From contig CAWIGF010000001.1 in the NCBI GenBank assembly GCA_963835585.1, forward strand, positions 125,160 to 189,159: DNA of 64,000 nt, read 5' to 3'. This DNA comes from an uncultured Candidatus Woesearchaeota archaeon. GTDB taxonomy: Archaea > Nanobdellota > Nanobdellia > Woesearchaeales > UBA10107. The notes beneath the pieces are model-generated. The model was not told the DNA's origin and did no database searches. It saw nothing but the letters and a program-made list of their open reading frames with translations. Shown here piece after piece: positions 1 through 64,000 of the stretch (positions are counted from its first letter, which is position 1; each line of letters opens with the position of its first letter). A program made the translations under genes and the position numbers.

Positions 1-492
1 TCCGGTGGTGTGGTTACTACTTTAGCCGGGTCGGCAGGGGTCACAGGCTCCGCCAACGGAACAGGCTCAGCCGCCTCTTTTAATAATCCATATGGAGTCT
101 CAGTTGACATTTCTGGAAAAGTGTATGTAGCGGATACCGGCAACAATCTGATAAGAAAAATTACATCCGGGGGTGTTGTTTCGACTTTAGCCGGATCGGG
201 GTCTGTCGGTTCAGCCAATGGCAATGGAAGTTCCGCATCGTTTAATAATCCTTATGGAGTCGCGGTTGATAAATATGGAAAAGTCTATGTCGCGGATACA
301 TTCAATAATCTTATACAGGAAATTACTCCATGGGGAACGGTGACAACACTCGCAGGGTCTGGATCTATAGGGTCCGCAGATGGAACGGGGACTTCCGCAT
401 CGTTCTTTTCTCCAAATGGAGTCGCGGTCGACGCTTACGGGAAGGTTTACGTCGCGGATAGTGGCAACTACTTAATTCGAATAATTCAATAA
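1..492 (+). CDS. NHL-repeat (beta-propeller) protein, C-terminal fragment; 5' end outside window
   Basis: The frame is open from nt 1. Three ~54-aa tandem units carry the NHL signature (TLAGSG..GSA.G.G..ASF..P.GVAVD..GKVYVAD..N.LI..I). Stop at 490-492. Confidence 0.75.
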   Translation, partial: SGGVVTTLAGSAGVTGSANGTGSAASFNNPYGVSVDISGKVYVADTGNNLIRKITSGGVVSTLAGSGSVGSANGNGSSASFNNPYGVAVDKYGKVYVADTFNNLIQEITPWGTVTTLAGSGSIGSADGTGTSASFFSPNGVAVDAYGKVYVADSGNYLIRIIQ

Positions 493-970
493 TTTATTGA
501 TCCGGTTAGTTTGTTTCTTGTTGGTAGGAGGATTTGTTTATGATGAAAACGTTTTTTCTAAAATTTCGTATTTGCTCCATCAACATTTTTATTTTTTCAA
601 TGATTTTTTCTTTTTTTCTTTTCTGATTTTTAAATTTCAAAAATCTTTTCCGAGAGCAGGCCACAAAACGCATCCCCGAATCCAGTTACTAGAAATTCTT
701 CAAATGGATGACTGCAGGGATAAGACCGCCCATTTTCCCAAAGTCCAATTTCATAAGGAGAGTAAAAACAAGGTATGATAAAAAGCTTTCTCCTGGTGGG
801 GGAACTCACGAATTTATTTTGACAGTAAAAAGTAACATGTACTAATCACAATTAAAGTAAAGCTTTAAAAATAATGAGCATTGTTTCGGATGCACGGACA
901 TCATAAAGTATTGAGTTTTAAGGGGAAGATTTAAATAAAAGCACATGAAACCACAAAACAGTGATGATTG

Positions 971-1819
971 ATGGGTTTAATGAACAAGATTGAAATGCAC
1001 ACAAAATCAGCTATATGCGGTCTCGGTTTGCTTGCTCTAATAGGGTTGCCACATAATGCTAAGGCTCATCCTGATTTCTCCGTTGAACTAAACGGGCAAT
1101 ATGCTCGTCCGGTTCTTAATGTGAATAGTGTTGGACATAAAAATGGTGCAGGAACCTCTCTGGAAATTGAAGTTCTGCCTATTGACACAATATCTCTTGG
1201 CATTGGTACTGGCATTGACGGATATTTTGGAAGCAGCACAAGTTTCAAGCAAACTAACTTCTTTGATGCAATCGGAAAGATCATGCCATGGGGAACACAC
1301 AATGATTTTTCCTTGTACGCAACTGGCGGCATCGGAATTGATCCGTTGTCAAACTTGCCAAATGCTAGAAAAGGCAACTATAACGCCTTTGCTGGAATTG
1401 GAAACCTCTATAAAATAACCAACAACTTCTCATTCGACACAAGTGCACGTTTTGATTATTTAACGCCAGTTAAGAAGCCGTTTGAAGCATTAACCGTTTC
1501 CATCGGGATTAGATATTCTTTTGATTCTAACCCAATCAAAAATCGCGTCGAATCCTCTATTCAATCACATGAAATTAAATTACAAAAAGAGACGCTAGCG
1601 AAGACTACGGAAACCACTTCCACAAAAACAAGTCCTGAAGTCAATAACGCTGAATATTTATACGTTATGCCAAAAGATAATTTATGGAGAACAGCGTTAC
1701 GCGCATACAATGATAACTCTAAATGGCCTGAAATATACAAGGCAAACAAAGATCAGATAAAGGATCCTAATGTCATTGAACCAGGACAGAGACTCGTAAT
1801 TCCTACACCAACCGATTAA
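971..1819 (+). CDS. Secreted OMP-like beta-barrel protein with C-terminal LysM domain
   Basis: Signal peptide (..LLALIGLPHNAKA/HP). Alternating-hydrophobic strands end in IGIRYSF, a bacterial OMP-type terminal Phe. The C-terminal YLYVMPKDNLWRTA...IEPGQRLVIP is LysM-like. The first ATG is at 971; the track start at 968 is TTG. Confidence 0.55.
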   Translation: MGLMNKIEMHTKSAICGLGLLALIGLPHNAKAHPDFSVELNGQYARPVLNVNSVGHKNGAGTSLEIEVLPIDTISLGIGTGIDGYFGSSTSFKQTNFFDAIGKIMPWGTHNDFSLYATGGIGIDPLSNLPNARKGNYNAFAGIGNLYKITNNFSFDTSARFDYLTPVKKPFEALTVSIGIRYSFDSNPIKNRVESSIQSHEIKLQKETLAKTTETTSTKTSPEVNNAEYLYVMPKDNLWRTALRAYNDNSKWPEIYKANKDQIKDPNVIEPGQRLVIPTPTD

Positions 1820-3085
1820 TCACACGACACGCTCAACTACTCCCCTCAAATCAAGCGGAGTAGCACGCGTAATCTTAACATCGACTTCTTGACCAATTTT
1901 CAATTTGCCATGTACAACTACTTGTTTGTAGCATGAATTCTTTCCAATAAATGACTTGTTCTTGCCTATTTCAGTTATAAGTATCTTTTCGCTTCTTCCA
2001 ACAAAAGATTTGTTGTGTTCTTCAGCAATAGTGTGAAATAAGTCAACCAATCTATTTATCCTATCTCTGATTATGCCGCCGTTGATTTGCTTCAGCTTTG
2101 AAGATACTGTTCCTGGCCGCGACGAGTACCTTGAATAATTAATCATATCGGGCTTTGTTTCCTTTATTATTTTCAATGTCTCCTCGAAGTCATCCTCGGT
2201 CTCTGTCGGAAACCCACAAATGATATCAGTCATTATCGAAATATTTGGAATCTTCTTCCTTATCTTAGAAACGACATCAACAAATGTCCTTGATGTATAG
2301 CCACGATTCATGTCCTTCAAAACCTTATCGCTCCCTGATTGCAAAGGAATGTGTATGAAACTGAAGACTCTTGGGTCTTTCATAACTTTAACCAACTCAT
2401 CCAAATACGAAACAAAGTGCTGAGGATTACCCATGCCTATTCTTATTTTGAAATCCCTGTCAATTGTCAGAATACTCTTTATAAGTTCAGCGAGATTTGT
2501 CCCGATGTCGAATCCATAGACAGCATTGTCCTGGGACGTCAACCAAATCTCATTGGCACCATTTTCTACTGATTTTGAAACATGACGGACAATATCTTTT
2601 ATAGAATATGACTGCAATGCACCTCGCGCGCGTTTGGTTCCACAGAAAGAACATTGATTCAAGCATCCCATTGACAATGGAACTATCTCAATCAGATTAT
2701 TTTTCCGCATTTTAGGTAGGTTCAGTCGACCTTCATCTTTCCGATCAAGAAATGAAACATTGATACCGCTCAATGTCGAATCGACAACTTCTTTTATTTT
2801 TTTTATCTGATACGTGCCAATTCTGGAGTAATCTCTGTATGCATTTGGCTGTCCTTGTGGGATACAACCAGCTACAACGACTTTTTTATTCTTTAATTTC
2901 TTTAAATTTTTTTCAAAAGTTGCCTGAGCTGAGTTTTTGACGGTACAAGTGTTGTATACAACTATATCTGCTCCATCAGGAGAGTTTACAATCTCATAAC
3001 CTGAATCCTTCAATATTCCCATCATTACCTCAGAATCAGCCGCATTAGCTGAACAACCCTGCGTTATGAAGTGAACTTTTGCCAT
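1820..3085 (-). CDS. Radical-SAM methylthiotransferase, MiaB/CDKAL1 (archaeal-eukaryal MtaB) family
   Basis: N-terminal UPF0004 Cys pattern (GCSANA..NTCTV..AGC), radical-SAM CLNQCSFC, and a C-terminal TRAM-like segment. Confidence 0.85.
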   Translation of the reverse strand: MAKVHFITQGCSANAADSEVMMGILKDSGYEIVNSPDGADIVVYNTCTVKNSAQATFEKNLKKLKNKKVVVAGCIPQGQPNAYRDYSRIGTYQIKKIKEVVDSTLSGINVSFLDRKDEGRLNLPKMRKNNLIEIVPLSMGCLNQCSFCGTKRARGALQSYSIKDIVRHVSKSVENGANEIWLTSQDNAVYGFDIGTNLAELIKSILTIDRDFKIRIGMGNPQHFVSYLDELVKVMKDPRVFSFIHIPLQSGSDKVLKDMNRGYTSRTFVDVVSKIRKKIPNISIMTDIICGFPTETEDDFEETLKIIKETKPDMINYSRYSSRPGTVSSKLKQINGGIIRDRINRLVDLFHTIAEEHNKSFVGRSEKILITEIGKNKSFIGKNSCYKQVVVHGKLKIGQEVDVKITRATPLDLRGVVERVV

Positions 3086-3116
3086 GAAAAATCAATTAAG
3101 TAAAAAATATAAAAAC

Positions 3117-3704
3117 CTATGTTTTTGGCTCCACTATATTTACAAATCCATTTCTTGTCGGTTTGTACCCAGTTAACCTAGTAGCACCATCGACTGTTTC
3201 TATCCACAACTTCTTGTCGAGCGATTCTTCCCTGTTCAAAAAAGATTGTCTGACAAAATCGTAAGAAAACCATATTTTCTTTTCCTTTAGTGCAGTTAAT
3301 CTTAGAAAGAATTGCTCGATATAAACACTCGGAGAAATATTTCTATCGACATCGACTGTAACATGCAGTTTTTTCCCTTCTGCCAACTTTTCCGAAAACT
3401 TGACATCGTTACAAATAGCTTTTTCAAGACCATTGTTAAATTCCAGCAATCCTTTCTCTTCAACCACCGGAATATAAAAGAAGTGATTGTTAAAATGACC
3501 TTCTCCGGAAAGACAAAAACGAATCAATCTTTTTCCATTACAAAAATCAATTACCTTATTCTTTACTGTATCCTCGCTGCTTAAGATATTAAAAGGACGC
3601 ACAAGAGTTATATGTGGGTGATATTTTTTTGAATCTTTAGTAGAAAGAGTCCTTATGTGATCCTTTGCAAACCCCCTTAGCCAGACTTCCAGATAATAAC
3701 TCAT
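3117..3704 (-). CDS. 2H phosphoesterase superfamily protein (LigT / 2',5' RNA ligase-like)
   Basis: Two HxT motifs with typical spacing: HPHITLV and KLHVTVD. Length 195 aa. Confidence 0.6.
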   Translation of the reverse strand: MSYYLEVWLRGFAKDHIRTLSTKDSKKYHPHITLVRPFNILSSEDTVKNKVIDFCNGKRLIRFCLSGEGHFNNHFFYIPVVEEKGLLEFNNGLEKAICNDVKFSEKLAEGKKLHVTVDVDRNISPSVYIEQFFLRLTALKEKKIWFSYDFVRQSFLNREESLDKKLWIETVDGATRLTGYKPTRNGFVNIVEPKT

Positions 3705-3775
3705 TTTATTGGCAAAGAAAAGGAATTTATTAAGTTATCTTAATTTAATGTGCGTGTATAAGGTAAGGACTAAAA

Positions 3776-3979
3776 TCAAGCTTTTTTCAGCATCTCAGTA
3801 TAGCCGCACTTGCCGCAGCTCTTTCGATCCTTGTGCAATGCCAACAAAGAATCCCCGCACTTAGGGCACAAACCGCCCCTTCGTATCAATTTTCCATTCT
3901 CAACCCTATATGCCTTGTAAATCTTATATGTTTTTTTCTTAGCTTCCTTTACGGGAGCCTTTTTCTTAACATCAGCCAT
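3776..3979 (-). CDS. rps27ae: 30S ribosomal protein S27ae (eS31)
   Basis: Lys-rich N-terminus followed by a CPKCG...CGKCG zinc ribbon. Lies immediately downstream of S24e, as in most archaea. Confidence 0.9.
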
Positions 3980-4291
3980 TTAAGCGCCTTCCTTAACTTC
4001 TTCTTTCTTTGGTTCTTGGAATCCTGTCTTGGCCAATTTCTTTTTCTCCTCAATCCTTTTCAAATCATCTACATTTTTGTAGGTGAACGCTGTTATCTCT
4101 GCCCTCTTGGAGCCGAATGAAGGGCTTATTTTCGTGACAACCACAAGTTTCTCGTCGACATGAGTCTTGCCAGCAATCTCTTTCAGAATATCCGTCCTCT
4201 TGGGGACTGCATTCTCAAATTCGACAGTAGCTGCAAGTCGCTGCCTCGACAACAGCGGCTCTTCTGTGGTTTTTTGTATTGTTATTTTCAT
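3980..4291 (-). CDS. rps24e: 30S ribosomal protein S24e (eS24)
   Basis: MKITIQKTTEEPLLSRQRL...FGSKRAEITAFTYKN is S24e-like. The ATG at 4291 lies 2 nt after the spt4 stop. The track start at 4303 is GTG inside spt4. Confidence 0.9.
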   Translation of the reverse strand: MKITIQKTTEEPLLSRQRLAATVEFENAVPKRTDILKEIAGKTHVDEKLVVVTKISPSFGSKRAEITAFTYKNVDDLKRIEEKKKLAKTGFQEPKKEEVKEGA

Positions 4292-4293
4292 AG

Positions 4294-4479
4294 TTACCTG
4301 CACTTTATCGCATATTCGCCGTTCTCATTATAGCCAGCTTTCTTCGCGACTTCTGACTTTGATGCATCGGTTACAGTAATCCGCCCCTGGTAGCTTGACG
4401 CCAAATCGGCGCTGTGACATCTAGGACAAAGATCCCCTTCAAAAAACAATTTGTCTCGCTTGCAAAGTTTCTTTTTCAT
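4294..4479 (-). CDS. spt4: Transcription elongation factor Spt4 (RpoE'')
   Basis: 61 aa with a C..C..CPRC zinc-binding pattern. Sits between rpo7 and rps24e, the conserved archaeal order. Confidence 0.85.
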   Translation of the reverse strand: MKKKLCKRDKLFFEGDLCPRCHSADLASSYQGRITVTDASKSEVAKKAGYNENGEYAIKCR

Positions 4480-5063
4480 TTTTTCGCCTTCTCTGATTTT
4501 TCCTTGGTTTCCTTAGGAGCTGCCTTTTTGCTTTTGTCTTCATCAATCCAATCGAGTTTTCCAAGTCCTGGTTGTCTCATCGTCAAGCCAAGCTTTGGAT
4601 TCGTGATGTCCTTGAATGAAACAGCAACGACACGCGCCCTGCACGCATCTCCTATCTTCAATGATCTTTTCGAATCTCTGCCACTAAGAACTTTTTCTTT
4701 TGAAAATGTTACAAAATCATCCATGGTCTGCGAAACATGTATCATGCCTTCTATGGGACCCAGATTAATGAACGCACCAAAATCGGCAATATCTTTTATG
4801 GTTCCGTTGATCACTTCATGCATTTCAGGCCTGAACGTCAACAACTCGAACGTAGATTCGTAAAATGAAGCACCATCTCCCGGAATAATGACGCCTTCGC
4901 CTATTTCTTTTACTGAAGAAACATCGATGACAACGCCGATGTCCTGAGATATGAACCCTTCATATTTTTCTTTGATTACTTTCAGTATTGATTTCTCTAC
5001 ATTTTCCGAAAACAAATTGGGCGGAACCCGAATGTGGTCCTTAATAGTTGTCTTGTAAAACAT
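4476..5063 (-). CDS. rpo7: DNA-directed RNA polymerase subunit E' (Rpo7)
   Basis: N-terminal Rpb7-like fold followed by an S1 domain (GTIKDIADFGAFINLGPIEGMIHVSQ). 4-nt overlap with spt4. Confidence 0.9.
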   Translation of the reverse strand: MFYKTTIKDHIRVPPNLFSENVEKSILKVIKEKYEGFISQDIGVVIDVSSVKEIGEGVIIPGDGASFYESTFELLTFRPEMHEVINGTIKDIADFGAFINLGPIEGMIHVSQTMDDFVTFSKEKVLSGRDSKRSLKIGDACRARVVAVSFKDITNPKLGLTMRQPGLGKLDWIDEDKSKKAAPKETKEKSEKAKK

Positions 5064-5064
5064 T

Positions 5065-5445
5065 TTAATCGAGCTCCAGATATTTTTTTTGCCTCAAAAC
5101 GATTGTTTTTACTCCTTTTTTTCTTAGTTTCGACCTCAAAACCCTATCCTGAGTGGCTATGATATAGCCGTCCAAACCAAGGAGTATATTATCTACGTAA
5201 TCTTCAGAGGTTGTTTTTAAAGTCTTCGGTTTTTGAGCCTCCAAGATAGCCTTTGCAAGCCTTGCAGAGGCCTTATCCCTTCCTCTTTGTAATTTTATGA
5301 TTGAATCGAGCTCCTCAAGGCTCTTATCAAGCACATATACCTGATATTTAAAGTGGCAAATCCTTTGCAATTCAGAGTAAATATCAACGTGAAGCTGGGC
5401 TGGAATCATGATAAAATTAGTGTCCAGGATTATTTTATGCACCAT
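5065..5445 (-). CDS. PIN-domain protein (Fcf1/Utp24-like)
   Basis: ILDTNFIM acidic N-terminal motif and IATQD near the C-terminus. Conserved position upstream of rpo7. Confidence 0.75.
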   Translation of the reverse strand: MVHKIILDTNFIMIPAQLHVDIYSELQRICHFKYQVYVLDKSLEELDSIIKLQRGRDKASARLAKAILEAQKPKTLKTTSEDYVDNILLGLDGYIIATQDRVLRSKLRKKGVKTIVLRQKKYLELD

Positions 5446-5490
5446 AACAAGAAAATTATCACAACTCTTTTAAAAACTTTATCTATGTGT

Positions 5491-5505
5491 GGGCTCTGTC
5501 CTAAA
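5491..5505. repeat. IS left terminal inverted repeat (target duplication immediately left, 5484-5490)
   Basis: GGGCTCTGTCCTAAA is the exact reverse complement of 6368-6382. Confidence 0.85.
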
Positions 5506-5564
5506 TCTCTGTAATTCATAAAACTAATAACCCAGACAGCCGCTAGGCTGTTCTGGGGTGGGGA

Positions 5565-6482
5565 GTGAACCCCCACATGGGAAAAGAAACAAAACTAATA
5601 CAAAAACTTAAGCGTTTGTTGAGGAGATTGGGCTGTCCGAGATGGCTGCACCATTTCGGACCGAAGACGTATGAATTTCTGGAGCATTTGCACGCACTGA
5701 TCATCAAGGCATATTGCAGATTGTCCTATCGCAGGGTCCGGGAACACTGCGATTTGCTTGGCATACGATGCCCAAGCAAATCAGCGTTGCAGTATACCGC
5801 TGCAAAACTCGATACAGCTTTCTGGCAGAAAATATTGAGCATAACTTGTGGCAACTCGCATCTCGTTGCCATCGACAGCACAGGTTTGTCGAGGACAAAT
5901 CCGAGCTATCATTATCTGAAGCGCATCGACGGGAATTTCCCTTGTATTCCCATCAAACTAAGCACAGCATTCGACACGCGAAAAAAGAAATTCTGCGCTG
6001 CGAAGATTCGTGTGCTTCCAGCACACGACATCAAGGATGCGAAATTTCTCTTAAAAAACAGTAATCCGAGGATTGCTGTGGCAGACAAAGGATATTCTGC
6101 CGAGTATTTGTTCAAGTTTGCGCATGAGCACAACATGGTGCTCATGGTTCCAGCGAAAAAGAACGCAAAGCGAGGTCGTTATCGTAAGAAAATGGCGAGG
6201 CAGTATCGATTGAGAACGTATCATCGAAGATCGCTTGTTGAATCAAGCAACAGCAGTATAAAACGCAAGTTTGGAGCTAGTGTCAGCTCCAAAACTGTGC
6301 GGACAATCCGCACAGAAGTATATTTGCGGCTAGTCTGCCATAACTTATTTTCTTGGCTTTACCGACTTTTAGGACAGAGCCCTATGTGTGAAGACACCAC
6401 ACTTGTCCAGAATAGTATCAAATATCAACGAATACACGAAAAATGCCAACAACAACTGAACCAAAATTCCTACGCCAATTAA
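5565..6482 (+). CDS. DDE transposase (IS4/IS5 superfamily)
   Basis: DDE residues in AIDSTG, VADKGY and the YHRRSLVESSNSSIKRK block, which fits Y-x2-R-x3-E-x6-K. Start is GTG 5565 or ATG 5577. There is no stop inside the IS; the frame runs 100 nt past the right IR. Confidence 0.85.
   Translation: MNPHMGKETKLIQKLKRLLRRLGCPRWLHHFGPKTYEFLEHLHALIIKAYCRLSYRRVREHCDLLGIRCPSKSALQYTAAKLDTAFWQKILSITCGNSHLVAIDSTGLSRTNPSYHYLKRIDGNFPCIPIKLSTAFDTRKKKFCAAKIRVLPAHDIKDAKFLLKNSNPRIAVADKGYSAEYLFKFAHEHNMVLMVPAKKNAKRGRYRKKMARQYRLRTYHRRSLVESSNSSIKRKFGASVSSKTVRTIRTEVYLRLVCHNLFSWLYRLLGQSPMCEDTTLVQNSIKYQRIHEKCQQQLNQNSYAN
6368..6382. repeat. IS right terminal inverted repeat (target duplication immediately right, 6383-6389)
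   Basis: TTTAGGACAGAGCCC is the exact reverse complement of 5491-5505. Confidence 0.85.
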
Positions 6483-7538
6483 CGAATACCCAAGCAAAGC
6501 AAAAGCCACTGTTACCGTCGCAAGCCCTTTCGGGACAAACAACGCCATCTCAAATTTCTCAAATAGCCTATGTCGCCACAATACAATAACAGCCACAAGC
6601 ATACGGATAATGACATATATCAGGAACATAAACAGCGAAATCCTGAAAAAACGCCAAGAAAGGGGAAGCGGAACGACAATGCCGACTATGATAAACAACA
6701 GAACTGCAACAACAGAATCAAGCATCGAGAAATATGAATCAATCATGTATCTATTTTTCACTAGAACATTGCCGAAGATTATGCCCATTGTAGCTACTGC
6801 TATCAAACCGCTTCCTTGTATCATTTCAGCAAAGACGTATGCAATAAGGAGCGCAAGCACGACTACGAGATATGAAATCGATGAGAGCGATTTTATGTGC
6901 AATGACCTGTAAAGAATCAAGGACATTAGCAATCCTATGCCTATCCCGGCAAGAAGGTTTACAGCCACAGAAAAAATACCAGAAAAGTTGTGGTACCAAA
7001 GCGAGGGAGTACCTGTAACATACATTAGAATTAGGAACGGAATCAACAGAATAAACGCACATGAGATAGTCGATTCATCCTTGAGCAACTGGGCCAATTT
7101 ATTATGAGGAATGTGCTTTCTCGAGAAAACAGCAGAATATTCAATGCAACTAATTAACAAAGAGAAAATAACGGCTGCAAACAGCGAAATTCCAAAAAAT
7201 CTCATTGCCAAATATGACATGGCAAACATGTTAACAATCAAAGCGACAAAGAAAAATAGCAAGGCATCATGAGATGATGCATCGAAATGGCCGAACCTGA
7301 CCTTACTGAGAGCATCAAACAAGACCAACAATAACGCAACAACACTCACGATTTCGAGAAAACTTCCGGGCATTTGAATAATCGAAACGTGCTCGTATTC
7401 AATGTTGCCAAGAATAACACCGAACGCGAATAAAAATAAAGGAAGCGGAACTCTTGTCGCTTTCGCAAGATATATTGATATTATGCCTGCCAAAAGAATA
7501 AATGTTATGCTTATCAGAAACATAAGTAAGTCTATCAT
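6369..7538 (-). CDS. Polytopic membrane protein, cation:proton antiporter-like
   Basis: About 11 hydrophobic helices with a layout resembling the Na+/H+ exchanger family. The last 3 codons and the stop come from the IS right end. Confidence 0.55.
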   Translation of the reverse strand: MIDLLMFLISITFILLAGIISIYLAKATRVPLPLFLFAFGVILGNIEYEHVSIIQMPGSFLEIVSVVALLLVLFDALSKVRFGHFDASSHDALLFFFVALIVNMFAMSYLAMRFFGISLFAAVIFSLLISCIEYSAVFSRKHIPHNKLAQLLKDESTISCAFILLIPFLILMYVTGTPSLWYHNFSGIFSVAVNLLAGIGIGLLMSLILYRSLHIKSLSSISYLVVVLALLIAYVFAEMIQGSGLIAVATMGIIFGNVLVKNRYMIDSYFSMLDSVVAVLLFIIVGIVVPLPLSWRFFRISLFMFLIYVIIRMLVAVIVLWRHRLFEKFEMALFVPKGLATVTVAFALLGYSLIGVGILVQLLLAFFVYSLIFDTILDKCGVFTHRALS

Positions 7539-7620
7539 CGCTTAGAAATAACCAAACTAGGGTTTAAATAAGTTGCCCCAAAAAGAAGAGTATTTAAAGC
7601 GCGCGTCTGAATAAACCCTT

Positions 7621-8817
7621 ATGAAACTATTGAAGGATGTCATCGCAAAAATCAAGCCAAAAAAGAATTCATTCAAGGAAGAGATAATCAAAGTAGTTGA
7701 AACCATAAACAACGAACTCAGGAAAAATAAAATACAAGCCAGAACCTTTGTTGGAGGAAGCTTCGCAAAAGACACGCATCTTATAGGCGATCATGATTGC
7801 GACATCTTTATGCGATTCGCTTATTCATATAAGGATAAGAATATTTCAGATCTCACCGAGAAGGCATTGAAACAATTCAAGTACAAACGCGTTCATGGAT
7901 CTCGCGATTATTTCCAATTCACGAAATCGCTCAACTACGAGGTCGTGCCTGTTCTGAAAATAACAAATCCAGAAAAAGCAGTTAATGTCACTGACGTGTC
8001 TCCCTTGCACGTCGCATGGACTAGAGGACACAAAAAAAGCGATGAAATACGGTTGGCAAAAGCGTTCTGCAAGGCAAACGGAATTTACGGAGCAGAAAGC
8101 TACATAAAAGGATTTTCAGGGCATGTGCTTGACATACTTACAATTTATTACGGATCGTTCATAAAATTGCTAAAAGGAAGTCAAAAATGGAAAGACAAGA
8201 CTATCATCGATATCGAAAAATATCACAAGGACGCTCTGTTCGAACTTAACACATCAAAGACGCAGAGCCCTTTGATTGTAATTGACCCAATCCAGAAAGA
8301 TAGGAATGCCGCTGCCGCGCTAGGTAAGGAGGCGTTCGACATATTCATAAAAAAAGCAAGAGAATTTCTCAAGAATCCAAGCGAAAAGGCTTTCGAGAAA
8401 AAAACAATCAAAAAAGAGGACATCAAGGATGCTTTTATTATGAAAGTAATTCCCTTGGAAGGGAAACGAGACGTTGTAGGGGCAAAAATTCTTAAAGTAA
8501 AAGAGGAAATTGAACGCCAACTTATTCATAATGGATTTGAAATCAAGAGTTCAGGATGGTCATGGAATAACGAGGCACTAATATGGTTCAAGCTCAAAAA
8601 AGAAAAGATTGAGCCGGAAACAACAATGAAGGGACCGCCAATAAAAATGGATATGCATTCTGATGCGTTCAAAAAAATGCACAAAAATGTATTCGAAAAG
8701 AAAGGTATCCTGTATGCGCACGTTAAGCGACAATACACCGATGCGCGAAAACTCCTCACCGATGTAATAAGGGAAGAATACATCAAAGAAAAAACAAAAA
8801 AAATCGACATTCTGTAA
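7621..8817 (+). CDS. cca: CCA-adding enzyme (class I archaeal tRNA nucleotidyltransferase)
   Basis: Pol-beta NTase motif GGSFAKDTHL..DHDCDIF, downstream VSPLHVAW. Length 398 aa. Confidence 0.7.
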   Translation: MKLLKDVIAKIKPKKNSFKEEIIKVVETINNELRKNKIQARTFVGGSFAKDTHLIGDHDCDIFMRFAYSYKDKNISDLTEKALKQFKYKRVHGSRDYFQFTKSLNYEVVPVLKITNPEKAVNVTDVSPLHVAWTRGHKKSDEIRLAKAFCKANGIYGAESYIKGFSGHVLDILTIYYGSFIKLLKGSQKWKDKTIIDIEKYHKDALFELNTSKTQSPLIVIDPIQKDRNAAAALGKEAFDIFIKKAREFLKNPSEKAFEKKTIKKEDIKDAFIMKVIPLEGKRDVVGAKILKVKEEIERQLIHNGFEIKSSGWSWNNEALIWFKLKKEKIEPETTMKGPPIKMDMHSDAFKKMHKNVFEKKGILYAHVKRQYTDARKLLTDVIREEYIKEKTKKIDIL

Positions 8818-8852
8818 TCCGTAATCTTTTTAAATGATTGCGCTATCCCAAT

Positions 8853-9869
8853 ATGCCTATGGCTATGCAGGAACACTTTAAAAAGATATTTTTGGGAAAG
8901 GACCCTCTGAACGATATCATAGGACAGGACAAGGTAAAGCACGAACTCAAATCAGCATTGCTGATAGGGAGGCATGTCCTCATAATAGGACCTCCTGGAA
9001 TTGGAAAAACCACAATCGCAAAAAACATTGCAAAAATACTCCCTGACATGGAAGTGAATGATTGCCCATATCATTGCGACCCTCAGAATCCGACGTGCCC
9101 GGAATGCAAGATGGGAAAATCGAAGAAAAAGAAAGTATCAGGAGTTGAAAGATTCGTAAGAATCCAAGGAAGTCCTGATTTGACGGCAGAGGACCTTATT
9201 GGAGATATAGATCCTGCAAAGGCAATGGAATTTGGACCATTGAGTATTGAGGCATTCTCTCCAGGAAAGATTTTCAAGGCAAATAATGGGGTTTTATTTT
9301 TCGATGAATTGAACCGATGCCCTGAAAAACTCCAAAATGCGTTGCTACAGGCATTGCAAGAGGGTTATGTGACGATCGGTTCTTATGATGTTGATTTGAA
9401 CACAAACTTCATCTTCGTCGGCACGATGAATCCGGAAGATTCCAACACAGAAAAGATAGCGGACGTACTTCTTGATCGATTCGATGTCATATATATGAGT
9501 TATCCCGAAACGCTCCAGACAGAAATTGAAATCGTTAAGAAAGCGGGCAGAAAACTTGTCACATTTCCCGATAAACTCTTGACATTAGGCATACTCTTCG
9601 TAAGATTGCTTAGGGAAAACAAGGACCTCGAGAAAACTCCAGGAGTGCGAGCAAGTATAGGACTTTATGAACGGGCGCAGTCGAATGCATTCCTTGCCGG
9701 AAGAACCACTGTCACGGGAAATGATTTCAAGGACGCCATCATTTCTGTAATAGCGCACAGAATAAAACTCAAACCTTCCATTGGCTATCTGAAGACAGAG
9801 ATTGACTTTGTTAGGGAGCAGATAGAAAAATTCATTTCTGAACACGAGAAAAAAGGCGATTTTACCTGA
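8853..9869 (+). CDS. MoxR/ChlI-like AAA+ ATPase with Cys4 insert
   Basis: Walker A GPPGIGKTT, Walker B/sensor GVLFFDELNRCPEKLQNALLQALQEG, and an insert CPYHC-x7-CPEC. The first in-frame ATG is at 8853; the track start at 8838 is TTG. Confidence 0.75.
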   Translation: MPMAMQEHFKKIFLGKDPLNDIIGQDKVKHELKSALLIGRHVLIIGPPGIGKTTIAKNIAKILPDMEVNDCPYHCDPQNPTCPECKMGKSKKKKVSGVERFVRIQGSPDLTAEDLIGDIDPAKAMEFGPLSIEAFSPGKIFKANNGVLFFDELNRCPEKLQNALLQALQEGYVTIGSYDVDLNTNFIFVGTMNPEDSNTEKIADVLLDRFDVIYMSYPETLQTEIEIVKKAGRKLVTFPDKLLTLGILFVRLLRENKDLEKTPGVRASIGLYERAQSNAFLAGRTTVTGNDFKDAIISVIAHRIKLKPSIGYLKTEIDFVREQIEKFISEHEKKGDFT

Positions 9870-9912
9870 CGAGCTAGGCGACAGAGATAAGACAGCTGAC
9901 ATCGCAGGGAAA

Positions 9913-11049
9913 ATGGAGGAGCTTCATGGAAGCATGTCGAGCAACCCTGATGAGGAGGACAAACTCGCTCATTCAGTCATGGAGGCACAGGAAGAAATCG
10001 AACATGGGGACCTTGTCAATGAGGCCATGAACAACGGCATCACATCTTTCATGCCAGATATGATGTTCGAGCAGATGGTTGACAACTTTAAAATGGCAAA
10101 AAACATATTCGGAGAAACCATATTGAAGCAGGCAAGTGGCTACAACCCTGATTATATTGAACGAAACATCAAAATCCCTGAATTCAAGAGAGAATTGCGG
10201 GAGCGGATAAGGAAAAACCTGGACGATTTGAGGGACAAAGGAATTCTGGGGAAAGATTACACCATATCGGAAAAAGGGCTTAAAATGGCATCCTTAGTCA
10301 TGTATATCGAAGAACTCGACCATATCATTCCAAAAGGGATGTTCGGAGAAGTAATCCACAAAAAATATGCTCAATACGGCGATCATGAGGATGTGAAACC
10401 TTTCAACAAAAGTCACAGATACAGGGACATTGCACTTAAGCAATCAATCAAGACTGCGCTGCGAAGAGGGCACAGACAATTAAAAGTTGATGACCTTAAA
10501 TCATTTGACAGGCAGAGCAAGGGGCAGCTTGAAATTATTTATGGACTTGATGCATCCGGAAGCATGAAGGGAAAGAAAATGGAGGTCGCAAAGAAAGCTG
10601 GAGTTGCGCTCGCATACAATGCAATTGAGAACAAAGACAAAGTGGGTCTGATTGTGTTTGGAGAGGAAGTGAAGCACAGCATACCGCCATGCCAGAAATT
10701 TCCGCTGATTCTTGAGCACATCACTAAAACAAAACCAGCCAAGGAAACTGATTTAGTCAGTGTAATGAAGGAAGCAATTGAGCTGTTTTCTCCTGGAAAC
10801 ATCACAAAGCATCTTATTCTATTGACTGATGCACTCCAGACTGTTGGTGACAAGAACGACGTTCTTGATGTTGCATCAATGGCGCGAGAGGCTGGAATCA
10901 CCATAACAATAGTGGGCATCAAACTAGATAGAGAAGGGGCCGACCTTGCAAAGCAGATGACGGAAATAACAAAAGGAAAACTTTATGTTGTCGCTTCGTT
11001 GGAAAATATAGATACCTTGATTCTTCAGGACTATTACGAATTGAGGTAA
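9913..11049 (+). CDS. von Willebrand factor A (vWA) domain protein, partner of MoxR-like ATPase
   Basis: MIDAS motif DASGSM followed by VGLIVFG...LLTD in the C-terminal half. Confidence 0.75.
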   Translation: MEELHGSMSSNPDEEDKLAHSVMEAQEEIEHGDLVNEAMNNGITSFMPDMMFEQMVDNFKMAKNIFGETILKQASGYNPDYIERNIKIPEFKRELRERIRKNLDDLRDKGILGKDYTISEKGLKMASLVMYIEELDHIIPKGMFGEVIHKKYAQYGDHEDVKPFNKSHRYRDIALKQSIKTALRRGHRQLKVDDLKSFDRQSKGQLEIIYGLDASGSMKGKKMEVAKKAGVALAYNAIENKDKVGLIVFGEEVKHSIPPCQKFPLILEHITKTKPAKETDLVSVMKEAIELFSPGNITKHLILLTDALQTVGDKNDVLDVASMAREAGITITIVGIKLDREGADLAKQMTEITKGKLYVVASLENIDTLILQDYYELR

Positions 11050-11096
11050 AAGTACTTAAAGAAATCTATTTATACTCCCTATGCGGAAAATAATGT

Positions 11097-11735
11097 ATGA
11101 AAATACTGGCATTTACGGACATCCATGGGAATGCAAAAAGTCTAGGCTACGTTTCAATAAGTCAGACATTGAAGCGGCTTGAACAGTTCAAAAAAACGAT
11201 AAAAAAAGAACACATTGACGTTGCGGTCTGCATTGGCGATTTTACGTTCTTCAACGAACACGTCGAGCTCCTTCTCAAAAAAATAGCGGACCTTGGCGTC
11301 GATGTCCTGCTTGTGCATGGCAACCATGAAGACGAGATGGAAGTACGGATTCTCTCGAAACAATATCCAAGCATTCACTTCATGCACAAGAAAATGAAAA
11401 AAATAGGAAATTATACATTCATAGGCTATGGTGGAGATGGCTTTTCAAGGAGAGATCCTGAATTTGTCGCCACAATGAAGACATTGACGAAGAAACTTGA
11501 CAAGAAAGAGAAGATCATATTCATCTCCCATGAACCCCCTTATGGAACAAAGATAGATTATAGGGAAGGATACGGGCACGTGGGAAGCGTTGATTATCGT
11601 GAATTCATAGATAAAAACAATGTCGTTCTCGCACTTGCTGGACACATCCACGAATGTTTCGGAGAGGAGCAAAAGCTCAAGAAAGTCCTTGTTCTCGATC
11701 CAGGCCCTGATGGAAGGATTATCAATCTAGAGTAA
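11097..11735 (+). CDS. Calcineurin-like metallophosphoesterase
   Basis: Ordered motifs DIHGN, GDFT, GNHE and GHIHE. Confidence 0.8.
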   Translation: MKILAFTDIHGNAKSLGYVSISQTLKRLEQFKKTIKKEHIDVAVCIGDFTFFNEHVELLLKKIADLGVDVLLVHGNHEDEMEVRILSKQYPSIHFMHKKMKKIGNYTFIGYGGDGFSRRDPEFVATMKTLTKKLDKKEKIIFISHEPPYGTKIDYREGYGHVGSVDYREFIDKNNVVLALAGHIHECFGEEQKLKKVLVLDPGPDGRIINLE

Positions 11736-11767
11736 TATTTTTATACTGCCATCATTCTTAAAGTACG

Positions 11768-12265
11768 ATGAAGGTTTTGAAAACTATTCAAAAGCTGGAA
11801 AAGTCAAAGGAATACAGCTCATGGAAGAAAATACATGCAAAATCCTACTTGGTCCACGTTTTCAGGATGTTTGATGACGCGAACAAAGGAATTTGGCAAA
11901 TAGGATATTTCAATCCAGAAACTAATCTCATCAGTGTGTTCATTGTTGGCGATGCTATCACGAAGAATCCAGATGCGGAAGTATTCAAAGAGCAGGAAAA
12001 GCTTGTAAACAAGCTTGACACGACAAAAATCAAAGTGGATGAGGATGCTGCCATGAAGGCAGGCGAACTAGTTCTTGCTGAGAATTATAAAGGAGTTTCA
12101 GTGTTTAAGTCGTTCATGATACTCCAGAACCTTGATGAGATAGGTCAAGTATGGAACATAACGTTTGTTACGCAGCAATTCAAGACCGTAAATGTGAAAA
12201 TAGATGCAAAAGATGGAAAATGCATCAGCCACAAGCTCATTTCTCTGATAAGTGAAGAACATTAG
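11768..12265 (+). CDS. Hypothetical protein (possible PepSY-like tail)
   Basis: Clean 165-aa ORF in an operon position. I recognise no diagnostic motif. Confidence 0.45.
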   Translation: MKVLKTIQKLEKSKEYSSWKKIHAKSYLVHVFRMFDDANKGIWQIGYFNPETNLISVFIVGDAITKNPDAEVFKEQEKLVNKLDTTKIKVDEDAAMKAGELVLAENYKGVSVFKSFMILQNLDEIGQVWNITFVTQQFKTVNVKIDAKDGKCISHKLISLISEEH

Positions 12266-12514
12266 TATTATTTTCTTATAGAAAATAATTATGCGAAGCA
12301 TAGTTCATGGAATATAGCTTATATCTCAATGATATTTATAAGGTCGTACTGATTAACATAACTTTAATCCAACAAAAAGAGGAAGAATAATGACGGTCAG
12401 CTACGAAGCAGGGAAAAAATCCAAAAAACTCGACTCTTTTTTCACGGAAAACAACGAAGGCGGACATTAAATCTGTTAACTTTCATTGAAAATGGGGAAA
12501 AGGTGTTTAGACAA

Positions 12515-12536
12515 GGGCTTTGGAATCCCAAAGCCC
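12515..12536 (-). terminator. Hairpin just downstream of the thyA-folA-peptidase operon
   Basis: GGGCTTTGG-AATC-CCAAAGCCC forms a 9-bp perfect stem. It lies 9 nt past the stop at 12545 and is followed on the minus strand by T-rich tracts. Confidence 0.35.
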
Positions 12537-12544
12537 AATAATTT

Positions 12545-13057
12545 TTAACAATAATTCTTTGAAATATTTTTCAAGATGTTCGAATCAGGATGTATGCAGT
12601 GGAACCCATCTTTCCCCTTGAACAAGGCATAAATCAATTTATCAAAAGGAACTCCGACAACGTCTTTTTCCTTAAAGTATGGATTGAGAAGTGTTGCATT
12701 TTTTCCATCAAACCCAACTAACAACGAAGCATGATTTATTTCTTCTTTAATTGGATACAATGCTTCGCATGCATACATAATAAGCAAATCACATCCATTG
12801 TTTAACGCTTCACCTACAAATAGTTCAAATTCACGTGGGAAAGATTCCTGCACTCTGAAATCGACGCAAGAAAGAGGGATTTGTTTTCGCCTAAAATACG
12901 AATCAATTGTTCCTTTGATTCCTATGCCCCTTCCACATTCTTCGAGAATCTGCTTTTGAGAATCGAAAGGAACATTATGAATTTTCAAAATCATCTGCAA
13001 ACAAGCAGGAATGCAGTAATCACTTTGTTCTTGAGGGATATGTATATATTGCCTCAT
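12545..13057 (-). CDS. Papain-fold cysteine peptidase-like protein (C39-like)
   Basis: Candidate catalytic Cys in QSDYCIPACLQMIL and His in INHASLLVGF. The ATG at 13057 lies 4 nt after the folA stop. Confidence 0.4.
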   Translation of the reverse strand: MRQYIHIPQEQSDYCIPACLQMILKIHNVPFDSQKQILEECGRGIGIKGTIDSYFRRKQIPLSCVDFRVQESFPREFELFVGEALNNGCDLLIMYACEALYPIKEEINHASLLVGFDGKNATLLNPYFKEKDVVGVPFDKLIYALFKGKDGFHCIHPDSNILKNISKNYC

Positions 13058-13061
13058 TAAC

Positions 13062-13562
<501 letters not shown>

Positions 13563-14654
13563 TTAGACCGCCATTGACCTCTCTATTTTTGGATGAGGAT
13601 CATAGCCTTCAAACACTATGTCATCTATTGTAAGCTCATCGAATGGTTTTTTCGCAATCTTTAACACAGGAATCTTTCTTGGTGTTCTTGATAATTGTTC
13701 AAGAATTGCAGTAACATGATCATATTTCTCCTCGTTTGCATCTTTGGGTGCATTTTTGTTAACCCAATCCAAGATGTCCAAATGCTCGCTTGGAGAATGA
13801 ACGTGTTCAATTTTCTCCTGAAGTATTTTTAGGTTTTCTTTATACCACTGACCTCTCTTTTCCAAGCCTGTGTAAAAATGTGCATCCCCAAATGTATGAA
13901 CGAATCTTCTTGGAGTGAGTCCTATTTCTTGCGCGATAATTTGCGTAAGCATCGCATAACTCGCAATATTAAATGGAACCCCTAGGAATTGGTCGCAACT
14001 TCTTTGATACAACTGCAAGTCCATCTCTCCCTCATCATTTGAAGTCATCTGAAACATTACATGACAAGGAGGCAATGACATATCAGGAACATCTCCTGGA
14101 TTCCAAGCAGTGACCAAATGTTTTTTACCGTCCGGATTTTTCCTCATGTTATTTAATACTCTTCCGAGCTGGTCTATCTCAACAAGTTTTCCTTGTTTTT
14201 CATCGAAATATCTCCATTTTCTCCATTGACGTCCATAAATAGGGCCAGCGTCACCAAATCTCCCTGCAAACTCAGGACTTTCTTTTATTTTCTGAGCGTA
14301 TTCAAGCATCGCTTTATCCCAATCAGGAGAATACTTCACAATTCCTTTGGGAAAAACTCCTTCTTCCGCCATTTTGGGAAGATTATGTTCGAAGGCGTTG
14401 CCTCTCCAAATAGGGACATTATAATCCTCAAGAGGTTTTATGTTTGTATCTCCCTTTAGGAACCATAACAATTCCCGAATTATTGATTTCACTGCCATCT
14501 TTTTTGTCGTAAGAAGAGGAAATCCTTCCCTCAAATCATATGAATTCTGATATCCGAACAAAGAGATCAGACCAGAACCTTTACTTCCGCCCTTGAATCC
14601 AGAATATGAAGAAGTAATAATTGCCTTGCAATGATCTAGATATTGCTGAACCAT
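13563..14654 (-). CDS. thyA: Thymidylate synthase ThyA (two large insertions)
   Basis: LLWFLKGDTN, GPIYGRQWR, catalytic PPCH, LYQRSCD, PFNIASYA and FGDAHFY. Inserts of ~50 aa follow IW and follow DAHFY. Confidence 0.9.
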   Translation of the reverse strand: MVQQYLDHCKAIITSSYSGFKGGSKGSGLISLFGYQNSYDLREGFPLLTTKKMAVKSIIRELLWFLKGDTNIKPLEDYNVPIWRGNAFEHNLPKMAEEGVFPKGIVKYSPDWDKAMLEYAQKIKESPEFAGRFGDAGPIYGRQWRKWRYFDEKQGKLVEIDQLGRVLNNMRKNPDGKKHLVTAWNPGDVPDMSLPPCHVMFQMTSNDEGEMDLQLYQRSCDQFLGVPFNIASYAMLTQIIAQEIGLTPRRFVHTFGDAHFYTGLEKRGQWYKENLKILQEKIEHVHSPSEHLDILDWVNKNAPKDANEEKYDHVTAILEQLSRTPRKIPVLKIAKKPFDELTIDDIVFEGYDPHPKIERSMAV

Positions 14655-14798
14655 TTAACACCTCATCACTGTTAAGAAAAGACCCCGACTATTATTTAAA
14701 CAATTCCTTGTCAACCAATAGTGACAAAAATATTATGGAATAAAAACAACAAAGTATATATATTAAACAATTTTGGAAATGACGATGAGGGAGTTTAG

Positions 14799-15929
14799 AT
14801 GAGCGGTGAAGTTCTTTGTGATACAGAAATATTAGAATTAATTAAAAAAGGTGTCCTAAAAAATGCAGACCCTTCACTGGTTTCTTCATCAGGCATAGAT
14901 CTGAGAGTTGGAAGCAACAAAACAAGATTGCTTGGGGAAACGCCTCCATTACCGGGACAGACGATTGAAGAACTTCTAAAAAATGCCTCAATTGCCGATG
15001 ACTACAATAAAAAAAAGAAAGACTTCTTTGTAGAGGAGGGACATCCGTACATATTTGAGCTCGTTGAAACAATTAATCTTCCAAATAGTTTAACTGCAAA
15101 AATATTTAACAAATCAGGAAGAGCACGCATAGGAATAACAGCGAAAGGTGTCTTTGATTGTGTTCCTCAATATGATAAAATCCCTGCAGGCTATAAAGGA
15201 CGCATGTACACTGTAATGAATTCTACAGCATTTCCTGTGGTGGTTAAGCCTGGAAAAACAACCATACCGCAAATCCGTTTCTACCACGGAACTAGAGAAC
15301 CAATTAAAGGATGGGAATTAGAAGTTCTATTAAAAGATAAGAAAAATCCGATTTTGCTCAATCATTTCAACAGACCAATCAGATTTTCAGATAAGGAAAT
15401 GGAAGAAATATGCAGAACAGGAAAAATCCCTTTAACTGTTGATTTGTCACGAGAATTACAGGCATACATGGCAAGCGAACAAAAGAAAACGCTTGATTTG
15501 AGAAAACAAGATTTGTATATTCCTTATGATTTTTTCAAGGAAGTTCGTTCAAAAGAAAAGTCAAAAGTTGTTTACATACATCCTGGTAGCTTCACATTAA
15601 TAATGCCACATGAAAGATTGCGTATTCCACCAACACTCGCTGCTGAGGTTATTGAGTACAGTCCGGAACTAGGAGATATGAAAACAAGTTATGCTAATTT
15701 AATCAATTCAGGACATGGTTACAAAGGCAAGCATAATATGACAGGAGACCACATTGTTGGAGAAGCAAGAGCAAGAGACAGTCCAATTGTCCTTCAAGAC
15801 AGGCAGTTGCTTGCGTATATCCAATTATTACATATGTCTCATGTTCCAAAAAAATCATATGAAAGCAGCAAAAGCACTAATTTCGACAATCTTCCCGATA
15901 TTCTTCCGAGTATATTTAAGAAAAATTAG
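14799..15929 (+). CDS. dCTP deaminase-like protein, long (376-aa) form
   Basis: N-terminus (ILELIKKG...SSGIDLRVG) and later beta-rich segments resemble the dCTP deaminase/dUTPase fold. About twice the canonical length. Confidence 0.5.
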   Translation: MSGEVLCDTEILELIKKGVLKNADPSLVSSSGIDLRVGSNKTRLLGETPPLPGQTIEELLKNASIADDYNKKKKDFFVEEGHPYIFELVETINLPNSLTAKIFNKSGRARIGITAKGVFDCVPQYDKIPAGYKGRMYTVMNSTAFPVVVKPGKTTIPQIRFYHGTREPIKGWELEVLLKDKKNPILLNHFNRPIRFSDKEMEEICRTGKIPLTVDLSRELQAYMASEQKKTLDLRKQDLYIPYDFFKEVRSKEKSKVVYIHPGSFTLIMPHERLRIPPTLAAEVIEYSPELGDMKTSYANLINSGHGYKGKHNMTGDHIVGEARARDSPIVLQDRQLLAYIQLLHMSHVPKKSYESSKSTNFDNLPDILPSIFKKN

Positions 15930-15986
15930 ATTAAAACAAATAATTTTAAATACTCACCTAATTGTAGAAAATATAGAGGTGGTTGG

Positions 15987-16523
15987 ATGCTAATTGGCGC
16001 TGATGTTTTGTTAAAATTAGTCAAAGAAAACAAGCTAGTTGAGGGTCTTTCTGAAAGAGAATTGAACAATCCAGAGGGTGCTGGATTTGATATCAGGGTC
16101 GGAGATGTTTTCAGATTAAAAGGAGAAAGCTATCTAGGAATAACAGAGAGAAAAACATCAGAAATAGAAACGGTCGCAACATATGGAAAAGACAAGTCAT
16201 TTACCTTAAAGCCAGGAGAATATGTTCTAGTTAAGACAATTGAATCGTTCAACGTCCCTGGAAATCTTGCGATGTTTACTTATCCAAGAAGTACTCTACA
16301 AAGAGGAGGTGTTTTACTATTATGCACACAAACAGCGCCAGGATACAAAGGACCTCTGACATTTGGATTGAAAAATCTTGGAGAACATAACTATACATTT
16401 GAATTAGGAGCAAGATTGTTCCATGTTCAATTCCATCAAGTTGAGGGAAAAGCAATCAGAGAATATGAGGGGCAGTGGCAGGGCGGAAGAGTAAACACCG
16501 GCGGAAAAGAAACTCAAAACTAA
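15987..16523 (+). CDS. dcd: dCTP deaminase / dUTPase-family protein
   Basis: GAGFDIRVG, PGEYVLVKTIE, PRSTLQRGG and APGYKGPLTFGL motifs. Confidence 0.8.
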   Translation: MLIGADVLLKLVKENKLVEGLSERELNNPEGAGFDIRVGDVFRLKGESYLGITERKTSEIETVATYGKDKSFTLKPGEYVLVKTIESFNVPGNLAMFTYPRSTLQRGGVLLLCTQTAPGYKGPLTFGLKNLGEHNYTFELGARLFHVQFHQVEGKAIREYEGQWQGGRVNTGGKETQN

Positions 16524-16765
16524 TCAAACACCAATAATTTCTCTTTTGATGTAAATCCCGTCTTTATTCTAACTGGCCTTCCCAATAATTTCGTGAAAAA
16601 CTTCACGACCTCGATATTTGCCTTGTTATCTTGGGGTTTTGCCTTGATTGCGACCCTGAAAACCTTCCTTTCCTGGTCATAACCAAGAATTTTATTGTAA
16701 TGAGCGTTTGCCTTTACAATTATTTTCATTGATTTAGAAACAGGAACGTCAAATACATCAATCAT
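16520..16765 (-). CDS. DUF167 (YggU-like) protein
   Basis: The sequence (K)IIVKANA...FRVAIKAKPQDNKANIEVVKFFTKLLG is DUF167-like. The ATG at 16765 forms an ATGA overlap with the tfs stop. Confidence 0.6.
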   Translation of the reverse strand: MIDVFDVPVSKSMKIIVKANAHYNKILGYDQERKVFRVAIKAKPQDNKANIEVVKFFTKLLGRPVRIKTGFTSKEKLLVFD

Positions 16766-17073
16766 TTGTATTCTCTCCAAGTATGACCGCATTTCAGGCA
16801 CTTGAAGAACTGTGTTGCCGCTTCGTCGGCAGATCTTGTCTGTATTTCCCAATTATATGCTTCATTGTTGCCGCAATCAGGACATTTTGCCTTCACCACT
16901 GGACGAGTCTCCATATCTTTCTCAACGATACCAAGTTCCTTTTTTTCCTTGTTTAATTCCTCTGTGAATCGCCCAGAACCTTCCTCCGAATATCCACAAT
17001 GACATCGAAGTATAGTTGATATGCCTTCTTTCTTTGGCATCATAATGGAACCACATTTCTTGCAAAACTTCAC
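16762..17073 (-). CDS. tfs: Transcription factor S (TFS / RNAP subunit M-like)
   Basis: N-terminal FCKKCGS...CHCG zinc ribbon and a C-terminal CPDCG..QTRSADE..F.C.KCGH domain. The GTG at 17073 forms a GTGA overlap with the upstream stop. Confidence 0.85.
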   Translation of the reverse strand: MKFCKKCGSIMMPKKEGISTILRCHCGYSEEGSGRFTEELNKEKKELGIVEKDMETRPVVKAKCPDCGNNEAYNWEIQTRSADEAATQFFKCLKCGHTWREYK

Positions 17074-17684
17074 CTTACTGTCACCCCAAACAAAGACATT
17101 ATGTCCGCAAACCATATTTTAACGTAGCCAATTAGTGGTACATCGAATGACGCCTTGCCCAATATCACATCATGGGAAACAGTCTGCTCATTAACGCTTG
17201 CAGTAACAATCTGGGCCTCATTATGATCTCCTTTGGTCTCGAGTGGATCTAGACTGATGACTCTGTGAATTATCGGCTCGCCATTCGCTGCAACATATAC
17301 TAAAACATCACCAACATGTACATCTTTTGGAGCGGTCAAGATCATGACATCACCTATGTTAAATCCATTCGCGAATTTAAATTTCATAAATTCATTTTCT
17401 GATATATTAAATTGTCCATAGAAATTCCCTTGTGTACATATTTTTCCGGAACATATAGCCTGCGAATTCCACCACGTATTAAAATCGCTATCATGATGCA
17501 TACTTCCCGAAACAACAGCTACTACTGGAAAACTGCTTCCCAGAAAAAACGCAAGGACAGGAAATATTATGTATTTTATAATGATGAAAGCAAGAATCAA
17601 GTTGACAATCCAACTCCAAATACTATCATCTTCCCAAATGAAATGCCAGGTCCTCTTTGCTGCTTTCTTTACGTCAAAAGCCAT
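17070..17684 (-). CDS. Signal peptidase I, archaeal/ER type (S26B)
   Basis: One N-terminal TM helix, then the catalytic Ser box VVSGSM and His box PIIHRV, then GDHN. Start is Met46 of the track ORF (ATG 17684). Confidence 0.7.
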   Translation of the reverse strand: MAFDVKKAAKRTWHFIWEDDSIWSWIVNLILAFIIIKYIIFPVLAFFLGSSFPVVAVVSGSMHHDSDFNTWWNSQAICSGKICTQGNFYGQFNISENEFMKFKFANGFNIGDVMILTAPKDVHVGDVLVYVAANGEPIIHRVISLDPLETKGDHNEAQIVTASVNEQTVSHDVILGKASFDVPLIGYVKIWFADIMSLFGVTVR

Positions 17685-17704
17685 GTTCTTAAGTCCCCTC
17701 GATA

Positions 17705-17732
17705 CTCTTATAAACTTTTGGTATTTAAATAG
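17705..17732. promoter_or_regulatory. Divergent promoter region with two TATA-like boxes
   Basis: TTATAAAC at 17708-17715 lies ~25 nt before ATG 17737, which would suggest a leaderless mRNA. TATTTAAAT at 17722-17730 faces the minus-strand gene. Confidence 0.3.
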
Positions 17733-17736
17733 AAGC

Positions 17737-18444
17737 ATGGAACCAGTACGACTAAAAAAAAGCGATAAGTATGTTGTAAAGATCTGCTCGAATTGCTTAA
17801 AGCACGAATATAAGAGCAAGATGATTGAAACTACTTCATTAGATGACGCTGTCTACGACATGATTGAACAGCGCTTCAAAGGTGCAAAAAAAATTGAGTT
17901 GTACATTCCAGAGCACAAACAAAATCCTGGTTTAAATGTAGAAGCAGATGCTGTTGTTGACAAGAAATTTATCGTTCCAGTCATCATAAGCTATACTATT
18001 TGCGCGAATTGCTCAAAACTTCTCGGACAGGCATACAATGGGATTCTCCAGGTAAGAAATCCAACAAAAGAGATAACTGATTTTGTGAAAATGGAATTAA
18101 AAAATGCAAAAGAAGGCATACACTGCATAAAAGAAGAAGAAGTTGTGAACGGAAAAGATTACAAAATAACTGACGCACAATTCACACGAAACCTGAGCAG
18201 AAGATTGCAAAATAAATTTGGAGGAGAACTCTTGATTACCGCAAAATTAGTAAGTAGGAGCAGCCAAACGAGCAAGGACCTATACCGAATAACCGCGTTA
18301 TTCAGGTATCCAAAGTTTAGAAAGGGGGATATCGTATCATATAGAGGAAGAGAGGTCAAAATTATAAATTTCACAAAGAAAGTTTTTGTTGAAGACGTGC
18401 AAACCCACAAAAAAGAGCAAGCCAATTACAATTCGATACTATAA
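17737..18444 (+). CDS. NMD3-like ribosome biogenesis protein
   Basis: CSNC..., ICANCSK Cys pairs and the hallmark Y.GILQVR block. Start is the ATG at 17737, downstream of the divergent promoter. Confidence 0.55.
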   Translation: MEPVRLKKSDKYVVKICSNCLKHEYKSKMIETTSLDDAVYDMIEQRFKGAKKIELYIPEHKQNPGLNVEADAVVDKKFIVPVIISYTICANCSKLLGQAYNGILQVRNPTKEITDFVKMELKNAKEGIHCIKEEEVVNGKDYKITDAQFTRNLSRRLQNKFGGELLITAKLVSRSSQTSKDLYRITALFRYPKFRKGDIVSYRGREVKIINFTKKVFVEDVQTHKKEQANYNSIL

Positions 18445-18559
18445 TTCGTCACCTTCTCAAGACAGCAGAATGTATTTATATTAAATATATGTGTTAAAAT
18501 CATAATTACAAGTTCATAAAAGGTCTAACAGGCAAGACCCATACGATGCTAGGAAGGAC

Positions 18560-19405
18560 ATGGATAAAAAGACAAGATTAACTGTTATTTTTGGATCGAC
18601 GAGCGATGAGCCGAAAGTCATGCCAGATGTTCATCGAGCAGTAGAAGAATTACCAATTGAAGTCCGTGTCCATTTCGCTTCTGCAGACAATACTCCTAAG
18701 AAAGTAAAGACTATCTTAAGCGAAATCAAGAAAAGAAAAGAACCGCACGAAGCATATATTTTTGGAGCGGGCATGTCTGCAATACTCGGAGCTCCTGTGA
18801 AAAGTGCATCCGGAATCAATGACATTGTGATTGGTATTCCGATTGACGGCGATAAAACAGAAGGGTTGAGTTCCATGCTGTCAATATCTGAAAAACCGCC
18901 ACTGAATCCTGTGTTGACCGTAGGCATGAACAACAGCTATGCCGCACTGAACATCGGATACAGGTTCAAGAAACAAAAATTTGGAAAGATTGTTCTATTA
19001 GATCGCTTAACAGATGATAGAAACATATATAACAATTTTATGAATGCATTTTCGGCATTGGGCATAATTCCATTGTCTTGTCCGATTAATAGTTTAGGCA
19101 CAGATAACGTAGTCGTGAACGACGGATACGACCATGATGCAATTCTTAAGATAGATGAAAAATTAAGTAAAGGAACAGGAATTCAGATTGTTATGCCACA
19201 ATTCGCTCCATATGATGTCTACAGAGAACTTCTCGATAATACTGAAGTGACAGGCATGGTTAACATAGGAAGCTATGGCAATGCAGCGCAGATTGTACAA
19301 AGCAAGAAAGCTTTACGGCGAATAATTATAAAGAAAACAGAGAAATGGAAAAGCCTTGAAGATAACAAAGGATATCTATTATCCAAGAAAGAGGTAAGCA
19401 AATGA
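18560..19405 (+). CDS. PurE-family (AIR carboxylase fold) protein, divergent, with ~120-aa C-terminal extension
   Basis: GSTSD, GAGMSAILGAPV and VIGIPI match the PurE fold. The canonical SAHRTP motif reads SADNTP (nt 18680-18697). First gene of the purine array. Confidence 0.55.
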   Translation: MDKKTRLTVIFGSTSDEPKVMPDVHRAVEELPIEVRVHFASADNTPKKVKTILSEIKKRKEPHEAYIFGAGMSAILGAPVKSASGINDIVIGIPIDGDKTEGLSSMLSISEKPPLNPVLTVGMNNSYAALNIGYRFKKQKFGKIVLLDRLTDDRNIYNNFMNAFSALGIIPLSCPINSLGTDNVVVNDGYDHDAILKIDEKLSKGTGIQIVMPQFAPYDVYRELLDNTEVTGMVNIGSYGNAAQIVQSKKALRRIIIKKTEKWKSLEDNKGYLLSKKEVSK

Positions 19406-20178
19406 CAGACGAATTTGGTGGATTGGAAAACATGATTTATTCTGGCAGAGGGATATTTGTAGGGGCAACGCCCAACAGACAACCATTCGTGGCATACACA
19501 TTGACTGGAAGAAGCCCATCAAGCCAGGCACGAAGACTTGTACAAGAGAAAGACCCAGGATTCATCAAGATAGAAGTCACTGACGAAGAGCAGCTCAAAA
19601 AAGGAAATCCAAAACTACTTATCTACAATGCAATCATGCCGTTCAGTGACGGTCTTGTTGCGAGCAATGGCGCACAAACGATAGTTTTGTACACAGTTGC
19701 ACAGACAACCCAAAACACTTCTCCCGATAAGATAATAAGCACTGCACTTGGAGAACAACGATTCATTGAAGAAATAGATGTAACGACATATGAACCGGAT
19801 GCACCAAATTTTACACCACGAATCGCTGGATGCGTAACTAAGGATAAAGGTGCTCTATATAGTGTAAGAAAACAATCGGATGCAGGACGAACAATATCCA
19901 CTACTTTATTCGAACTTCGCGAAGGAGAGGGATATGGAATAACCACTTACAAGGGCGGCAACGAAAATCCATTGCTTTCTTATTCAGGAGATCCTATTCA
20001 CATAAAAATCACATCAAATGACCCTGCGGACATCGCTGCAAATCTTTATTCGGCATTGCGAGGAAAATCTGAGGAAGATTATCGCGTTTCTGTCGCAGTT
20101 TCTGTAATAGACCTAGCTGCGGATCAAGGCAATACAGGTCATGTAAAACTCAATTCGAGAATTATTAACAGAAAATAA
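19402..20178 (+). CDS. purO: IMP cyclohydrolase, archaeal type (PurO-like)
   Basis: GRGIFVG..PFVAYTLTGRS, IYNAI, VASNGAQT and FTPRIAG parallel the archaeal PurO sequence as I recall it. 4-nt overlap with the upstream gene. Confidence 0.6.
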   Translation: MTDEFGGLENMIYSGRGIFVGATPNRQPFVAYTLTGRSPSSQARRLVQEKDPGFIKIEVTDEEQLKKGNPKLLIYNAIMPFSDGLVASNGAQTIVLYTVAQTTQNTSPDKIISTALGEQRFIEEIDVTTYEPDAPNFTPRIAGCVTKDKGALYSVRKQSDAGRTISTTLFELREGEGYGITTYKGGNENPLLSYSGDPIHIKITSNDPADIAANLYSALRGKSEEDYRVSVAVSVIDLAADQGNTGHVKLNSRIINRK

Positions 20179-20187
20179 GGAGGAAAT

Positions 20188-21408
20188 ATGGCAGAACGCG
20201 GAACAGATGTAACTGGATTCAAGGAAGATTATCGTAAACGAAATGAAGGAGACTACTCAGATTTGTGTTCCATTATTCTGCAGAAAGATTGGGATTTAAA
20301 ATACGGCGAAAATCCTAGCCAAACGGCAGCAATTTATCATATAAAACAGATTAACGAGAAAAATGTTTTAACTGTCCCTGAATTTACAAATCTGCGTTAT
20401 GCAAGAACAGATGATAAAGGAAAAGGTGGCCTTTCTCTGACAAATACAATGGACATAACGAGATCCATGGATGTGCTCAAATTTTTTGACATGCCAGCAG
20501 TTGCTATTATGAAGCATAACATTGTTTCAGGTTTTGCTAAGCAAACAAACAATCAGAGTATGGCTGAGTTATTCAGGCTTGCACGTGATGCAGACAAAAG
20601 AAGCAACTTTGGCGGAACTGTCGTATTCAATAGACCACTCGATATGGATACTGCAAAAGCACTATATGAACTTGAAAAGCCCGATCCTTTCTTCGTAGAT
20701 GTGCTTGCTTCACTTGGTTATGAAGTTGGTGTCATAGATTATGTTCAATCAAAATCAAAGAATGTTCGCATAGGTGAGTTTTCAGGATTGGACAAGTTGC
20801 CAAAATTCAAAGGCGATGATACATATGGATTAGTGTCAATCAAAGAGATGCCTACAGGAAGAATTGGAATTCAAGATATTTTCCTAACTCGCATAAGAAG
20901 CGCAAAAGATCTTATCTTAGACCCAATGGTAATTGACAAGGACGGTAAGAAGCATATTGTTGCACGCGACCCAACACCACAAGAAACTGATAATATATTG
21001 ACGGCATGGTACCTTAATCTTGCCGGCGCACGAAGCAATGGAATTGTAGTTGTATCAGATGGAACTTCCGTAGCGATGGGTTCAGGACAAGTTGAGCGTG
21101 TCGGAGCGATAGAACAGGCACTAGTTAAAGGTATGCAGAAGGCAATGGATAGAGAAGGTATTAAATATGATCCGCTAATGGGTATGCAAGGCTATGAACG
21201 ACTAAAAGTCAATCCATGCAAAGGAGCTGTATGTGCATCAGACGCATTCCCTCCTTTCAGAGATTCAATTGATACCTTAGCACGAGTAGGTGTTACCGCC
21301 GTTGTACAACCATTTGGATCTGTTCATGATAATGAAGTAATTGATGCAGCGAATGAATACAACATTGCAATGCCAGCTACATTAGAACGATGCTTCGGAC
21401 ATTTCTAA
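20188..21408 (+). CDS. purH: AICAR transformylase (PurH, AICARFT domain only)
   Basis: KYGENPSQ motif and C-terminal ERCFGHF. No MGS-like cyclohydrolase domain. Strong AAGGAGG Shine-Dalgarno (SD) sequence. Confidence 0.8.
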   Translation: MAERGTDVTGFKEDYRKRNEGDYSDLCSIILQKDWDLKYGENPSQTAAIYHIKQINEKNVLTVPEFTNLRYARTDDKGKGGLSLTNTMDITRSMDVLKFFDMPAVAIMKHNIVSGFAKQTNNQSMAELFRLARDADKRSNFGGTVVFNRPLDMDTAKALYELEKPDPFFVDVLASLGYEVGVIDYVQSKSKNVRIGEFSGLDKLPKFKGDDTYGLVSIKEMPTGRIGIQDIFLTRIRSAKDLILDPMVIDKDGKKHIVARDPTPQETDNILTAWYLNLAGARSNGIVVVSDGTSVAMGSGQVERVGAIEQALVKGMQKAMDREGIKYDPLMGMQGYERLKVNPCKGAVCASDAFPPFRDSIDTLARVGVTAVVQPFGSVHDNEVIDAANEYNIAMPATLERCFGHF

Positions 21409-21409
21409 C

Positions 21410-23176
21410 ATGACAACAACTACATCACCAGAAACAGCAAAAGTCTTGCAAACCAAACATGGTCTTTCAGAATCAAGCATAGCTTTATTGCTTGACAAGA
21501 ACTTCGATGATAAAGATTTTTCTGAACTAGACAGGCGACTAAGCATTCCTGATGAGACATTCCAAGAGAGAAGGAAACGAAAACAGGACCTTGAAACGAT
21601 ACTTGACAGAGGAGATTCCCCTGAAATAACAACAGGAAGATATGCGCAAAATAACTCATTTGAGGATATAAGTTCAGAACAAGCAATGGTCCAGGGAAGG
21701 ATGAAAGCAGGTGTTGAATATGTTATCAGCGTTTCTGATCTGATTATGCAATCAGGAGTTGAGACTGACATTGTTCAAAGATCATTCACTGACGAAGAAA
21801 AGGATAAACTGAGAGGAATTTATAAAAATTTCAGGACAAAAGACTATCTAGTAGTAAAACTACTCGAGAAAAAAATAGATCATGATATTGTGGCACCAAA
21901 TGCATGGATAGTGATACTTGCACAACTACTTGGTATCGATGCCAATTTGATGAGAAAAATCACCCATCTGTTCAGGACCTCTGCTGATGTAAATACGAAT
22001 GTTGCCGGCGAATTATACATGAAGGCAGTAGGCAAATGGACAGAGACGCTAGGAAAATTAGTTTCGACTCTCGCAGCAAAGGCACAAGAATATAAGAACA
22101 TCACATGTGTTGCACAGACACACGGACAAGATGCTCAATTCACGACGCTAGGCCATATATACGCCAACCTTGCTGAGCAAATCAAACAACACGCAAAACC
22201 GTTTCTTGGAGAAGATAAATTGACTCTGGATGGAAAGATTGCTGGAGCAATCGGTACTGACGTTGACTGGGTTGCCGCGTTGCCAAACATAAATCCGCAA
22301 AACATGTACAAGCATCTTGTCGAGGATATATTTGGCCTGAAATATGTTGAGCTAGGAAATGACCAGGATTGCAGTAATGCTTCTCTCTCGCAAATGCTTG
22401 ATACCATGACGAATGTCGGGTTGGTGCTTAAAAAAGCCGCAACTGACGTTTGGATATACGCATCGCGAGGAATTTTGGCAAAAAAGACAGAAAAAGGAAA
22501 TTCTGGCTCGTCAGCTATGCCGCAGAAAACCAATCCTTTCTTTGCCGAAAGCGCGGAGGCACTTATGTCAATTTCATCCGCGATGTACAATCCAATCAAA
22601 GAAATGATGGTCGCATACAGGGAACAAGGAGACCTGCGAAGGTCAATAACGCAGCGCGAAGGCTTCCACCCAATTATGCTATCAATAATTGGAATGAACA
22701 GAATTATCGGAGAACTGAATAAATATTCTCCAAATATTGTTGCGATTGAGAATCAGATTAACACAGCTGGAGCATCTGTTGCATCATCTGCAATAAGCAA
22801 TTACTTGCGTGCACATGGCGTTCCTGATGCATATGACCGAATAAAAGGTATTGTCATGAAACCATTCGTAAAAACAGAAGAAGTCGAATCGTACATAAAT
22901 GGAATGGTTGAAAACAACGAATTGAAATCGGATGCAGCAACACATATTAAAGGCATGTTGGCATCAGTAATGGACGACGGAACAATGGCACGGTTACAAG
23001 AAGGAAATCTTGGTTCTGATGCTGAGAAAGAAATTTTCGCGCAGATTACAAAAAGAAATAGCGACATTGGAAACAGAGCTTCATTACTCGGAAATTCAGT
23101 TGCACAAACCGAAAGAATGATTGAAAATTCATTTAATACAATAGTATTATTAGATAGATACAGACAAACGAGGTAA
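21410..23176 (+). CDS. purB: Adenylosuccinate lyase (PurB) with long N-terminal extension
   Basis: Fumarate-lyase signature GSSAMPQKTNP. 588 aa against a usual ~430-460. Confidence 0.8.
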   Translation: MTTTTSPETAKVLQTKHGLSESSIALLLDKNFDDKDFSELDRRLSIPDETFQERRKRKQDLETILDRGDSPEITTGRYAQNNSFEDISSEQAMVQGRMKAGVEYVISVSDLIMQSGVETDIVQRSFTDEEKDKLRGIYKNFRTKDYLVVKLLEKKIDHDIVAPNAWIVILAQLLGIDANLMRKITHLFRTSADVNTNVAGELYMKAVGKWTETLGKLVSTLAAKAQEYKNITCVAQTHGQDAQFTTLGHIYANLAEQIKQHAKPFLGEDKLTLDGKIAGAIGTDVDWVAALPNINPQNMYKHLVEDIFGLKYVELGNDQDCSNASLSQMLDTMTNVGLVLKKAATDVWIYASRGILAKKTEKGNSGSSAMPQKTNPFFAESAEALMSISSAMYNPIKEMMVAYREQGDLRRSITQREGFHPIMLSIIGMNRIIGELNKYSPNIVAIENQINTAGASVASSAISNYLRAHGVPDAYDRIKGIVMKPFVKTEEVESYINGMVENNELKSDAATHIKGMLASVMDDGTMARLQEGNLGSDAEKEIFAQITKRNSDIGNRASLLGNSVAQTERMIENSFNTIVLLDRYRQTR

Positions 23177-24292
23177 ATGAAAATGGAATACAAACGAATT
23201 GTTGATCACGCGACAAGCGTAAAGAGAATAGGAATAATAAAAGAGCCAACAGCAACTGAAGCTGGTGAAGCTGATTTCACATTCAGGCCGGTCTTCTCTG
23301 TGTTTGACTATGGAACCATTGAACCTGCTGTGCCGCTCGATAATACCACGATTTGCTTAATGGCCGGATTTAATTTCGAACTCCTTAAAGGTCACATGAT
23401 CAAAAGCCACTACATAGGATTGGTTGATGATGACGGAAAATACATCAGCGCAACCGGTGCTATGTCTAACGGAATTGCGCCACAGACTATGCGACTTAAA
23501 TTTGTCAACAGACTCATGCCTGAGTTCAAGGATGGCAAATGGGATTATTCTACGTTCAAGAATCCTCCTGTTAATAATTATGTGCAGCCGATTGAGTTCA
23601 TAACACGAAATGAATTGCCTGAAAGCGCTTCTGTGTGGAAACGGATAGCTCGCGGCGATATCACGCTCGCTGATTTAGGATTGCCTAATGATTTCAAGCC
23701 AGGCATGCCGATACCTGATGCACCGTTGCTAGATTACACTACAAAATTTGAGAAAGGGGATAAACCGCTGACACCTGCACAAACACAGGAATTGATGGGC
23801 ATCTCAAATGAAAGATTCGCACGGATAAATGAAATAACAAAACATGCAAGCAAAATTATGACGAATTATGCCGCATCAAGAGGGTTCAAGAGACTTGACG
23901 GAAAAGTTGAATATGTTGTTATACCCGAGCTTGGCGATGTTCTTGGTGATGCGGTCTGCACATGGCATGAGGATAGATTGGTATATAATGGTGTTGGCAT
24001 CAGCAAACAAAGGATTCGTGACAAAATCAAGGCATTGAATCCTGCTTGGGTTGCAGAATTAGAACGTGCAAAGAAAGAAGCCGAACAAAATGGTGTCAAG
24101 GATTTCAGGACATTGATGAATCCTGAGATAAAATACAATTCGCCATCGCCTGAATTCTTTAATGGAATTAATCTATTGTTCAGGGCTGCGACAAACCAAT
24201 GGGTCGATAAGAAGGTCTACAATCTTGGCAATGGAGATACGTTAGAGGATAGTCTACAGCGTGCAATAGAAGAATTCCAGAAAGTAAAGTAA
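23177..24292 (+). CDS. purC: SAICAR synthetase (PurC-like), enlarged
   Basis: Operon position between purB and purM. SAICAR-synthase-like core (KRLDGKVEYVV, GDAVCTWHEDRL). 371 aa. Confidence 0.6.
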   Translation: MKMEYKRIVDHATSVKRIGIIKEPTATEAGEADFTFRPVFSVFDYGTIEPAVPLDNTTICLMAGFNFELLKGHMIKSHYIGLVDDDGKYISATGAMSNGIAPQTMRLKFVNRLMPEFKDGKWDYSTFKNPPVNNYVQPIEFITRNELPESASVWKRIARGDITLADLGLPNDFKPGMPIPDAPLLDYTTKFEKGDKPLTPAQTQELMGISNERFARINEITKHASKIMTNYAASRGFKRLDGKVEYVVIPELGDVLGDAVCTWHEDRLVYNGVGISKQRIRDKIKALNPAWVAELERAKKEAEQNGVKDFRTLMNPEIKYNSPSPEFFNGINLLFRAATNQWVDKKVYNLGNGDTLEDSLQRAIEEFQKVK

Positions 24293-24297
24293 ACAAT

Positions 24298-25470
24298 ATG
24301 ACATCTCAAACGGACGATAACTACGAAGAAAGCGAAGAGATAGCAATAACTCAAGGCAAAAAAGCTCTTTCACAGGCACCCTGGCTGTTCAATCGAACTA
24401 TTCGTCTCTCAAAGGGATTCTTTTTCGAATTGAAAGAAAACGACAAAGTACATCCAAATTGGTATTCTGTTTCCTGCGTCGACGGAGTCGGCACAAAGCT
24501 TTTCTTGAGTGCATGGTCAGGCAACTATCGATTGGCACCTATTGATGGCATTGCTATGAATGCAAATGACATGGCAACCGCAATACGTGCATACCCTAGT
24601 GATTTGATGATTTACATTGCGTGCCAGAAAGGCGTTGAAGAAAACAAAATGGGCGAAATCATGGAAGGCTTTGTCGATGGTACTAATAAAATTCGGATAC
24701 CGAATGCTCCATGGGACCTCAATGTCGGAAAAATGGAGACAGCCTCATTGGATGAAATTGTCTCCCTAGGAATAGCTAATTATGGTGTTGATTTCGGCAT
24801 CGCGATGACTGGGTACATAAAAAAGATTGATATTCCTAACTTGAATCCTAAACCTGGACACATCATAGTTGGTGTCGCATCAACAGGCATGCATAGCAAC
24901 GGATATACAAGTGGCAGGCATGTTTTGCTGAGGCCATACATTGCATTGGAGCCCAGAGATGAATTCAGGCAGCTCTACAAAGGAAGATTCTCGCTCGATA
25001 GCAAACCAGAGTTGCTTGGAGGGAAAACTGTTTTGGAGGCGATGCAAATACCTACTGCACTATATCTTGTTGATGCGGCGATAATTGGGAAAGAAAATCC
25101 AGATAACAAAGACATATATGGTATAAACATCACAGGAAATGGTCTGAAAAACTTCAATCGTGCAGGTCATGACGTTTCTTTTGAGATAACTGATCCTTTA
25201 GAACCACTACCAATACATAAATTATTGGTACAGGAATCAAAATGGACACCAGAGGAAGCGTACGTAAAACAAAATATGGGAATGGGATTCGCATTTATTG
25301 TTCCATCCAAAAACATAGCAAACACTGTTGTGAAACTCATCAATGATGGCGGAGAAAATAAAGCAAAGATTGTCGGAGAAGTTGCGCGGAACGACAGCAA
25401 AGTCTTGCAGACTACACTGCACAAACCATATGAAGGAAAACCAATAACATTGAAAGGCTACAATAACTAA
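24298..25470 (+). CDS. purM: AIR synthetase (PurM)
   Basis: VDGVGTKL motif and the PurM N/C domain layout. Confidence 0.8.
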   Translation: MTSQTDDNYEESEEIAITQGKKALSQAPWLFNRTIRLSKGFFFELKENDKVHPNWYSVSCVDGVGTKLFLSAWSGNYRLAPIDGIAMNANDMATAIRAYPSDLMIYIACQKGVEENKMGEIMEGFVDGTNKIRIPNAPWDLNVGKMETASLDEIVSLGIANYGVDFGIAMTGYIKKIDIPNLNPKPGHIIVGVASTGMHSNGYTSGRHVLLRPYIALEPRDEFRQLYKGRFSLDSKPELLGGKTVLEAMQIPTALYLVDAAIIGKENPDNKDIYGINITGNGLKNFNRAGHDVSFEITDPLEPLPIHKLLVQESKWTPEEAYVKQNMGMGFAFIVPSKNIANTVVKLINDGGENKAKIVGEVARNDSKVLQTTLHKPYEGKPITLKGYNN

Positions 25471-25471
25471 T

Positions 25472-28400
25472 ATGGGGCAAAGAATAGAAGTATTAACAAA
25501 AGGCAGCGTTGATTTTTCGCAACAAGGGTTATTAACCAACTTGCCCATAAGGGTCTTTAATATAGATGATGATACTTTAAATCAAGACGAGCTTAAAAAA
25601 ATCCAAGGGATTTTGGCTGACCCAATTTCTGATGTTTCTTCTTTGAATTATCCAGTACTTAACAAGATTCCTGAAGATGGAATCGTAATTGAGAAAACAC
25701 CAAAGCCGGGTGTTACTGATCCGGATGGAGAAGCGACAAGAAAAGTAATTCAGAGAAGTCTTGGAAGAGAAATAGGACCAGTGTCTTTTTCAAACCAATA
25801 TTTGTGGAGAGGGCAGTTGAATTCTACACAAAGCACACTGCTTAATAAAAGATTAGGCAACCCTGCCATAGATGATTTTATACATGTGACACATAATGCT
25901 TGGAATGGTTCAAAAGGAATAGGATTCCATTTTCCTGCTGTTAATTTGCCAAAACCAGAACCATTTACTTATCAATTAACAAGAGATGGATTAACTATTG
26001 ATTCTCAAACAACAGATGAGCAATTGGTGAGAATAAGCAATGAAAGATTGCTTGCATTAAATCTTGAAGAAATGAAAGCGATGCTGGAACCATTTAAAGA
26101 TCCTGATTTTTTAAAAGAAAGAGCGAAGCACGGATTAGAAGCAAGATTAACTGATGCTGAAGCAGAAATGAATGCTCAAACATGGTCTGAGCATTGCATT
26201 CACAAGAAATTTGGCGCAAAATGGTTCTATGAATCTGAGGATCCGAACGACAAATCTGGCCTTCCTCCAATGACAGATAACATATTCAAATCGATCATAA
26301 AGGAAGCTGCTATGCATACTGCAGAAAAAGTTGACTGGGTCGTTTCTATTTTTGAAGATAATGCAGGAGTTATAAAATTAAATGAAACTTACAACATCGG
26401 ACAAAAAGTAGAAACGCATTGTCATCCTTCAGGTATTGATGGATTTGGTGGTGGAGGAACAGGAACAGGTGGAGATCTAAGAGATCCAAAAAGTACGGGA
26501 AAAAACATGAAACCTGTTTCTGATGGCTTTTCATACAGGTTTGCTCATCCATGTACTTTTACTGATCTTCCATTAGATATTCAATCTCCTGCAAGAACTT
26601 TTGAAACAGTTGTTCAAGGAGTTGAAAGCTATGGAAATAAAATGGGAGTTCCAACAGTATGTGGCCAAGTAATGATTGACAATGGATGGATAAAACCAGG
26701 AGTTTACGTAGAAACTGTCGCAGTTGCTCCAGCAAGATTAAATGGAAGATTAACTCATACAAAAGAGCTGGAACCTGGATTAGTTTTGCTTTCCATAGGA
26801 GGAAAGGTTGGAAAAGACGGTATTCACGGAGCGACAGCATCATCTATGAGTTTGTCTGCAGATGCAGAACAAAATTCTTTGGTCAACCAAAGTGTTCAAA
26901 TTGGCAATCCAATTGTTGAAAAAAATGTTTTTGAAACCATGGATATTCTTAATAATTTGGATTATATTGAGGCCTCACAGGATTGCGGTGCAGGCGGATG
27001 GAATTCTGCTGTAGGTGAGCTTACTGGAATGCTGAATGAATTAGAAGAAGCAAGATACAAAGTTCAATCGAGATTTGAGCAGGACAAAATAACAAAAGAA
27101 ACTCCCGTGGATAAAAGAGTAAATGCAGCATTTGATGAACTTAAATTAAATTCGCCAATTGGTTCTCCTTTTGCAGACACAATTAAAGAAGAAATAGTTT
27201 CTGGGAAAATTTTTGAAAGAAAAAGCAATGGCAAGGGCGGATCAGTGATGGATTTAACTCACGCTCCTGAAAAGTACCAAGGCTTGACAGCATGGGAAAA
27301 AATAGTTTCCGAAGCGCAGGAGAGGGAAATTATTGCTGTGAAACCAAGAAATATTGAAAAAGCAATGGAAATTTGTAAACACAATAACGTCGAGGCAACA
27401 CCAATTGCAGTTTTGAATGACACAGGATTTTATGAGGTCAAAGATCAAGACAAGACTGTCGCACTTCTCCCAGTAGAATTTTTGCACAAGGGTCTGCCAC
27501 AAATGACCATACATGCGAAATGGACTCCATGCAAAAACAAAGAACCTGAAATTCCTTATGCAGATGATTTGACAGATGCTGCTCTGCAGATGACTGCAAG
27601 ACCAAATATGCAAAGTTATGAATGGATTTTTAGAAGATATGATCATGAAGTGCAGGGAGGGAGCAGGCTGAAACCAATAGTTGGGAGAGGCAAAGGAAGA
27701 AATGATGCTGTTGCATACAAACCAATTTTAACAGAAAAAGAAATTGTAATTGAATCACAAGGAAGCAACCCATGGCAGGGAGATATAGATGCATATGAAA
27801 TGGGGAAAAATGCGGTTGTCGACGGAATAGGAAGAATTGTTGCAGCAGGCGGTAATCTTGAAAAAATGGTTAATAATGGAAATACAACCTGTCCAAAACC
27901 AGAAGAAGATCCTTATGTAGCAGCACAAGTGATGAGAATGTTGAAGGGTTCTGCGGATGCAGAAAAAGAAATGGGAATGTTAAGGTTTTCCGGAAAAGAC
28001 AGCACAGGCATGGAGAGAACATATAAAAGTACTTCAACAGGTCAATTGGTTCATATCAAAGCGAAACCAGAATTGCTGATTAGCGCTTTAGCAGTCGTTC
28101 CAGATGATTCAACAATAACAAGTCCTGATTTTAAGATTCCTGAAGCTGCGATATATGTCGTAGGTAAAACAAGAGATGAATTGGGTGCGAGCGAATTTTA
28201 TGCTATGCATGATCAAGTAGGGAAAAATGTCCCAGTTTCAAATTTGACAGAAATTAAATCACATTATCAGGCAATGATTGAAGCGATTAAAACAGGTGTT
28301 GTCCATTCGTGCCAATACATAGGACGCGGTGGGTTATTAGCTGCATTGGAAAATTCTGCAATTAGCGGAGATTTAGGGGTTCAAGTTTCAATTGATTCAA

Positions 28401-28648
28401 TTGGTGATAAATTAGAAAGAGCAGATAAAATATTATTCTCGGAAACAACAGGAAGATTCGTCGTGTCAGTAGACAAAGAAGATAGCGCAAAATTTGAGGC
28501 AGTGATTCAGCAGAAAGGAGAATATGCAAAAAAAATAGGATATGTAAGAGCAGACAAGTCATTCGTCGTTGAGTATAAAGGAAAGTCAGTGATTAAAACA
28601 GATGTTGACACTTTCAGGGATAAAAATAAAGGAGAAATAAGATTTTAA
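25472..28648 (+). CDS. purL: FGAM synthase II (PurL) with N-terminal PurS-like segment
   Basis: WSEHCIHKKF hallmark and duplicated PurM-like domains. The N-terminal ~230 aa include GVTDPDGEATRKVIQRSLG (PurS-like). Confidence 0.85.
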   Translation: MGQRIEVLTKGSVDFSQQGLLTNLPIRVFNIDDDTLNQDELKKIQGILADPISDVSSLNYPVLNKIPEDGIVIEKTPKPGVTDPDGEATRKVIQRSLGREIGPVSFSNQYLWRGQLNSTQSTLLNKRLGNPAIDDFIHVTHNAWNGSKGIGFHFPAVNLPKPEPFTYQLTRDGLTIDSQTTDEQLVRISNERLLALNLEEMKAMLEPFKDPDFLKERAKHGLEARLTDAEAEMNAQTWSEHCIHKKFGAKWFYESEDPNDKSGLPPMTDNIFKSIIKEAAMHTAEKVDWVVSIFEDNAGVIKLNETYNIGQKVETHCHPSGIDGFGGGGTGTGGDLRDPKSTGKNMKPVSDGFSYRFAHPCTFTDLPLDIQSPARTFETVVQGVESYGNKMGVPTVCGQVMIDNGWIKPGVYVETVAVAPARLNGRLTHTKELEPGLVLLSIGGKVGKDGIHGATASSMSLSADAEQNSLVNQSVQIGNPIVEKNVFETMDILNNLDYIEASQDCGAGGWNSAVGELTGMLNELEEARYKVQSRFEQDKITKETPVDKRVNAAFDELKLNSPIGSPFADTIKEEIVSGKIFERKSNGKGGSVMDLTHAPEKYQGLTAWEKIVSEAQEREIIAVKPRNIEKAMEICKHNNVEATPIAVLNDTGFYEVKDQDKTVALLPVEFLHKGLPQMTIHAKWTPCKNKEPEIPYADDLTDAALQMTARPNMQSYEWIFRRYDHEVQGGSRLKPIVGRGKGRNDAVAYKPILTEKEIVIESQGSNPWQGDIDAYEMGKNAVVDGIGRIVAAGGNLEKMVNNGNTTCPKPEEDPYVAAQVMRMLKGSADAEKEMGMLRFSGKDSTGMERTYKSTSTGQLVHIKAKPELLISALAVVPDDSTITSPDFKIPEAAIYVVGKTRDELGASEFYAMHDQVGKNVPVSNLTEIKSHYQAMIEAIKTGVVHSCQYIGRGGLLAALENSAISGDLGVQVSIDSIGDKLERADKILFSETTGRFVVSVDKEDSAKFEAVIQQKGEYAKKIGYVRADKSFVVEYKGKSVIKTDVDTFRDKNKGEIRF

Positions 28649-29550
28649 TGGTGCGTGCAATAGTAATAAGGACGGATGGAACCAATTGCGATGGAGAAAC
28701 AAAAAGAGCAATAGAATTAGCTGGGGCTCAAGCAGACATAGTTCACTTAAATTCTTTGGCAAGAAATTACGACCCAGCGACTGGAAAGAATCCAAAACTT
28801 GACGATTTTGATTTAGCGGTAATCGCAGGTGGGTTTTCAAATGGAGATTACATTGCCTCTGGAAAAATACTTGCTTGTGATTTGAGCCATTATTTGGGAG
28901 ATCAGCTCGCAAAATTTGTAGAGGCAGGAAAACCAATAATAGGAATTTGCAATGGCTTCCAAGTTTTGGTAAAATATGGTTTGCTTCCAAAATTTGAGGG
29001 AGAAATAAAACAAACAACAACTCTAACATTTAATGATAGTCCAGGTTATGATGAAAGCAGAAGATTTAGATGTGACTGGATAAAATTGGCAAAACCAAAA
29101 ACAGCAGGAGATAAATGTATATGGACCAAAGGAATCGAAAGCATCGATTTACCGATTGCACATGGAGAAGGAAGGTTTGTCGCAGATAAAGATGTTTGCA
29201 AGAAATTATTTGATCAAGGACAGGTTGTTTTTCAGTATGTTGATAAGTCTGGAAATCCCACAATGAAGTTTCCAGAGAACCCAAACGGTTCAATGGAGGC
29301 AATTGCAGGAATCTGCGATCCAACAGGAAGAATTTTTGGATTAATGCCCCATCCTGAAAGATATAATGATCCTCTCAATCATCCAAATGCATATTTGCAA
29401 AAAGTTCTTACTAAACAAAGCAAATTAGCTGAAAAAAATAAAAAAGATCTTGGTGAAGATGTTAAAAAAATGGTTGATGAAGTAGGGTTACTGCCAGAAG
29501 AAGGCCTTGGAATACAAATATTCAGGAATGCTGTGGAGTATTGTAAATGA
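28648..29550 (+). CDS. purQ: FGAM synthase glutaminase subunit (PurQ)
   Basis: GICNGFQVL nucleophile elbow, HGEGRF and MPHPER. Confidence 0.85.
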   Translation: MVRAIVIRTDGTNCDGETKRAIELAGAQADIVHLNSLARNYDPATGKNPKLDDFDLAVIAGGFSNGDYIASGKILACDLSHYLGDQLAKFVEAGKPIIGICNGFQVLVKYGLLPKFEGEIKQTTTLTFNDSPGYDESRRFRCDWIKLAKPKTAGDKCIWTKGIESIDLPIAHGEGRFVADKDVCKKLFDQGQVVFQYVDKSGNPTMKFPENPNGSMEAIAGICDPTGRIFGLMPHPERYNDPLNHPNAYLQKVLTKQSKLAEKNKKDLGEDVKKMVDEVGLLPEEGLGIQIFRNAVEYCK

Positions 29551-31067
29551 TACGAATTATTGATTGTGGAAGCCAGTTAACGCACAATATTGCAAGAAGA
29601 ATACGTGAGCTTGGAGTATTTGCAGAGGTTGTTCCTTTCAAGACACCCGTATCTCAGATGACAGACAAAGATCTTGAAGGAATAATAATTTCTGGCGGAC
29701 AGTTCAGTGTGCATGATGCAGGAGCTCCTTCTGTGCCTAGAGAAATATTTTATGAACCAGTTCCTATTCTTGGAATATGTTACGGGCAGCAGATTATTGC
29801 GCACCAGCTTGGTGGAAATGTTCGCACTGCAGAGAAAAGGGAATACGGACAGACGAGAATTTCAATAGAAGGTGAAAGTCAGCTATTTAAGGATATTAAG
29901 GATAAATCTTTTGATGTCTGGATGAGCCACGGAGATATTGTAGAAAATATGCCGTCTGGATTCCGCGCTGTTGCATATTCAGAAAGTGGACATCTTGCTG
30001 CGATGCAGCGAAGAAATATCTATACTGTACAATTTCACCCTGAAGTAGATCACACCAAGCACGGAAGAAAGATTCTTGAGAATTTTCTTGATATCTGCAA
30101 AAGCCTAAGAACATGGGACGCTGCAAAAAACTACGACAACATTCTTGAGCAAATGGAAAAAGCTGTCAAAGGAAAAGTTGGCGTCGGTGGCATAAGCGGA
30201 GGAGTAGATTCCTCTGTAGCATCTGTGATAATAGGAAAAGTTGCCGGTAAAGATTATCATCCTATTTTTGTAGACAACGGATTGTTGAGACTTGATGAAG
30301 CAGACCAAGTAAGAGCAAGTCTTGAGCCTTTTGGACTTAATGTTCACTTTGTTGATGCAAGCAAGCGTTTCCTGGATAAATTGAAAGAAGTCGTTGATCC
30401 TGACCAGAAAAGAAAAATAATAGGAAATGAATTTATTGCTGTTTTTGAGGAGGAAGCAAAGAAATTCTCTGGCGCGAGTTATTTGGTACAAGGAACTCTT
30501 TATCCGGATGTGATTGAAAGCGTTCCTGTGTATGGTTCGTCTTCAAAGATAAAGCGGCACCACAATGTTGGAGGGTTGCCTGAGAAAATGGGACTTGACG
30601 TTGTCGAACCGTTCAGAAATCTTTTCAAGGATGAAGTACGGAAAATCGCCGAGGCAAGGCTAGGAATGCCAAAAAACATTGTTTGGAGACATCCATTCCC
30701 AGGACCAGGCTTGGCAGTACGCATAATTGGAGAAGTAACACCCCAGAAACTGGCTATGCTTAGGCAGGCAGACGCTATTTTTATGGACGAACTAAAAAAC
30801 AGGGAATTATATTACAATATAAGCCAGGCATTTGCCGTACTTACAAATGCGCAATCTGTCGGTGTAATGGGTGATGGCGGAACATATGAAGGGGTTATCG
30901 GACTAAGAGCTGTTACTACGAACGATTTCATGACATCTGATTGGTATGATTTCAGAAAAAACGATTTAACACTGATAGCCAATAGAATAATCAATGAGGT
31001 AAAAGGAATCAACAGGGTCGTCTATGACATAAGTCAAAAACCACCATCAACAATAGAATGGGAGTGA
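29547..31067 (+). CDS. guaA: GMP synthase (glutamine-hydrolysing), full length
   Basis: GATase ILGICYGQQ and FHPE, PP-loop SGGVDSSV, and C-terminal PPSTIEWE. Confidence 0.9.
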   Translation: MIRIIDCGSQLTHNIARRIRELGVFAEVVPFKTPVSQMTDKDLEGIIISGGQFSVHDAGAPSVPREIFYEPVPILGICYGQQIIAHQLGGNVRTAEKREYGQTRISIEGESQLFKDIKDKSFDVWMSHGDIVENMPSGFRAVAYSESGHLAAMQRRNIYTVQFHPEVDHTKHGRKILENFLDICKSLRTWDAAKNYDNILEQMEKAVKGKVGVGGISGGVDSSVASVIIGKVAGKDYHPIFVDNGLLRLDEADQVRASLEPFGLNVHFVDASKRFLDKLKEVVDPDQKRKIIGNEFIAVFEEEAKKFSGASYLVQGTLYPDVIESVPVYGSSSKIKRHHNVGGLPEKMGLDVVEPFRNLFKDEVRKIAEARLGMPKNIVWRHPFPGPGLAVRIIGEVTPQKLAMLRQADAIFMDELKNRELYYNISQAFAVLTNAQSVGVMGDGGTYEGVIGLRAVTTNDFMTSDWYDFRKNDLTLIANRIINEVKGINRVVYDISQKPPSTIEWE

Positions 31068-31074
31068 TAATAAA

Positions 31075-32361
31075 ATGGCAAAAGTATTAATCATCGGATC
31101 GGGCGGGAGAGAGCATGCATTAGGATGGAAGATTGCGCAAAGCAATGAAGTTTCCGAGGTGCTGTATGCGCCAGGAAATGCAGGAACACAAGAAGGTAGG
31201 GGAGAGAATATCCCTCTTGATGGTGCGAAGAAGGAGAACTTTCCAAAAATCGAAGAATTGGTGCGTTCACGGAACATCGATCTTGTGATAGTCGGCCCTG
31301 AAGCCCCTTTATGCGATGGCTTAGTTGACTATTTAGGCGCATCCGGACATACACGGGTGTTCGGTCCTCGGCAATCAGCGTCTCAACTGGAGTCTGACAA
31401 GTTCTTCTCATATGAAATCATGAGCGAACTGCATATTCCTCAGGCAAATTCAGTAAAATGTCATACAACCGAATATGCCATGCAGACAATTAATCAATTG
31501 ACGCCATCAGAAGGAATTGTTATAAAAGCGCGAGGATTGACAGGCGGAAAAGGTGTAACTGTCTGCGATTCAAAAGAGCATGCGCTTGAAGAGCTTACGA
31601 AACATGCTAAAGAATACGGACAGGAAGTGCTCATCGCTGAAAGATTGTTCGGACAGGAATTCTCGGTGTTCGGAATCTCAGACGGAAATATGATTTCACC
31701 ATTGGAAATGTCCGTCCAGGACCATAAGCCGCTTCTCGATGGCGATAAAGGTCCGAATACAGGTGGTATGGGTGCGTATTGTCCTGCTCCAATTGCCTCA
31801 GTTGATGTTGTCAAGCATGTCGCTGATAATATCATGACTCCCCTGATCCGAAGAATGAAAGAGAATGGAAATGAATACAAAGGATTTCTCTATGCAGGCA
31901 TGATTATGACAAAAGATGGTCCAAAAGTCATTGAATTCAACATCAGATTCGGGGATCCTGAATGCCAGCCTTCCATGATGATGCTGAAGAGTGATTTGTA
32001 TGCACTCATCTCATCTGCACTCGATGAAAAGCTGCATGAGACAAAGGCAGAATTCAATTGTGGCGCAGCATGCTGTGTCGTTCTTGCTTCACAAGGGTAT
32101 CCAGGAAGCTATAAAAAAGGCTTGCCAATATCAGGACTTGACGAAGCAACTAAAATTGAAAACGTAAAGGTTTTCCACGCTGGCACAAAATCAGAGAATG
32201 GAAATATCATCACTTCAGGCGGAAGAGTTCTTGGCATAACTGGCTACTCTCCTAATGGAATTGCAGCAGCGCAGATACTTACTTATGATGCTGTTTCGAA
32301 AATCAGTATTCCTGATGGTTTTAGTTATAGAAAAGACATCGCTAGCAAAGCATTGAGGTAA
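31075..32361 (+). CDS. purD: GAR synthetase (PurD)
   Basis: KVLIIGSGGREHALGWK, ATP-grasp core and NIRFGDPE. Confidence 0.9.
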   Translation: MAKVLIIGSGGREHALGWKIAQSNEVSEVLYAPGNAGTQEGRGENIPLDGAKKENFPKIEELVRSRNIDLVIVGPEAPLCDGLVDYLGASGHTRVFGPRQSASQLESDKFFSYEIMSELHIPQANSVKCHTTEYAMQTINQLTPSEGIVIKARGLTGGKGVTVCDSKEHALEELTKHAKEYGQEVLIAERLFGQEFSVFGISDGNMISPLEMSVQDHKPLLDGDKGPNTGGMGAYCPAPIASVDVVKHVADNIMTPLIRRMKENGNEYKGFLYAGMIMTKDGPKVIEFNIRFGDPECQPSMMMLKSDLYALISSALDEKLHETKAEFNCGAACCVVLASQGYPGSYKKGLPISGLDEATKIENVKVFHAGTKSENGNIITSGGRVLGITGYSPNGIAAAQILTYDAVSKISIPDGFSYRKDIASKALR

Positions 32362-32363
32362 AA

Positions 32364-33143
32364 ATGACATTGACAAAATTCCACGAACCAAAAGAAGGGG
32401 AGATGCGGGTAGTTGGATTGATGTCAGGAAGCGGCTCGAATTTACGCAGAATAATTGAGTTTGAAAGAAAATTGATAGACACGGATGGAAAATCTCCTTA
32501 CAGAATGGTCGCAATATTCAGTGATAATTATGAAAGCAACGCAAATGAGATTGGTAAAAATTTCGACATCCCTGTAATTACAAGAGATTTAAATGGGTTC
32601 TATGGTGCGAGGAAAAGACCAAAAAAAGATATGCAAATTCGCGAAGAATTCGACAGAGAAACAGTCAAGGCACTTGCTCCTTATGAAGCGACAGTCGCGG
32701 CGTACGGCGGATACATGAGCATAGCGACACAACCTTTGATAAATGCGTTTCTTGGCGTGAATGTCCATCCTGCTGATCTATCAATAATGAATGAAGGCAA
32801 ACGAAAATACACAGGAGATCATGCAGTGCGTGATGCTATTCTCGCTGGTGAAAAGTATATAAGATCGACCACACACATAATCGAAAGTGGTGTCGACCAA
32901 GGAAGGCTCCTTATAATCTCTTCCCCACTTGAAATAAGTGTTAGACCTAATTTTGATTCAGCAAAGAAAGACATGTTAGCCCAGGCAGAAAAGGAAAATC
33001 AAGGTATGCTGAAAGAAACAGGGGATTGGGTTATATTCCCTAAAACATTGGAATATATCGCACAAGGAAGATATGCGCAGGATGAAAAAGGAAATATCTT
33101 CCTTGATGGAAACCAGATACCTAACGGATTCAAGCTTGATTGA
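32364..33143 (+). CDS. purN: GAR formyltransferase-like (PurN family)
   Basis: The GLMSGSGSNL nucleotide-binding start and NVHPADLS resemble the formyltransferase HPSLLP region. Operon context. Confidence 0.65.
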   Translation: MTLTKFHEPKEGEMRVVGLMSGSGSNLRRIIEFERKLIDTDGKSPYRMVAIFSDNYESNANEIGKNFDIPVITRDLNGFYGARKRPKKDMQIREEFDRETVKALAPYEATVAAYGGYMSIATQPLINAFLGVNVHPADLSIMNEGKRKYTGDHAVRDAILAGEKYIRSTTHIIESGVDQGRLLIISSPLEISVRPNFDSAKKDMLAQAEKENQGMLKETGDWVIFPKTLEYIAQGRYAQDEKGNIFLDGNQIPNGFKLD

Positions 33144-33201
33144 GTTGCCACTCACATGAGACAGCGTAATATTTTTATAGTCCGACAATCCATCTTTTGA
33201 A

Positions 33202-34737
33202 ATGGGGCTAAGACTACTTGAGAACAGTTTAAGACTACCTAAAGATGATTTCTTTGAAGGATTAAACGGTCTAGCTCTGACGTACGACGATGTTGTTCTT
33301 TCGACAAACTATTCTGAAATGCTTCCAAGAGATGTGGATATTACATCAAAATTCTCTCGGAGAATTCTTCTAAAAACACCTATTGTCAGTGCTGCCATGG
33401 ATACTGTTACTGAAAGTGATATGGCAATTGCTATGGCAATGATGGGAGGTATTGGTGTCCTACATAAAAATAACACTCCGGAGCGACAGGCTAAGGAAGC
33501 CACACGCGTAAAACTACACATGAATATTTGCATAGACAAACCCATAACAGCATATGAAGATCAGAGGCTTGGAGAAATTCTTGATGTGCTTGTTGAAAAG
33601 AGGTATAAATTTAGAACAATTCCTGTAACAAAAAGAGATGGCAGTTTAACAGGAATTCTCACAGGAAAAGATTTTGAGCCGTTCGGGAATTCATCTCAAT
33701 ATGCAAAAGATGTCATGACTAAAAATGTAACAACAGGAAAACAAAATATGTCACTTGATGATGCATTTGAATTAATGAAGAAAGAGAAGATAACTGTGCT
33801 TCCTCTTGTCGATGAAGTCAAGCATTTAACTGGTCTCTATGTATTCAGCGACCTCAAAAGATTGAAGGATACACAGCACGGTTATAATTTAGATGAAAAA
33901 GGCAGATTATTAGTTGGAGCAGCAGTAGGTGTATATGATTCTGCTTACGCCAGACTTGAATTACTTGCAAAAAAAGGAGTGGATGTTGTTGTCATAGACA
34001 CTGCACATGCCGATTCAAAATCGGTTTTTGAGACGCTGAAAGAAATAAAGAAAAATTATCCAAATATAGATGTCGTTGCTGGAAACATCTCAGAAGGACA
34101 TTCTGCAAAGCGATTACTTGATTTAGGAGCGGATGGCATCAAAGTTGGTCAAGGACCTGGTGCAATATGTACGACGCGAATTGTGACAGGTACTGGAAAA
34201 CCGCAGCTCAGCGCAGTTTATGATTGCGAACGAGCTATCAGAGGAGAAAATGCTGTGCCAATATGCGCAGATGGAGGTTTGAAATACTCAGGTGATATCA
34301 CAAAAGCAATTGCCGTAGGTGCACACTCTGTTATGATGGGCGGCATGCTTGCAGGCACAGAAGAGACACCTGGGGAAATCATAGTCATAAATGGCGTTAA
34401 ATGGAAAGAATACCGTGGCATGGGGTCCCTCGAGGCGATGGCAGAAAATCCGGAGTCCAGGGGAAGATATTTACAAGACAATGTAGATGGGAAAGATAAG
34501 AATAAATTAATACCAGAAGGCATTGTTGGAAGAGTTCTCTATAAAGGACCAGTTTCTAAGGTATTATTTCAATGCATCGGAGGACTGCGATCTGGAATGG
34601 GATATCAAGGAATGAAGAATATCGAAGAACTTCGTAAAAACGCACTTTTATTCAGATTTACGACAGCCGGAAAAACTGAGTCACATCCACACGATATTAC
34701 AATCACCAAAGATGCTCCGAATTACAAGCCCGAATAA
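33202..34737 (+). CDS. guaB: IMP dehydrogenase with CBS pair
   Basis: Catalytic loop [20 protein letters not shown] and a twin-CBS insert. Confidence 0.9.
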
Positions 34738-34784
34738 ATAGTATGTTTTATATATTAAGTGGTTAAAGAGTTTGTGGAAATATA

Positions 34785-36554
34785 ATGATTAGTACCACTC
34801 TAACAAAAGAAGAATACAGGAAATTAAAAAGGGATACGTTTGAGGCATTAAAAGACATTCCTCCTGTTGAACTTCTATTCCATGAATCGAAAAGAGAATT
34901 TGCCGTAAATTCTGAAGAAGAAGTTCTTGGAAAAATAATTGACGACCACAATGTCATAACTGTCGTTGGAGGTTATTTTGGAGATGAAGGAAAAGGAAAG
35001 ACAATCAGCGCCATCGCAAAAAACCCGAAAATAAAGATAGTAGGAAGATTCAATTCAGGAGAAAATGCTGGACACACTGTTGTCTGGAATGGTAAAAAAT
35101 ATGTTTTCAACTTAACGCCTTCTGGCATCTTAATCCCAGGAAAGATAAATGTAATAGGTCCTGAATGTGTAATGGACCCAATAAATTATTTGGATAAAGA
35201 GATAAAACAACTCGTCGATGCAGGTATTGATTACAAAGACAGGTTATTCGTCGGAAACGTCCAACTTGTTTTGCCACACTACAAAATAATGGATTTTGCA
35301 TTCAGTCCACCAAACACATCTACACTCATGGGCATGTCATACGCTCACGCTGCAAAAGTTATGAAAAAGGGGTTGAAGCTTGATCATATATTTAATTCAA
35401 GAGATAATCAGGAGAAACGATTAAAATCAGATTTAGAGACATATCAAGCTTTATTGGCATACAAAAAAATAGAAGAGCAGAAAATACTTGACGACCTCGA
35501 AGGGGTAATAGCAAAAGGAGAGAGGAAGATTCCTTATCACTTGATTGAATTTTTAAAAGTGAAGGACAAAGTTGAGTTCATTCTTGATTTATACAAAAAA
35601 AGAGTTGTTGAAAACTCTAATTTCCCAAAGAGGACTGACGTCTCAAAATTAGTAAGGGATGTATTAGAAGAAGGAGGAAAATTATTAGCAGAAGGTTCTC
35701 AATCATCAAATTTAGGAAACAATACAGAAAAATTCACAGACTCAGGAACGTCTGCACAGACAAACGCAGCAGGGGTTGAGGCTTCAGCTAACTATGATAC
35801 ACAAAGATTCAAATCAGCAAGAATCGTCACATTCAAGACACCAGGAGACTCCCGTGTCGGAGACGGAGGAAATCCTTCCTCTTTCGTATATCAGAAATAC
35901 TTCTCAGACAAGGGAATAGACAGTCTAAAAGGAGTGGAAGGAGCTTGTGAAGACTTCGACGAAATACAGAGAATATACTTCAAATCAATACAGAGCAATG
36001 GAATACTTAATCCTGTTGAATACTGCGACAAAAAAGGAGAAATGTATTTAATCAACGAAGCAATGGCCATAGCATCGGCAGTTAAATTTGGAGAGAAAGG
36101 TGCAACAACTGGAAAACCAAGGATTACTGGATTGTTCGACTGTCTATCGGCAAAACAGGTATGCGGAACTGATGGAGGATACATAACTATATCCGCAGTT
36201 GACAGAGGAGATAATCAGGATTTTGTTGGACTGACTGTCGCTTATATTTATCATCATCCTAAAGGAGAGGTCTCTGATTCAAACGGAACTAAGTATCATA
36301 ATGGAGACATAATTAGAGTTGGGGACCCATATCCTTGTGAACAGGTGTTAAGATTCTGTCATCCAATTATCAAAGTAATGCCTGGTTGGAAAGACACACC
36401 AATTGGTGTTGGAAAAAGAAACCCTAACGACCCACTTCCAGAAAACACACAAAAATTCATCGGTACAATAGAAGATATTGTTGGCAGAAGAATCATATCT
36501 ATGGGAAATGGACCTGATACAAAAGATCTTATTTACCTTGAAAGGGCAAGCTGA
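34785..36554 (+). CDS. purA: Adenylosuccinate synthetase (PurA), enlarged
   Basis: GGYFGDEGKGK P-loop, NAGHTV and TPSGIL. 589 aa with an N-terminal extension and internal inserts. Confidence 0.8.
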   Translation: MISTTLTKEEYRKLKRDTFEALKDIPPVELLFHESKREFAVNSEEEVLGKIIDDHNVITVVGGYFGDEGKGKTISAIAKNPKIKIVGRFNSGENAGHTVVWNGKKYVFNLTPSGILIPGKINVIGPECVMDPINYLDKEIKQLVDAGIDYKDRLFVGNVQLVLPHYKIMDFAFSPPNTSTLMGMSYAHAAKVMKKGLKLDHIFNSRDNQEKRLKSDLETYQALLAYKKIEEQKILDDLEGVIAKGERKIPYHLIEFLKVKDKVEFILDLYKKRVVENSNFPKRTDVSKLVRDVLEEGGKLLAEGSQSSNLGNNTEKFTDSGTSAQTNAAGVEASANYDTQRFKSARIVTFKTPGDSRVGDGGNPSSFVYQKYFSDKGIDSLKGVEGACEDFDEIQRIYFKSIQSNGILNPVEYCDKKGEMYLINEAMAIASAVKFGEKGATTGKPRITGLFDCLSAKQVCGTDGGYITISAVDRGDNQDFVGLTVAYIYHHPKGEVSDSNGTKYHNGDIIRVGDPYPCEQVLRFCHPIIKVMPGWKDTPIGVGKRNPNDPLPENTQKFIGTIEDIVGRRIISMGNGPDTKDLIYLERAS

Positions 36555-36587
36555 GATACTTTTTTATAGTGCATAGTTTATTTTCTT

Positions 36588-37634
36588 ATGATGATTGAAC
36601 TCGACGGTAGCTTTGAAGAGGGAGGCGGACAGATAATCCGCACAGCGCTAGGACTTTCTGCATTTACACGAAAACCCTTTCACATAACAAAAATAAGGGA
36701 ATCAAGAGAGAAACCTGGATTAAAAAAACAGCACCTTGAAGCAATACACGCGCTAAAGAAATTATGCAATGCAGAAGTAACGGAAGATTTATTGGGTTCG
36801 ACTGAACTAACATTTGATCCAGGAATATTCAAGCCACAAAAAATTGAGATAGATATAGAAACAGCAGGCTCCATAACATTACTGCTGCAATCACTAATGG
36901 TTCCAATCGTGTTCTCTGATAAAAAAACAACCCTTACAATAAAAGGAGGAACTGATGTTTCATGGAGCATGCCATTTGACTATTTCAGGAATGTATTTGT
37001 TCCTCATATGAAGAACTACGCAAATATAGAGTGCAATTTAATAAAAAGAGGATATTATCCAAAAGGACAAGGAATTGTTGAATTCTCAGCTTCTCCAAAG
37101 CAAAACAAAGAGCAAATCATTTTGGTAAAACAGGAAGCGCTCCTTGCAATAAAAGGAATTGCATACGGCTCATTATCTCTTCAAAAAAGAAATGTCGCGG
37201 AACGAATGGCAGAAACAGCAAGAAAAGAACTGCTGAAACTAGGCGTTCCGGTAACAGTCGAAACAAATTATTCAGAATCAGCATCGGATGTATGCGGCAT
37301 TGTGCTATGGTCGCTGCACGGGACAGAGGATGGTGTTGACATGAAGAATCCAGTCGTTCTTGGGTCTGACTGTCTTGGGGAGAGGAACAAAACTGCAGAA
37401 GATGTAGCGAAAGAGTGTGCCGTAAAATTACAGAATGAAATAAAATCAGGAGCTGCCGTAGACAAGAATTTAGCTGACAATTTAATCCCTTTTCTTGGAA
37501 TTTTGGGGGGAAAGATAAAAACATCAGAGATAACGAAACATACATTGGCGAATATTTATGTTTGCGAGAAATTTCTTGGCGTGAAATACATAATAAACAA
37601 AGAAACTAAAGAGATTACAGTGCTTAGGCCATAG
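36588..37634 (+). CDS. rtcA: RNA 3'-terminal phosphate cyclase
   Basis: N-terminal DGSFEEGGGQIIRTALGLSAF..., then REKPGLKKQHL. Confidence 0.85.
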   Translation: MMIELDGSFEEGGGQIIRTALGLSAFTRKPFHITKIRESREKPGLKKQHLEAIHALKKLCNAEVTEDLLGSTELTFDPGIFKPQKIEIDIETAGSITLLLQSLMVPIVFSDKKTTLTIKGGTDVSWSMPFDYFRNVFVPHMKNYANIECNLIKRGYYPKGQGIVEFSASPKQNKEQIILVKQEALLAIKGIAYGSLSLQKRNVAERMAETARKELLKLGVPVTVETNYSESASDVCGIVLWSLHGTEDGVDMKNPVVLGSDCLGERNKTAEDVAKECAVKLQNEIKSGAAVDKNLADNLIPFLGILGGKIKTSEITKHTLANIYVCEKFLGVKYIINKETKEITVLRP

Positions 37635-39513
37635 TAAGTTCTATGTCAGTCTTCAATTCCAGAATTTCATAATAGACTTTTCTCTTCTCCTCATTCTGAG
37701 GCAATTTTTTGTACATGCTGTTCAATTTGGAATAAATGTCCTTTGCACCCTCTATATTGTATGCTTCAAGCGCCTTTCGCGCCGTCCTAATCATCGATAG
37801 AACATCATAATTTGTAGGATTTTTCTCGTCAATCATAACTTTTGCCTGCTCTACTTTTCTCTCGGTTTGAACCACCTCTGCTTCCTCTGCCTCATTTCCA
37901 ACTATGGTGTCGAACTTCTGCGTTATGAACTCGTCGCGCTCAGCTGTGATGTCCGCAAGCAACTGCTTGATCTGCTGGTCCTTCTCCTGCAGCATCTTGT
38001 CGCGTTCGTTTAAGCTTCGCTCCCTTGTGTTCAACTTGGCATTTATTGCCGCTGCCTTTGATGCTCTTGCTTGAAGGTGTTTTAATTCTTTCTCAAGTGA
38101 CTCTTTTTGTTTCTTCAAAGCAACCACGTTGAGCTTGTATTCCGCGCTCTTGATCATCTTCTGTTCTCTGGCTTCCATATCTGTTTCTTTCTTAGCTAGT
38201 GCCTGTTCTTTTTTAGACAATGATGTATTCTTCTCTTCATACTCGCTATCAAATGATTCTATCCTATCCAATTGCACACTGAACTCACTGACTTTTTTAT
38301 CAAAGGCATTCCTGTCGTCCTCGAGCTCACGAATCTTATCAATGAATTCATCTTCTTTCGCTGCAAGATCCTTCTCATCGGATTCGAGTTGCCTTATTCT
38401 TTGGACGATTTCATCCTCTTTTTCATCAAGCATATTTTGATCGCTCTTGATTCCCGCAACTATTGATTGGTATTGTGACTCCATGGCAGCCAACTGGCTC
38501 TTCTTATCTGCAATGCCCTGTTCAAGCATTCGCTCCTCGGATGTCAACTGGACGATATTATTTCGTGTTGAGACTTCCTGCTTCTGCTCATTCTCTATTT
38601 TATCGGATTCCTTCTTCAACGCCTCGTTCGCGAGACTGATATTGAGCTCCTTTTGCTGAAGATCGACCGCGTATTTCTTCAGAATATCTTCCTTTCCTTC
38701 AAGTTCCTTCTGCTTCTTATTTATCTCGTCATACATTACCTTTCTTTTAGCGTCAAATTCACTTTCAAGCATCACAAGACGCTTATCTGATACCTTGTCC
38801 TTTCTTTCAGCAGCTGCGTACAATTCTTTCACATCATGCATTGCCTGCTTCAATTGCTTATTCTCTTGTGAATATTCGCTCTTCAATTGTTCGACCTGCG
38901 CCATCAGCAACGTCTTTTTCTTATTCAAAATATCAAGCTCAGAAAGTATCGCGGATTTTCTTTTCTCAAACTCGGTTCGTTCCATTTGGATTATGCGCGC
39001 AAGCTTGTTGATTGTTTTCTCCTTCTCTGAAATATCTTTGTTGAGAGCGATTGCAGATCGCTCCTTTGCCGCAATGGCATCCTCCTTATTTTTTATTATC
39101 TGTTCCCTCTCCTGGTATTTCTCCTGCCTTTTCTTCATTAACTCGTCTATCTCCTCAGCGTATTTTATCTGTTTCTTGTGCGCATTCAATGCTGTCTTGA
39201 GTTCAACTGTTTGGTTCTGTAGTGCATCCTTTGAGCGTTTCAATGAATCCAATTCTCCCCATAAATCAGCTCGGTCTTTTTTCAAGGCCAAAGTTTCTTT
39301 TTCCAAATCAGCAAGCTCCTTTCTCATGCTCTTCTCCTTCTCATTGAGCATTTGTTCCTTTTGCTGTAATTTGACACGTAAGTTCAACAAAGAATCTTCT
39401 TGGGAATTAAGTTCTTGGCGGGCAGAAATTGCTGGAACGGGAGGTTTTCCCAACATTTCATCCATTTTTCTAGAAATACTCTCTGGACTCTTTTTTGCCT
39501 TTGACCTAACCAT
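37624..39513 (-). CDS. 629-aa coiled-coil protein, function unknown
   Basis: Uninterrupted ORF. It is E/K/Q/L-rich and heptad-like nearly end to end, with a short globular-looking C-terminus. The opposite-strand ORFs are shadows. Confidence 0.7.
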   Translation of the reverse strand: MVRSKAKKSPESISRKMDEMLGKPPVPAISARQELNSQEDSLLNLRVKLQQKEQMLNEKEKSMRKELADLEKETLALKKDRADLWGELDSLKRSKDALQNQTVELKTALNAHKKQIKYAEEIDELMKKRQEKYQEREQIIKNKEDAIAAKERSAIALNKDISEKEKTINKLARIIQMERTEFEKRKSAILSELDILNKKKTLLMAQVEQLKSEYSQENKQLKQAMHDVKELYAAAERKDKVSDKRLVMLESEFDAKRKVMYDEINKKQKELEGKEDILKKYAVDLQQKELNISLANEALKKESDKIENEQKQEVSTRNNIVQLTSEERMLEQGIADKKSQLAAMESQYQSIVAGIKSDQNMLDEKEDEIVQRIRQLESDEKDLAAKEDEFIDKIRELEDDRNAFDKKVSEFSVQLDRIESFDSEYEEKNTSLSKKEQALAKKETDMEAREQKMIKSAEYKLNVVALKKQKESLEKELKHLQARASKAAAINAKLNTRERSLNERDKMLQEKDQQIKQLLADITAERDEFITQKFDTIVGNEAEEAEVVQTERKVEQAKVMIDEKNPTNYDVLSMIRTARKALEAYNIEGAKDIYSKLNSMYKKLPQNEEKRKVYYEILELKTDIELTMA

Positions 39514-39635
39514 TCTCTTCCCCTATTTAAATGACTTCATAACCTATATATACTTTTTTAACTACTATGGGACGACTACATGCAAGCACCCACAATATTT
39601 ATAAAGGAAGTGGCTGTCGAAAATCATGTGATATT

Positions 39636-39806
39636 ATGGATAAGGAACTAACATGCATTTCATGTAAAAAAGTCGTAACGAACCTTCAAGGAACCGTCAC
39701 GTTCAACTGTCCGTCGTGCAAAACAAAAATAGTAAGATGCGGCCATTGCAGAAGCATAGCGGCAAAATACACATGCCCGGAATGCAGTTTTATAGGACCA
39801 AACTAA
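39636..39806 (+). CDS. Zn-ribbon protein (DUF1610 / HVO_2753-like) preceding aEF-1beta
   Basis: Four CxxC pairs (CISC, CPSC, CGHC, CPEC) and a terminal F.GPN. The pairing with aEF-1beta is conserved. Confidence 0.7.
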   Translation: MDKELTCISCKKVVTNLQGTVTFNCPSCKTKIVRCGHCRSIAAKYTCPECSFIGPN

Positions 39807-39807
39807 T

Positions 39808-40080
39808 ATGGCGAAAGTAATTGTAACTATGAAACTTATGCCGGAGAGCCCTGACGTCAATCTTGGGAGCATTGAAAACGAATCTAAGAATGTTATTTCA
39901 CAATTTGGGGGGAAATTCCAGAGCGCTGAAAAGGAGCCGATTGGATTTGGTCTTGTTGCAATAATCCTTAAATTTTCTGTTGACGAAAGCAAGGGCACGG
40001 ATGAAATTGAATCCGCAATGTGCAAGATAAACGGCGTCGAATCTGCTCAGACTACAATGACAAGTCGAGCAATGGGTTGA
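39808..40080 (+). CDS. ef1b: Elongation factor 1-beta (aEF-1beta)
   Basis: 90 aa. VTMKLMPESPDV...EPIGFGL... is typical of aEF-1beta. Confidence 0.85.
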   Translation: MAKVIVTMKLMPESPDVNLGSIENESKNVISQFGGKFQSAEKEPIGFGLVAIILKFSVDESKGTDEIESAMCKINGVESAQTTMTSRAMG

Positions 40081-40086
40081 ATTTTT

Positions 40087-40293
40087 CTAAGAAATATCGT
40101 TGACATCAGCAGAAATCTGCGAATCTACCGCGAACTGTCTATCTAGCTTGAATTCTATGAACTTTGCCGCAATTCCCAACACCACCATCGTCAATAATAC
40201 TAGTTCCATGAGCATAAATGAGCCGCTGGTTTTACCCAGCGGCCCAACCCCAACAAACAAAGGCTTGTGAAAACCCGGACTAGAGGTTTTCAC
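40087..40293 (-). CDS. Small protein with one hydrophobic helix (possible class III signal peptide / pilin-like)
   Basis: GKTSG followed by SFMLMELVLLTMVVLGIAA. The start codon is uncertain. Confidence 0.3.
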   Translation of the reverse strand: MKTSSPGFHKPLFVGVGPLGKTSGSFMLMELVLLTMVVLGIAAKFIEFKLDRQFAVDSQISADVNDIS

Positions 40294-40379
40294 AAATCAT
40301 ACGCCTTGTATGATCGCACAGCTACCGCTAATTGTATTTCAATACCCCCACTTGGATAGAATATCTATCCACCTCTCGC

Positions 40380-41561
40380 TTAGATTGTGTCTCTAAGCAA
40401 TTTTTCTGCTTTCTTGAACAATGCCTTGTCCAAGTTGAACGTGATTTTCCTTATTTTTTTGTTTGCCGACTGCAACCATCCAATTTCAGATTTTATGAGA
40501 CCAAGTTCGGTGAAATTTACGAAAAATGAACGAATCATTCTCTCTGTGAGCGGCTCTGTATTATACTGCTTGCATAATTCCTGATATTCCTTGTATACAT
40601 CCCCGCCGACCATAACTTTTTTCTGATTTTTCAGCATCGTCAAGTATAGTAATTTCTGATGTTTCGTCAACGAGGCAACTGTATTTAGTATTGAATTATT
40701 CTCAAGATTCGCATCTGCTTCTCCTACGACATCAAGCGTAATCTTTGAAGCGCCCTTTGCCATCGTGATTTTTGCACAAGAATCAAGCAATTCAAGAGCA
40801 CGTCGCGCATCTCCGCCACGATTCGCCTCAATTTCGGCAATCTTCTCTATTACAGTATCGCTGCAAACGCCAGGCTTTAGCGCAAGTTTTACTCTGTCCC
40901 TTAAAATATCTGCCAAATCATCAACTCCATAAGGAGTGAATATTATCTTTACTCTGCCGAACGCGGACTGTGTCCTTGGTTTTATGTACTCGGCGACACG
41001 CACATCATTTGAAATGATAATCGTTGAAACTTTTGACTTTAGATTTGATTCATTAATTCTACTCAGTCGATAGAGAATATCATCTCCTGATTCCTTCAAG
41101 ACATAATCAACCTCATCAAGAACAACCAAAATATTTGAATTTTTCTTTTCAAGCTCTTTTGTGAATTCTTCTATTGCTTTCGCGCGATTCCATCCAAGAC
41201 GAGGATACTCTTTATCTGGATTCATCTGGGCCAATAGATCAACAAGAATCGTAGTTTCGCTCCTATTTTCAGAACAATTGACATACAGTTTGTTGAATTC
41301 TATGCTGTTTTTCTTTGCTTCCTGGCCTAATTTCTCAGATAATTCAAATATCAAAGACGTCTTTCCTGTCCCAGGATTTCCATATACAAAGATGCAAGAA
41401 ATGGCTGAATTCATAAGGACAGGGGCAAGTTCCATGACAAGTTCATTTTTTTGCTCAGTCCTATGCAGTAGTCCAGTTGGCGGATTCAACGCATAAATCA
41501 AGTCCCTATTCTTGTAAATAGGATTTTTCAAGACACTTTCAAAGCTTATTTCTTCCGTCAT
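40380..41561 (-). CDS. cdc6: Orc1/Cdc6 replication initiator (copy 1)
   Basis: Walker A GNPGTGKTS, Walker B LVVLDEVD, and a C-terminal winged helix. Confidence 0.9.
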   Translation of the reverse strand: MTEEISFESVLKNPIYKNRDLIYALNPPTGLLHRTEQKNELVMELAPVLMNSAISCIFVYGNPGTGKTSLIFELSEKLGQEAKKNSIEFNKLYVNCSENRSETTILVDLLAQMNPDKEYPRLGWNRAKAIEEFTKELEKKNSNILVVLDEVDYVLKESGDDILYRLSRINESNLKSKVSTIIISNDVRVAEYIKPRTQSAFGRVKIIFTPYGVDDLADILRDRVKLALKPGVCSDTVIEKIAEIEANRGGDARRALELLDSCAKITMAKGASKITLDVVGEADANLENNSILNTVASLTKHQKLLYLTMLKNQKKVMVGGDVYKEYQELCKQYNTEPLTERMIRSFFVNFTELGLIKSEIGWLQSANKKIRKITFNLDKALFKKAEKLLRDTI

Positions 41562-41749
41562 AATAAATCCCCAATGATAAGCAAATGCTTATTGAGATAC
41601 CTATTGTTCTCTTATTTATATATCTTCCGTTTTTTCCAATTATGACATTACTTCCGATTCTTCTTTTACTGATATAATGACCAATCAAGACGTGCGAACC
41701 GATTGTATCAAAAGAGAAGATATAAAAATAAGCTCTAATATGATACCGC

Positions 41750-42313
41750 ATGAGTTTATACGATATCCTGGTTAGCAGGCCTTGCATATGGATTCTAAAG
41801 GAGCTTTATGAAGCGGAAGTCGTCAACAAGAAGATCTACACAGTACGTGTATCTGACCTTAAAAAATACATAAATGTGTCAAATCCAGAGCTTTACGTGT
41901 CCATATTGCATGAAAACGGCCTGCTGCACGTTGACGACACCAACAAGGACAAAATAATCTCGCTCAATCAGAAGGGAAAAGAGTTTTTCAGGCTGTTTGA
42001 CAAGCTCAAGATTCACACAGAAAGCCAAGTGAAGATCATAGATGATCAGCCAATCGCACGGATTGATTATGATCTAAATGAGGATGAGAAAAAGGCATTG
42101 TTCACCGTCCATAAAATAACGCAGCTCATTGGTGATGAATTGCCGATAAAATCACTTATTATCGACGACAAGAAACAGGAAGCAGCATATGAAAAATTGG
42201 AGAAACTGAACCTCATAACAAAAATGAAGAACACGAAAGGCAAGACAACCGTCAGCTTGACGTCTGCTGGGCAGAAAGTAATACAACACGAACTAAGCGA
42301 AAAATTAAAGTAA
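41750..42313 (+). CDS. Hypothetical protein with winged-helix-like segments
   Basis: 187-aa ORF divergent from cdc6-1. The HTH-like stretches are only weakly recognisable. Confidence 0.45.
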   Translation: MSLYDILVSRPCIWILKELYEAEVVNKKIYTVRVSDLKKYINVSNPELYVSILHENGLLHVDDTNKDKIISLNQKGKEFFRLFDKLKIHTESQVKIIDDQPIARIDYDLNEDEKKALFTVHKITQLIGDELPIKSLIIDDKKQEAAYEKLEKLNLITKMKNTKGKTTVSLTSAGQKVIQHELSEKLK

Positions 42314-42345
42314 ACTTTTAAATACGAATAAAATTCTGGTGAATC

Positions 42346-42588
42346 ATGGAAAAGGTAAAAATAAAAGGGAAGTACCTTCACTTCAAGGGAAAATACTACC
42401 GCGTGCATGCAATTGTCCGAGACAGCGAAAATCCACAGAGACAGTTAGTCATATACGAGGCGCTTTTTGAGTCTCCTGAGTTCGGAAAGAATCAGCTTTG
42501 GTGCCGAGACATCGATAATTTCACAGGCAACAAGGAACTACCTGATGGAAAGATTATAAAGCGATTCACATACATTCCAGAAAAATAA
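42346..42588 (+). CDS. DUF1653-like small protein
   Basis: YLHFKGKYYRVHAIVRDSEN...LVIYEALF follows the DUF1653 pattern. Confidence 0.55.
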   Translation: MEKVKIKGKYLHFKGKYYRVHAIVRDSENPQRQLVIYEALFESPEFGKNQLWCRDIDNFTGNKELPDGKIIKRFTYIPEK

Positions 42589-43656
42589 TTATGAAAGCAT
42601 AATTTTCATAAGTTCTTCAATACTCAATCTCGTTTTTATTGCGTAAACATTGTAATGAACCCGTGTTGCCATTGCTTTCTCTTGAATCATCCCGAATTCA
42701 GGGACCTTTATCTTCAATAACCTAGCAAGATCATGCAAATCATAGCTTCCAACAATGTCTGATTCTTTATGCAATAAAGAAAGTAATTTTGTTGCTTCAT
42801 TCCATTCCTTGTTTTTTGGGATTTCTTTCAGCATTACATTAATCAAAGTAGCATCGTTTAAAGTACCGACAAACAACGGTCCGATTTTGACATAACCCTT
42901 TTTGTAATTCAAATCGCTAATATTATAACTAAGTGTTTTTTTATCGTAGTGGATGTATTTGTGCTGCTTGAGTAGCTTGTCAGCCTCCTTTTTGCTTTTG
43001 ATACATTTGAAGAAAATTCGCACATAATGCTCCCGCGCATAACTAACTATGGGGATTAGCGCCTTGTTGTACTGTGAACCAATCATCTGTACTTTACGTG
43101 CAAGAATCCGCAGCGCCGATTCATGCATAAATCCGTTCCTGAAATTATATGACCAATAATTCCGCAATTCGGCATCAGGATATGTTCCGCACAAAACAGC
43201 AGTATCGGTTGCGGTAACTCCAATAATCCCATCGCGAGCAATTCGCTTTATTGACGCATCAAGAAAATCATTTGGGGTCCCGAAAGGGTCGACATCAATA
43301 TAATCAAACCCTGAACTTTTGAGTAAGAACTCATTAGCATCTATTGAATAAAATTCTGCTTTTGCCTTGTTTAATTTGAAATTTTTCTTTATATTATCGA
43401 TCGAAGCATGATCATTGACGCACAACCTGCTTACTTTTCCCTTCTTCAACTCCTTTGCAATCCGGATTGAACGGATTCCCGTTCCTGCCATTATTTCTGC
43501 AACCTGCATGTTATTTTTTTTAATTGCATTAAGCAAAAGAATCGTAATATCCCTGTTCAGTTTCATGACTGGATTATAGAAAACTTCCAGCTTCTTGGAT
43601 ATTTTTTTATCTTCGGGAATTTCTATAATGGCCTTTCCTTCCTGGATTCGATTCAT
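42589..43656 (-). CDS. trm1: tRNA (guanine26-N2)-dimethyltransferase Trm1
   Basis: IQEGKAII...VFYNPVMKLNRD N-terminus and a SAM-binding core. Confidence 0.85.
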   Translation of the reverse strand: MNRIQEGKAIIEIPEDKKISKKLEVFYNPVMKLNRDITILLLNAIKKNNMQVAEIMAGTGIRSIRIAKELKKGKVSRLCVNDHASIDNIKKNFKLNKAKAEFYSIDANEFLLKSSGFDYIDVDPFGTPNDFLDASIKRIARDGIIGVTATDTAVLCGTYPDAELRNYWSYNFRNGFMHESALRILARKVQMIGSQYNKALIPIVSYAREHYVRIFFKCIKSKKEADKLLKQHKYIHYDKKTLSYNISDLNYKKGYVKIGPLFVGTLNDATLINVMLKEIPKNKEWNEATKLLSLLHKESDIVGSYDLHDLARLLKIKVPEFGMIQEKAMATRVHYNVYAIKTRLSIEELMKIMLS

Positions 43657-43734
43657 ATGCCAAGAAACGAAAAAGAACTATTTAAGGGCTTCTAAATCCA
43701 TAAAAATATAAATCAAAACATCAAAGAAACCGGC

Positions 43735-44094
43735 ATGGTGTTAGAATATATTAGTTTGGCAAATTTATTCCTAAATGATTTCTTCGCTGGCCACATATTA
43801 TTCATTTCATATCTTATTGCCGCCATATTCATCGTCATATTTCAGCCCACAATAGATTATCGCATAATCTCTCCAATCATGGATTACATTGAAAGGATAT
43901 TTTTCAGCAATATCCCTCTTTTGCCGAACGTACTGTCAACGATATTCTTTATCGCATGGACCGGAATTTCCATTTACGTCTATGAATGGATTGCAAATTT
44001 CTTCTTGACAAAATACAAAGATCATCTCACCATATTGATTCCCATTGTATTTGTCATAGTTGCCGTTACAATAAACATCAGATACCGGGACTAG
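43735..44094 (+). CDS. Small membrane protein
   Basis: Four hydrophobic helices. No motif recognised. Confidence 0.45.
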   Translation: MVLEYISLANLFLNDFFAGHILFISYLIAAIFIVIFQPTIDYRIISPIMDYIERIFFSNIPLLPNVLSTIFFIAWTGISIYVYEWIANFFLTKYKDHLTILIPIVFVIVAVTINIRYRD

Positions 44095-44129
44095 GAACTT
44101 TTAAAAACAACCTTCTTTCTTACTAATCC

Positions 44130-45884
44130 ATGGCAATAAGAAGCCCTGTTTGTACGGTTGTCGGCCATGTCGACCACGGAAAGTCATCAATCTTGGATTG
44201 GATTAGAGGCAGCAAGATCGTCGAGACCGAACCTGGCGCAATAACGCAGTCAATAGGAGCTTCAAACGTACCTTTATCTGAAATCAAAAAGAAATGCGGC
44301 AATTTGCTTAATTCATTGAATATAAACTTCACAATCCCGGGCTTACTGTTTATTGACACACCCGGCCATGCAGCCTTCACAAACTTGAGGAAAAGGGGCG
44401 GCAATTTGGCGGATATTGCCATTCTTGTTGTCGATATCAATGAAGGATTCATGCCGCAAACGATTGAAGCGGTTGAAATTCTAAAAAGTTACAAAACACC
44501 TTTTGTCATTGCCGCAAACAAAATCGATTTAATCCCAGGCTGGCAAAGAAAAAGCGATTCATTACTAAAAGATATCGCTGCGCAGACAGACGATACCAAC
44601 AAAACATTTGACAAAAGGCTATATGAATTGATTGGTAGTCTTTATGATAAAGCCAAACTGGATGGAGAAAGGTTCGACAGGGTTTCTGACTATACAAAAC
44701 AAATTGCTGTCATTCCTTGCTCCGCAAGAACAGGAGAAGGGCTTCCCGAATTACTAATGACCATAATTGGCCTGGCCCAGAGATATTTAGAGAATTCTTT
44801 GCAAATAAATGAAGGAAATGCAAAAGCGATTGTCCTGGAAGTCAAAAATGTAAAAGGTCTTGGAAAGGCCCTCGATGTCATCCTTTATGACGGAACATTG
44901 AAGGTGAATGACCTACTCGTGATTGGAGGGTTGGAAAAGCCAATCATGACAAAAGTGAAAGCCATCTTCGTTGCGGCACAAATGGGCGAGTTGCGCGACA
45001 AAAAGACAAAATTCGAATCAGTAAAAGAAATAACAGCGGCGGCCGGAATAAGAATTGCAGCCAATGACATCGAAAATGTCGCCTCAGGAGTCCCTTTGCT
45101 AACTGCAACAAAAGAAGTTCTTGAACAGGCAAAGAAAGAAGTTCAGAAAGAGATTGAAGAAGTTACACTAAGTACAGAATCAGAAGGTGTCGTTATTAAA
45201 GCTGATTCGCTTGGAAGCTTGGAAGCATTGGAAGTTTTGCTTAAAGAAAGAAATATTCCTGTTGTCTCAGCTGATATCGGAAATGTAACAAAAAAAGATA
45301 TTGCAAACGCAGAAACACAATATGAAAAGAACCCTTACAATGGGATAATAATCGGGTTCAACGTCAATTGTGAACTGGAGACTGGAAAGATAAAAGTCCT
45401 CACCAACAATGTTATATACAGATTGCTAGAGGATTTCGATAATTGGAAAGCTGAACAAGAGAAGGCAATTGAATTGAACAAACTTGAAGGATTAATAAGA
45501 CCTTGCAAGATTCAATTGCTAAAGAATTACATATTTAGGCAAAGCAATCCTGCAGTCATTGGTGTTGAAGTAATTACGGGGAAATTAAAGGCAAAAATGC
45601 CACTGATGACGAAGGATGGAAAACAAGTTGCCTCTGTCAAGGCTTTGCAGGTCGAAAAAGAAAGCGTTCCTGAAGTTGAGGAAGGCAAACAGGCCGCACT
45701 TTCAATGGACAATGTCGTCATAGGAAGAACGCTCAACGGCGACGAGATTCTGTATTCAGCGATTCCCGCAGATGATTTCAAAATTATGAAGGAGTTCAAG
45801 AAAGCATTGACATCAAAAGAAATAGAAACGATAAAGGAAATAGCCGTGATTATGAGAAAGGAGAATCCGGTTTGGGGAATATGA
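44130..45884 (+). CDS. infB: Translation initiation factor aIF5B (IF-2 homologue), intein-free
   Basis: GHVDHGKSS, DTPGH and NKID GTPase motifs, followed by domains II-IV. Confidence 0.9.
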   Translation: MAIRSPVCTVVGHVDHGKSSILDWIRGSKIVETEPGAITQSIGASNVPLSEIKKKCGNLLNSLNINFTIPGLLFIDTPGHAAFTNLRKRGGNLADIAILVVDINEGFMPQTIEAVEILKSYKTPFVIAANKIDLIPGWQRKSDSLLKDIAAQTDDTNKTFDKRLYELIGSLYDKAKLDGERFDRVSDYTKQIAVIPCSARTGEGLPELLMTIIGLAQRYLENSLQINEGNAKAIVLEVKNVKGLGKALDVILYDGTLKVNDLLVIGGLEKPIMTKVKAIFVAAQMGELRDKKTKFESVKEITAAAGIRIAANDIENVASGVPLLTATKEVLEQAKKEVQKEIEEVTLSTESEGVVIKADSLGSLEALEVLLKERNIPVVSADIGNVTKKDIANAETQYEKNPYNGIIIGFNVNCELETGKIKVLTNNVIYRLLEDFDNWKAEQEKAIELNKLEGLIRPCKIQLLKNYIFRQSNPAVIGVEVITGKLKAKMPLMTKDGKQVASVKALQVEKESVPEVEEGKQAALSMDNVVIGRTLNGDEILYSAIPADDFKIMKEFKKALTSKEIETIKEIAVIMRKENPVWGI

Positions 45885-46420
45885 GGCACATCAATTTCTT
45901 GAATTCAAGGGAATACAAAACAATTGCGAAACAAATCAACGAGCAATGGGACGCTGATTTTTCCTTTGAGGATTTCGTTATCCAGACAAGCAAAGACAAA
46001 GTATACATCGTCTCAAGGGATTTAGAGAACATCGATTACAATAAACAGAATATCGAATCGCTCGGTATGTATTTTGCACACATATCTCCAGACAATGGAG
46101 AGATACGATTAAGCATCGAAGGTTCGCAGATCATCGGACCAAAGGCGAGGAAGAATGTCATAGACATAGGAAAAATGTCAAAATTATGGATGGCAGGTCA
46201 GGATATTCCTATTAAAACTGATTGTGAGGGTATGGTAATTATAAAATCAGAAGATGACTATCTAGGAACGGGAAAGGTGAAGATGAAAGAGGTTTCTGTC
46301 TTAGACGAAGAAGGAAATGAACACAAAGAATTACAGAAAGTCATCCTGAATTTCGTTCCCAAAATAAGAAGGCACGTGAAGGATCAGAAATCAACATTCC
46401 AAATATCATCGCCAACATAA
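45881..46420 (+). CDS. NIP7-like pre-PUA/PUA protein
   Basis: The layout is that of the UPF0113/NIP7 family (...LGMYFAHISPDNGEIRLSIEG..., DDYLGTGKV). The ATG at 45881 forms an ATGA overlap with the infB stop. Confidence 0.5.
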   Translation: MRHINFLNSREYKTIAKQINEQWDADFSFEDFVIQTSKDKVYIVSRDLENIDYNKQNIESLGMYFAHISPDNGEIRLSIEGSQIIGPKARKNVIDIGKMSKLWMAGQDIPIKTDCEGMVIIKSEDDYLGTGKVKMKEVSVLDEEGNEHKELQKVILNFVPKIRRHVKDQKSTFQISSPT

Positions 46421-46842
46421 TGAATATTCTTAAAGACCCTCCCTTTGGAATATGAATCAATTTCCTTTGCATCGAAGAGTGCCTGGCCTATTGCAATAGG
46501 TTTTTTATGGGTTGTATCGAGAATCAAAACGTAGTCATCTTTCACTATGTGTGCATCCATGAACACTATACCTGGTCTCATTAAATCAGCTCCTCCGATT
46601 ATGAACTTTATAGCACCCATATCAATCTCTACTTTTTTCAAGAAGGGGTTTTTAATCATTAATTTCAGTGTTGGAACCCATTGTTTTTCATGCATGAAAA
46701 AATACGGCTCATCATTTACAAGAAGATATTTATTATCGACATTCGAAATTAAATCCTTCTTGCCAAAGATATCAACACCGAATCTTTGCCTCAAGGAATT
46801 ATTCAAATCCCAAATCTCCGTTTTGCTGAGAGTCTTTCTCAT
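46384..46842 (-). CDS. PUA-domain RNA-binding protein (MCT-1/Tma20-like)
   Basis: GAIKFIIGGADLMRPGIV and KKPIAIGQAL PUA motifs. Confidence 0.65.
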   Translation of the reverse strand: MRKTLSKTEIWDLNNSLRQRFGVDIFGKKDLISNVDNKYLLVNDEPYFFMHEKQWVPTLKLMIKNPFLKKVEIDMGAIKFIIGGADLMRPGIVFMDAHIVKDDYVLILDTTHKKPIAIGQALFDAKEIDSYSKGRVFKNIHYVGDDIWNVDF

Positions 46843-47549
46843 AGTCTTTTCAACAACTGCCGTAGGTCAGTTATTGTGTAATCAACATACCTGAATTTCC
46901 TGTTCTTCAGCGTAACTGCCCAACGTCCGTGTTTCATCCACACTGTCGTCATGCCGAGCTTTTTCGCCAGTATGAGATCAGAACCAGGATTATCTCCCAC
47001 CATTATTGATTTTTTCAAATCTATTTTGTATTTTCGCTTTATGTAGTCGTAATACTTTTTGCTTGGCTTCGTTGTATTGAGGACATCTCCGAGAATAAAC
47101 CCATCAAAAAATCTTGTAAGGCCTGTTATTGCGATTCGCTTCATCTTTATCCTTGCATCCCCATCGGGATCCGAGAGAAGGAGTAGCTTGTATTTCTTTG
47201 CAAGAATTGCAAGAACTTTCTTCGCATAGGGCATCGGCCTCATATAATCATAGAAAACATTCCAATAGAATTTCACAATTTCTTGCTTCTGTTTTTTGGT
47301 CAGATGAAACGAGTGATTCACCGCTATGTAATCTATCCATCGATGCCTGTCAAATAAGGATACATCTTTAGTTTTACGTGCTATGGATAGAAGATCAATA
47401 TCCGCCTCCATGAAAAGCTTACCAAGATTCTTTATCCCATAAGTCTCTCCTTTTGCATCTAGTTTCTTTACCAAATGCGCATACACAAAAGCAGTATCGG
47501 CAAGGGTATCGTCAAAGTCAAAAACAACTGCAGAAACATTCTTATCCAT
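46839..47549 (-). CDS. HAD-superfamily hydrolase
   Basis: Motif I VVFDFDDTL and motif IV VGDNPGSD. Confidence 0.8.
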   Translation of the reverse strand: MDKNVSAVVFDFDDTLADTAFVYAHLVKKLDAKGETYGIKNLGKLFMEADIDLLSIARKTKDVSLFDRHRWIDYIAVNHSFHLTKKQKQEIVKFYWNVFYDYMRPMPYAKKVLAILAKKYKLLLLSDPDGDARIKMKRIAITGLTRFFDGFILGDVLNTTKPSKKYYDYIKRKYKIDLKKSIMVGDNPGSDLILAKKLGMTTVWMKHGRWAVTLKNRKFRYVDYTITDLRQLLKRL

Positions 47550-47600
47550 ATTTAAAAGGCAATCATAAACTATTATAAATCTTTCTCCTTTTGGTAAACT

Positions 47601-48527
47601 ATGGCAAAATTAGCGCATATTGTTGACGAAAAAGGATTAGTGCCTAAAGAGACCTGGCAGAGCGTCATCGATGAACTGCAGAAAAGAACAATTGGGGAAG
47701 GAGACAAGGAAAAATTAAAGCAGGCCATAATAGAATCTGTTAAAAAAAGGATTCCAAAAGAGCCGTTTGGGATATTCTTTTCAGGAGGGGTTGATTCTGC
47801 ACTAATAGCATTGATATGTAAGCAGCTTGGATTGAATTTCACGTGCTACACAGTTGGTTTCCAAAGCGAAACTGGGGAGGTTGCGCAAGACATATGGTAT
47901 GCAAGAAACATAGCAAAAGCTATCGATCTCAACTATGTTGAGAAGGTGTTCAACATCAGGGAAGCAAAAGATGTTGTAAAAGAGGCAATTCTCGCATTTC
48001 CCAAACCAGAAAAGTTTGATGTAGATTATTTTGTGACAATTGACGTAGCATCAGTCATTATTGCAGCAAAATCCATAGCCAAGGAAAAGATGTTTTTCTC
48101 CGGATTGGGAGCTGAAGAGATATTTGCAGGTTATGCACGCCATGCAAATACAAGGAATGTAAATGAGGAATGTTGGAGGGGACTAAAAGAGATGTGGTCA
48201 AGAGATTTATATCGGGACGTTACGCTCGGCAATGTGTTAGGCATTGATTTGCTCGTTCCATTTCTGGATGAAGACGTAATAATAGAGGCCATGAAGATAG
48301 ATGAAGACAGAAAAATCAATTCAGAACACAAAAAAATAATATTGCGGGAGATTGCCGAGGAACTGGGTTTGAACAAGGAATTCGCGTGGAGAAAGAAGCA
48401 AGGAGCTCAATACGGTTCCAAATTCGACAGAGCAATTGAAAAATTGACGAAGATGAATGGGTTCAAGTACAAGCAGGAATACATCGAAAGCTTGATGAAA
48501 GAGAAAAGTCCAAAGAAAAGAAATTAG
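47601..48527 (+). CDS. Asparagine synthase-like PP-loop ATP pyrophosphatase (no glutaminase domain)
   Basis: SGGVDS PP-loop and GLGAEEIFAGY, as in the AsnB C-terminal domain. Confidence 0.6.
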   Translation: MAKLAHIVDEKGLVPKETWQSVIDELQKRTIGEGDKEKLKQAIIESVKKRIPKEPFGIFFSGGVDSALIALICKQLGLNFTCYTVGFQSETGEVAQDIWYARNIAKAIDLNYVEKVFNIREAKDVVKEAILAFPKPEKFDVDYFVTIDVASVIIAAKSIAKEKMFFSGLGAEEIFAGYARHANTRNVNEECWRGLKEMWSRDLYRDVTLGNVLGIDLLVPFLDEDVIIEAMKIDEDRKINSEHKKIILREIAEELGLNKEFAWRKKQGAQYGSKFDRAIEKLTKMNGFKYKQEYIESLMKEKSPKKRN

Positions 48528-48772
48528 TCGCTATCAACTGTTTCCAAAGCTGAGACAATTCCCAACAACTGAGTTCTTGTGTATGAATCAATCTCTGAGT
48601 TCGAGGCCAATTCATCTATAGCATGTGATGCCTTATTTACTTTCAGAGAAAGCCCCTCATCTGCCTTCAGAATAGAAATAATGTTCATGATTTTTACCTT
48701 CAGATTCTTAGTCGTGTTAGAATCCTCGCATAATTCGCTCAAAAGGTCTATAATCTCGCTCAAACTTGACAT
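48524..48772 (-). CDS. UPF0147-family small helical protein
   Basis: 82 aa. The helical pattern ...LSELCEDSNTTKNLK...IDELASNSEID.YTRTQL..I.S.LE resembles archaeal UPF0147. Confidence 0.55.
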   Translation of the reverse strand: MSSLSEIIDLLSELCEDSNTTKNLKVKIMNIISILKADEGLSLKVNKASHAIDELASNSEIDSYTRTQLLGIVSALETVDSD

Positions 48773-48778
48773 TAAGAA

Positions 48779-49090
48779 TCACTCCTTGCTTTCTTTTATC
48801 TTCTTCTGTATTCTCTCGGCTTCTTCCTTGAATTTCTTTTCCTGCTTTTCAAGGACAGCAAGCCTTGCTGTGAACAACTCTTTTTTAGCTCCCAAATCTT
48901 TATTCAAATCCTCTTTCTTTGACGAGATCATGATATTACCGACAATTTTGTAAGCAACGTTTGTTTTTGATAGTTCAGTAAGAGCGCTTTCAATTTCAAC
49001 CAGCTGCGATTGAAATTGCTGCTTCTGCATGAAGACGGATTGAAGTGATTGTTCAAGAAATTGTAGCTGCTGTATGTCTTCTTTGTTCAT
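48779..49090 (-). CDS. pfdB: Prefoldin beta subunit
   Basis: Two coiled-coil arms flank the YKIVGNIMI hairpin region. Confidence 0.8.
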   Translation of the reverse strand: MNKEDIQQLQFLEQSLQSVFMQKQQFQSQLVEIESALTELSKTNVAYKIVGNIMISSKKEDLNKDLGAKKELFTARLAVLEKQEKKFKEEAERIQKKIKESKE

Positions 49091-49224
49091 CGTGCCTTGA
49101 CTTTGCTAGGTACGCTTCTCTGCTTGAAAAGCATCTTGCCACCACAATATGGACATCGCACCATTCTTCTAAGAGTAGTCGAATCGATAACTTTGCTGCA
49201 GTCAAAACATTTGTATTGTACCAT
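49087..49224 (-). CDS. rpoP: RNA polymerase subunit P (Rpo12); 45 aa, below the ORF-track cutoff
   Basis: My translation is MVQYKCFDCSKVIDSTTLRRMVRCPYCGGKMLFKQRSVPSKVKAR, with a CxxC...CxxC ribbon and a K.R tail. ATGA overlap with pfdB. The start lies 1 nt after the L37ae stop. Confidence 0.75.
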   Translation of the reverse strand: MVQYKCFDCSKVIDSTTLRRMVRCPYCGGKMLFKQRSVPSKVKAR

Positions 49225-49225
49225 T

Positions 49226-49474
49226 TTATTGCGATGCCTCTGAATTTGACTCGTGCTTTATTGAGTATGCTGCTCCAGCAAACTTTGCGTTGCAGTTTTT
49301 GCAGTTCCATATTCCCATAGCAACACGTTTGACCCTGTTCTTGCCGCAGTATGGGCATTTTTGTCTAGAATGAATATCCTTTTCGAGCTTGCTTATCTTG
49401 TCTCGTGTCGTTCTACCGTATCGAGCTCCGTATCGTTTCGCTGTCCCGTTTTTCTTTGTGATAATTTCTTCCAT
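49226..49474 (-). CDS. rpl37ae: 50S ribosomal protein L37ae (eL43)
   Basis: GARYG, CPYCG...W.C.NC zinc ribbon. Confidence 0.9.
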   Translation of the reverse strand: MEEIITKKNGTAKRYGARYGRTTRDKISKLEKDIHSRQKCPYCGKNRVKRVAMGIWNCKNCNAKFAGAAYSIKHESNSEASQ

Positions 49475-49490
49475 TTTAATCAGTTTGAAA

Positions 49491-49561
49491 TGGGGCTGCC
49501 CGGATTCGAACCGGGGTCACAAGGTCCCAAACCTCGAAGGATAACCAAGCTACCCCACAGC
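49491..49561 (-). tRNA. tRNA-Pro (anticodon UGG), contiguous body from position 4 to 73; 5' GGG not adjacent
   Basis: The minus strand reads GCUG-UG-GGGU-AGCUUGGUU-AUCC-UU-CGAGG-UUUGGGA-CCUUG-UGAC-CCCGG-UUCGAAU-CCGGG-CAGCCCC-A. The D, anticodon and T arms are canonical. No encoded CCA. Confidence 0.7.
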
Positions 49562-49628
49562 TTTACGCCGCCCTCAGTGGTCCTCAGGCGGTCCCGTACT
49601 GGAAGGGCAGCTATACAGCCTTAAGTCT
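49562..49628 (-). other. Putative non-canonical tRNA intron / GC-rich structured insert upstream of tRNA-Pro body
   Basis: GC-rich 67 nt between a GGG at 49629-49631 and the tRNA body. Contains the hairpin CCGCC-N14-GGCGG (49568-49591). The boundaries are hypothetical. Confidence 0.3.
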
Positions 49629-49655
49629 CCCTGCCGTTTTGAAGGAAACTACTTG

Positions 49656-49665
49656 TTTTTAAAGG
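49656..49665 (-). promoter_or_regulatory. TATA-like box for the tRNA-Pro transcript
   Basis: The minus strand reads CCTTTAAAAA. The GGG at 49629-49631 lies ~25 nt downstream. Confidence 0.3.
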
Positions 49666-49734
49666 TATCGTTGGCCACTCCATAAACCAAACCAATCATT
49701 AATCTTTATAAATGAGTGGTAAGTAGTCGCTACC

Positions 49735-51048
49735 ATGCAAGGAATGTTGGTTGCCAAATACGGCGGAAGTTCAATTGCTTCCAAAAATGATATTGAAAAC
49801 ATCAAGAAGATAACAAAAGACAATCCATTGAGAAGGATTATCGTAGTTTCTGCACCAGGAAAGAGATATTCTGAGGACATTAAAGTAACTGATCTCTTGA
49901 TCGATTTGGCAAAAACAAAAAACAAGTCCACTGCCAACAAAATAGTCGAGAGGTATAAACAAATTTGGCCGGGAACTAATTCAGACGAGTTGAGAAAAAA
50001 TTTGCGAAAAAGAATGAGACAGCAAGGCCTAAACTCTGATGCATATCTGGATTCTCTGAAAGCATTTGGTGAAGAAAGCAGTGCAAAAGCTCTAGCGAAA
50101 GCGATGAATGCTGAATATGTTGATCCAAAAGATTTTCTAGTCTTAAGTTCCGATTTTGGAAATGCGAAAGTACTTCCTGAGTCATATGATAAAATAAGAA
50201 AATTATCTGACAGAAAAAGAATTCTTGTTCTACCTGGATTCTATGGATACACAAAAGACGGAAGAATAGCGACAATGAACAGAGGCGGTTCCGATTTGAC
50301 CGGCGCTGTTGTTGCGGCAGGATTGTGCGCAAGCTTATATGAAAATTTTACAGATGTTAACGGAATATTTGCAGCAGATCCACACATAATTAGGAATCCG
50401 AAAAAAATAAAGGAATTGACATATCACGAAATGAGGGACCTTGCCTATCTGGGCTCTAAGTTGCATCCAGAATCAATAATTCCTGTAGCCAATAAAAATA
50501 TTCCTATTCATATAAGATCCGTAGCTGACTATCCAAAAGACGGGACTCATGTCGTCAGTGAACGCATAGTAGATCCAAAACATCCCATTGTGGGCATAGC
50601 ATATCAACCAGGTTTCTGCTCTTTTGATATATGTCAGCTTGGTTTGCATGAAAGAGTGGGCGTTCTCAGGAACATAGCAGAAGTATTTGAGAAAAATAAA
50701 CTTTCAATAGAATACATTCCAAGCGCCATAGATGACATATCAGTTATTGTTAGAAATAGACAATTTGATGGAAAAAAGATAATAGATATAATGAACGAAA
50801 TAAACAAATCTGTTGGAGATGGAACGAAAGTCACCTTGGAAGAAAAAATAGGTTGTTTAGTGGTTGCTGGTAAGGGTCTGCGTGGGCAAAGAGGAATATC
50901 CGCAGAAATACAAGGAAAATTGGCAAGGGCAGGAGTCAATATTGAATTCATTTCTCAAGGTTCTCAGGAAAGGTGCATAATATATGGCATCAGCGAACAA
51001 GATGGGCCTAATGCACTTAATGCACTGTATGATGAATATATTAGGTAA
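49735..51048 (+). CDS. Aspartate kinase with C-terminal ACT domains
   Basis: AKYGGSS, VVSAPGK..TDLL and a tandem ACT-like C-terminus (VVAGKGL..GISAEI...). Confidence 0.75.
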   Translation: MQGMLVAKYGGSSIASKNDIENIKKITKDNPLRRIIVVSAPGKRYSEDIKVTDLLIDLAKTKNKSTANKIVERYKQIWPGTNSDELRKNLRKRMRQQGLNSDAYLDSLKAFGEESSAKALAKAMNAEYVDPKDFLVLSSDFGNAKVLPESYDKIRKLSDRKRILVLPGFYGYTKDGRIATMNRGGSDLTGAVVAAGLCASLYENFTDVNGIFAADPHIIRNPKKIKELTYHEMRDLAYLGSKLHPESIIPVANKNIPIHIRSVADYPKDGTHVVSERIVDPKHPIVGIAYQPGFCSFDICQLGLHERVGVLRNIAEVFEKNKLSIEYIPSAIDDISVIVRNRQFDGKKIIDIMNEINKSVGDGTKVTLEEKIGCLVVAGKGLRGQRGISAEIQGKLARAGVNIEFISQGSQERCIIYGISEQDGPNALNALYDEYIR

Positions 51049-51088
51049 TGGCAAAACATTAATAAACATTCCAGAGAGGTATTAATCC

Positions 51089-53461
51089 ATGACCATAGAC
51101 CCAAATGACCCTTTAGCAAGGTATAAACTGAAGAAGCTATTGAAGAAGATCGATGAACTTAGCGCTAGGCATACCGAGCTTATCACGGTCTACGTTCCGC
51201 CAGGTTATGAACTAATCAAAAAAATACAGCAACTGCAGGATGAGGTTGGAACAGCTTCCAACATCAAGTCAAGTTCAACGCGAAAGAATGTCACAGAAGC
51301 ACTGGAAAAAATGATTGTCCTGCTCAAGAGCATTGGTAAAACTCCGAAAAACGGGCTTGCTGCTTTCGCGGGAAATGTGGCAGAAAATGAGGGGCAAGTT
51401 GAATGGTTCACCGAATACATAGAACCGCCGATGCCATTGAACCAGAACTTGTATCGCTGCGACAAAAAATTCGTTACAGAACCATTGTACGAGATGGCTG
51501 CATCTGATGATATTTATGGTCTTGTTGTTTTGGACAGAAGAGATGCATCCTTGGCTGTTCTCAGAGGAAAGGCATTCAAAATCATCGCTAAAACCCACTC
51601 AGAGGTTCCTGGAAAGTTCAAGGCGGGCGGACAATGCTGTCTTCCAGATTCATTAGTGCAATTGAATACCGGAGAAATTGTCGAAATCAATGATGCAGAA
51701 TATCCAATTAAAGCCGTTGATTTATCGAACAGAAATATAATAGACACAAAGATAATAGACAAATGGAACGTCACAAAAAATGAAATTTATAAAATAACAA
51801 CAAAAAACCCACGAATGGAAATAACATGCTCGAAAGATCATTTATTCTTTGTAAGATCAGACAATATCATTGAAAAGCCTGCCTGCGACTTAACTACAAA
51901 TGATTACCTTATCGTTCCAGAAATTATTGAAGTCGATGGTTTGGTTCAGTCTATAAAACAATATTCGAATGGAAAAATAAAAACACCAAAGACAATAAAC
52001 GAACCATTTGCACAAATAATTGGCTATTACCTAGGAGATGGAAATGTCGATGATTCAAGAGTTTGTTTCTCGGAAGGCAGAAAAGATGTCGCTGAATCGT
52101 ATTTGAATAAGTGCAAGAAACTATTCAATGCGAATACACATATAAGATTCAGAAAAAATAAGGGATATTATGAAGTACGTGTCTATGGCAGACCGCTTGA
52201 ACGCCTATTCAGAGAGCAATTTCCAAAAAAAGAAGGAATTCCACTAGCGATACTGAAATCTCCTAAAAACGTAGTTGCCTCATTCTTAAAGGGATTATTT
52301 GATGCGGAAGGATATGTAAGCAACAGGGTTGCTTTGGGAATAAACGATAAACTGCTTGCAAGGCATATACAAATAGCTCTTCTAAGATTTGGAATAATAT
52401 CCTCACTCCAAGAATATGATAATAGGAGAAACCCTTACAGCGACAAACCGAGATACACCATAGAACTATGCGGAAAGGAATCCATCATTATGTTCAATAA
52501 AATCATCGGATTTTCTGCAAAAGACAAACATGAAAAGCTCGTAAATCTTATCAAAAATAAATCAACTGTGGACTACACAAGACAAATTCTTGCGACTGGA
52601 AGGGAAGTCAGGCAAATAATCGAAGCAAATGGATTCAAATTACACAATCTTCTAAAAGATATTGCACCAGGTGGTTTCTTTGTTAATAAGAGAAACACAA
52701 GCAAATATGCATTCAAGAAACAAATCCTAGATAAATTGAAAAAACACAAAAAAATATACCAAGAACTAAAGAAAATCTACGATTGCCAACTGATCCCTGC
52801 AAAGATAAACAAAATAGTGAAACGTAATAAAAAAACAAAACTAATAGATATTTCAACGCAATCAGCGAATTTCATAGCAAATTGTATATTAACACATAAC
52901 AGCGCTGCACGTTTTGGAAGGGTACGAGAAGATTCAAAACGAGAACATTTTAAGAAAGTCGCTGAACTCATGAAGGATGAATTTCTTAATATGCCAGGAT
53001 TGAAAGGAATAATCATTGGCGGGCCTGAAACGACAGTTGTAGATTTCTTGAACCAAGAATACATTACAGGAGATGTCCAGAAAAAGATTTTGGGATACAA
53101 GCCATTGAGTTATACTGAAGAATTTGGCATTCAGGAATTATTGGACAAGGCATCGGACCTACTTGGAGAAGCTGAAATCTCTGATGAAAAGAAAATTATG
53201 GCACGGTTCCTCGAAACATTGCAAAAAAAGGAAAAAATGGCAGAATATGGCTATGATGCAGTAAAGCAGAAGCTGGAAATGGGTGTTGTTGATGTCCTTT
53301 TGATATCCGAATCTCTCGATGATCAAAAAATAGAAGAGCTTGAAGACATAGCTAAAAAATTCAGCACAACAGTCAAGATAATTTCTACAGATACACGAGA
53401 AGGAGTTCAACTTAGAGAGATTGGAAAGGTAGCTGCCATTTTGAGATATGAAGTCGAATAA
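51089..53461 (+). CDS. prf1: Peptide chain release factor aRF1, interrupted by an intein
   Basis: NIKS motif (residues 58-61). GGQ (180-182) is followed by the intein. The extein resumes SAARFGRVRE. The exteins total 368 aa. Confidence 0.9.
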   Translation: MTIDPNDPLARYKLKKLLKKIDELSARHTELITVYVPPGYELIKKIQQLQDEVGTASNIKSSSTRKNVTEALEKMIVLLKSIGKTPKNGLAAFAGNVAENEGQVEWFTEYIEPPMPLNQNLYRCDKKFVTEPLYEMAASDDIYGLVVLDRRDASLAVLRGKAFKIIAKTHSEVPGKFKAGGQCCLPDSLVQLNTGEIVEINDAEYPIKAVDLSNRNIIDTKIIDKWNVTKNEIYKITTKNPRMEITCSKDHLFFVRSDNIIEKPACDLTTNDYLIVPEIIEVDGLVQSIKQYSNGKIKTPKTINEPFAQIIGYYLGDGNVDDSRVCFSEGRKDVAESYLNKCKKLFNANTHIRFRKNKGYYEVRVYGRPLERLFREQFPKKEGIPLAILKSPKNVVASFLKGLFDAEGYVSNRVALGINDKLLARHIQIALLRFGIISSLQEYDNRRNPYSDKPRYTIELCGKESIIMFNKIIGFSAKDKHEKLVNLIKNKSTVDYTRQILATGREVRQIIEANGFKLHNLLKDIAPGGFFVNKRNTSKYAFKKQILDKLKKHKKIYQELKKIYDCQLIPAKINKIVKRNKKTKLIDISTQSANFIANCILTHNSAARFGRVREDSKREHFKKVAELMKDEFLNMPGLKGIIIGGPETTVVDFLNQEYITGDVQKKILGYKPLSYTEEFGIQELLDKASDLLGEAEISDEKKIMARFLETLQKKEKMAEYGYDAVKQKLEMGVVDVLLISESLDDQKIEELEDIAKKFSTTVKIISTDTREGVQLREIGKVAAILRYEVE
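51635..52900 (+). mobile_element. Intein (422 aa) with LAGLIDADG homing endonuclease, inserted between GGQ and S of aRF1
   Basis: Starts with Cys (CCLPDSLV, block A). Block B is TCSKDHLFF. The LAGLIDADG motifs are IIGYYLGDGNV and FLKGLFDAEGYV. It ends ILTHN, followed by Ser+1. Confidence 0.85.
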
Positions 53462-53952
53462 TGAACAAAAAAGAATTCAAGAAGCTAATAAAGAAAGATA
53501 AATATCAAGTTTTATTATTTACCTCGAGATTTCCACTTCCCTACAAAATACCTCATTTCGCAGTACATTCTTGGATTGTGACGGCAAATAAAGGGAAAAT
53601 AATTCGATGGGAAGTATACCAAGTTCCTGACTATGTCAAGAATAGCAAAGGGTATATCTATTGGAACTACATTAAACCGTGGCTTGGTATCAAGAAGTAT
53701 GATAGCCTAGGTGCAGAACGACATAATAGCAAACTTATTGGAAAAATAGAAGGAACAGAAGGTTCTCTTGCTGAAAAGATGGTTACATTCATCAATACAA
53801 AAGCAACGACCTACCCATTCGCTGGCAAATATAAGTATGTTCCTGGGCCAAATAGCAATACTTTTGTTCAATGGATTCTAAATAAATTCCCCACATCAGG
53901 TCTAACACTGCCTTGGAATGCGTTCGGTAAGACATATAAAGTACGCAAGTAA
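53461..53952 (+). CDS. DUF3750-like protein
   Basis: HFAVHSWIV... and the C-terminal YVPGPNSNTFVQWIL pattern. Confidence 0.45.
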   Translation: MNKKEFKKLIKKDKYQVLLFTSRFPLPYKIPHFAVHSWIVTANKGKIIRWEVYQVPDYVKNSKGYIYWNYIKPWLGIKKYDSLGAERHNSKLIGKIEGTEGSLAEKMVTFINTKATTYPFAGKYKYVPGPNSNTFVQWILNKFPTSGLTLPWNAFGKTYKVRK

Positions 53953-53961
53953 CCTTTTTGT

Positions 53962-54615
53962 ATGAGTTTCCTCGACGAAGCACTACACAATCTTGGAGTA
54001 AATCAAACATATGAGACTACAATTAAATACAGTGACCACTTCAAGCCGTACGGCTCGAACATCAAGGTATATCCGAACAGAATCGTTCTCGGACTTAGCA
54101 GATCGTGGAAACAAATAAGCGACGAGATAAAAGTTGGATTGGCACAGGAACTTCTTGTAAAAGTATTCAGGATAAAAAAAACAACTCTGAACATGGAGCT
54201 TTACAACGGCTTCATCAAAAACATTCACATCGCAATACCGAAAGAAGAACCGGAGCCTCGGTTGTTGGCGTCATTCAATCATGTTAATGAAAAATACTTC
54301 AACGACATGATTGAACGCCCGAATATAGTGTGGGGAGATTTCACGACAAGAAAATTAGGCTCATACGATTACCGACAGGATACGATAACCATGAGCAGAG
54401 TTCTAGAGAAGGAAGAAAAATTCATTGATCTCGTAATGCATCACGAATTGCTGCACAAAAAACACAAGTTCTCTAGTAAAAATGGTCGATCATTGCATCA
54501 CTCATCTGCATTCAAAAGAGAAGAACATAGTTTCGAGAACTATGAAGAACTAGAGAAACAACTGAAAAATTATCTCATGAAAGCCAATCTAAGAAAGATG
54601 TTTAAATTCTGGTAA
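53962..54615 (+). CDS. DUF45/SprT-like zinc metallopeptidase
   Basis: HELLH (HExxH) preceded by RKLGSYDYRQDTITMSRVL, as in YgjP-type proteins. Confidence 0.5.
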   Translation: MSFLDEALHNLGVNQTYETTIKYSDHFKPYGSNIKVYPNRIVLGLSRSWKQISDEIKVGLAQELLVKVFRIKKTTLNMELYNGFIKNIHIAIPKEEPEPRLLASFNHVNEKYFNDMIERPNIVWGDFTTRKLGSYDYRQDTITMSRVLEKEEKFIDLVMHHELLHKKHKFSSKNGRSLHHSSAFKREEHSFENYEELEKQLKNYLMKANLRKMFKFW

Positions 54616-54742
54616 TAGTCAGCATCTTGTTTTTAGCAGAATTTAACCAGCAAGCAAAACAACTTATAAATCTTTTTTAAGTCATTACAAATGTTTATAA
54701 ATCATCTTCGACAGGTATGCAATAGAAAATAGAAGGTAAAAT

Positions 54743-56590
54743 ATGAAAGTAAAGGAACAAAAAATTAAAGAAAGTGTTGAAAAATTGGTGGTTGACACAT
54801 CTGTTTTGATAGAGGGCGTTGTATCAGAGAAACTTGCCTCAAAAGAAATAACACCAGAAACAATATTAATCCATGAAGCAGTCATCGCGGAACTTGAGGG
54901 TCAGGCAAATGCAGGGAAGGAAAAAGGATATCTTGGACTGGAAGAAATAAAAAAAATACGCGACGTAGCAAAGAAGTTTGATATAAATATTGTATATGCA
55001 GGAAGAAGACAGAACGAATCGGAAATACGCCTCGCAAAATCAGGGGCTATCGATGCCATGATAAGAGAACTTGCTTACACTGAAGATGCTCATTTCATAA
55101 CCGCAGACAGAGTTAATGCTCTTGCTGCGCAGGCAAAAGGAATCAAAGTAATTCTTATTGAATTTGAAAAGGAGATTAAAGACCTTACGTTCGAGAAATA
55201 TTTCGATGCAACGACCATGTCCTTGCATATTAAGGAAAACACCAAACCCGTCGCGAAAAGAGGAAAGCCAGGGGAATGGGAACTGGTTGAAGTGGATAAC
55301 ATTCTTAACAGAAGAACTGTTGAATCAATGGCAAAGGAAATCATTGAAGAAGCGACAAGAAGAGAAAACAGCTCGATAGAAGTTGAGCGCGAAGGTTCGA
55401 CAATCGTCCAGCTTGGAAGATACAGGACAGTAATTGTAAGACCTCCATTCTCTGATGGTTGGGAAATCACGCTAGTAAGACCTGTAAAAAGGCTATCGCT
55501 CGAGGATTATAGCCTTAGTGAAAAATTAAAAACGCGACTGAGCGGAAAGGCTGAGGGAGTCTTGATTGCTGGGGCTCCAGGAATGGGTAAAAGCACATTC
55601 ACCCAAGCATTGACTGAATATTATTCAAAACAGAATAAAATAATCAAGACTATTGAGGCTCCAAGGGATTTGGTTGTGCCAGATACAATAACGCAGTATG
55701 CAATCGGGCTGGGAAGCCCTGAAGAAATACACGACATCCTTCTTCTGTCCAGGCCGGATTACACCATTTTCGATGAAATGAGGAACAAAGATGATTTCGA
55801 ACTCTTTGCTGATTTGCGATTGGCGGGAGTAGGGATGGTTGGAGTCATTCATGCAACAAAACCCATCGACGCGATACAGCGATTCATCGGAAAGATAGAA
55901 ATGGGAGTTATCCCTCACATAGTAGACACTGTAATTTTCATCAAAAACGGGGCTGTCGATAAGACATTCAGTGTAAGCATGGAAGTAAAAGTGCCTGCTG
56001 GAATGACCGAAGCGGACTTGGCACGACCATGTGTCGTTATCAATGACTTCGAAACAGAAAAGCAGGAATATGAATTATATTCATACGGAAACGACACAGT
56101 TGTCATTCCGGTAACTGAAATAAAGGCACGTGGAAATCCAGTGCAGGAGCTAGCAAAGTTAGCAATTCAAACCGAACTGCAAAGATATGCAGATGAAGTC
56201 GAGGTTGACATCACATCGGACAATTCATGCACAATATATGTCCCGGAACATGATATCGCAGGGATAATTGGAAAGCAAGGTAAAAACATCGAGATGCTCG
56301 AAAAAGCGATCGGCATGAGCATTGACGTCCAGGAGTTGAAAGGAAACAGGAAAAAAAAGAAACAGGGAGAACCTGCTTATTTCAAATCCGAAATAACAAA
56401 TAAATACATCATACTCAAGGTCGATGGAAATTATGCAGGAAAGAATGTTTACATATATGTAGATGAGGAACTGCTAATGACAGCGAATGTAGGGAAAAAC
56501 GGCGAGATCAAAATAGGATCTGAGCACAAGCTTGGAAAAACACTTAGAAATGCCATTTCTTCAAGAGGCAACGTCGAGGTCAGGCTGTGA
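54743..56590 (+). CDS. PIN-domain / PilT-like ATPase / KH-domain protein (archaeal PINA type)
   Basis: N-terminal PIN (VVDTSVLIEG), Walker A GAPGMGKST, Walker B IFDEMR and C-terminal KH (IIGKQGKNIEMLE). Confidence 0.75.
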   Translation: MKVKEQKIKESVEKLVVDTSVLIEGVVSEKLASKEITPETILIHEAVIAELEGQANAGKEKGYLGLEEIKKIRDVAKKFDINIVYAGRRQNESEIRLAKSGAIDAMIRELAYTEDAHFITADRVNALAAQAKGIKVILIEFEKEIKDLTFEKYFDATTMSLHIKENTKPVAKRGKPGEWELVEVDNILNRRTVESMAKEIIEEATRRENSSIEVEREGSTIVQLGRYRTVIVRPPFSDGWEITLVRPVKRLSLEDYSLSEKLKTRLSGKAEGVLIAGAPGMGKSTFTQALTEYYSKQNKIIKTIEAPRDLVVPDTITQYAIGLGSPEEIHDILLLSRPDYTIFDEMRNKDDFELFADLRLAGVGMVGVIHATKPIDAIQRFIGKIEMGVIPHIVDTVIFIKNGAVDKTFSVSMEVKVPAGMTEADLARPCVVINDFETEKQEYELYSYGNDTVVIPVTEIKARGNPVQELAKLAIQTELQRYADEVEVDITSDNSCTIYVPEHDIAGIIGKQGKNIEMLEKAIGMSIDVQELKGNRKKKKQGEPAYFKSEITNKYIILKVDGNYAGKNVYIYVDEELLMTANVGKNGEIKIGSEHKLGKTLRNAISSRGNVEVRL

Positions 56591-57873
56591 TAGACATCAA
56601 CCTAATAAGGGAAAACGCGGAATTTGTCAAATCAAATATAAAGAGGAAAGGACAAATTGAAAAGCTCCCTCTGGTTGATGAGGCAAAAAAATTAGATATT
56701 CAGATAAAGGAATTGAAGCAAAGTGCCCAACAGCTAAGAGCGGAAAGAAATAAAATATCTGAAAAAATAAATGAAGCAAAGAAAAAAGGCAAGGATGTAA
56801 AGAAAATACTTGAAGAAGCGAAGAAAATCCCAGATAAGATAAAAGTTCTAGAGGATGAACAAATAAAAATCGAAAATCTCCTTAATGAAATAATGCAAAA
56901 GATCCCAAACATAATGTGGAAAGACGTTCCTAAAGGAAAGGATGCCACACAAAATGTCGAGATAAAGAAGGGCGGAAAGATAAAGAAATTTGATTTTCCT
57001 GTAAAAAATCATGTTGAAATAATCGAAACATTGCAGATTGGCGATTTTGAGGCGTCCGCAAGGGTTTCAGGAAAAGGATTTTATTACCTAAAAGGGGATC
57101 TGGCTTTGTTGAATCAGGCACTGATTAAATTTTCAATAGATTTCATGACAAAAAAGGGTTACACAAACATCGAGCCACCTCTAATGTTAAACGAAAAATC
57201 AATTTTTGCTTCCATGGACAAAAATGCAATGGCACAGTCCGTTTATTCCATAAAAGATGATGATTTGAGTTTGATTGGAACATCTGAGCAGTCAATACTC
57301 GCCATGCATGCAGGGGAAACCATTCAAGAAATGGAATTACCCAAAAAATACTTCTCATACTCAATGTGCTTCAGAAAGGAAGTCGGAGCTCACGGGATAA
57401 ATGAAAAAGGACTTTGGAGAACGCACCAATTCAACAAAGTTGAGCAGTTTATTTTCTGCAGACCAGAAGATTCTGAGAAAATGTATGAGGAACTGTTCAA
57501 TAATTCTGATGAAATACTCAAGGTGCTTGAGCTACCGTACCGATGGGTTGAAATATGTACAGGAGACTTGGCAGACTGGAAATTCAGAAGCGCGGATTTT
57601 GAAGTATACAGGCCAACAACAAAAGAATACGGAGAATTGGGTTCATTATCGAACTGTACCGACTACCAAGCAAGAAAATTAAACATAAAGTGTGTTAATA
57701 AGGAAGGAAACAAGAGAATTTTGCATACCTTGAACAACACAGCGATAGCGACATCGAGAATGATGGTTGCAATCATAGAAAACTACCAGAATAAAGATGG
57801 TTCCATAACCATACCTAAGGTTCTTGTCCCATATATGGGAGGAAAGACAAAAATCGCCAAGGAGGTACATTAG
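56587..57873 (+). CDS. serS: Seryl-tRNA synthetase
   Basis: MIDINLIREN start, coiled-coil arm and class II motifs (FRKE, GSLSNCTDYQARKL, TLNNTA). GTGA overlap with the upstream gene. Confidence 0.9.
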   Translation: MIDINLIRENAEFVKSNIKRKGQIEKLPLVDEAKKLDIQIKELKQSAQQLRAERNKISEKINEAKKKGKDVKKILEEAKKIPDKIKVLEDEQIKIENLLNEIMQKIPNIMWKDVPKGKDATQNVEIKKGGKIKKFDFPVKNHVEIIETLQIGDFEASARVSGKGFYYLKGDLALLNQALIKFSIDFMTKKGYTNIEPPLMLNEKSIFASMDKNAMAQSVYSIKDDDLSLIGTSEQSILAMHAGETIQEMELPKKYFSYSMCFRKEVGAHGINEKGLWRTHQFNKVEQFIFCRPEDSEKMYEELFNNSDEILKVLELPYRWVEICTGDLADWKFRSADFEVYRPTTKEYGELGSLSNCTDYQARKLNIKCVNKEGNKRILHTLNNTAIATSRMMVAIIENYQNKDGSITIPKVLVPYMGGKTKIAKEVH

Positions 57874-57874
57874 A

Positions 57875-58063
57875 ATGGCAGACGATTTTGAGGACGAAAC
57901 GTATACAGAGGAAAAGGATGAAGTGGCAGAGGAAGACACCGCTGATGAAGATCTTGAAAATGACGAAATAAATGATTGGGAAGAAGGCTTCCAGAAGGGA
58001 GAAGAAGAGGCAGAATTCCAAGAAGAAAAGAAAGAAGAGGAAGAACCGGAAGAAGAAGTCTGA
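57875..58063 (+). CDS. Highly acidic 62-aa protein
   Basis: The ATG lies 1 nt after the serS stop. About 55% Asp/Glu. It ends 2 nt before cdc6-2. It could be a low-complexity artefact. Confidence 0.35.
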   Translation: MADDFEDETYTEEKDEVAEEDTADEDLENDEINDWEEGFQKGEEEAEFQEEKKEEEEPEEEV

Positions 58064-58065
58064 CC

Positions 58066-59148
58066 ATGGGTGTTTTTAATGATATTTTACGGAGCGATGA
58101 AACGCTCTTCAAGAATGTAATCGCGCTTGATTATGACTACATTCCAAAATTGGTCCCATTCAGGGATGTGCAACAGCATCAAATGGCGATGTGCATCAAG
58201 CCGCTTTTCCAGGAAAGAAGTGGAAGAAATTTATTCATTCATGGACCGCCCGGAGTAGGAAAGACTGTCGCATGCCGTCACGTGTTGAAAGAATTGGAGG
58301 ACGAGCACAATGAGATTGAGCCGATTTACATCAATTGCTGGGAAAGAAACAGCTCATACAAGATAATGATCGCAATCTGCGACCACCTCGGATACACATT
58401 TACCCATAATAAAAAGACCGATGAACTTTTCAAAATTGTAAGAGATTTGCTGAACAAAACATCAGTGGTGTTTGTCTTTGACGAGGTCGACAAGGCAGAT
58501 GAATATGATTTCCTTTACTACATTCTTGAACAAATATACAAAAAATCGATATTTCTAATCACGAACTACAAGGAATGGCTTCTGAACCTTGATGAGCGAA
58601 TCAAGTCACGTTTAACTGCAGAGATAATTGAGTTCAAGCCGTATAGCCTGCAGGAGACCAGGGAAATTATGGAGCAGCGTGTTAATTACGCGTTCCAGGA
58701 CAATGTCCTTGACAAAGATGCGTTCGAAGCGATTGCCAAGAAGACATATGACATACATGACTTACGAAAGGGACTTTACCTGCTTCGCGAAGCCGGAAAC
58801 CTTGCCGAAGACAAGAGCATGAAGCACATCAATATAGAACAAATCAACAATGCCATCAGGAAACTTGATGATTTCACCATAAACAAGGAAGAAGGTCTTG
58901 ATGTGGAGACAAGATTCGTACTGGAACTGATAAAAAAGAATCCCGAAAGCAGGACAGGGGATCTCTACAAGATTTACACAAACAATGGAGGGAATAGCTC
59001 GCTAAAGACATTCACAAGAAAACTAAAAAGACTTGAGGATGGTAAATTCATTATTCTTGACAAAAGCGGCGGCGGACCAGATGGAAACACATCCATCATA
59101 AAACTTGCATCAAAGAGTCCTGTAAACAAAAAGCTCACAGAATTCTGA
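58066..59148 (+). CDS. cdc6: Orc1/Cdc6 replication initiator (copy 2)
   Basis: Walker A GPPGVGKTV, Walker B VFVFDEVD and a C-terminal winged helix. The start is ATG 58066, not the Arg-rich extension in the track. Confidence 0.85.
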   Translation: MGVFNDILRSDETLFKNVIALDYDYIPKLVPFRDVQQHQMAMCIKPLFQERSGRNLFIHGPPGVGKTVACRHVLKELEDEHNEIEPIYINCWERNSSYKIMIAICDHLGYTFTHNKKTDELFKIVRDLLNKTSVVFVFDEVDKADEYDFLYYILEQIYKKSIFLITNYKEWLLNLDERIKSRLTAEIIEFKPYSLQETREIMEQRVNYAFQDNVLDKDAFEAIAKKTYDIHDLRKGLYLLREAGNLAEDKSMKHINIEQINNAIRKLDDFTINKEEGLDVETRFVLELIKKNPESRTGDLYKIYTNNGGNSSLKTFTRKLKRLEDGKFIILDKSGGGPDGNTSIIKLASKSPVNKKLTEF

Positions 59149-59150
59149 CT

Positions 59151-59420
59151 ATGATAACAAAAATTCTTGGATTATTTGATGTCATCGCTTCAATTCTATT
59201 AATTACAACATCATTTATGCCAAAAATAATGTTGGCCATTGCAGCTGGTTATCTCATCATAAAAGGAACTACGTTCGGATTCATGGGAGATTATGTTAGT
59301 TTCGTTGACGGTGCCATTGGCTTATATTTCGTCCTTCTCTATTTCGGTATGAGCATACACACGGTAAACATAATATCTTTTGTCTTCCTGCTACAGAAAG
59401 GATTGTTTAGCCTTGTCTGA
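59151..59420 (+). CDS. Small membrane protein
   Basis: Three hydrophobic helices. Starts 2 nt after the cdc6-2 stop. Confidence 0.45.
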   Translation: MITKILGLFDVIASILLITTSFMPKIMLAIAAGYLIIKGTTFGFMGDYVSFVDGAIGLYFVLLYFGMSIHTVNIISFVFLLQKGLFSLV

Positions 59421-59649
59421 CATACTCCAAAATTTGACTTAGAAAATCTTGTTGTCCTGTGGTATAACAGCAAATTCTGCACGAAGAATTCTAAAATCCA
59501 ATCCAGAACGCTTCTTCCTCGCGTATAATGCACTGCCAGACAAAATATAATTATTTCGCATGCATTTGCCATTATCCCGTCACCACAGGACAACCGCATG
59601 TGAGCTATATAAACCAAAAAACACACTATTCTTTTAGAGGTGATGCACC

Positions 59650-59769
59650 ATGCATTACAAGGAAACAACACAACAAATCCAGAACATTTGTTTTCAGCAA
59701 CTGAAGAAACTTTGCGTCAAGGAAAATGAGAGTTTTGACGTGCAGTTCAGCGACAGGTGGATACAATGA
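59650..59769 (+). CDS. Candidate mini-ORF (39 aa)
   Basis: GAGGTG SD ~7 nt upstream. My translation is MHYKETTQQIQNICFQQLKKLCVKENESFDVQFSDRWIQ. ATGA-coupled to the next mini-ORF. Confidence 0.2.
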   Translation: MHYKETTQQIQNICFQQLKKLCVKENESFDVQFSDRWIQ

Positions 59770-59882
59770 AAATAGAACGATTATTGGAAAAATACGACAA
59801 AAAAGTTCCTTCTCCCTCCATCGTCATTGTCGAGAACTTATTTTACGCAGACAATAACGTACTTGGAAGGATAATCTCTTAA
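59766..59882 (+). CDS. Candidate mini-ORF (38 aa)
   Basis: AGGTGG SD ~7 nt upstream. My translation is MKIERLLEKYDKKVPSPSIVIVENLFYADNNVLGRIIS. Confidence 0.2.
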   Translation: MKIERLLEKYDKKVPSPSIVIVENLFYADNNVLGRIIS

Positions 59883-59938
59883 TATAGTATTTTCTCAATT
59901 ACATAAATTTTATAAAGCTGGCAAAGAGAATACTTGGC

Positions 59939-60628
59939 ATGACTGCAAACACTGCGATACTTTTCATACAGCAATATCCGCAATTAACCTATGCATTAAC
60001 CACGGGCATCCAAATATTGGGCATCCTTGTATCATTTTTTATAAGTTTTTTAGGGTATAAGGCATATAAAATCACCAATGATGCGAAACACAAATACTTC
60101 TTCTATGGATTTTTGTTCTTAGGGTTGAGTTTCCTAGCGAACCTAGCATTGAATGTTTTGCTCCGTTCCTCATTCGCAAAATATCTCCTTGAAAGCCAGT
60201 ATCATTACTACACACTTTCGTTCTTTGGAATATATTACATATTCTTACTTGGCATGATGCTTGCATACCTTTCCCTTGCAATCGTTTATACTGACATGAA
60301 CAAATCGAAGGACATCTGGCTGTTCTACTTCTGGACCATCATAATAGGAATTTACACATTCACAGGACAAGATGTGTTGTTCAATATAGTCTGCGCATTA
60401 CTGCTTTCTTTCGTTGTTTTGTTCACTTATCAAAAATACAAAGAGAACAGGAATGCTAACAGACGATCCACGTTCCTGGCATTTTTCTGCCTGTTCCTCT
60501 TCCACATCCTAGGGGTTATCCCCGCAATAGACTATCTGTTCATGATAAGAGAACTCATTTTATTGATAGGCCTCATATTATTACTGATCCCTTTATGGAA
60601 AATACAATATGGCAGAAAGAAGAAGTAA
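59939..60628 (+). CDS. Polytopic membrane protein (about 7 TM), unknown function
   Basis: Regularly spaced hydrophobic helices and a basic C-terminus. 20-nt overlap with the downstream wHTH gene. Confidence 0.55.
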   Translation: MTANTAILFIQQYPQLTYALTTGIQILGILVSFFISFLGYKAYKITNDAKHKYFFYGFLFLGLSFLANLALNVLLRSSFAKYLLESQYHYYTLSFFGIYYIFLLGMMLAYLSLAIVYTDMNKSKDIWLFYFWTIIIGIYTFTGQDVLFNIVCALLLSFVVLFTYQKYKENRNANRRSTFLAFFCLFLFHILGVIPAIDYLFMIRELILLIGLILLLIPLWKIQYGRKKK

Positions 60629-60881
60629 ACACCAAATCATATATGACATCCTGAACCTCATTAGTCAGAAAGGGGGAAAAGTTAAACCGACTCATATTCT
60701 TTATGGAGGCAATTTATCACATGACCGCCTCAAAAAATATTTGCAAGAATTAATTGACGCCGGTTTTATTGAGAAAATAGATGAGAAGGGCAAAACATTC
60801 TACCAATTGGCTGAAAAAGGATATAAATTCATGGAAGAATTCAAGAAAATTGAAGAAATGACTTCAGCATTCGGAATTTAA
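60609..60881 (+). CDS. Small winged-helix DNA-binding protein (HTH_45-like)
   Basis: IIYDILNLIS...THILYGGNLSHDRLKKYLQELIDAGFIE is typical of 90-aa archaeal wHTH proteins. Confidence 0.6.
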   Translation: MAERRSKHQIIYDILNLISQKGGKVKPTHILYGGNLSHDRLKKYLQELIDAGFIEKIDEKGKTFYQLAEKGYKFMEEFKKIEEMTSAFGI

Positions 60882-61300
60882 CCTTTGCCAGCATAATATT
60901 TTTTGCTCAATTCGCTCGTGATTGCATTTACTCTTTCGAAATTCTTAAGCTCTTTTTGAGTCCAAAACTGTTTTACTCTTTTTTCCGCTTTTTCTTTTTC
61001 TCCTGGCTTGAACTTAAAGACATCTCCTATCCCATAGAACCAACACCAGGAAATGACATCCGGATTGTGAATCAAATAATGATCTGCAAGATTCGTGTCA
61101 TACCTGCCTCCAGAAAACGAACCAAAAACTCCCTTGCTAACCCTTTTCTGTAAAGATTCACGACCACCTGTTCTTTTTACCGCCTCTTCCACAAAATCAT
61201 AAAGCATCGTATTGGACGGGATAGTACAACCTTCCATTATTGGTTCTTTAAACCCCAAAATTAGCGCGTCCATCGTTCTGTCTTCTAACTCAAATAACAT
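60878..61300 (-). CDS. Unknown 140-aa protein translationally coupled to reverse transcriptase
   Basis: The ATG at 61300 is preceded by a GGAGGG SD 6 nt upstream. 11-nt overlap with the RT 3' end. No TM segment and no motif I recognise. Confidence 0.65.
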   Translation of the reverse strand: MLFELEDRTMDALILGFKEPIMEGCTIPSNTMLYDFVEEAVKRTGGRESLQKRVSKGVFGSFSGGRYDTNLADHYLIHNPDVISWCWFYGIGDVFKFKPGEKEKAEKRVKQFWTQKELKNFERVNAITSELSKKYYAGKG

Positions 61301-62228
61301 CTAAACCCTCCATTTTCATACGTACGTTCGCATCCTCGTTAACCCAAGGGCTATAGTTCACTTCGTTCATCTCAAAAGGCTTGCTCTTATTCTTCAGCCG
61401 TTCGCTTTCTGAATTCTTCATCACCTCTCCATCAACAAATTTGTGACCAAGCAGATATATCGAATCCTCTTTCTGAAAGAATAACTTATCCTTAGCAACC
61501 GGAAAATACAATTCAGTCAGGTAGATCGCTCCAAGAAACAATTTTGGTTCTTGTTCATTCTGTGAACTTATTGTGATGTCATCAACCCATCGAGAATATC
61601 GAAATCTTCTCTCATTTGATTTTTCAGCAAGCAATACATCAAATTTAAACAATATTCTATTAAACAATGCCATGCTGCAAGGAGATCCTTGTGGCAACGC
61701 TCTTTTTCCATCCGAATATTTAGTTGTGTTTAGCATCGAAAGGAGATAGGTGATGGGTTTTCTGTTATCTTCTGAAATATCAGACAATAAAGAGGAGAAG
61801 AAATCAACCACGTGTTCAAATGAAATATTCTGAAATGCACTTTTCAAGTCATATGAAAGGACTGATGCGCACGGCAAATGTGTCTCGAGGCTCTTCTTTA
61901 CTGACCAACCTTTCTCTCCGCCATGACATGATTTATGCACATCTTTGCTTTTTATCAATGGAAGAATATATTCACCCAGAAATATTTTCAGAGGATTTTT
62001 CGGGACTGATAATTCTCTTTTTTTATTTCCAGATACTTGTACCCATTTGTTGTATAGCGGCTTTCTTTTATTTAAAATAAAGAGGACATCGTCAATTGAC
62101 GAATCGAACCTGCATTTGTCAACATCGTATTCCAAAATAACATTCTTTAAAGCGTTTCTATTTTTGGGATCTCCAAGTATGTTTTCTAGTTCAATCATGG
62201 TTATTTTACAAAAAATCATCCTGTTCAT
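61290..62228 (-). CDS. Stand-alone reverse transcriptase (retron/Abi/UG-like)
   Basis: Ordered RT motifs: KKRELSVPKNPLK, HGGEKGWSVKKSLETH, SYDLKSAF (Asp127), LPQGSPCSMALFN, RWVDDITIS (nt 61578-61589) and LLGHKF. 312 aa with no maturase or endonuclease domain. Confidence 0.85.
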   Translation of the reverse strand: MNRMIFCKITMIELENILGDPKNRNALKNVILEYDVDKCRFDSSIDDVLFILNKRKPLYNKWVQVSGNKKRELSVPKNPLKIFLGEYILPLIKSKDVHKSCHGGEKGWSVKKSLETHLPCASVLSYDLKSAFQNISFEHVVDFFSSLLSDISEDNRKPITYLLSMLNTTKYSDGKRALPQGSPCSMALFNRILFKFDVLLAEKSNERRFRYSRWVDDITISSQNEQEPKLFLGAIYLTELYFPVAKDKLFFQKEDSIYLLGHKFVDGEVMKNSESERLKNKSKPFEMNEVNYSPWVNEDANVRMKMEGLDVI

Positions 62229-62310
62229 CCAATGCTTCCCAATGCCCTCGTTCCGGAAGGTATAACGGCGTAATCCTGCCGTCTTTTGTTCGTATTGTCA
62301 CTTCTATCAT
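62206..62310 (-). CDS. Candidate 34-codon ORF overlapping RT start (alternatively a structured RNA leader)
   Basis: GGAG SD 7 nt upstream of ATG 62310. My translation is MIEVTIRTKDGRITPLYLPERGHWEALDEQDDFL. It ends 20 nt inside the RT ORF. The segment is clearly more GC-rich than other spacers. Confidence 0.35.
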   Translation of the reverse strand: MIEVTIRTKDGRITPLYLPERGHWEALDEQDDFL

Positions 62311-62442
62311 AGTGCATCTCCGCTTGTTTTCAAGCTAAATAGTATATAGACTTGTAAACTATATGCATTTTACTGCACAGAATTTGTCAATAGTGTTGTA
62401 TATAAGGCAAAACCTTAAAAAGAAGGAAAATTCCAATAATTC

Positions 62443-63339
62443 ATGCTTGATGCTGCAACAGTAAAAAAAATAATTGATTTTGTCTTCGTAAGGCCAAGAA
62501 CTATACAGGAAATCGCAGAACACATCGATAAGAATTGGAGAACTGCAGACAGATATGTGCAGGAAATACAGGAAGAGCAGGGAACGCTTTCTACAAGAGT
62601 GTTCAGGGAAGGAACAAGAGGGGCGTTAAAGGTCGTATACGGTGTAAATGCTGAGAAAATAAGCAACACCGTTGCCCAGCAGATCCTTGAAGATCATATT
62701 TTCAAATCATTATGGAGAGATGACTTTTCCCCATTTGATATTTTCCAATATGTTCCAGAAAATAACAAGCAAGTATGGAGCAGACAAGGAAAAGGGGAGG
62801 ATTATCTCGGAACTCTTGATAATTTACGTGATTTATTATTGCAAACTGAAAAACAATTGTTGCTTTTCTCAGGAAACTTATCATTTGTGTTCTATAAAGA
62901 TAAAAAAATAGATATATTCAGTGTATTTGAGGAACTGGTAAAGAGAGGAGTTAGCATTAAAGTCGTTTGCAGAGTCGATTTAACAGGATTGGACAATATT
63001 AAGAGACTTCTTTCGTTGAATTTCAAATATGGCAAGGAATTGATTGAAATACATCATAAGCAGCAGCCATTGAGATGTACAGTGGTTGATAAAAAATTCT
63101 TCAACATCAAGGAAGTATTCACTCCAACTAGCAGAAACTACGAATTACAAAAGAAAACATATGTATTCTATACAATCAATGAAAAGGAATGGCTTGATTG
63201 GATCACAAAAATATTCTGGAAAATGTTTTCGCATTCAATCGATGCTGGTGACAGAATAGAACAATGGAACAAGGTAAAAGACTCAACCCTTGACTACACC
63301 CAGTGGTCTCAATCTGACAACAATCTTCGCAATGCCTAG
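62443..63339 (+). CDS. wHTH regulator with TrmB-like / PLD-like C-terminal domain
   Basis: N-terminal wHTH (RPRTIQEIAEHIDKNWRTADRYVQEI). The C-terminal part resembles the TrmB sensor domain. Divergent from the RT operon. Confidence 0.45.
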   Translation: MLDAATVKKIIDFVFVRPRTIQEIAEHIDKNWRTADRYVQEIQEEQGTLSTRVFREGTRGALKVVYGVNAEKISNTVAQQILEDHIFKSLWRDDFSPFDIFQYVPENNKQVWSRQGKGEDYLGTLDNLRDLLLQTEKQLLLFSGNLSFVFYKDKKIDIFSVFEELVKRGVSIKVVCRVDLTGLDNIKRLLSLNFKYGKELIEIHHKQQPLRCTVVDKKFFNIKEVFTPTSRNYELQKKTYVFYTINEKEWLDWITKIFWKMFSHSIDAGDRIEQWNKVKDSTLDYTQWSQSDNNLRNA

Positions 63340-64000
63340 TTCGTCAGAAACTTTAACGACTTCATCAATGTCCTTGTAAGCGCCTGGTGCCTCTTCTGCT
63401 ATGCCTGTTATTGAATGACCTTTTACTATGATTCCTTCATGCCTTAAATCAGAAACCACACTTTCACCTTTGAAATCCCTCAATGCCTGGGTTCGCGACA
63501 TCATTCTTCCAGCTCCGTGTGCTGTTGAACCTAAACTTAATTTCATTCCTTCTTTCGTTCCGACCAAAACATACGATGCAGTCCCCATAGAACCAGGAAT
63601 TATGACTGGCTGTCCGACTTTCCTGTATATTTCAGGAATTTCTTTGTTTCCTGGACCAAAAGCTCTTGTTGCACCTTTGCGGTGCATGAAAACCTTCACT
63701 TTCTTCCCATCAAATTCTTGCTCTTCAATTTTTGCTATGTTATGAGCAACATCGTAAAGAACATGCATAGATTCTTTCTTTATCCCGAATATATTTACAA
63801 AACAATTTCTCACCAAATCAGCAATTATGTGACGATTGCACCACGCAAAATTGGCAGCAGCTTTCATTGCAGCCAAATAATCACTGCATAATTTAGTTCC
63901 AGATGGTGCATAAATCAATTCCCTGTCTGGCAACTTTGTAATTTCGTCTGCGAATTCCTTTTCCATCAATCTCAAATAATCTGAACAAACCTGATGCCCA
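63283..64000 (-). CDS. rtcB: tRNA-splicing ligase RtcB, C-terminal part (5' end outside window)
   Basis: GHQVCSDY at the window edge, PGSMGTASY, STAHGAGR and a C-terminal PLGVVKG. The frame is open to nt 64000. Confidence 0.9.
   Translation of the reverse strand, partial: GHQVCSDYLRLMEKEFADEITKLPDRELIYAPSGTKLCSDYLAAMKAAANFAWCNRHIIADLVRNCFVNIFGIKKESMHVLYDVAHNIAKIEEQEFDGKKVKVFMHRKGATRAFGPGNKEIPEIYRKVGQPVIIPGSMGTASYVLVGTKEGMKLSLGSTAHGAGRMMSRTQALRDFKGESVVSDLRHEGIIVKGHSITGIAEEAPGAYKDIDEVVKVSDELGIAKIVVRLRPLGVVKG

Follow-up and report, generated by a model that had tools for sequence, protein, structure and literature searches.

The question raised by this locus is whether a reverse transcriptase (RT) gene in the genome of an uncultured Woesearchaeota archaeon is one part of a defence operon, with its template RNA and effector encoded beside it, or a gene of another kind. 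Retrons have been described almost entirely in bacteria. They represent only about 4% of archaeal RTs, and the G2L RTs are reported to be absent from archaea (PMC8632793). Our search of the literature for a link between retrons and Woese-, Pace- or Nanoarchaeota found none.

The window is the whole 64,000-nucleotide stretch of DNA that was analysed. A preliminary description of it had proposed a compact operon comprised of a leader or mini-ORF, an RT and a 140-aa partner (p140), bracketed by two wHTH genes and lying in an accessory-looking stretch between Cdc6 and RtcB genes. All of the open reading frames of that proposal were recovered, namely the RT (61290-62228, minus strand), p140 (60878-61300, minus strand), the two wHTH genes (60609-60881 and 62443-63339, both plus strand) and the mini-ORF (62206-62310, minus strand). 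The identities of the flanking Cdc6 and RtcB genes were confirmed, and so was the archaeal setting of the RT, as both the host and the RT family are DPANN.

Identity and classification of the reverse transcriptase

The RT gene lies on the minus strand at 61290-62198 and encodes 302 aa if translation begins at the ATG at 62198, the start favoured by the database gene call (P0001) and N-terminal alignment; an alternative ATG upstream at 62228 would give 312 aa (61290-62228, minus strand). The ORF, a match to RVT_1 (E = 8.5e-12), PADLOC and a PDB profile search all contribute to its identification. The protein consists of fingers, palm and thumb and stops soon after the thumb, and a Pfam-type domain search found no extra or fused domain. 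Every RT motif listed in the preliminary description is present in the translation (KKRELSVPKNPLK, HGGEKGWSVKKSLETH, SYDLKSAF, LPQGSPCSMALFN, RWVDDITIS and LLGHKF), with the WVDD of motif C at nt 61578-61589 as claimed. In an alignment of 31 homologues, no variation occurs in R-W-x-D-D, in the motif-B G or in the HG of the CHGGEKGW box, and the motif-B Q is almost invariant. Because the catalytic residues align and are invariant across these homologues, chance does not account for the match. Purifying selection acts on the RT (dN/dS of 0.18-0.40 for homologue pairs), and its sequence marks it as a genuine and intact RT. The Trp of motif C, which the preliminary description had pointed out as replacing the usual Tyr/Phe, is not special, as bona fide retron RTs of bacteria (types VI, III-A and XIII) have it too.

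Comparison with known RT classes places the protein closest to retron RTs. PADLOC retron RT models match it at E ~1e-24, and for all 31 of the 31 family members examined the top 25 PADLOC matches are retron RT models, with Abi and UG/DRT models absent among these top matches. In the PDB profile search the top 14 entries are retron RTs (3e-16 to 3e-10), and Drt2, AbiK-type and group II RTs follow lower at about 1e-6. The NCBIfam models give the same order, with retron_St85_RT at 93.6 bits (1e-26; cut-off 235) ahead of group II (3e-8) and Drt (about 1e-7); the scores for Drt3a and Drt2 are 31.7 bits (cut-off 200) and 29.4 bits (cut-off 390). The suggested resemblance to stand-alone defence RTs thus holds for retrons and fails for the Abi and UG groups in both the HMM and the PDB profile searches. 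No single retron type stands out, as PADLOC scores of 85-115 bits are spread evenly over types II-A, III-A, VI and XI, and the DPANN RTs do not reach a family-level score for any of the defined retron types I-XIII.

Alignment with Ec86 pairs QGAPSS with QGSPCS and YADD with WVDD, and extends to the two regions that characterize retron RTs. Region X, with its NAXXH motif between RT2 and RT3, and region Y, with its VTG triplet in RT7 (PMC7736814), each align with a stretch of the protein that keeps part of the motif. The NATPH of Ec86 aligns with SLETH, in which the histidine, the most conserved residue of region X, is kept and the N and A are replaced; in the family, S113 does not vary at all, and L114 and H117 hardly vary. 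The KVTGL of Ec86 aligns with YLLGH, in which V and T have become L and L and the region Y glycine (G261) is invariant in the family. The RT family comprises ~57 protein clusters whose named members are all DPANN (Woese-, Pace- and Nanoarchaeota) except for one probable mis-bin, and a viral contig scan found no member. On these sequence comparisons the RT falls in a divergent clade of retron-like enzymes confined to DPANN archaea, a clade whose separateness rests on HMM scores (~85-115 bits, as opposed to 200-260 bits for bona fide bacterial retron RTs on the same PADLOC models).

Two other classes could be considered on general grounds. DGRs constitute roughly 80% of DPANN RTs (PMC8632793), and the size of the protein would suit a DGR RT; the second candidate is a group II intron RT that has become degraded. 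Motif B is LPQGSP, however, which in the RT and in the family alignment is of the QG type, as the preliminary description had stated, and not the SQ type of DGRs. There is no direct repeat of at least 35 nt in 50000-64000, and hence no template/variable repeat (TR/VR) pair. Neither an intron ribozyme nor an Rfam intron match is found near the RT, the score for TIGR04416, the model of group II RTs and maturases, is 33 bits where the cut-off is 300, and the E-values of retron RTs are lower than those of group II RTs by some ten orders of magnitude, in agreement with the initial view that the RT is not group II-like. Both origins are effectively refuted. A search for CRISPR arrays in 40000-64000 was also negative, and the RT neighbours are not Cas proteins.

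Leader region and search for a template RNA

A retron-like RT would be expected to act with a structured RNA if the locus were a three-part defence system, in which the leader would be the template ncRNA, the RT would make msDNA and p140 would be an infection-triggered effector. The retron-like character of the RT itself favours such a system. The 34-codon mini-ORF (62206-62310, minus strand), identified in the ORF list and by alignment to the closest relative, L110, is real, but it does not overlap the RT start as had been thought, since with the favoured ATG at 62198 it ends 7 nt upstream of the RT. Only its first 4 codons are common to the uORF of L110, which lacks the RT. Ahead of it on the minus strand (62316-62335) are a hairpin, GCTTGAAAACAAGC, at 62322-62335 and an SD-like GGAGAT at 62316-62321. 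Both are conserved in L110 and are therefore part of the leader of the host operon. The two genomes have in common the ~145 nt that follow p298, a segment that takes in the start of the mini-ORF and the control element of p298 described below; beyond it the leader is unique and lacks structure. The leader had been described as GC-rich, which is true only mildly (0.43, compared with 0.38 for the locus), and it shows no significant structure (folding z of -0.6 to -1.8).

Other searches for an RNA partner gave a consistent result. The leader has no nhmmer match in 119 loci, Rfam returned nothing relevant for the whole window at the gathering threshold or for 60400-62800 at E <= 10, and no inverted repeats suitable as retron a1/a2-like arms were found near the RT; by Rfam, repeats, folding and nhmmer, no msr/msd-like RNA was found at the locus. 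Those of the related loci that are compact leave little room for an ncRNA, with 77-186 nt between p298 and the RT and none downstream, where the RT runs into the following gene. Non-coding conservation near these RTs is limited to the control element of p298, which is present without the RT too. These results weigh against the leader or mini-ORF as the RNA of the RT, as well as against a three-part system. It is possible that an ncRNA is encoded in trans or overlaps a coding region.

The gene downstream of the reverse transcriptase

The second component that a three-part system requires is an effector, for which p140 (60878-61300, minus strand) was the candidate. The 11-nt overlap with the RT and the GGAGGG ahead of the p140 ATG were both found as described, and from this arrangement p140 appears to be translationally coupled to the RT. 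The overlap, with SD sequences before both genes, would suit an RT and effector pair. The same can be said of L036, in which an RT and a p140 homologue are adjacent with a 4-nt overlap, of the fold of p140, which has no characterised match, and of the absence of the cassette from the nearest relative, as would be expected of a defence gene.

The distribution of p140 points in the opposite direction. An exhaustive search recovered a family of ~63 members or representatives; the impression from a word-indexed search of low sensitivity that p140 is an orphan was thereby discarded. In L116 and L118/L119, which have no RT, the operon divergent from p298 begins with a homologue of p140. Only 2 of 41 RT loci carry p140, with the gene order reversed between the two, and the remaining 39 contradict the idea of a recurring RT and p140 operon. 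In L001 and L003 the 180-aa and 179-aa genes upstream of the RT were considered as p140 homologues and rejected by BLASTP and a p140 HMM. The AF2 model of p140 is confident (pLDDT 96.6) and has neither a significant Foldseek match in PDB or BFVD nor an enzyme-like or toxin-like structural match; its weak matches are winged-helix proteins, which indicates a probable winged-helix-like fold. There is no PADLOC, Pfam or NCBIfam match, and nuclease, TIR, protease and transmembrane features are lacking. By its occurrence across genomes, p140 is best described as a regular member of the operon divergent from p298 and not as an RT-specific partner or effector. Even so, a functional link could explain why two rare families occur together in overlapping genes at two of 41 loci. 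Taken with the leader results, the distribution of p140 makes the three-part defence system quite improbable.

The divergent regulator and its control element

The gene on the other side of the RT (62443-63339, plus strand) encodes p298, a TrmB/TrmBL2-like protein of 298 aa characterized by AF2, Foldseek and a neighbour survey. It has an N-terminal wHTH and a C-terminal domain of PLD fold without the HKD motif. The AF2 model (pLDDT 81) has TrmBL2 as its top Foldseek match (1.6e-9), and residues ~105-265 match Nuc, Zucchini and the PLD fold; at the sequence level p298 has no match to Pfam TrmB.

All of the p298 loci examined, whether the RT is present or absent, have a conserved bidirectional control element upstream of p298 (62348-62421, no strand assigned). 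TATA-like boxes at 62415-62421 and 62359-62368 flank TACAACAC and a palindrome at 62374-62390. In the window the palindrome reads GACA-N7-TGTG; the consensus of the family is GACA-N7-TGTC. The element is single copy in the window and has no Rfam match. Its layout suggests that it drives p298 on one side and an RT-p140 transcript on the other, with p298 presumably its regulator. This ~75-nt spacer element had also been a candidate for the RT ncRNA, and was rejected as it stands upstream of p298 without the RT as well; as a structured ncRNA it failed since the palindrome arms vary without compensation. Supposed copies upstream of long-form RTs were only T-rich low-complexity matches.

The relation between the two genes is close on the side of the RT. 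Of the 26 informative loci with a short-form RT, 24 have p298 next to the RT and divergent from it. The distances of the two proteins are correlated (Mantel r = 0.43, a value reached in 31 of 5000 permutations), and short-form RTs co-diverge with p298. The RT evolves 2-3 times faster. The p298 family is DPANN-specific and has > 1200 clusters, compared with 57 for the RT, in counts that come from searches of differing sensitivity. The RT is absent in all seven loci retrieved via p298 or p140 homologues (L110-L113, L116-L118/L119), and p298 mostly occurs without it. The first three loci (3/3) had suggested p298 as an RT-specific partner, an idea abandoned in view of the size of its family, the RT-less loci and a shared TopA...Metallophos synteny.

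A variable slot among conserved neighbours

The other wHTH gene (60609-60881, plus strand) encodes wHTH90, a small DNA-binding protein of 90 aa of the HTH_45/Sso10a family (HTH_45 at 1e-20; Sso10a_fam above cut-off), which is 83% identical to its orthologue in L110. It is a conserved backbone gene that lies outside the RT unit and bounds the variable slot on the right-hand side. Both of the wHTH genes that bracket the proposed operon are conserved backbone. L110 retains mem229, wHTH90, p298 and RtcB, and its slot holds unrelated genes of 256, 117 and 90 aa. Homology between the window and L110 ends at about 62298, which by this comparison delimits an accessory cassette (60882-62298, minus strand) of the 3' part of the leader, the RT and p140. 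As the cassette is missing from the closest relative, the earlier impression of an accessory stretch is borne out.

Neighbour clustering across 41 RT loci found no conserved RT-specific neighbour, and the recurrent neighbours are housekeeping genes. The operon mates and neighbours include Dcd, dTMP-kinase-like, AAA_28, CYTH, radical SAM, TopA and RadB-like proteins. PADLOC and NCBIfam returned only generic radical-SAM and kinase matches and a near-cut-off Dcd for the operon mates, and on this basis the locus was rejected as a recognisable defence island. Pfam was essentially empty for the variable cassette genes.

This context bears on the possibility that the RT is a domesticated cellular enzyme, inherited vertically, co-regulated by p298 with nucleotide-metabolism genes and serving host DNA or nucleotide metabolism. 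Repair, on the model of the G2L4 RTs, would be one such function. The co-divergence with p298, the purifying selection, the failure to find an effector or ncRNA and the presence of nucleotide-metabolism genes instead of defence genes as neighbours are all consistent with domestication. A core function is hard to reconcile with absence from the closest relative and all seven p298- or p140-retrieved loci, with the faster evolution of the RT, and with the long-form RT paralogues, which occur in unrelated contexts. We consider a domesticated RT unlikely, although less so than a three-part system.

Proposed role and significance

The reading that we favour, at a probability of roughly 0.6, is that of a lone, intact, retron-like DPANN RT that sits in the variable slot of a p298-divergent operon, has no template adjacent to it and performs an accessory role. 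The slot would be the operon divergent from the widely conserved p298. Transcription would most likely start at the rightward TATA-like box of the control element, whose palindrome may serve as an operator presumably bound by p298, and the transcript would carry, in order, a leader of ~110 nt (hairpin, SD and 34-codon uORF), the RT and p140, whose translation is coupled to that of the RT. The 5' part of the leader and p140 would be ordinary residents of the host operon and not a retron ncRNA and its effector. We infer that the RT retains polymerase activity and probably still makes cDNA, copied from RNA encoded away from the locus. Its patchy presence, with none in the nearest relative, combines with purifying selection to suggest that the role is accessory and may be antiviral. 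A defence role for the RT is no more than a possibility.

A related but more specific account is tentative and less likely than not. It holds that the RT is retron-derived, that its cis msr/msd and effector were lost, and that it has descended vertically beside the TrmB-like regulator and become wired into a nucleotide-metabolism operon, where it would be domesticated or would act against viruses on a trans RNA. Such an RNA could be of host or viral origin, and the antiviral mechanism would be one not previously described.

The lone RT belongs to a DPANN-specific clade (~57 clusters) in which the active site is intact and under purifying selection without an accompanying ncRNA and effector, and it is tied, in very small genomes, to a conserved TrmB-like regulator. 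If the RT is active, the question becomes what a lone retron-type RT copies, and why, in an ultra-reduced archaeal symbiont. It is tempting to annotate the locus as an RT and effector defence operon, an error put right by the analysis, which also brings out two widespread, uncharacterised DPANN components, p298 with its conserved operator and the p140 family of small proteins.

Comparison with known systems

Among solo defence or domesticated RTs, DRT2/UG2 and G2L4 resemble the DPANN RT in consisting of one RT gene without an effector protein. DRT2 requires an upstream structured ncRNA, for which no counterpart was found at the DPANN RT, and the sequence matches to DRT2 and Drt3a are weak (29 and 32 bits). 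Retron types VIII and XI have retron-like RTs 'lacking recognizable ncRNA modules' (PMC7736814) and in this are like the DPANN RT, a retron-clade RT without a detectable ncRNA. In those types a protease or esterase accompanies the RT or is fused to it, whereas the DPANN RT has neither a fused domain nor a conserved partner.

Bacterial retron RTs (e.g. Ec86 and types VI, III-A, II-A and XIII) are by far the best sequence matches. They have the same size of ~300 aa, the same layout of fingers, palm and thumb and a QG motif B, their region-X histidine and region-Y glycine are also kept in the DPANN RT, and bona fide RTs of types VI, III-A and XIII have the RWVDD motif C in common with it. The DPANN RT differs in having SLxxH for NAxxH and LLG for VTG, in its lack of an adjacent msr/msd or co-conserved effector, and in its archaeal host and largely vertical descent. 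For the regulator, the nearest known systems are TrmB and TrmBL2, a family with the wHTH and PLD-like C-terminal domain that the p298 model also displays, at about 13% identity between TrmBL2 and p298. Autoregulation of the TrmB type would, by analogy, fit the palindromic site in the promoter region of p298 itself, to which p298 is predicted to bind.

Organization of the RT locus

The best-supported reading of this locus is a stand-alone retron-like reverse transcriptase (RT) residing in a host operon of variable content, which would be controlled from the promoter/operator of p298, a TrmB/TrmBL2-like protein. The preliminary description had proposed a leader or mini-ORF, an RT and a 140-aa effector as a candidate archaeal defence operon; this is supported in part, in that the archaeal RT is indeed retron-like and the three-part system does not stand. 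The underlying features were all borne out in the sequence, namely the RT ORF (61290-62228, minus strand, 312 aa), the ORF of the 140-aa protein p140 (60878-61300, minus strand), which is preceded by GGAGGG and shares 11 nt with the end of the RT ORF, a mini-ORF of 34 codons (62206-62310, minus strand), the winged-helix gene wHTH90 (60609-60881, plus strand, 90 aa), the p298 gene (62443-63339, plus strand, 298 aa) and the flanking Cdc6 and RtcB genes. The expected RT motifs are likewise all present in the translation, with WVDD at 61578-61589. The mini-ORF had been thought to overlap the RT start; the more likely start, judging by the N-terminal alignment and by gene call P0001 in the database, is the ATG at 62198 (302 aa), so the mini-ORF stops 7 nt short of the RT.

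The RT matches Pfam RVT_1 (E = 8.5e-12), and an alignment of 31 homologues revealed invariant R-W-x-D-D, motif-B G and HG of the CHGGEKGW box, together with a nearly invariant motif-B Q. Values of dN/dS between homologue pairs are 0.18-0.40, which argues that the RT is maintained by selection. As the motifs are intact and under selection, we infer polymerase activity.

p140 and the host operon

A word-indexed search with p140 returned only p140 itself, and an exhaustive HMMER search recovered about 63 family representatives, which share conserved motifs and measure 140-200 aa. AlphaFold (AF2) models p140 with very high confidence (pLDDT 96.6); neither PDB nor BFVD contains a significant match to the predicted fold, and most of the weak matches are to winged-helix proteins. 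Members of the p140 family are small, uncharacterised proteins. Their placement does not bear out a role as RT partner or effector. Homologues occur in only two of 41 non-redundant RT loci and in opposite positions, 3' of the RT in the window and 5' of it in L036 (7360-7884), and the family heads RT-less operons in L116 (5001-5507) and L118/L119 (6001-6510 in L118). The order in these RT-less loci is TopA, p298, a divergent p140-like gene, a kinase-like gene, radical SAM or other genes, and then Metallophos, and the p140-family gene typically follows directly after the p298 control element as the first gene of the operon. Since it heads RT-less operons and is rare at RT loci, p140 is part of the host operon. 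In the window, RT and p140 make up a cassette of ~1.4 kb (about 60882-62298) and appear translationally coupled, with no functional pairing at the family level.

In RT-less genomes the genes of the p298-divergent operon code for a near-cut-off dCTP deaminase, a dTMP-kinase-like protein, a CYTH protein and generic radical SAM enzymes, and the neighbourhood is no recognisable defence island. The operons at L118 6507-8205 and L113 2707-5904 also encode an AAA_28 protein and a short radical SAM enzyme with weak viperin/MoaA-like matches. The RT-less operon may serve plain nucleotide metabolism or a viperin/dNTP-depletion type of defence. Recurrent neighbours of the RT are housekeeping clusters (Kae1-like, Obg-like GTPase, RadB-like, AAA_28 and Metallophos), and no matches to known families were obtained for the genes of the variable cassettes.

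p298, synteny and inheritance

The p298 gene adjoins the short-form RT in 24 of 26 informative loci, divergent every time, and the long-form RT (at least 372 aa) in none of eight. The p298 family spans Woese-, Pace- and Nanoarchaeota with more than 1200 clusters (55-60% identity); no Pfam model covers it, and its members usually neighbour TopA. The predicted p298 structure resembles TrmBL2, with a wHTH and a PLD fold without HKD, and p298 seems to be a regulator or chromatin protein, as yet uncharacterised, that is nearly universal in DPANN. At many RT loci the synteny extends further, with TopA, p298, zero to three variable genes, RT and Metallophos; TopA-p298-Metallophos synteny is present in RT-less genomes too, and the RT is absent from all four p298 loci sampled without reference to it (L110-L113). 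In L117 (2518-7741) the slot between TopA and Metallophos lacks p298 and contains an HNH gene, an IS (DDE_Tnp_IS240), a DNA methylase and a phage-type integrase, indicating that it accepts insertions; to judge from this one genome, it seems to be a hot spot for insertions.

Distances between RTs correlate moderately with those between their p298 neighbours (Mantel r = 0.43, reached by 31 of 5000 permutations) and their nearest neighbours often coincide, a pattern that fits long vertical co-inheritance with frequent loss. This vertical signal and the metabolic neighbourhood leave room for a possible domesticated cellular role; the patchy occurrence of the RT speaks for an accessory role, perhaps an antiviral one.

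Spacer element and leader

An element of ~75 nt (62348-62421), present once in the window, lies in the p298-RT spacer. Every DPANN locus examined has it upstream of p298, RT-bearing or not, and its nucleotide sequence is conserved between loci with only ~50% protein identity. It contains two TATA-like boxes, TACAACAC and, between the boxes, a GACA-N7-TGTC-type palindrome whose arms vary without compensation. We interpret it as a bidirectional promoter and operator rather than an RNA, probably the autoregulatory one of p298.

The closest relative, the RT-less L110, shares p298 (75% identity) and wHTH90 (83%), with mem229 and RtcB syntenic, and its slot holds unrelated genes of 256, 117 and 90 aa. 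The two DNAs align from the p298 ATG through a hairpin, SD and codons 1-4 of the mini-ORF and diverge from ~62298. Common to the window (62206-62335) and L110 (about 2090-2200) are the hairpin GCTTG-NAAA-CAAGC, an SD-like GGAG(A/G)T and a short uORF beginning ATGATAGAAGT, whose end is separated by 2 nt from the 90-aa gene in L110 and by 7 nt from the RT ATG in the window. The p298-divergent operon may have a conserved leader of this uORF-coupled kind.

In compact loci the RT starts 77-186 nt from the p298 start and at its 3' end adjoins or runs into the following gene, leaving little room for an msr/msd. The last ~100 nt before the window RT show no significant folding (z -0.6 to -1.8) and no match in 119 loci, and systematic comparison of every non-coding segment near the RTs recovered the p298 element alone.

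Distribution and classification of the RT

The RT family comprises ~57 clusters at roughly 35-52% identity, its named sources are Woese-, Pace- and Nanoarchaeota, and it was absent from the viral contigs scanned. One 'Patescibacteria' contig (L008, JANBVM010000034.1) is all but identical to a Woesearchaeota contig (L006, CAZMIN010000018.1) in length, gene coordinates and match scores, and its label is probably a binning error rather than bacterial carriage. One Woesearchaeota MAG (JACOZR01) carries two paralogues, a long form of 405 aa with an N-terminal extension (L011 7656-8873) and a short form of 321 aa (L012 7770-8735). Retrons are reported to account for ~4% of RTs in archaea, and DGRs to be the dominant class in DPANN (PMC8632793). 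No mention of retrons in Woese-, Pace- or Nanoarchaeota was found in the literature examined.

Other RT classes were excluded: there is no TR/VR repeat in 14 kb (DGR), no ribozyme or other Rfam match (group II intron) and no CRISPR array (CRISPR-associated RT). The top PADLOC matches of the window RT are retron models only (types VI, III-A, II-A and XI; E ~1e-24), and such models rank first for each of the 31 family members, none of the types being clearly preferred. NCBIfam retron_St85_RT matches at 1e-26 (93.6 bits, cut-off 235), group II RT/maturase at 3e-8, and Drt3a and Drt2 at ~1e-7. A PDB search with the family profile placed retron RTs in the first 14 positions, from Ec86 (3e-16) down to Eco8 (3e-10), followed by Drt2, AbiK-type and group II RTs at ~1e-6.

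The motif-C Trp, noted beforehand as a departure from the usual Tyr/Phe of YxDD, is not unusual for retrons; judged from the sequences it is a recurrent retron trait, because RWVDD occurs in bona fide bacterial RTs of types VI, III-A and XIII. The carriers (L018, L067, L069, L020, L077, L019, L027 and L098) have hosts in Acidobacteriota, Armatimonadota and Ignavibacteria. These bacterial RTs, recovered by a pattern search, score 200-260 bits on the models of their types, and the DPANN family only 85-115 bits on retron type models. We conclude that the RT is a member of the retron/retron-like superfamily and, by its HMM scores, falls in a separate, much more divergent clade. Residue alignment of Ec86 with the DPANN RT pairs NATPH with SLETH, QGAPSS with QGSPCS, YADD with WVDD and KVTGL with YLLGH; the first and last pairs indicate that both motifs which PMC7736814 gives as retron hallmarks are only half kept, with the H and the G surviving.
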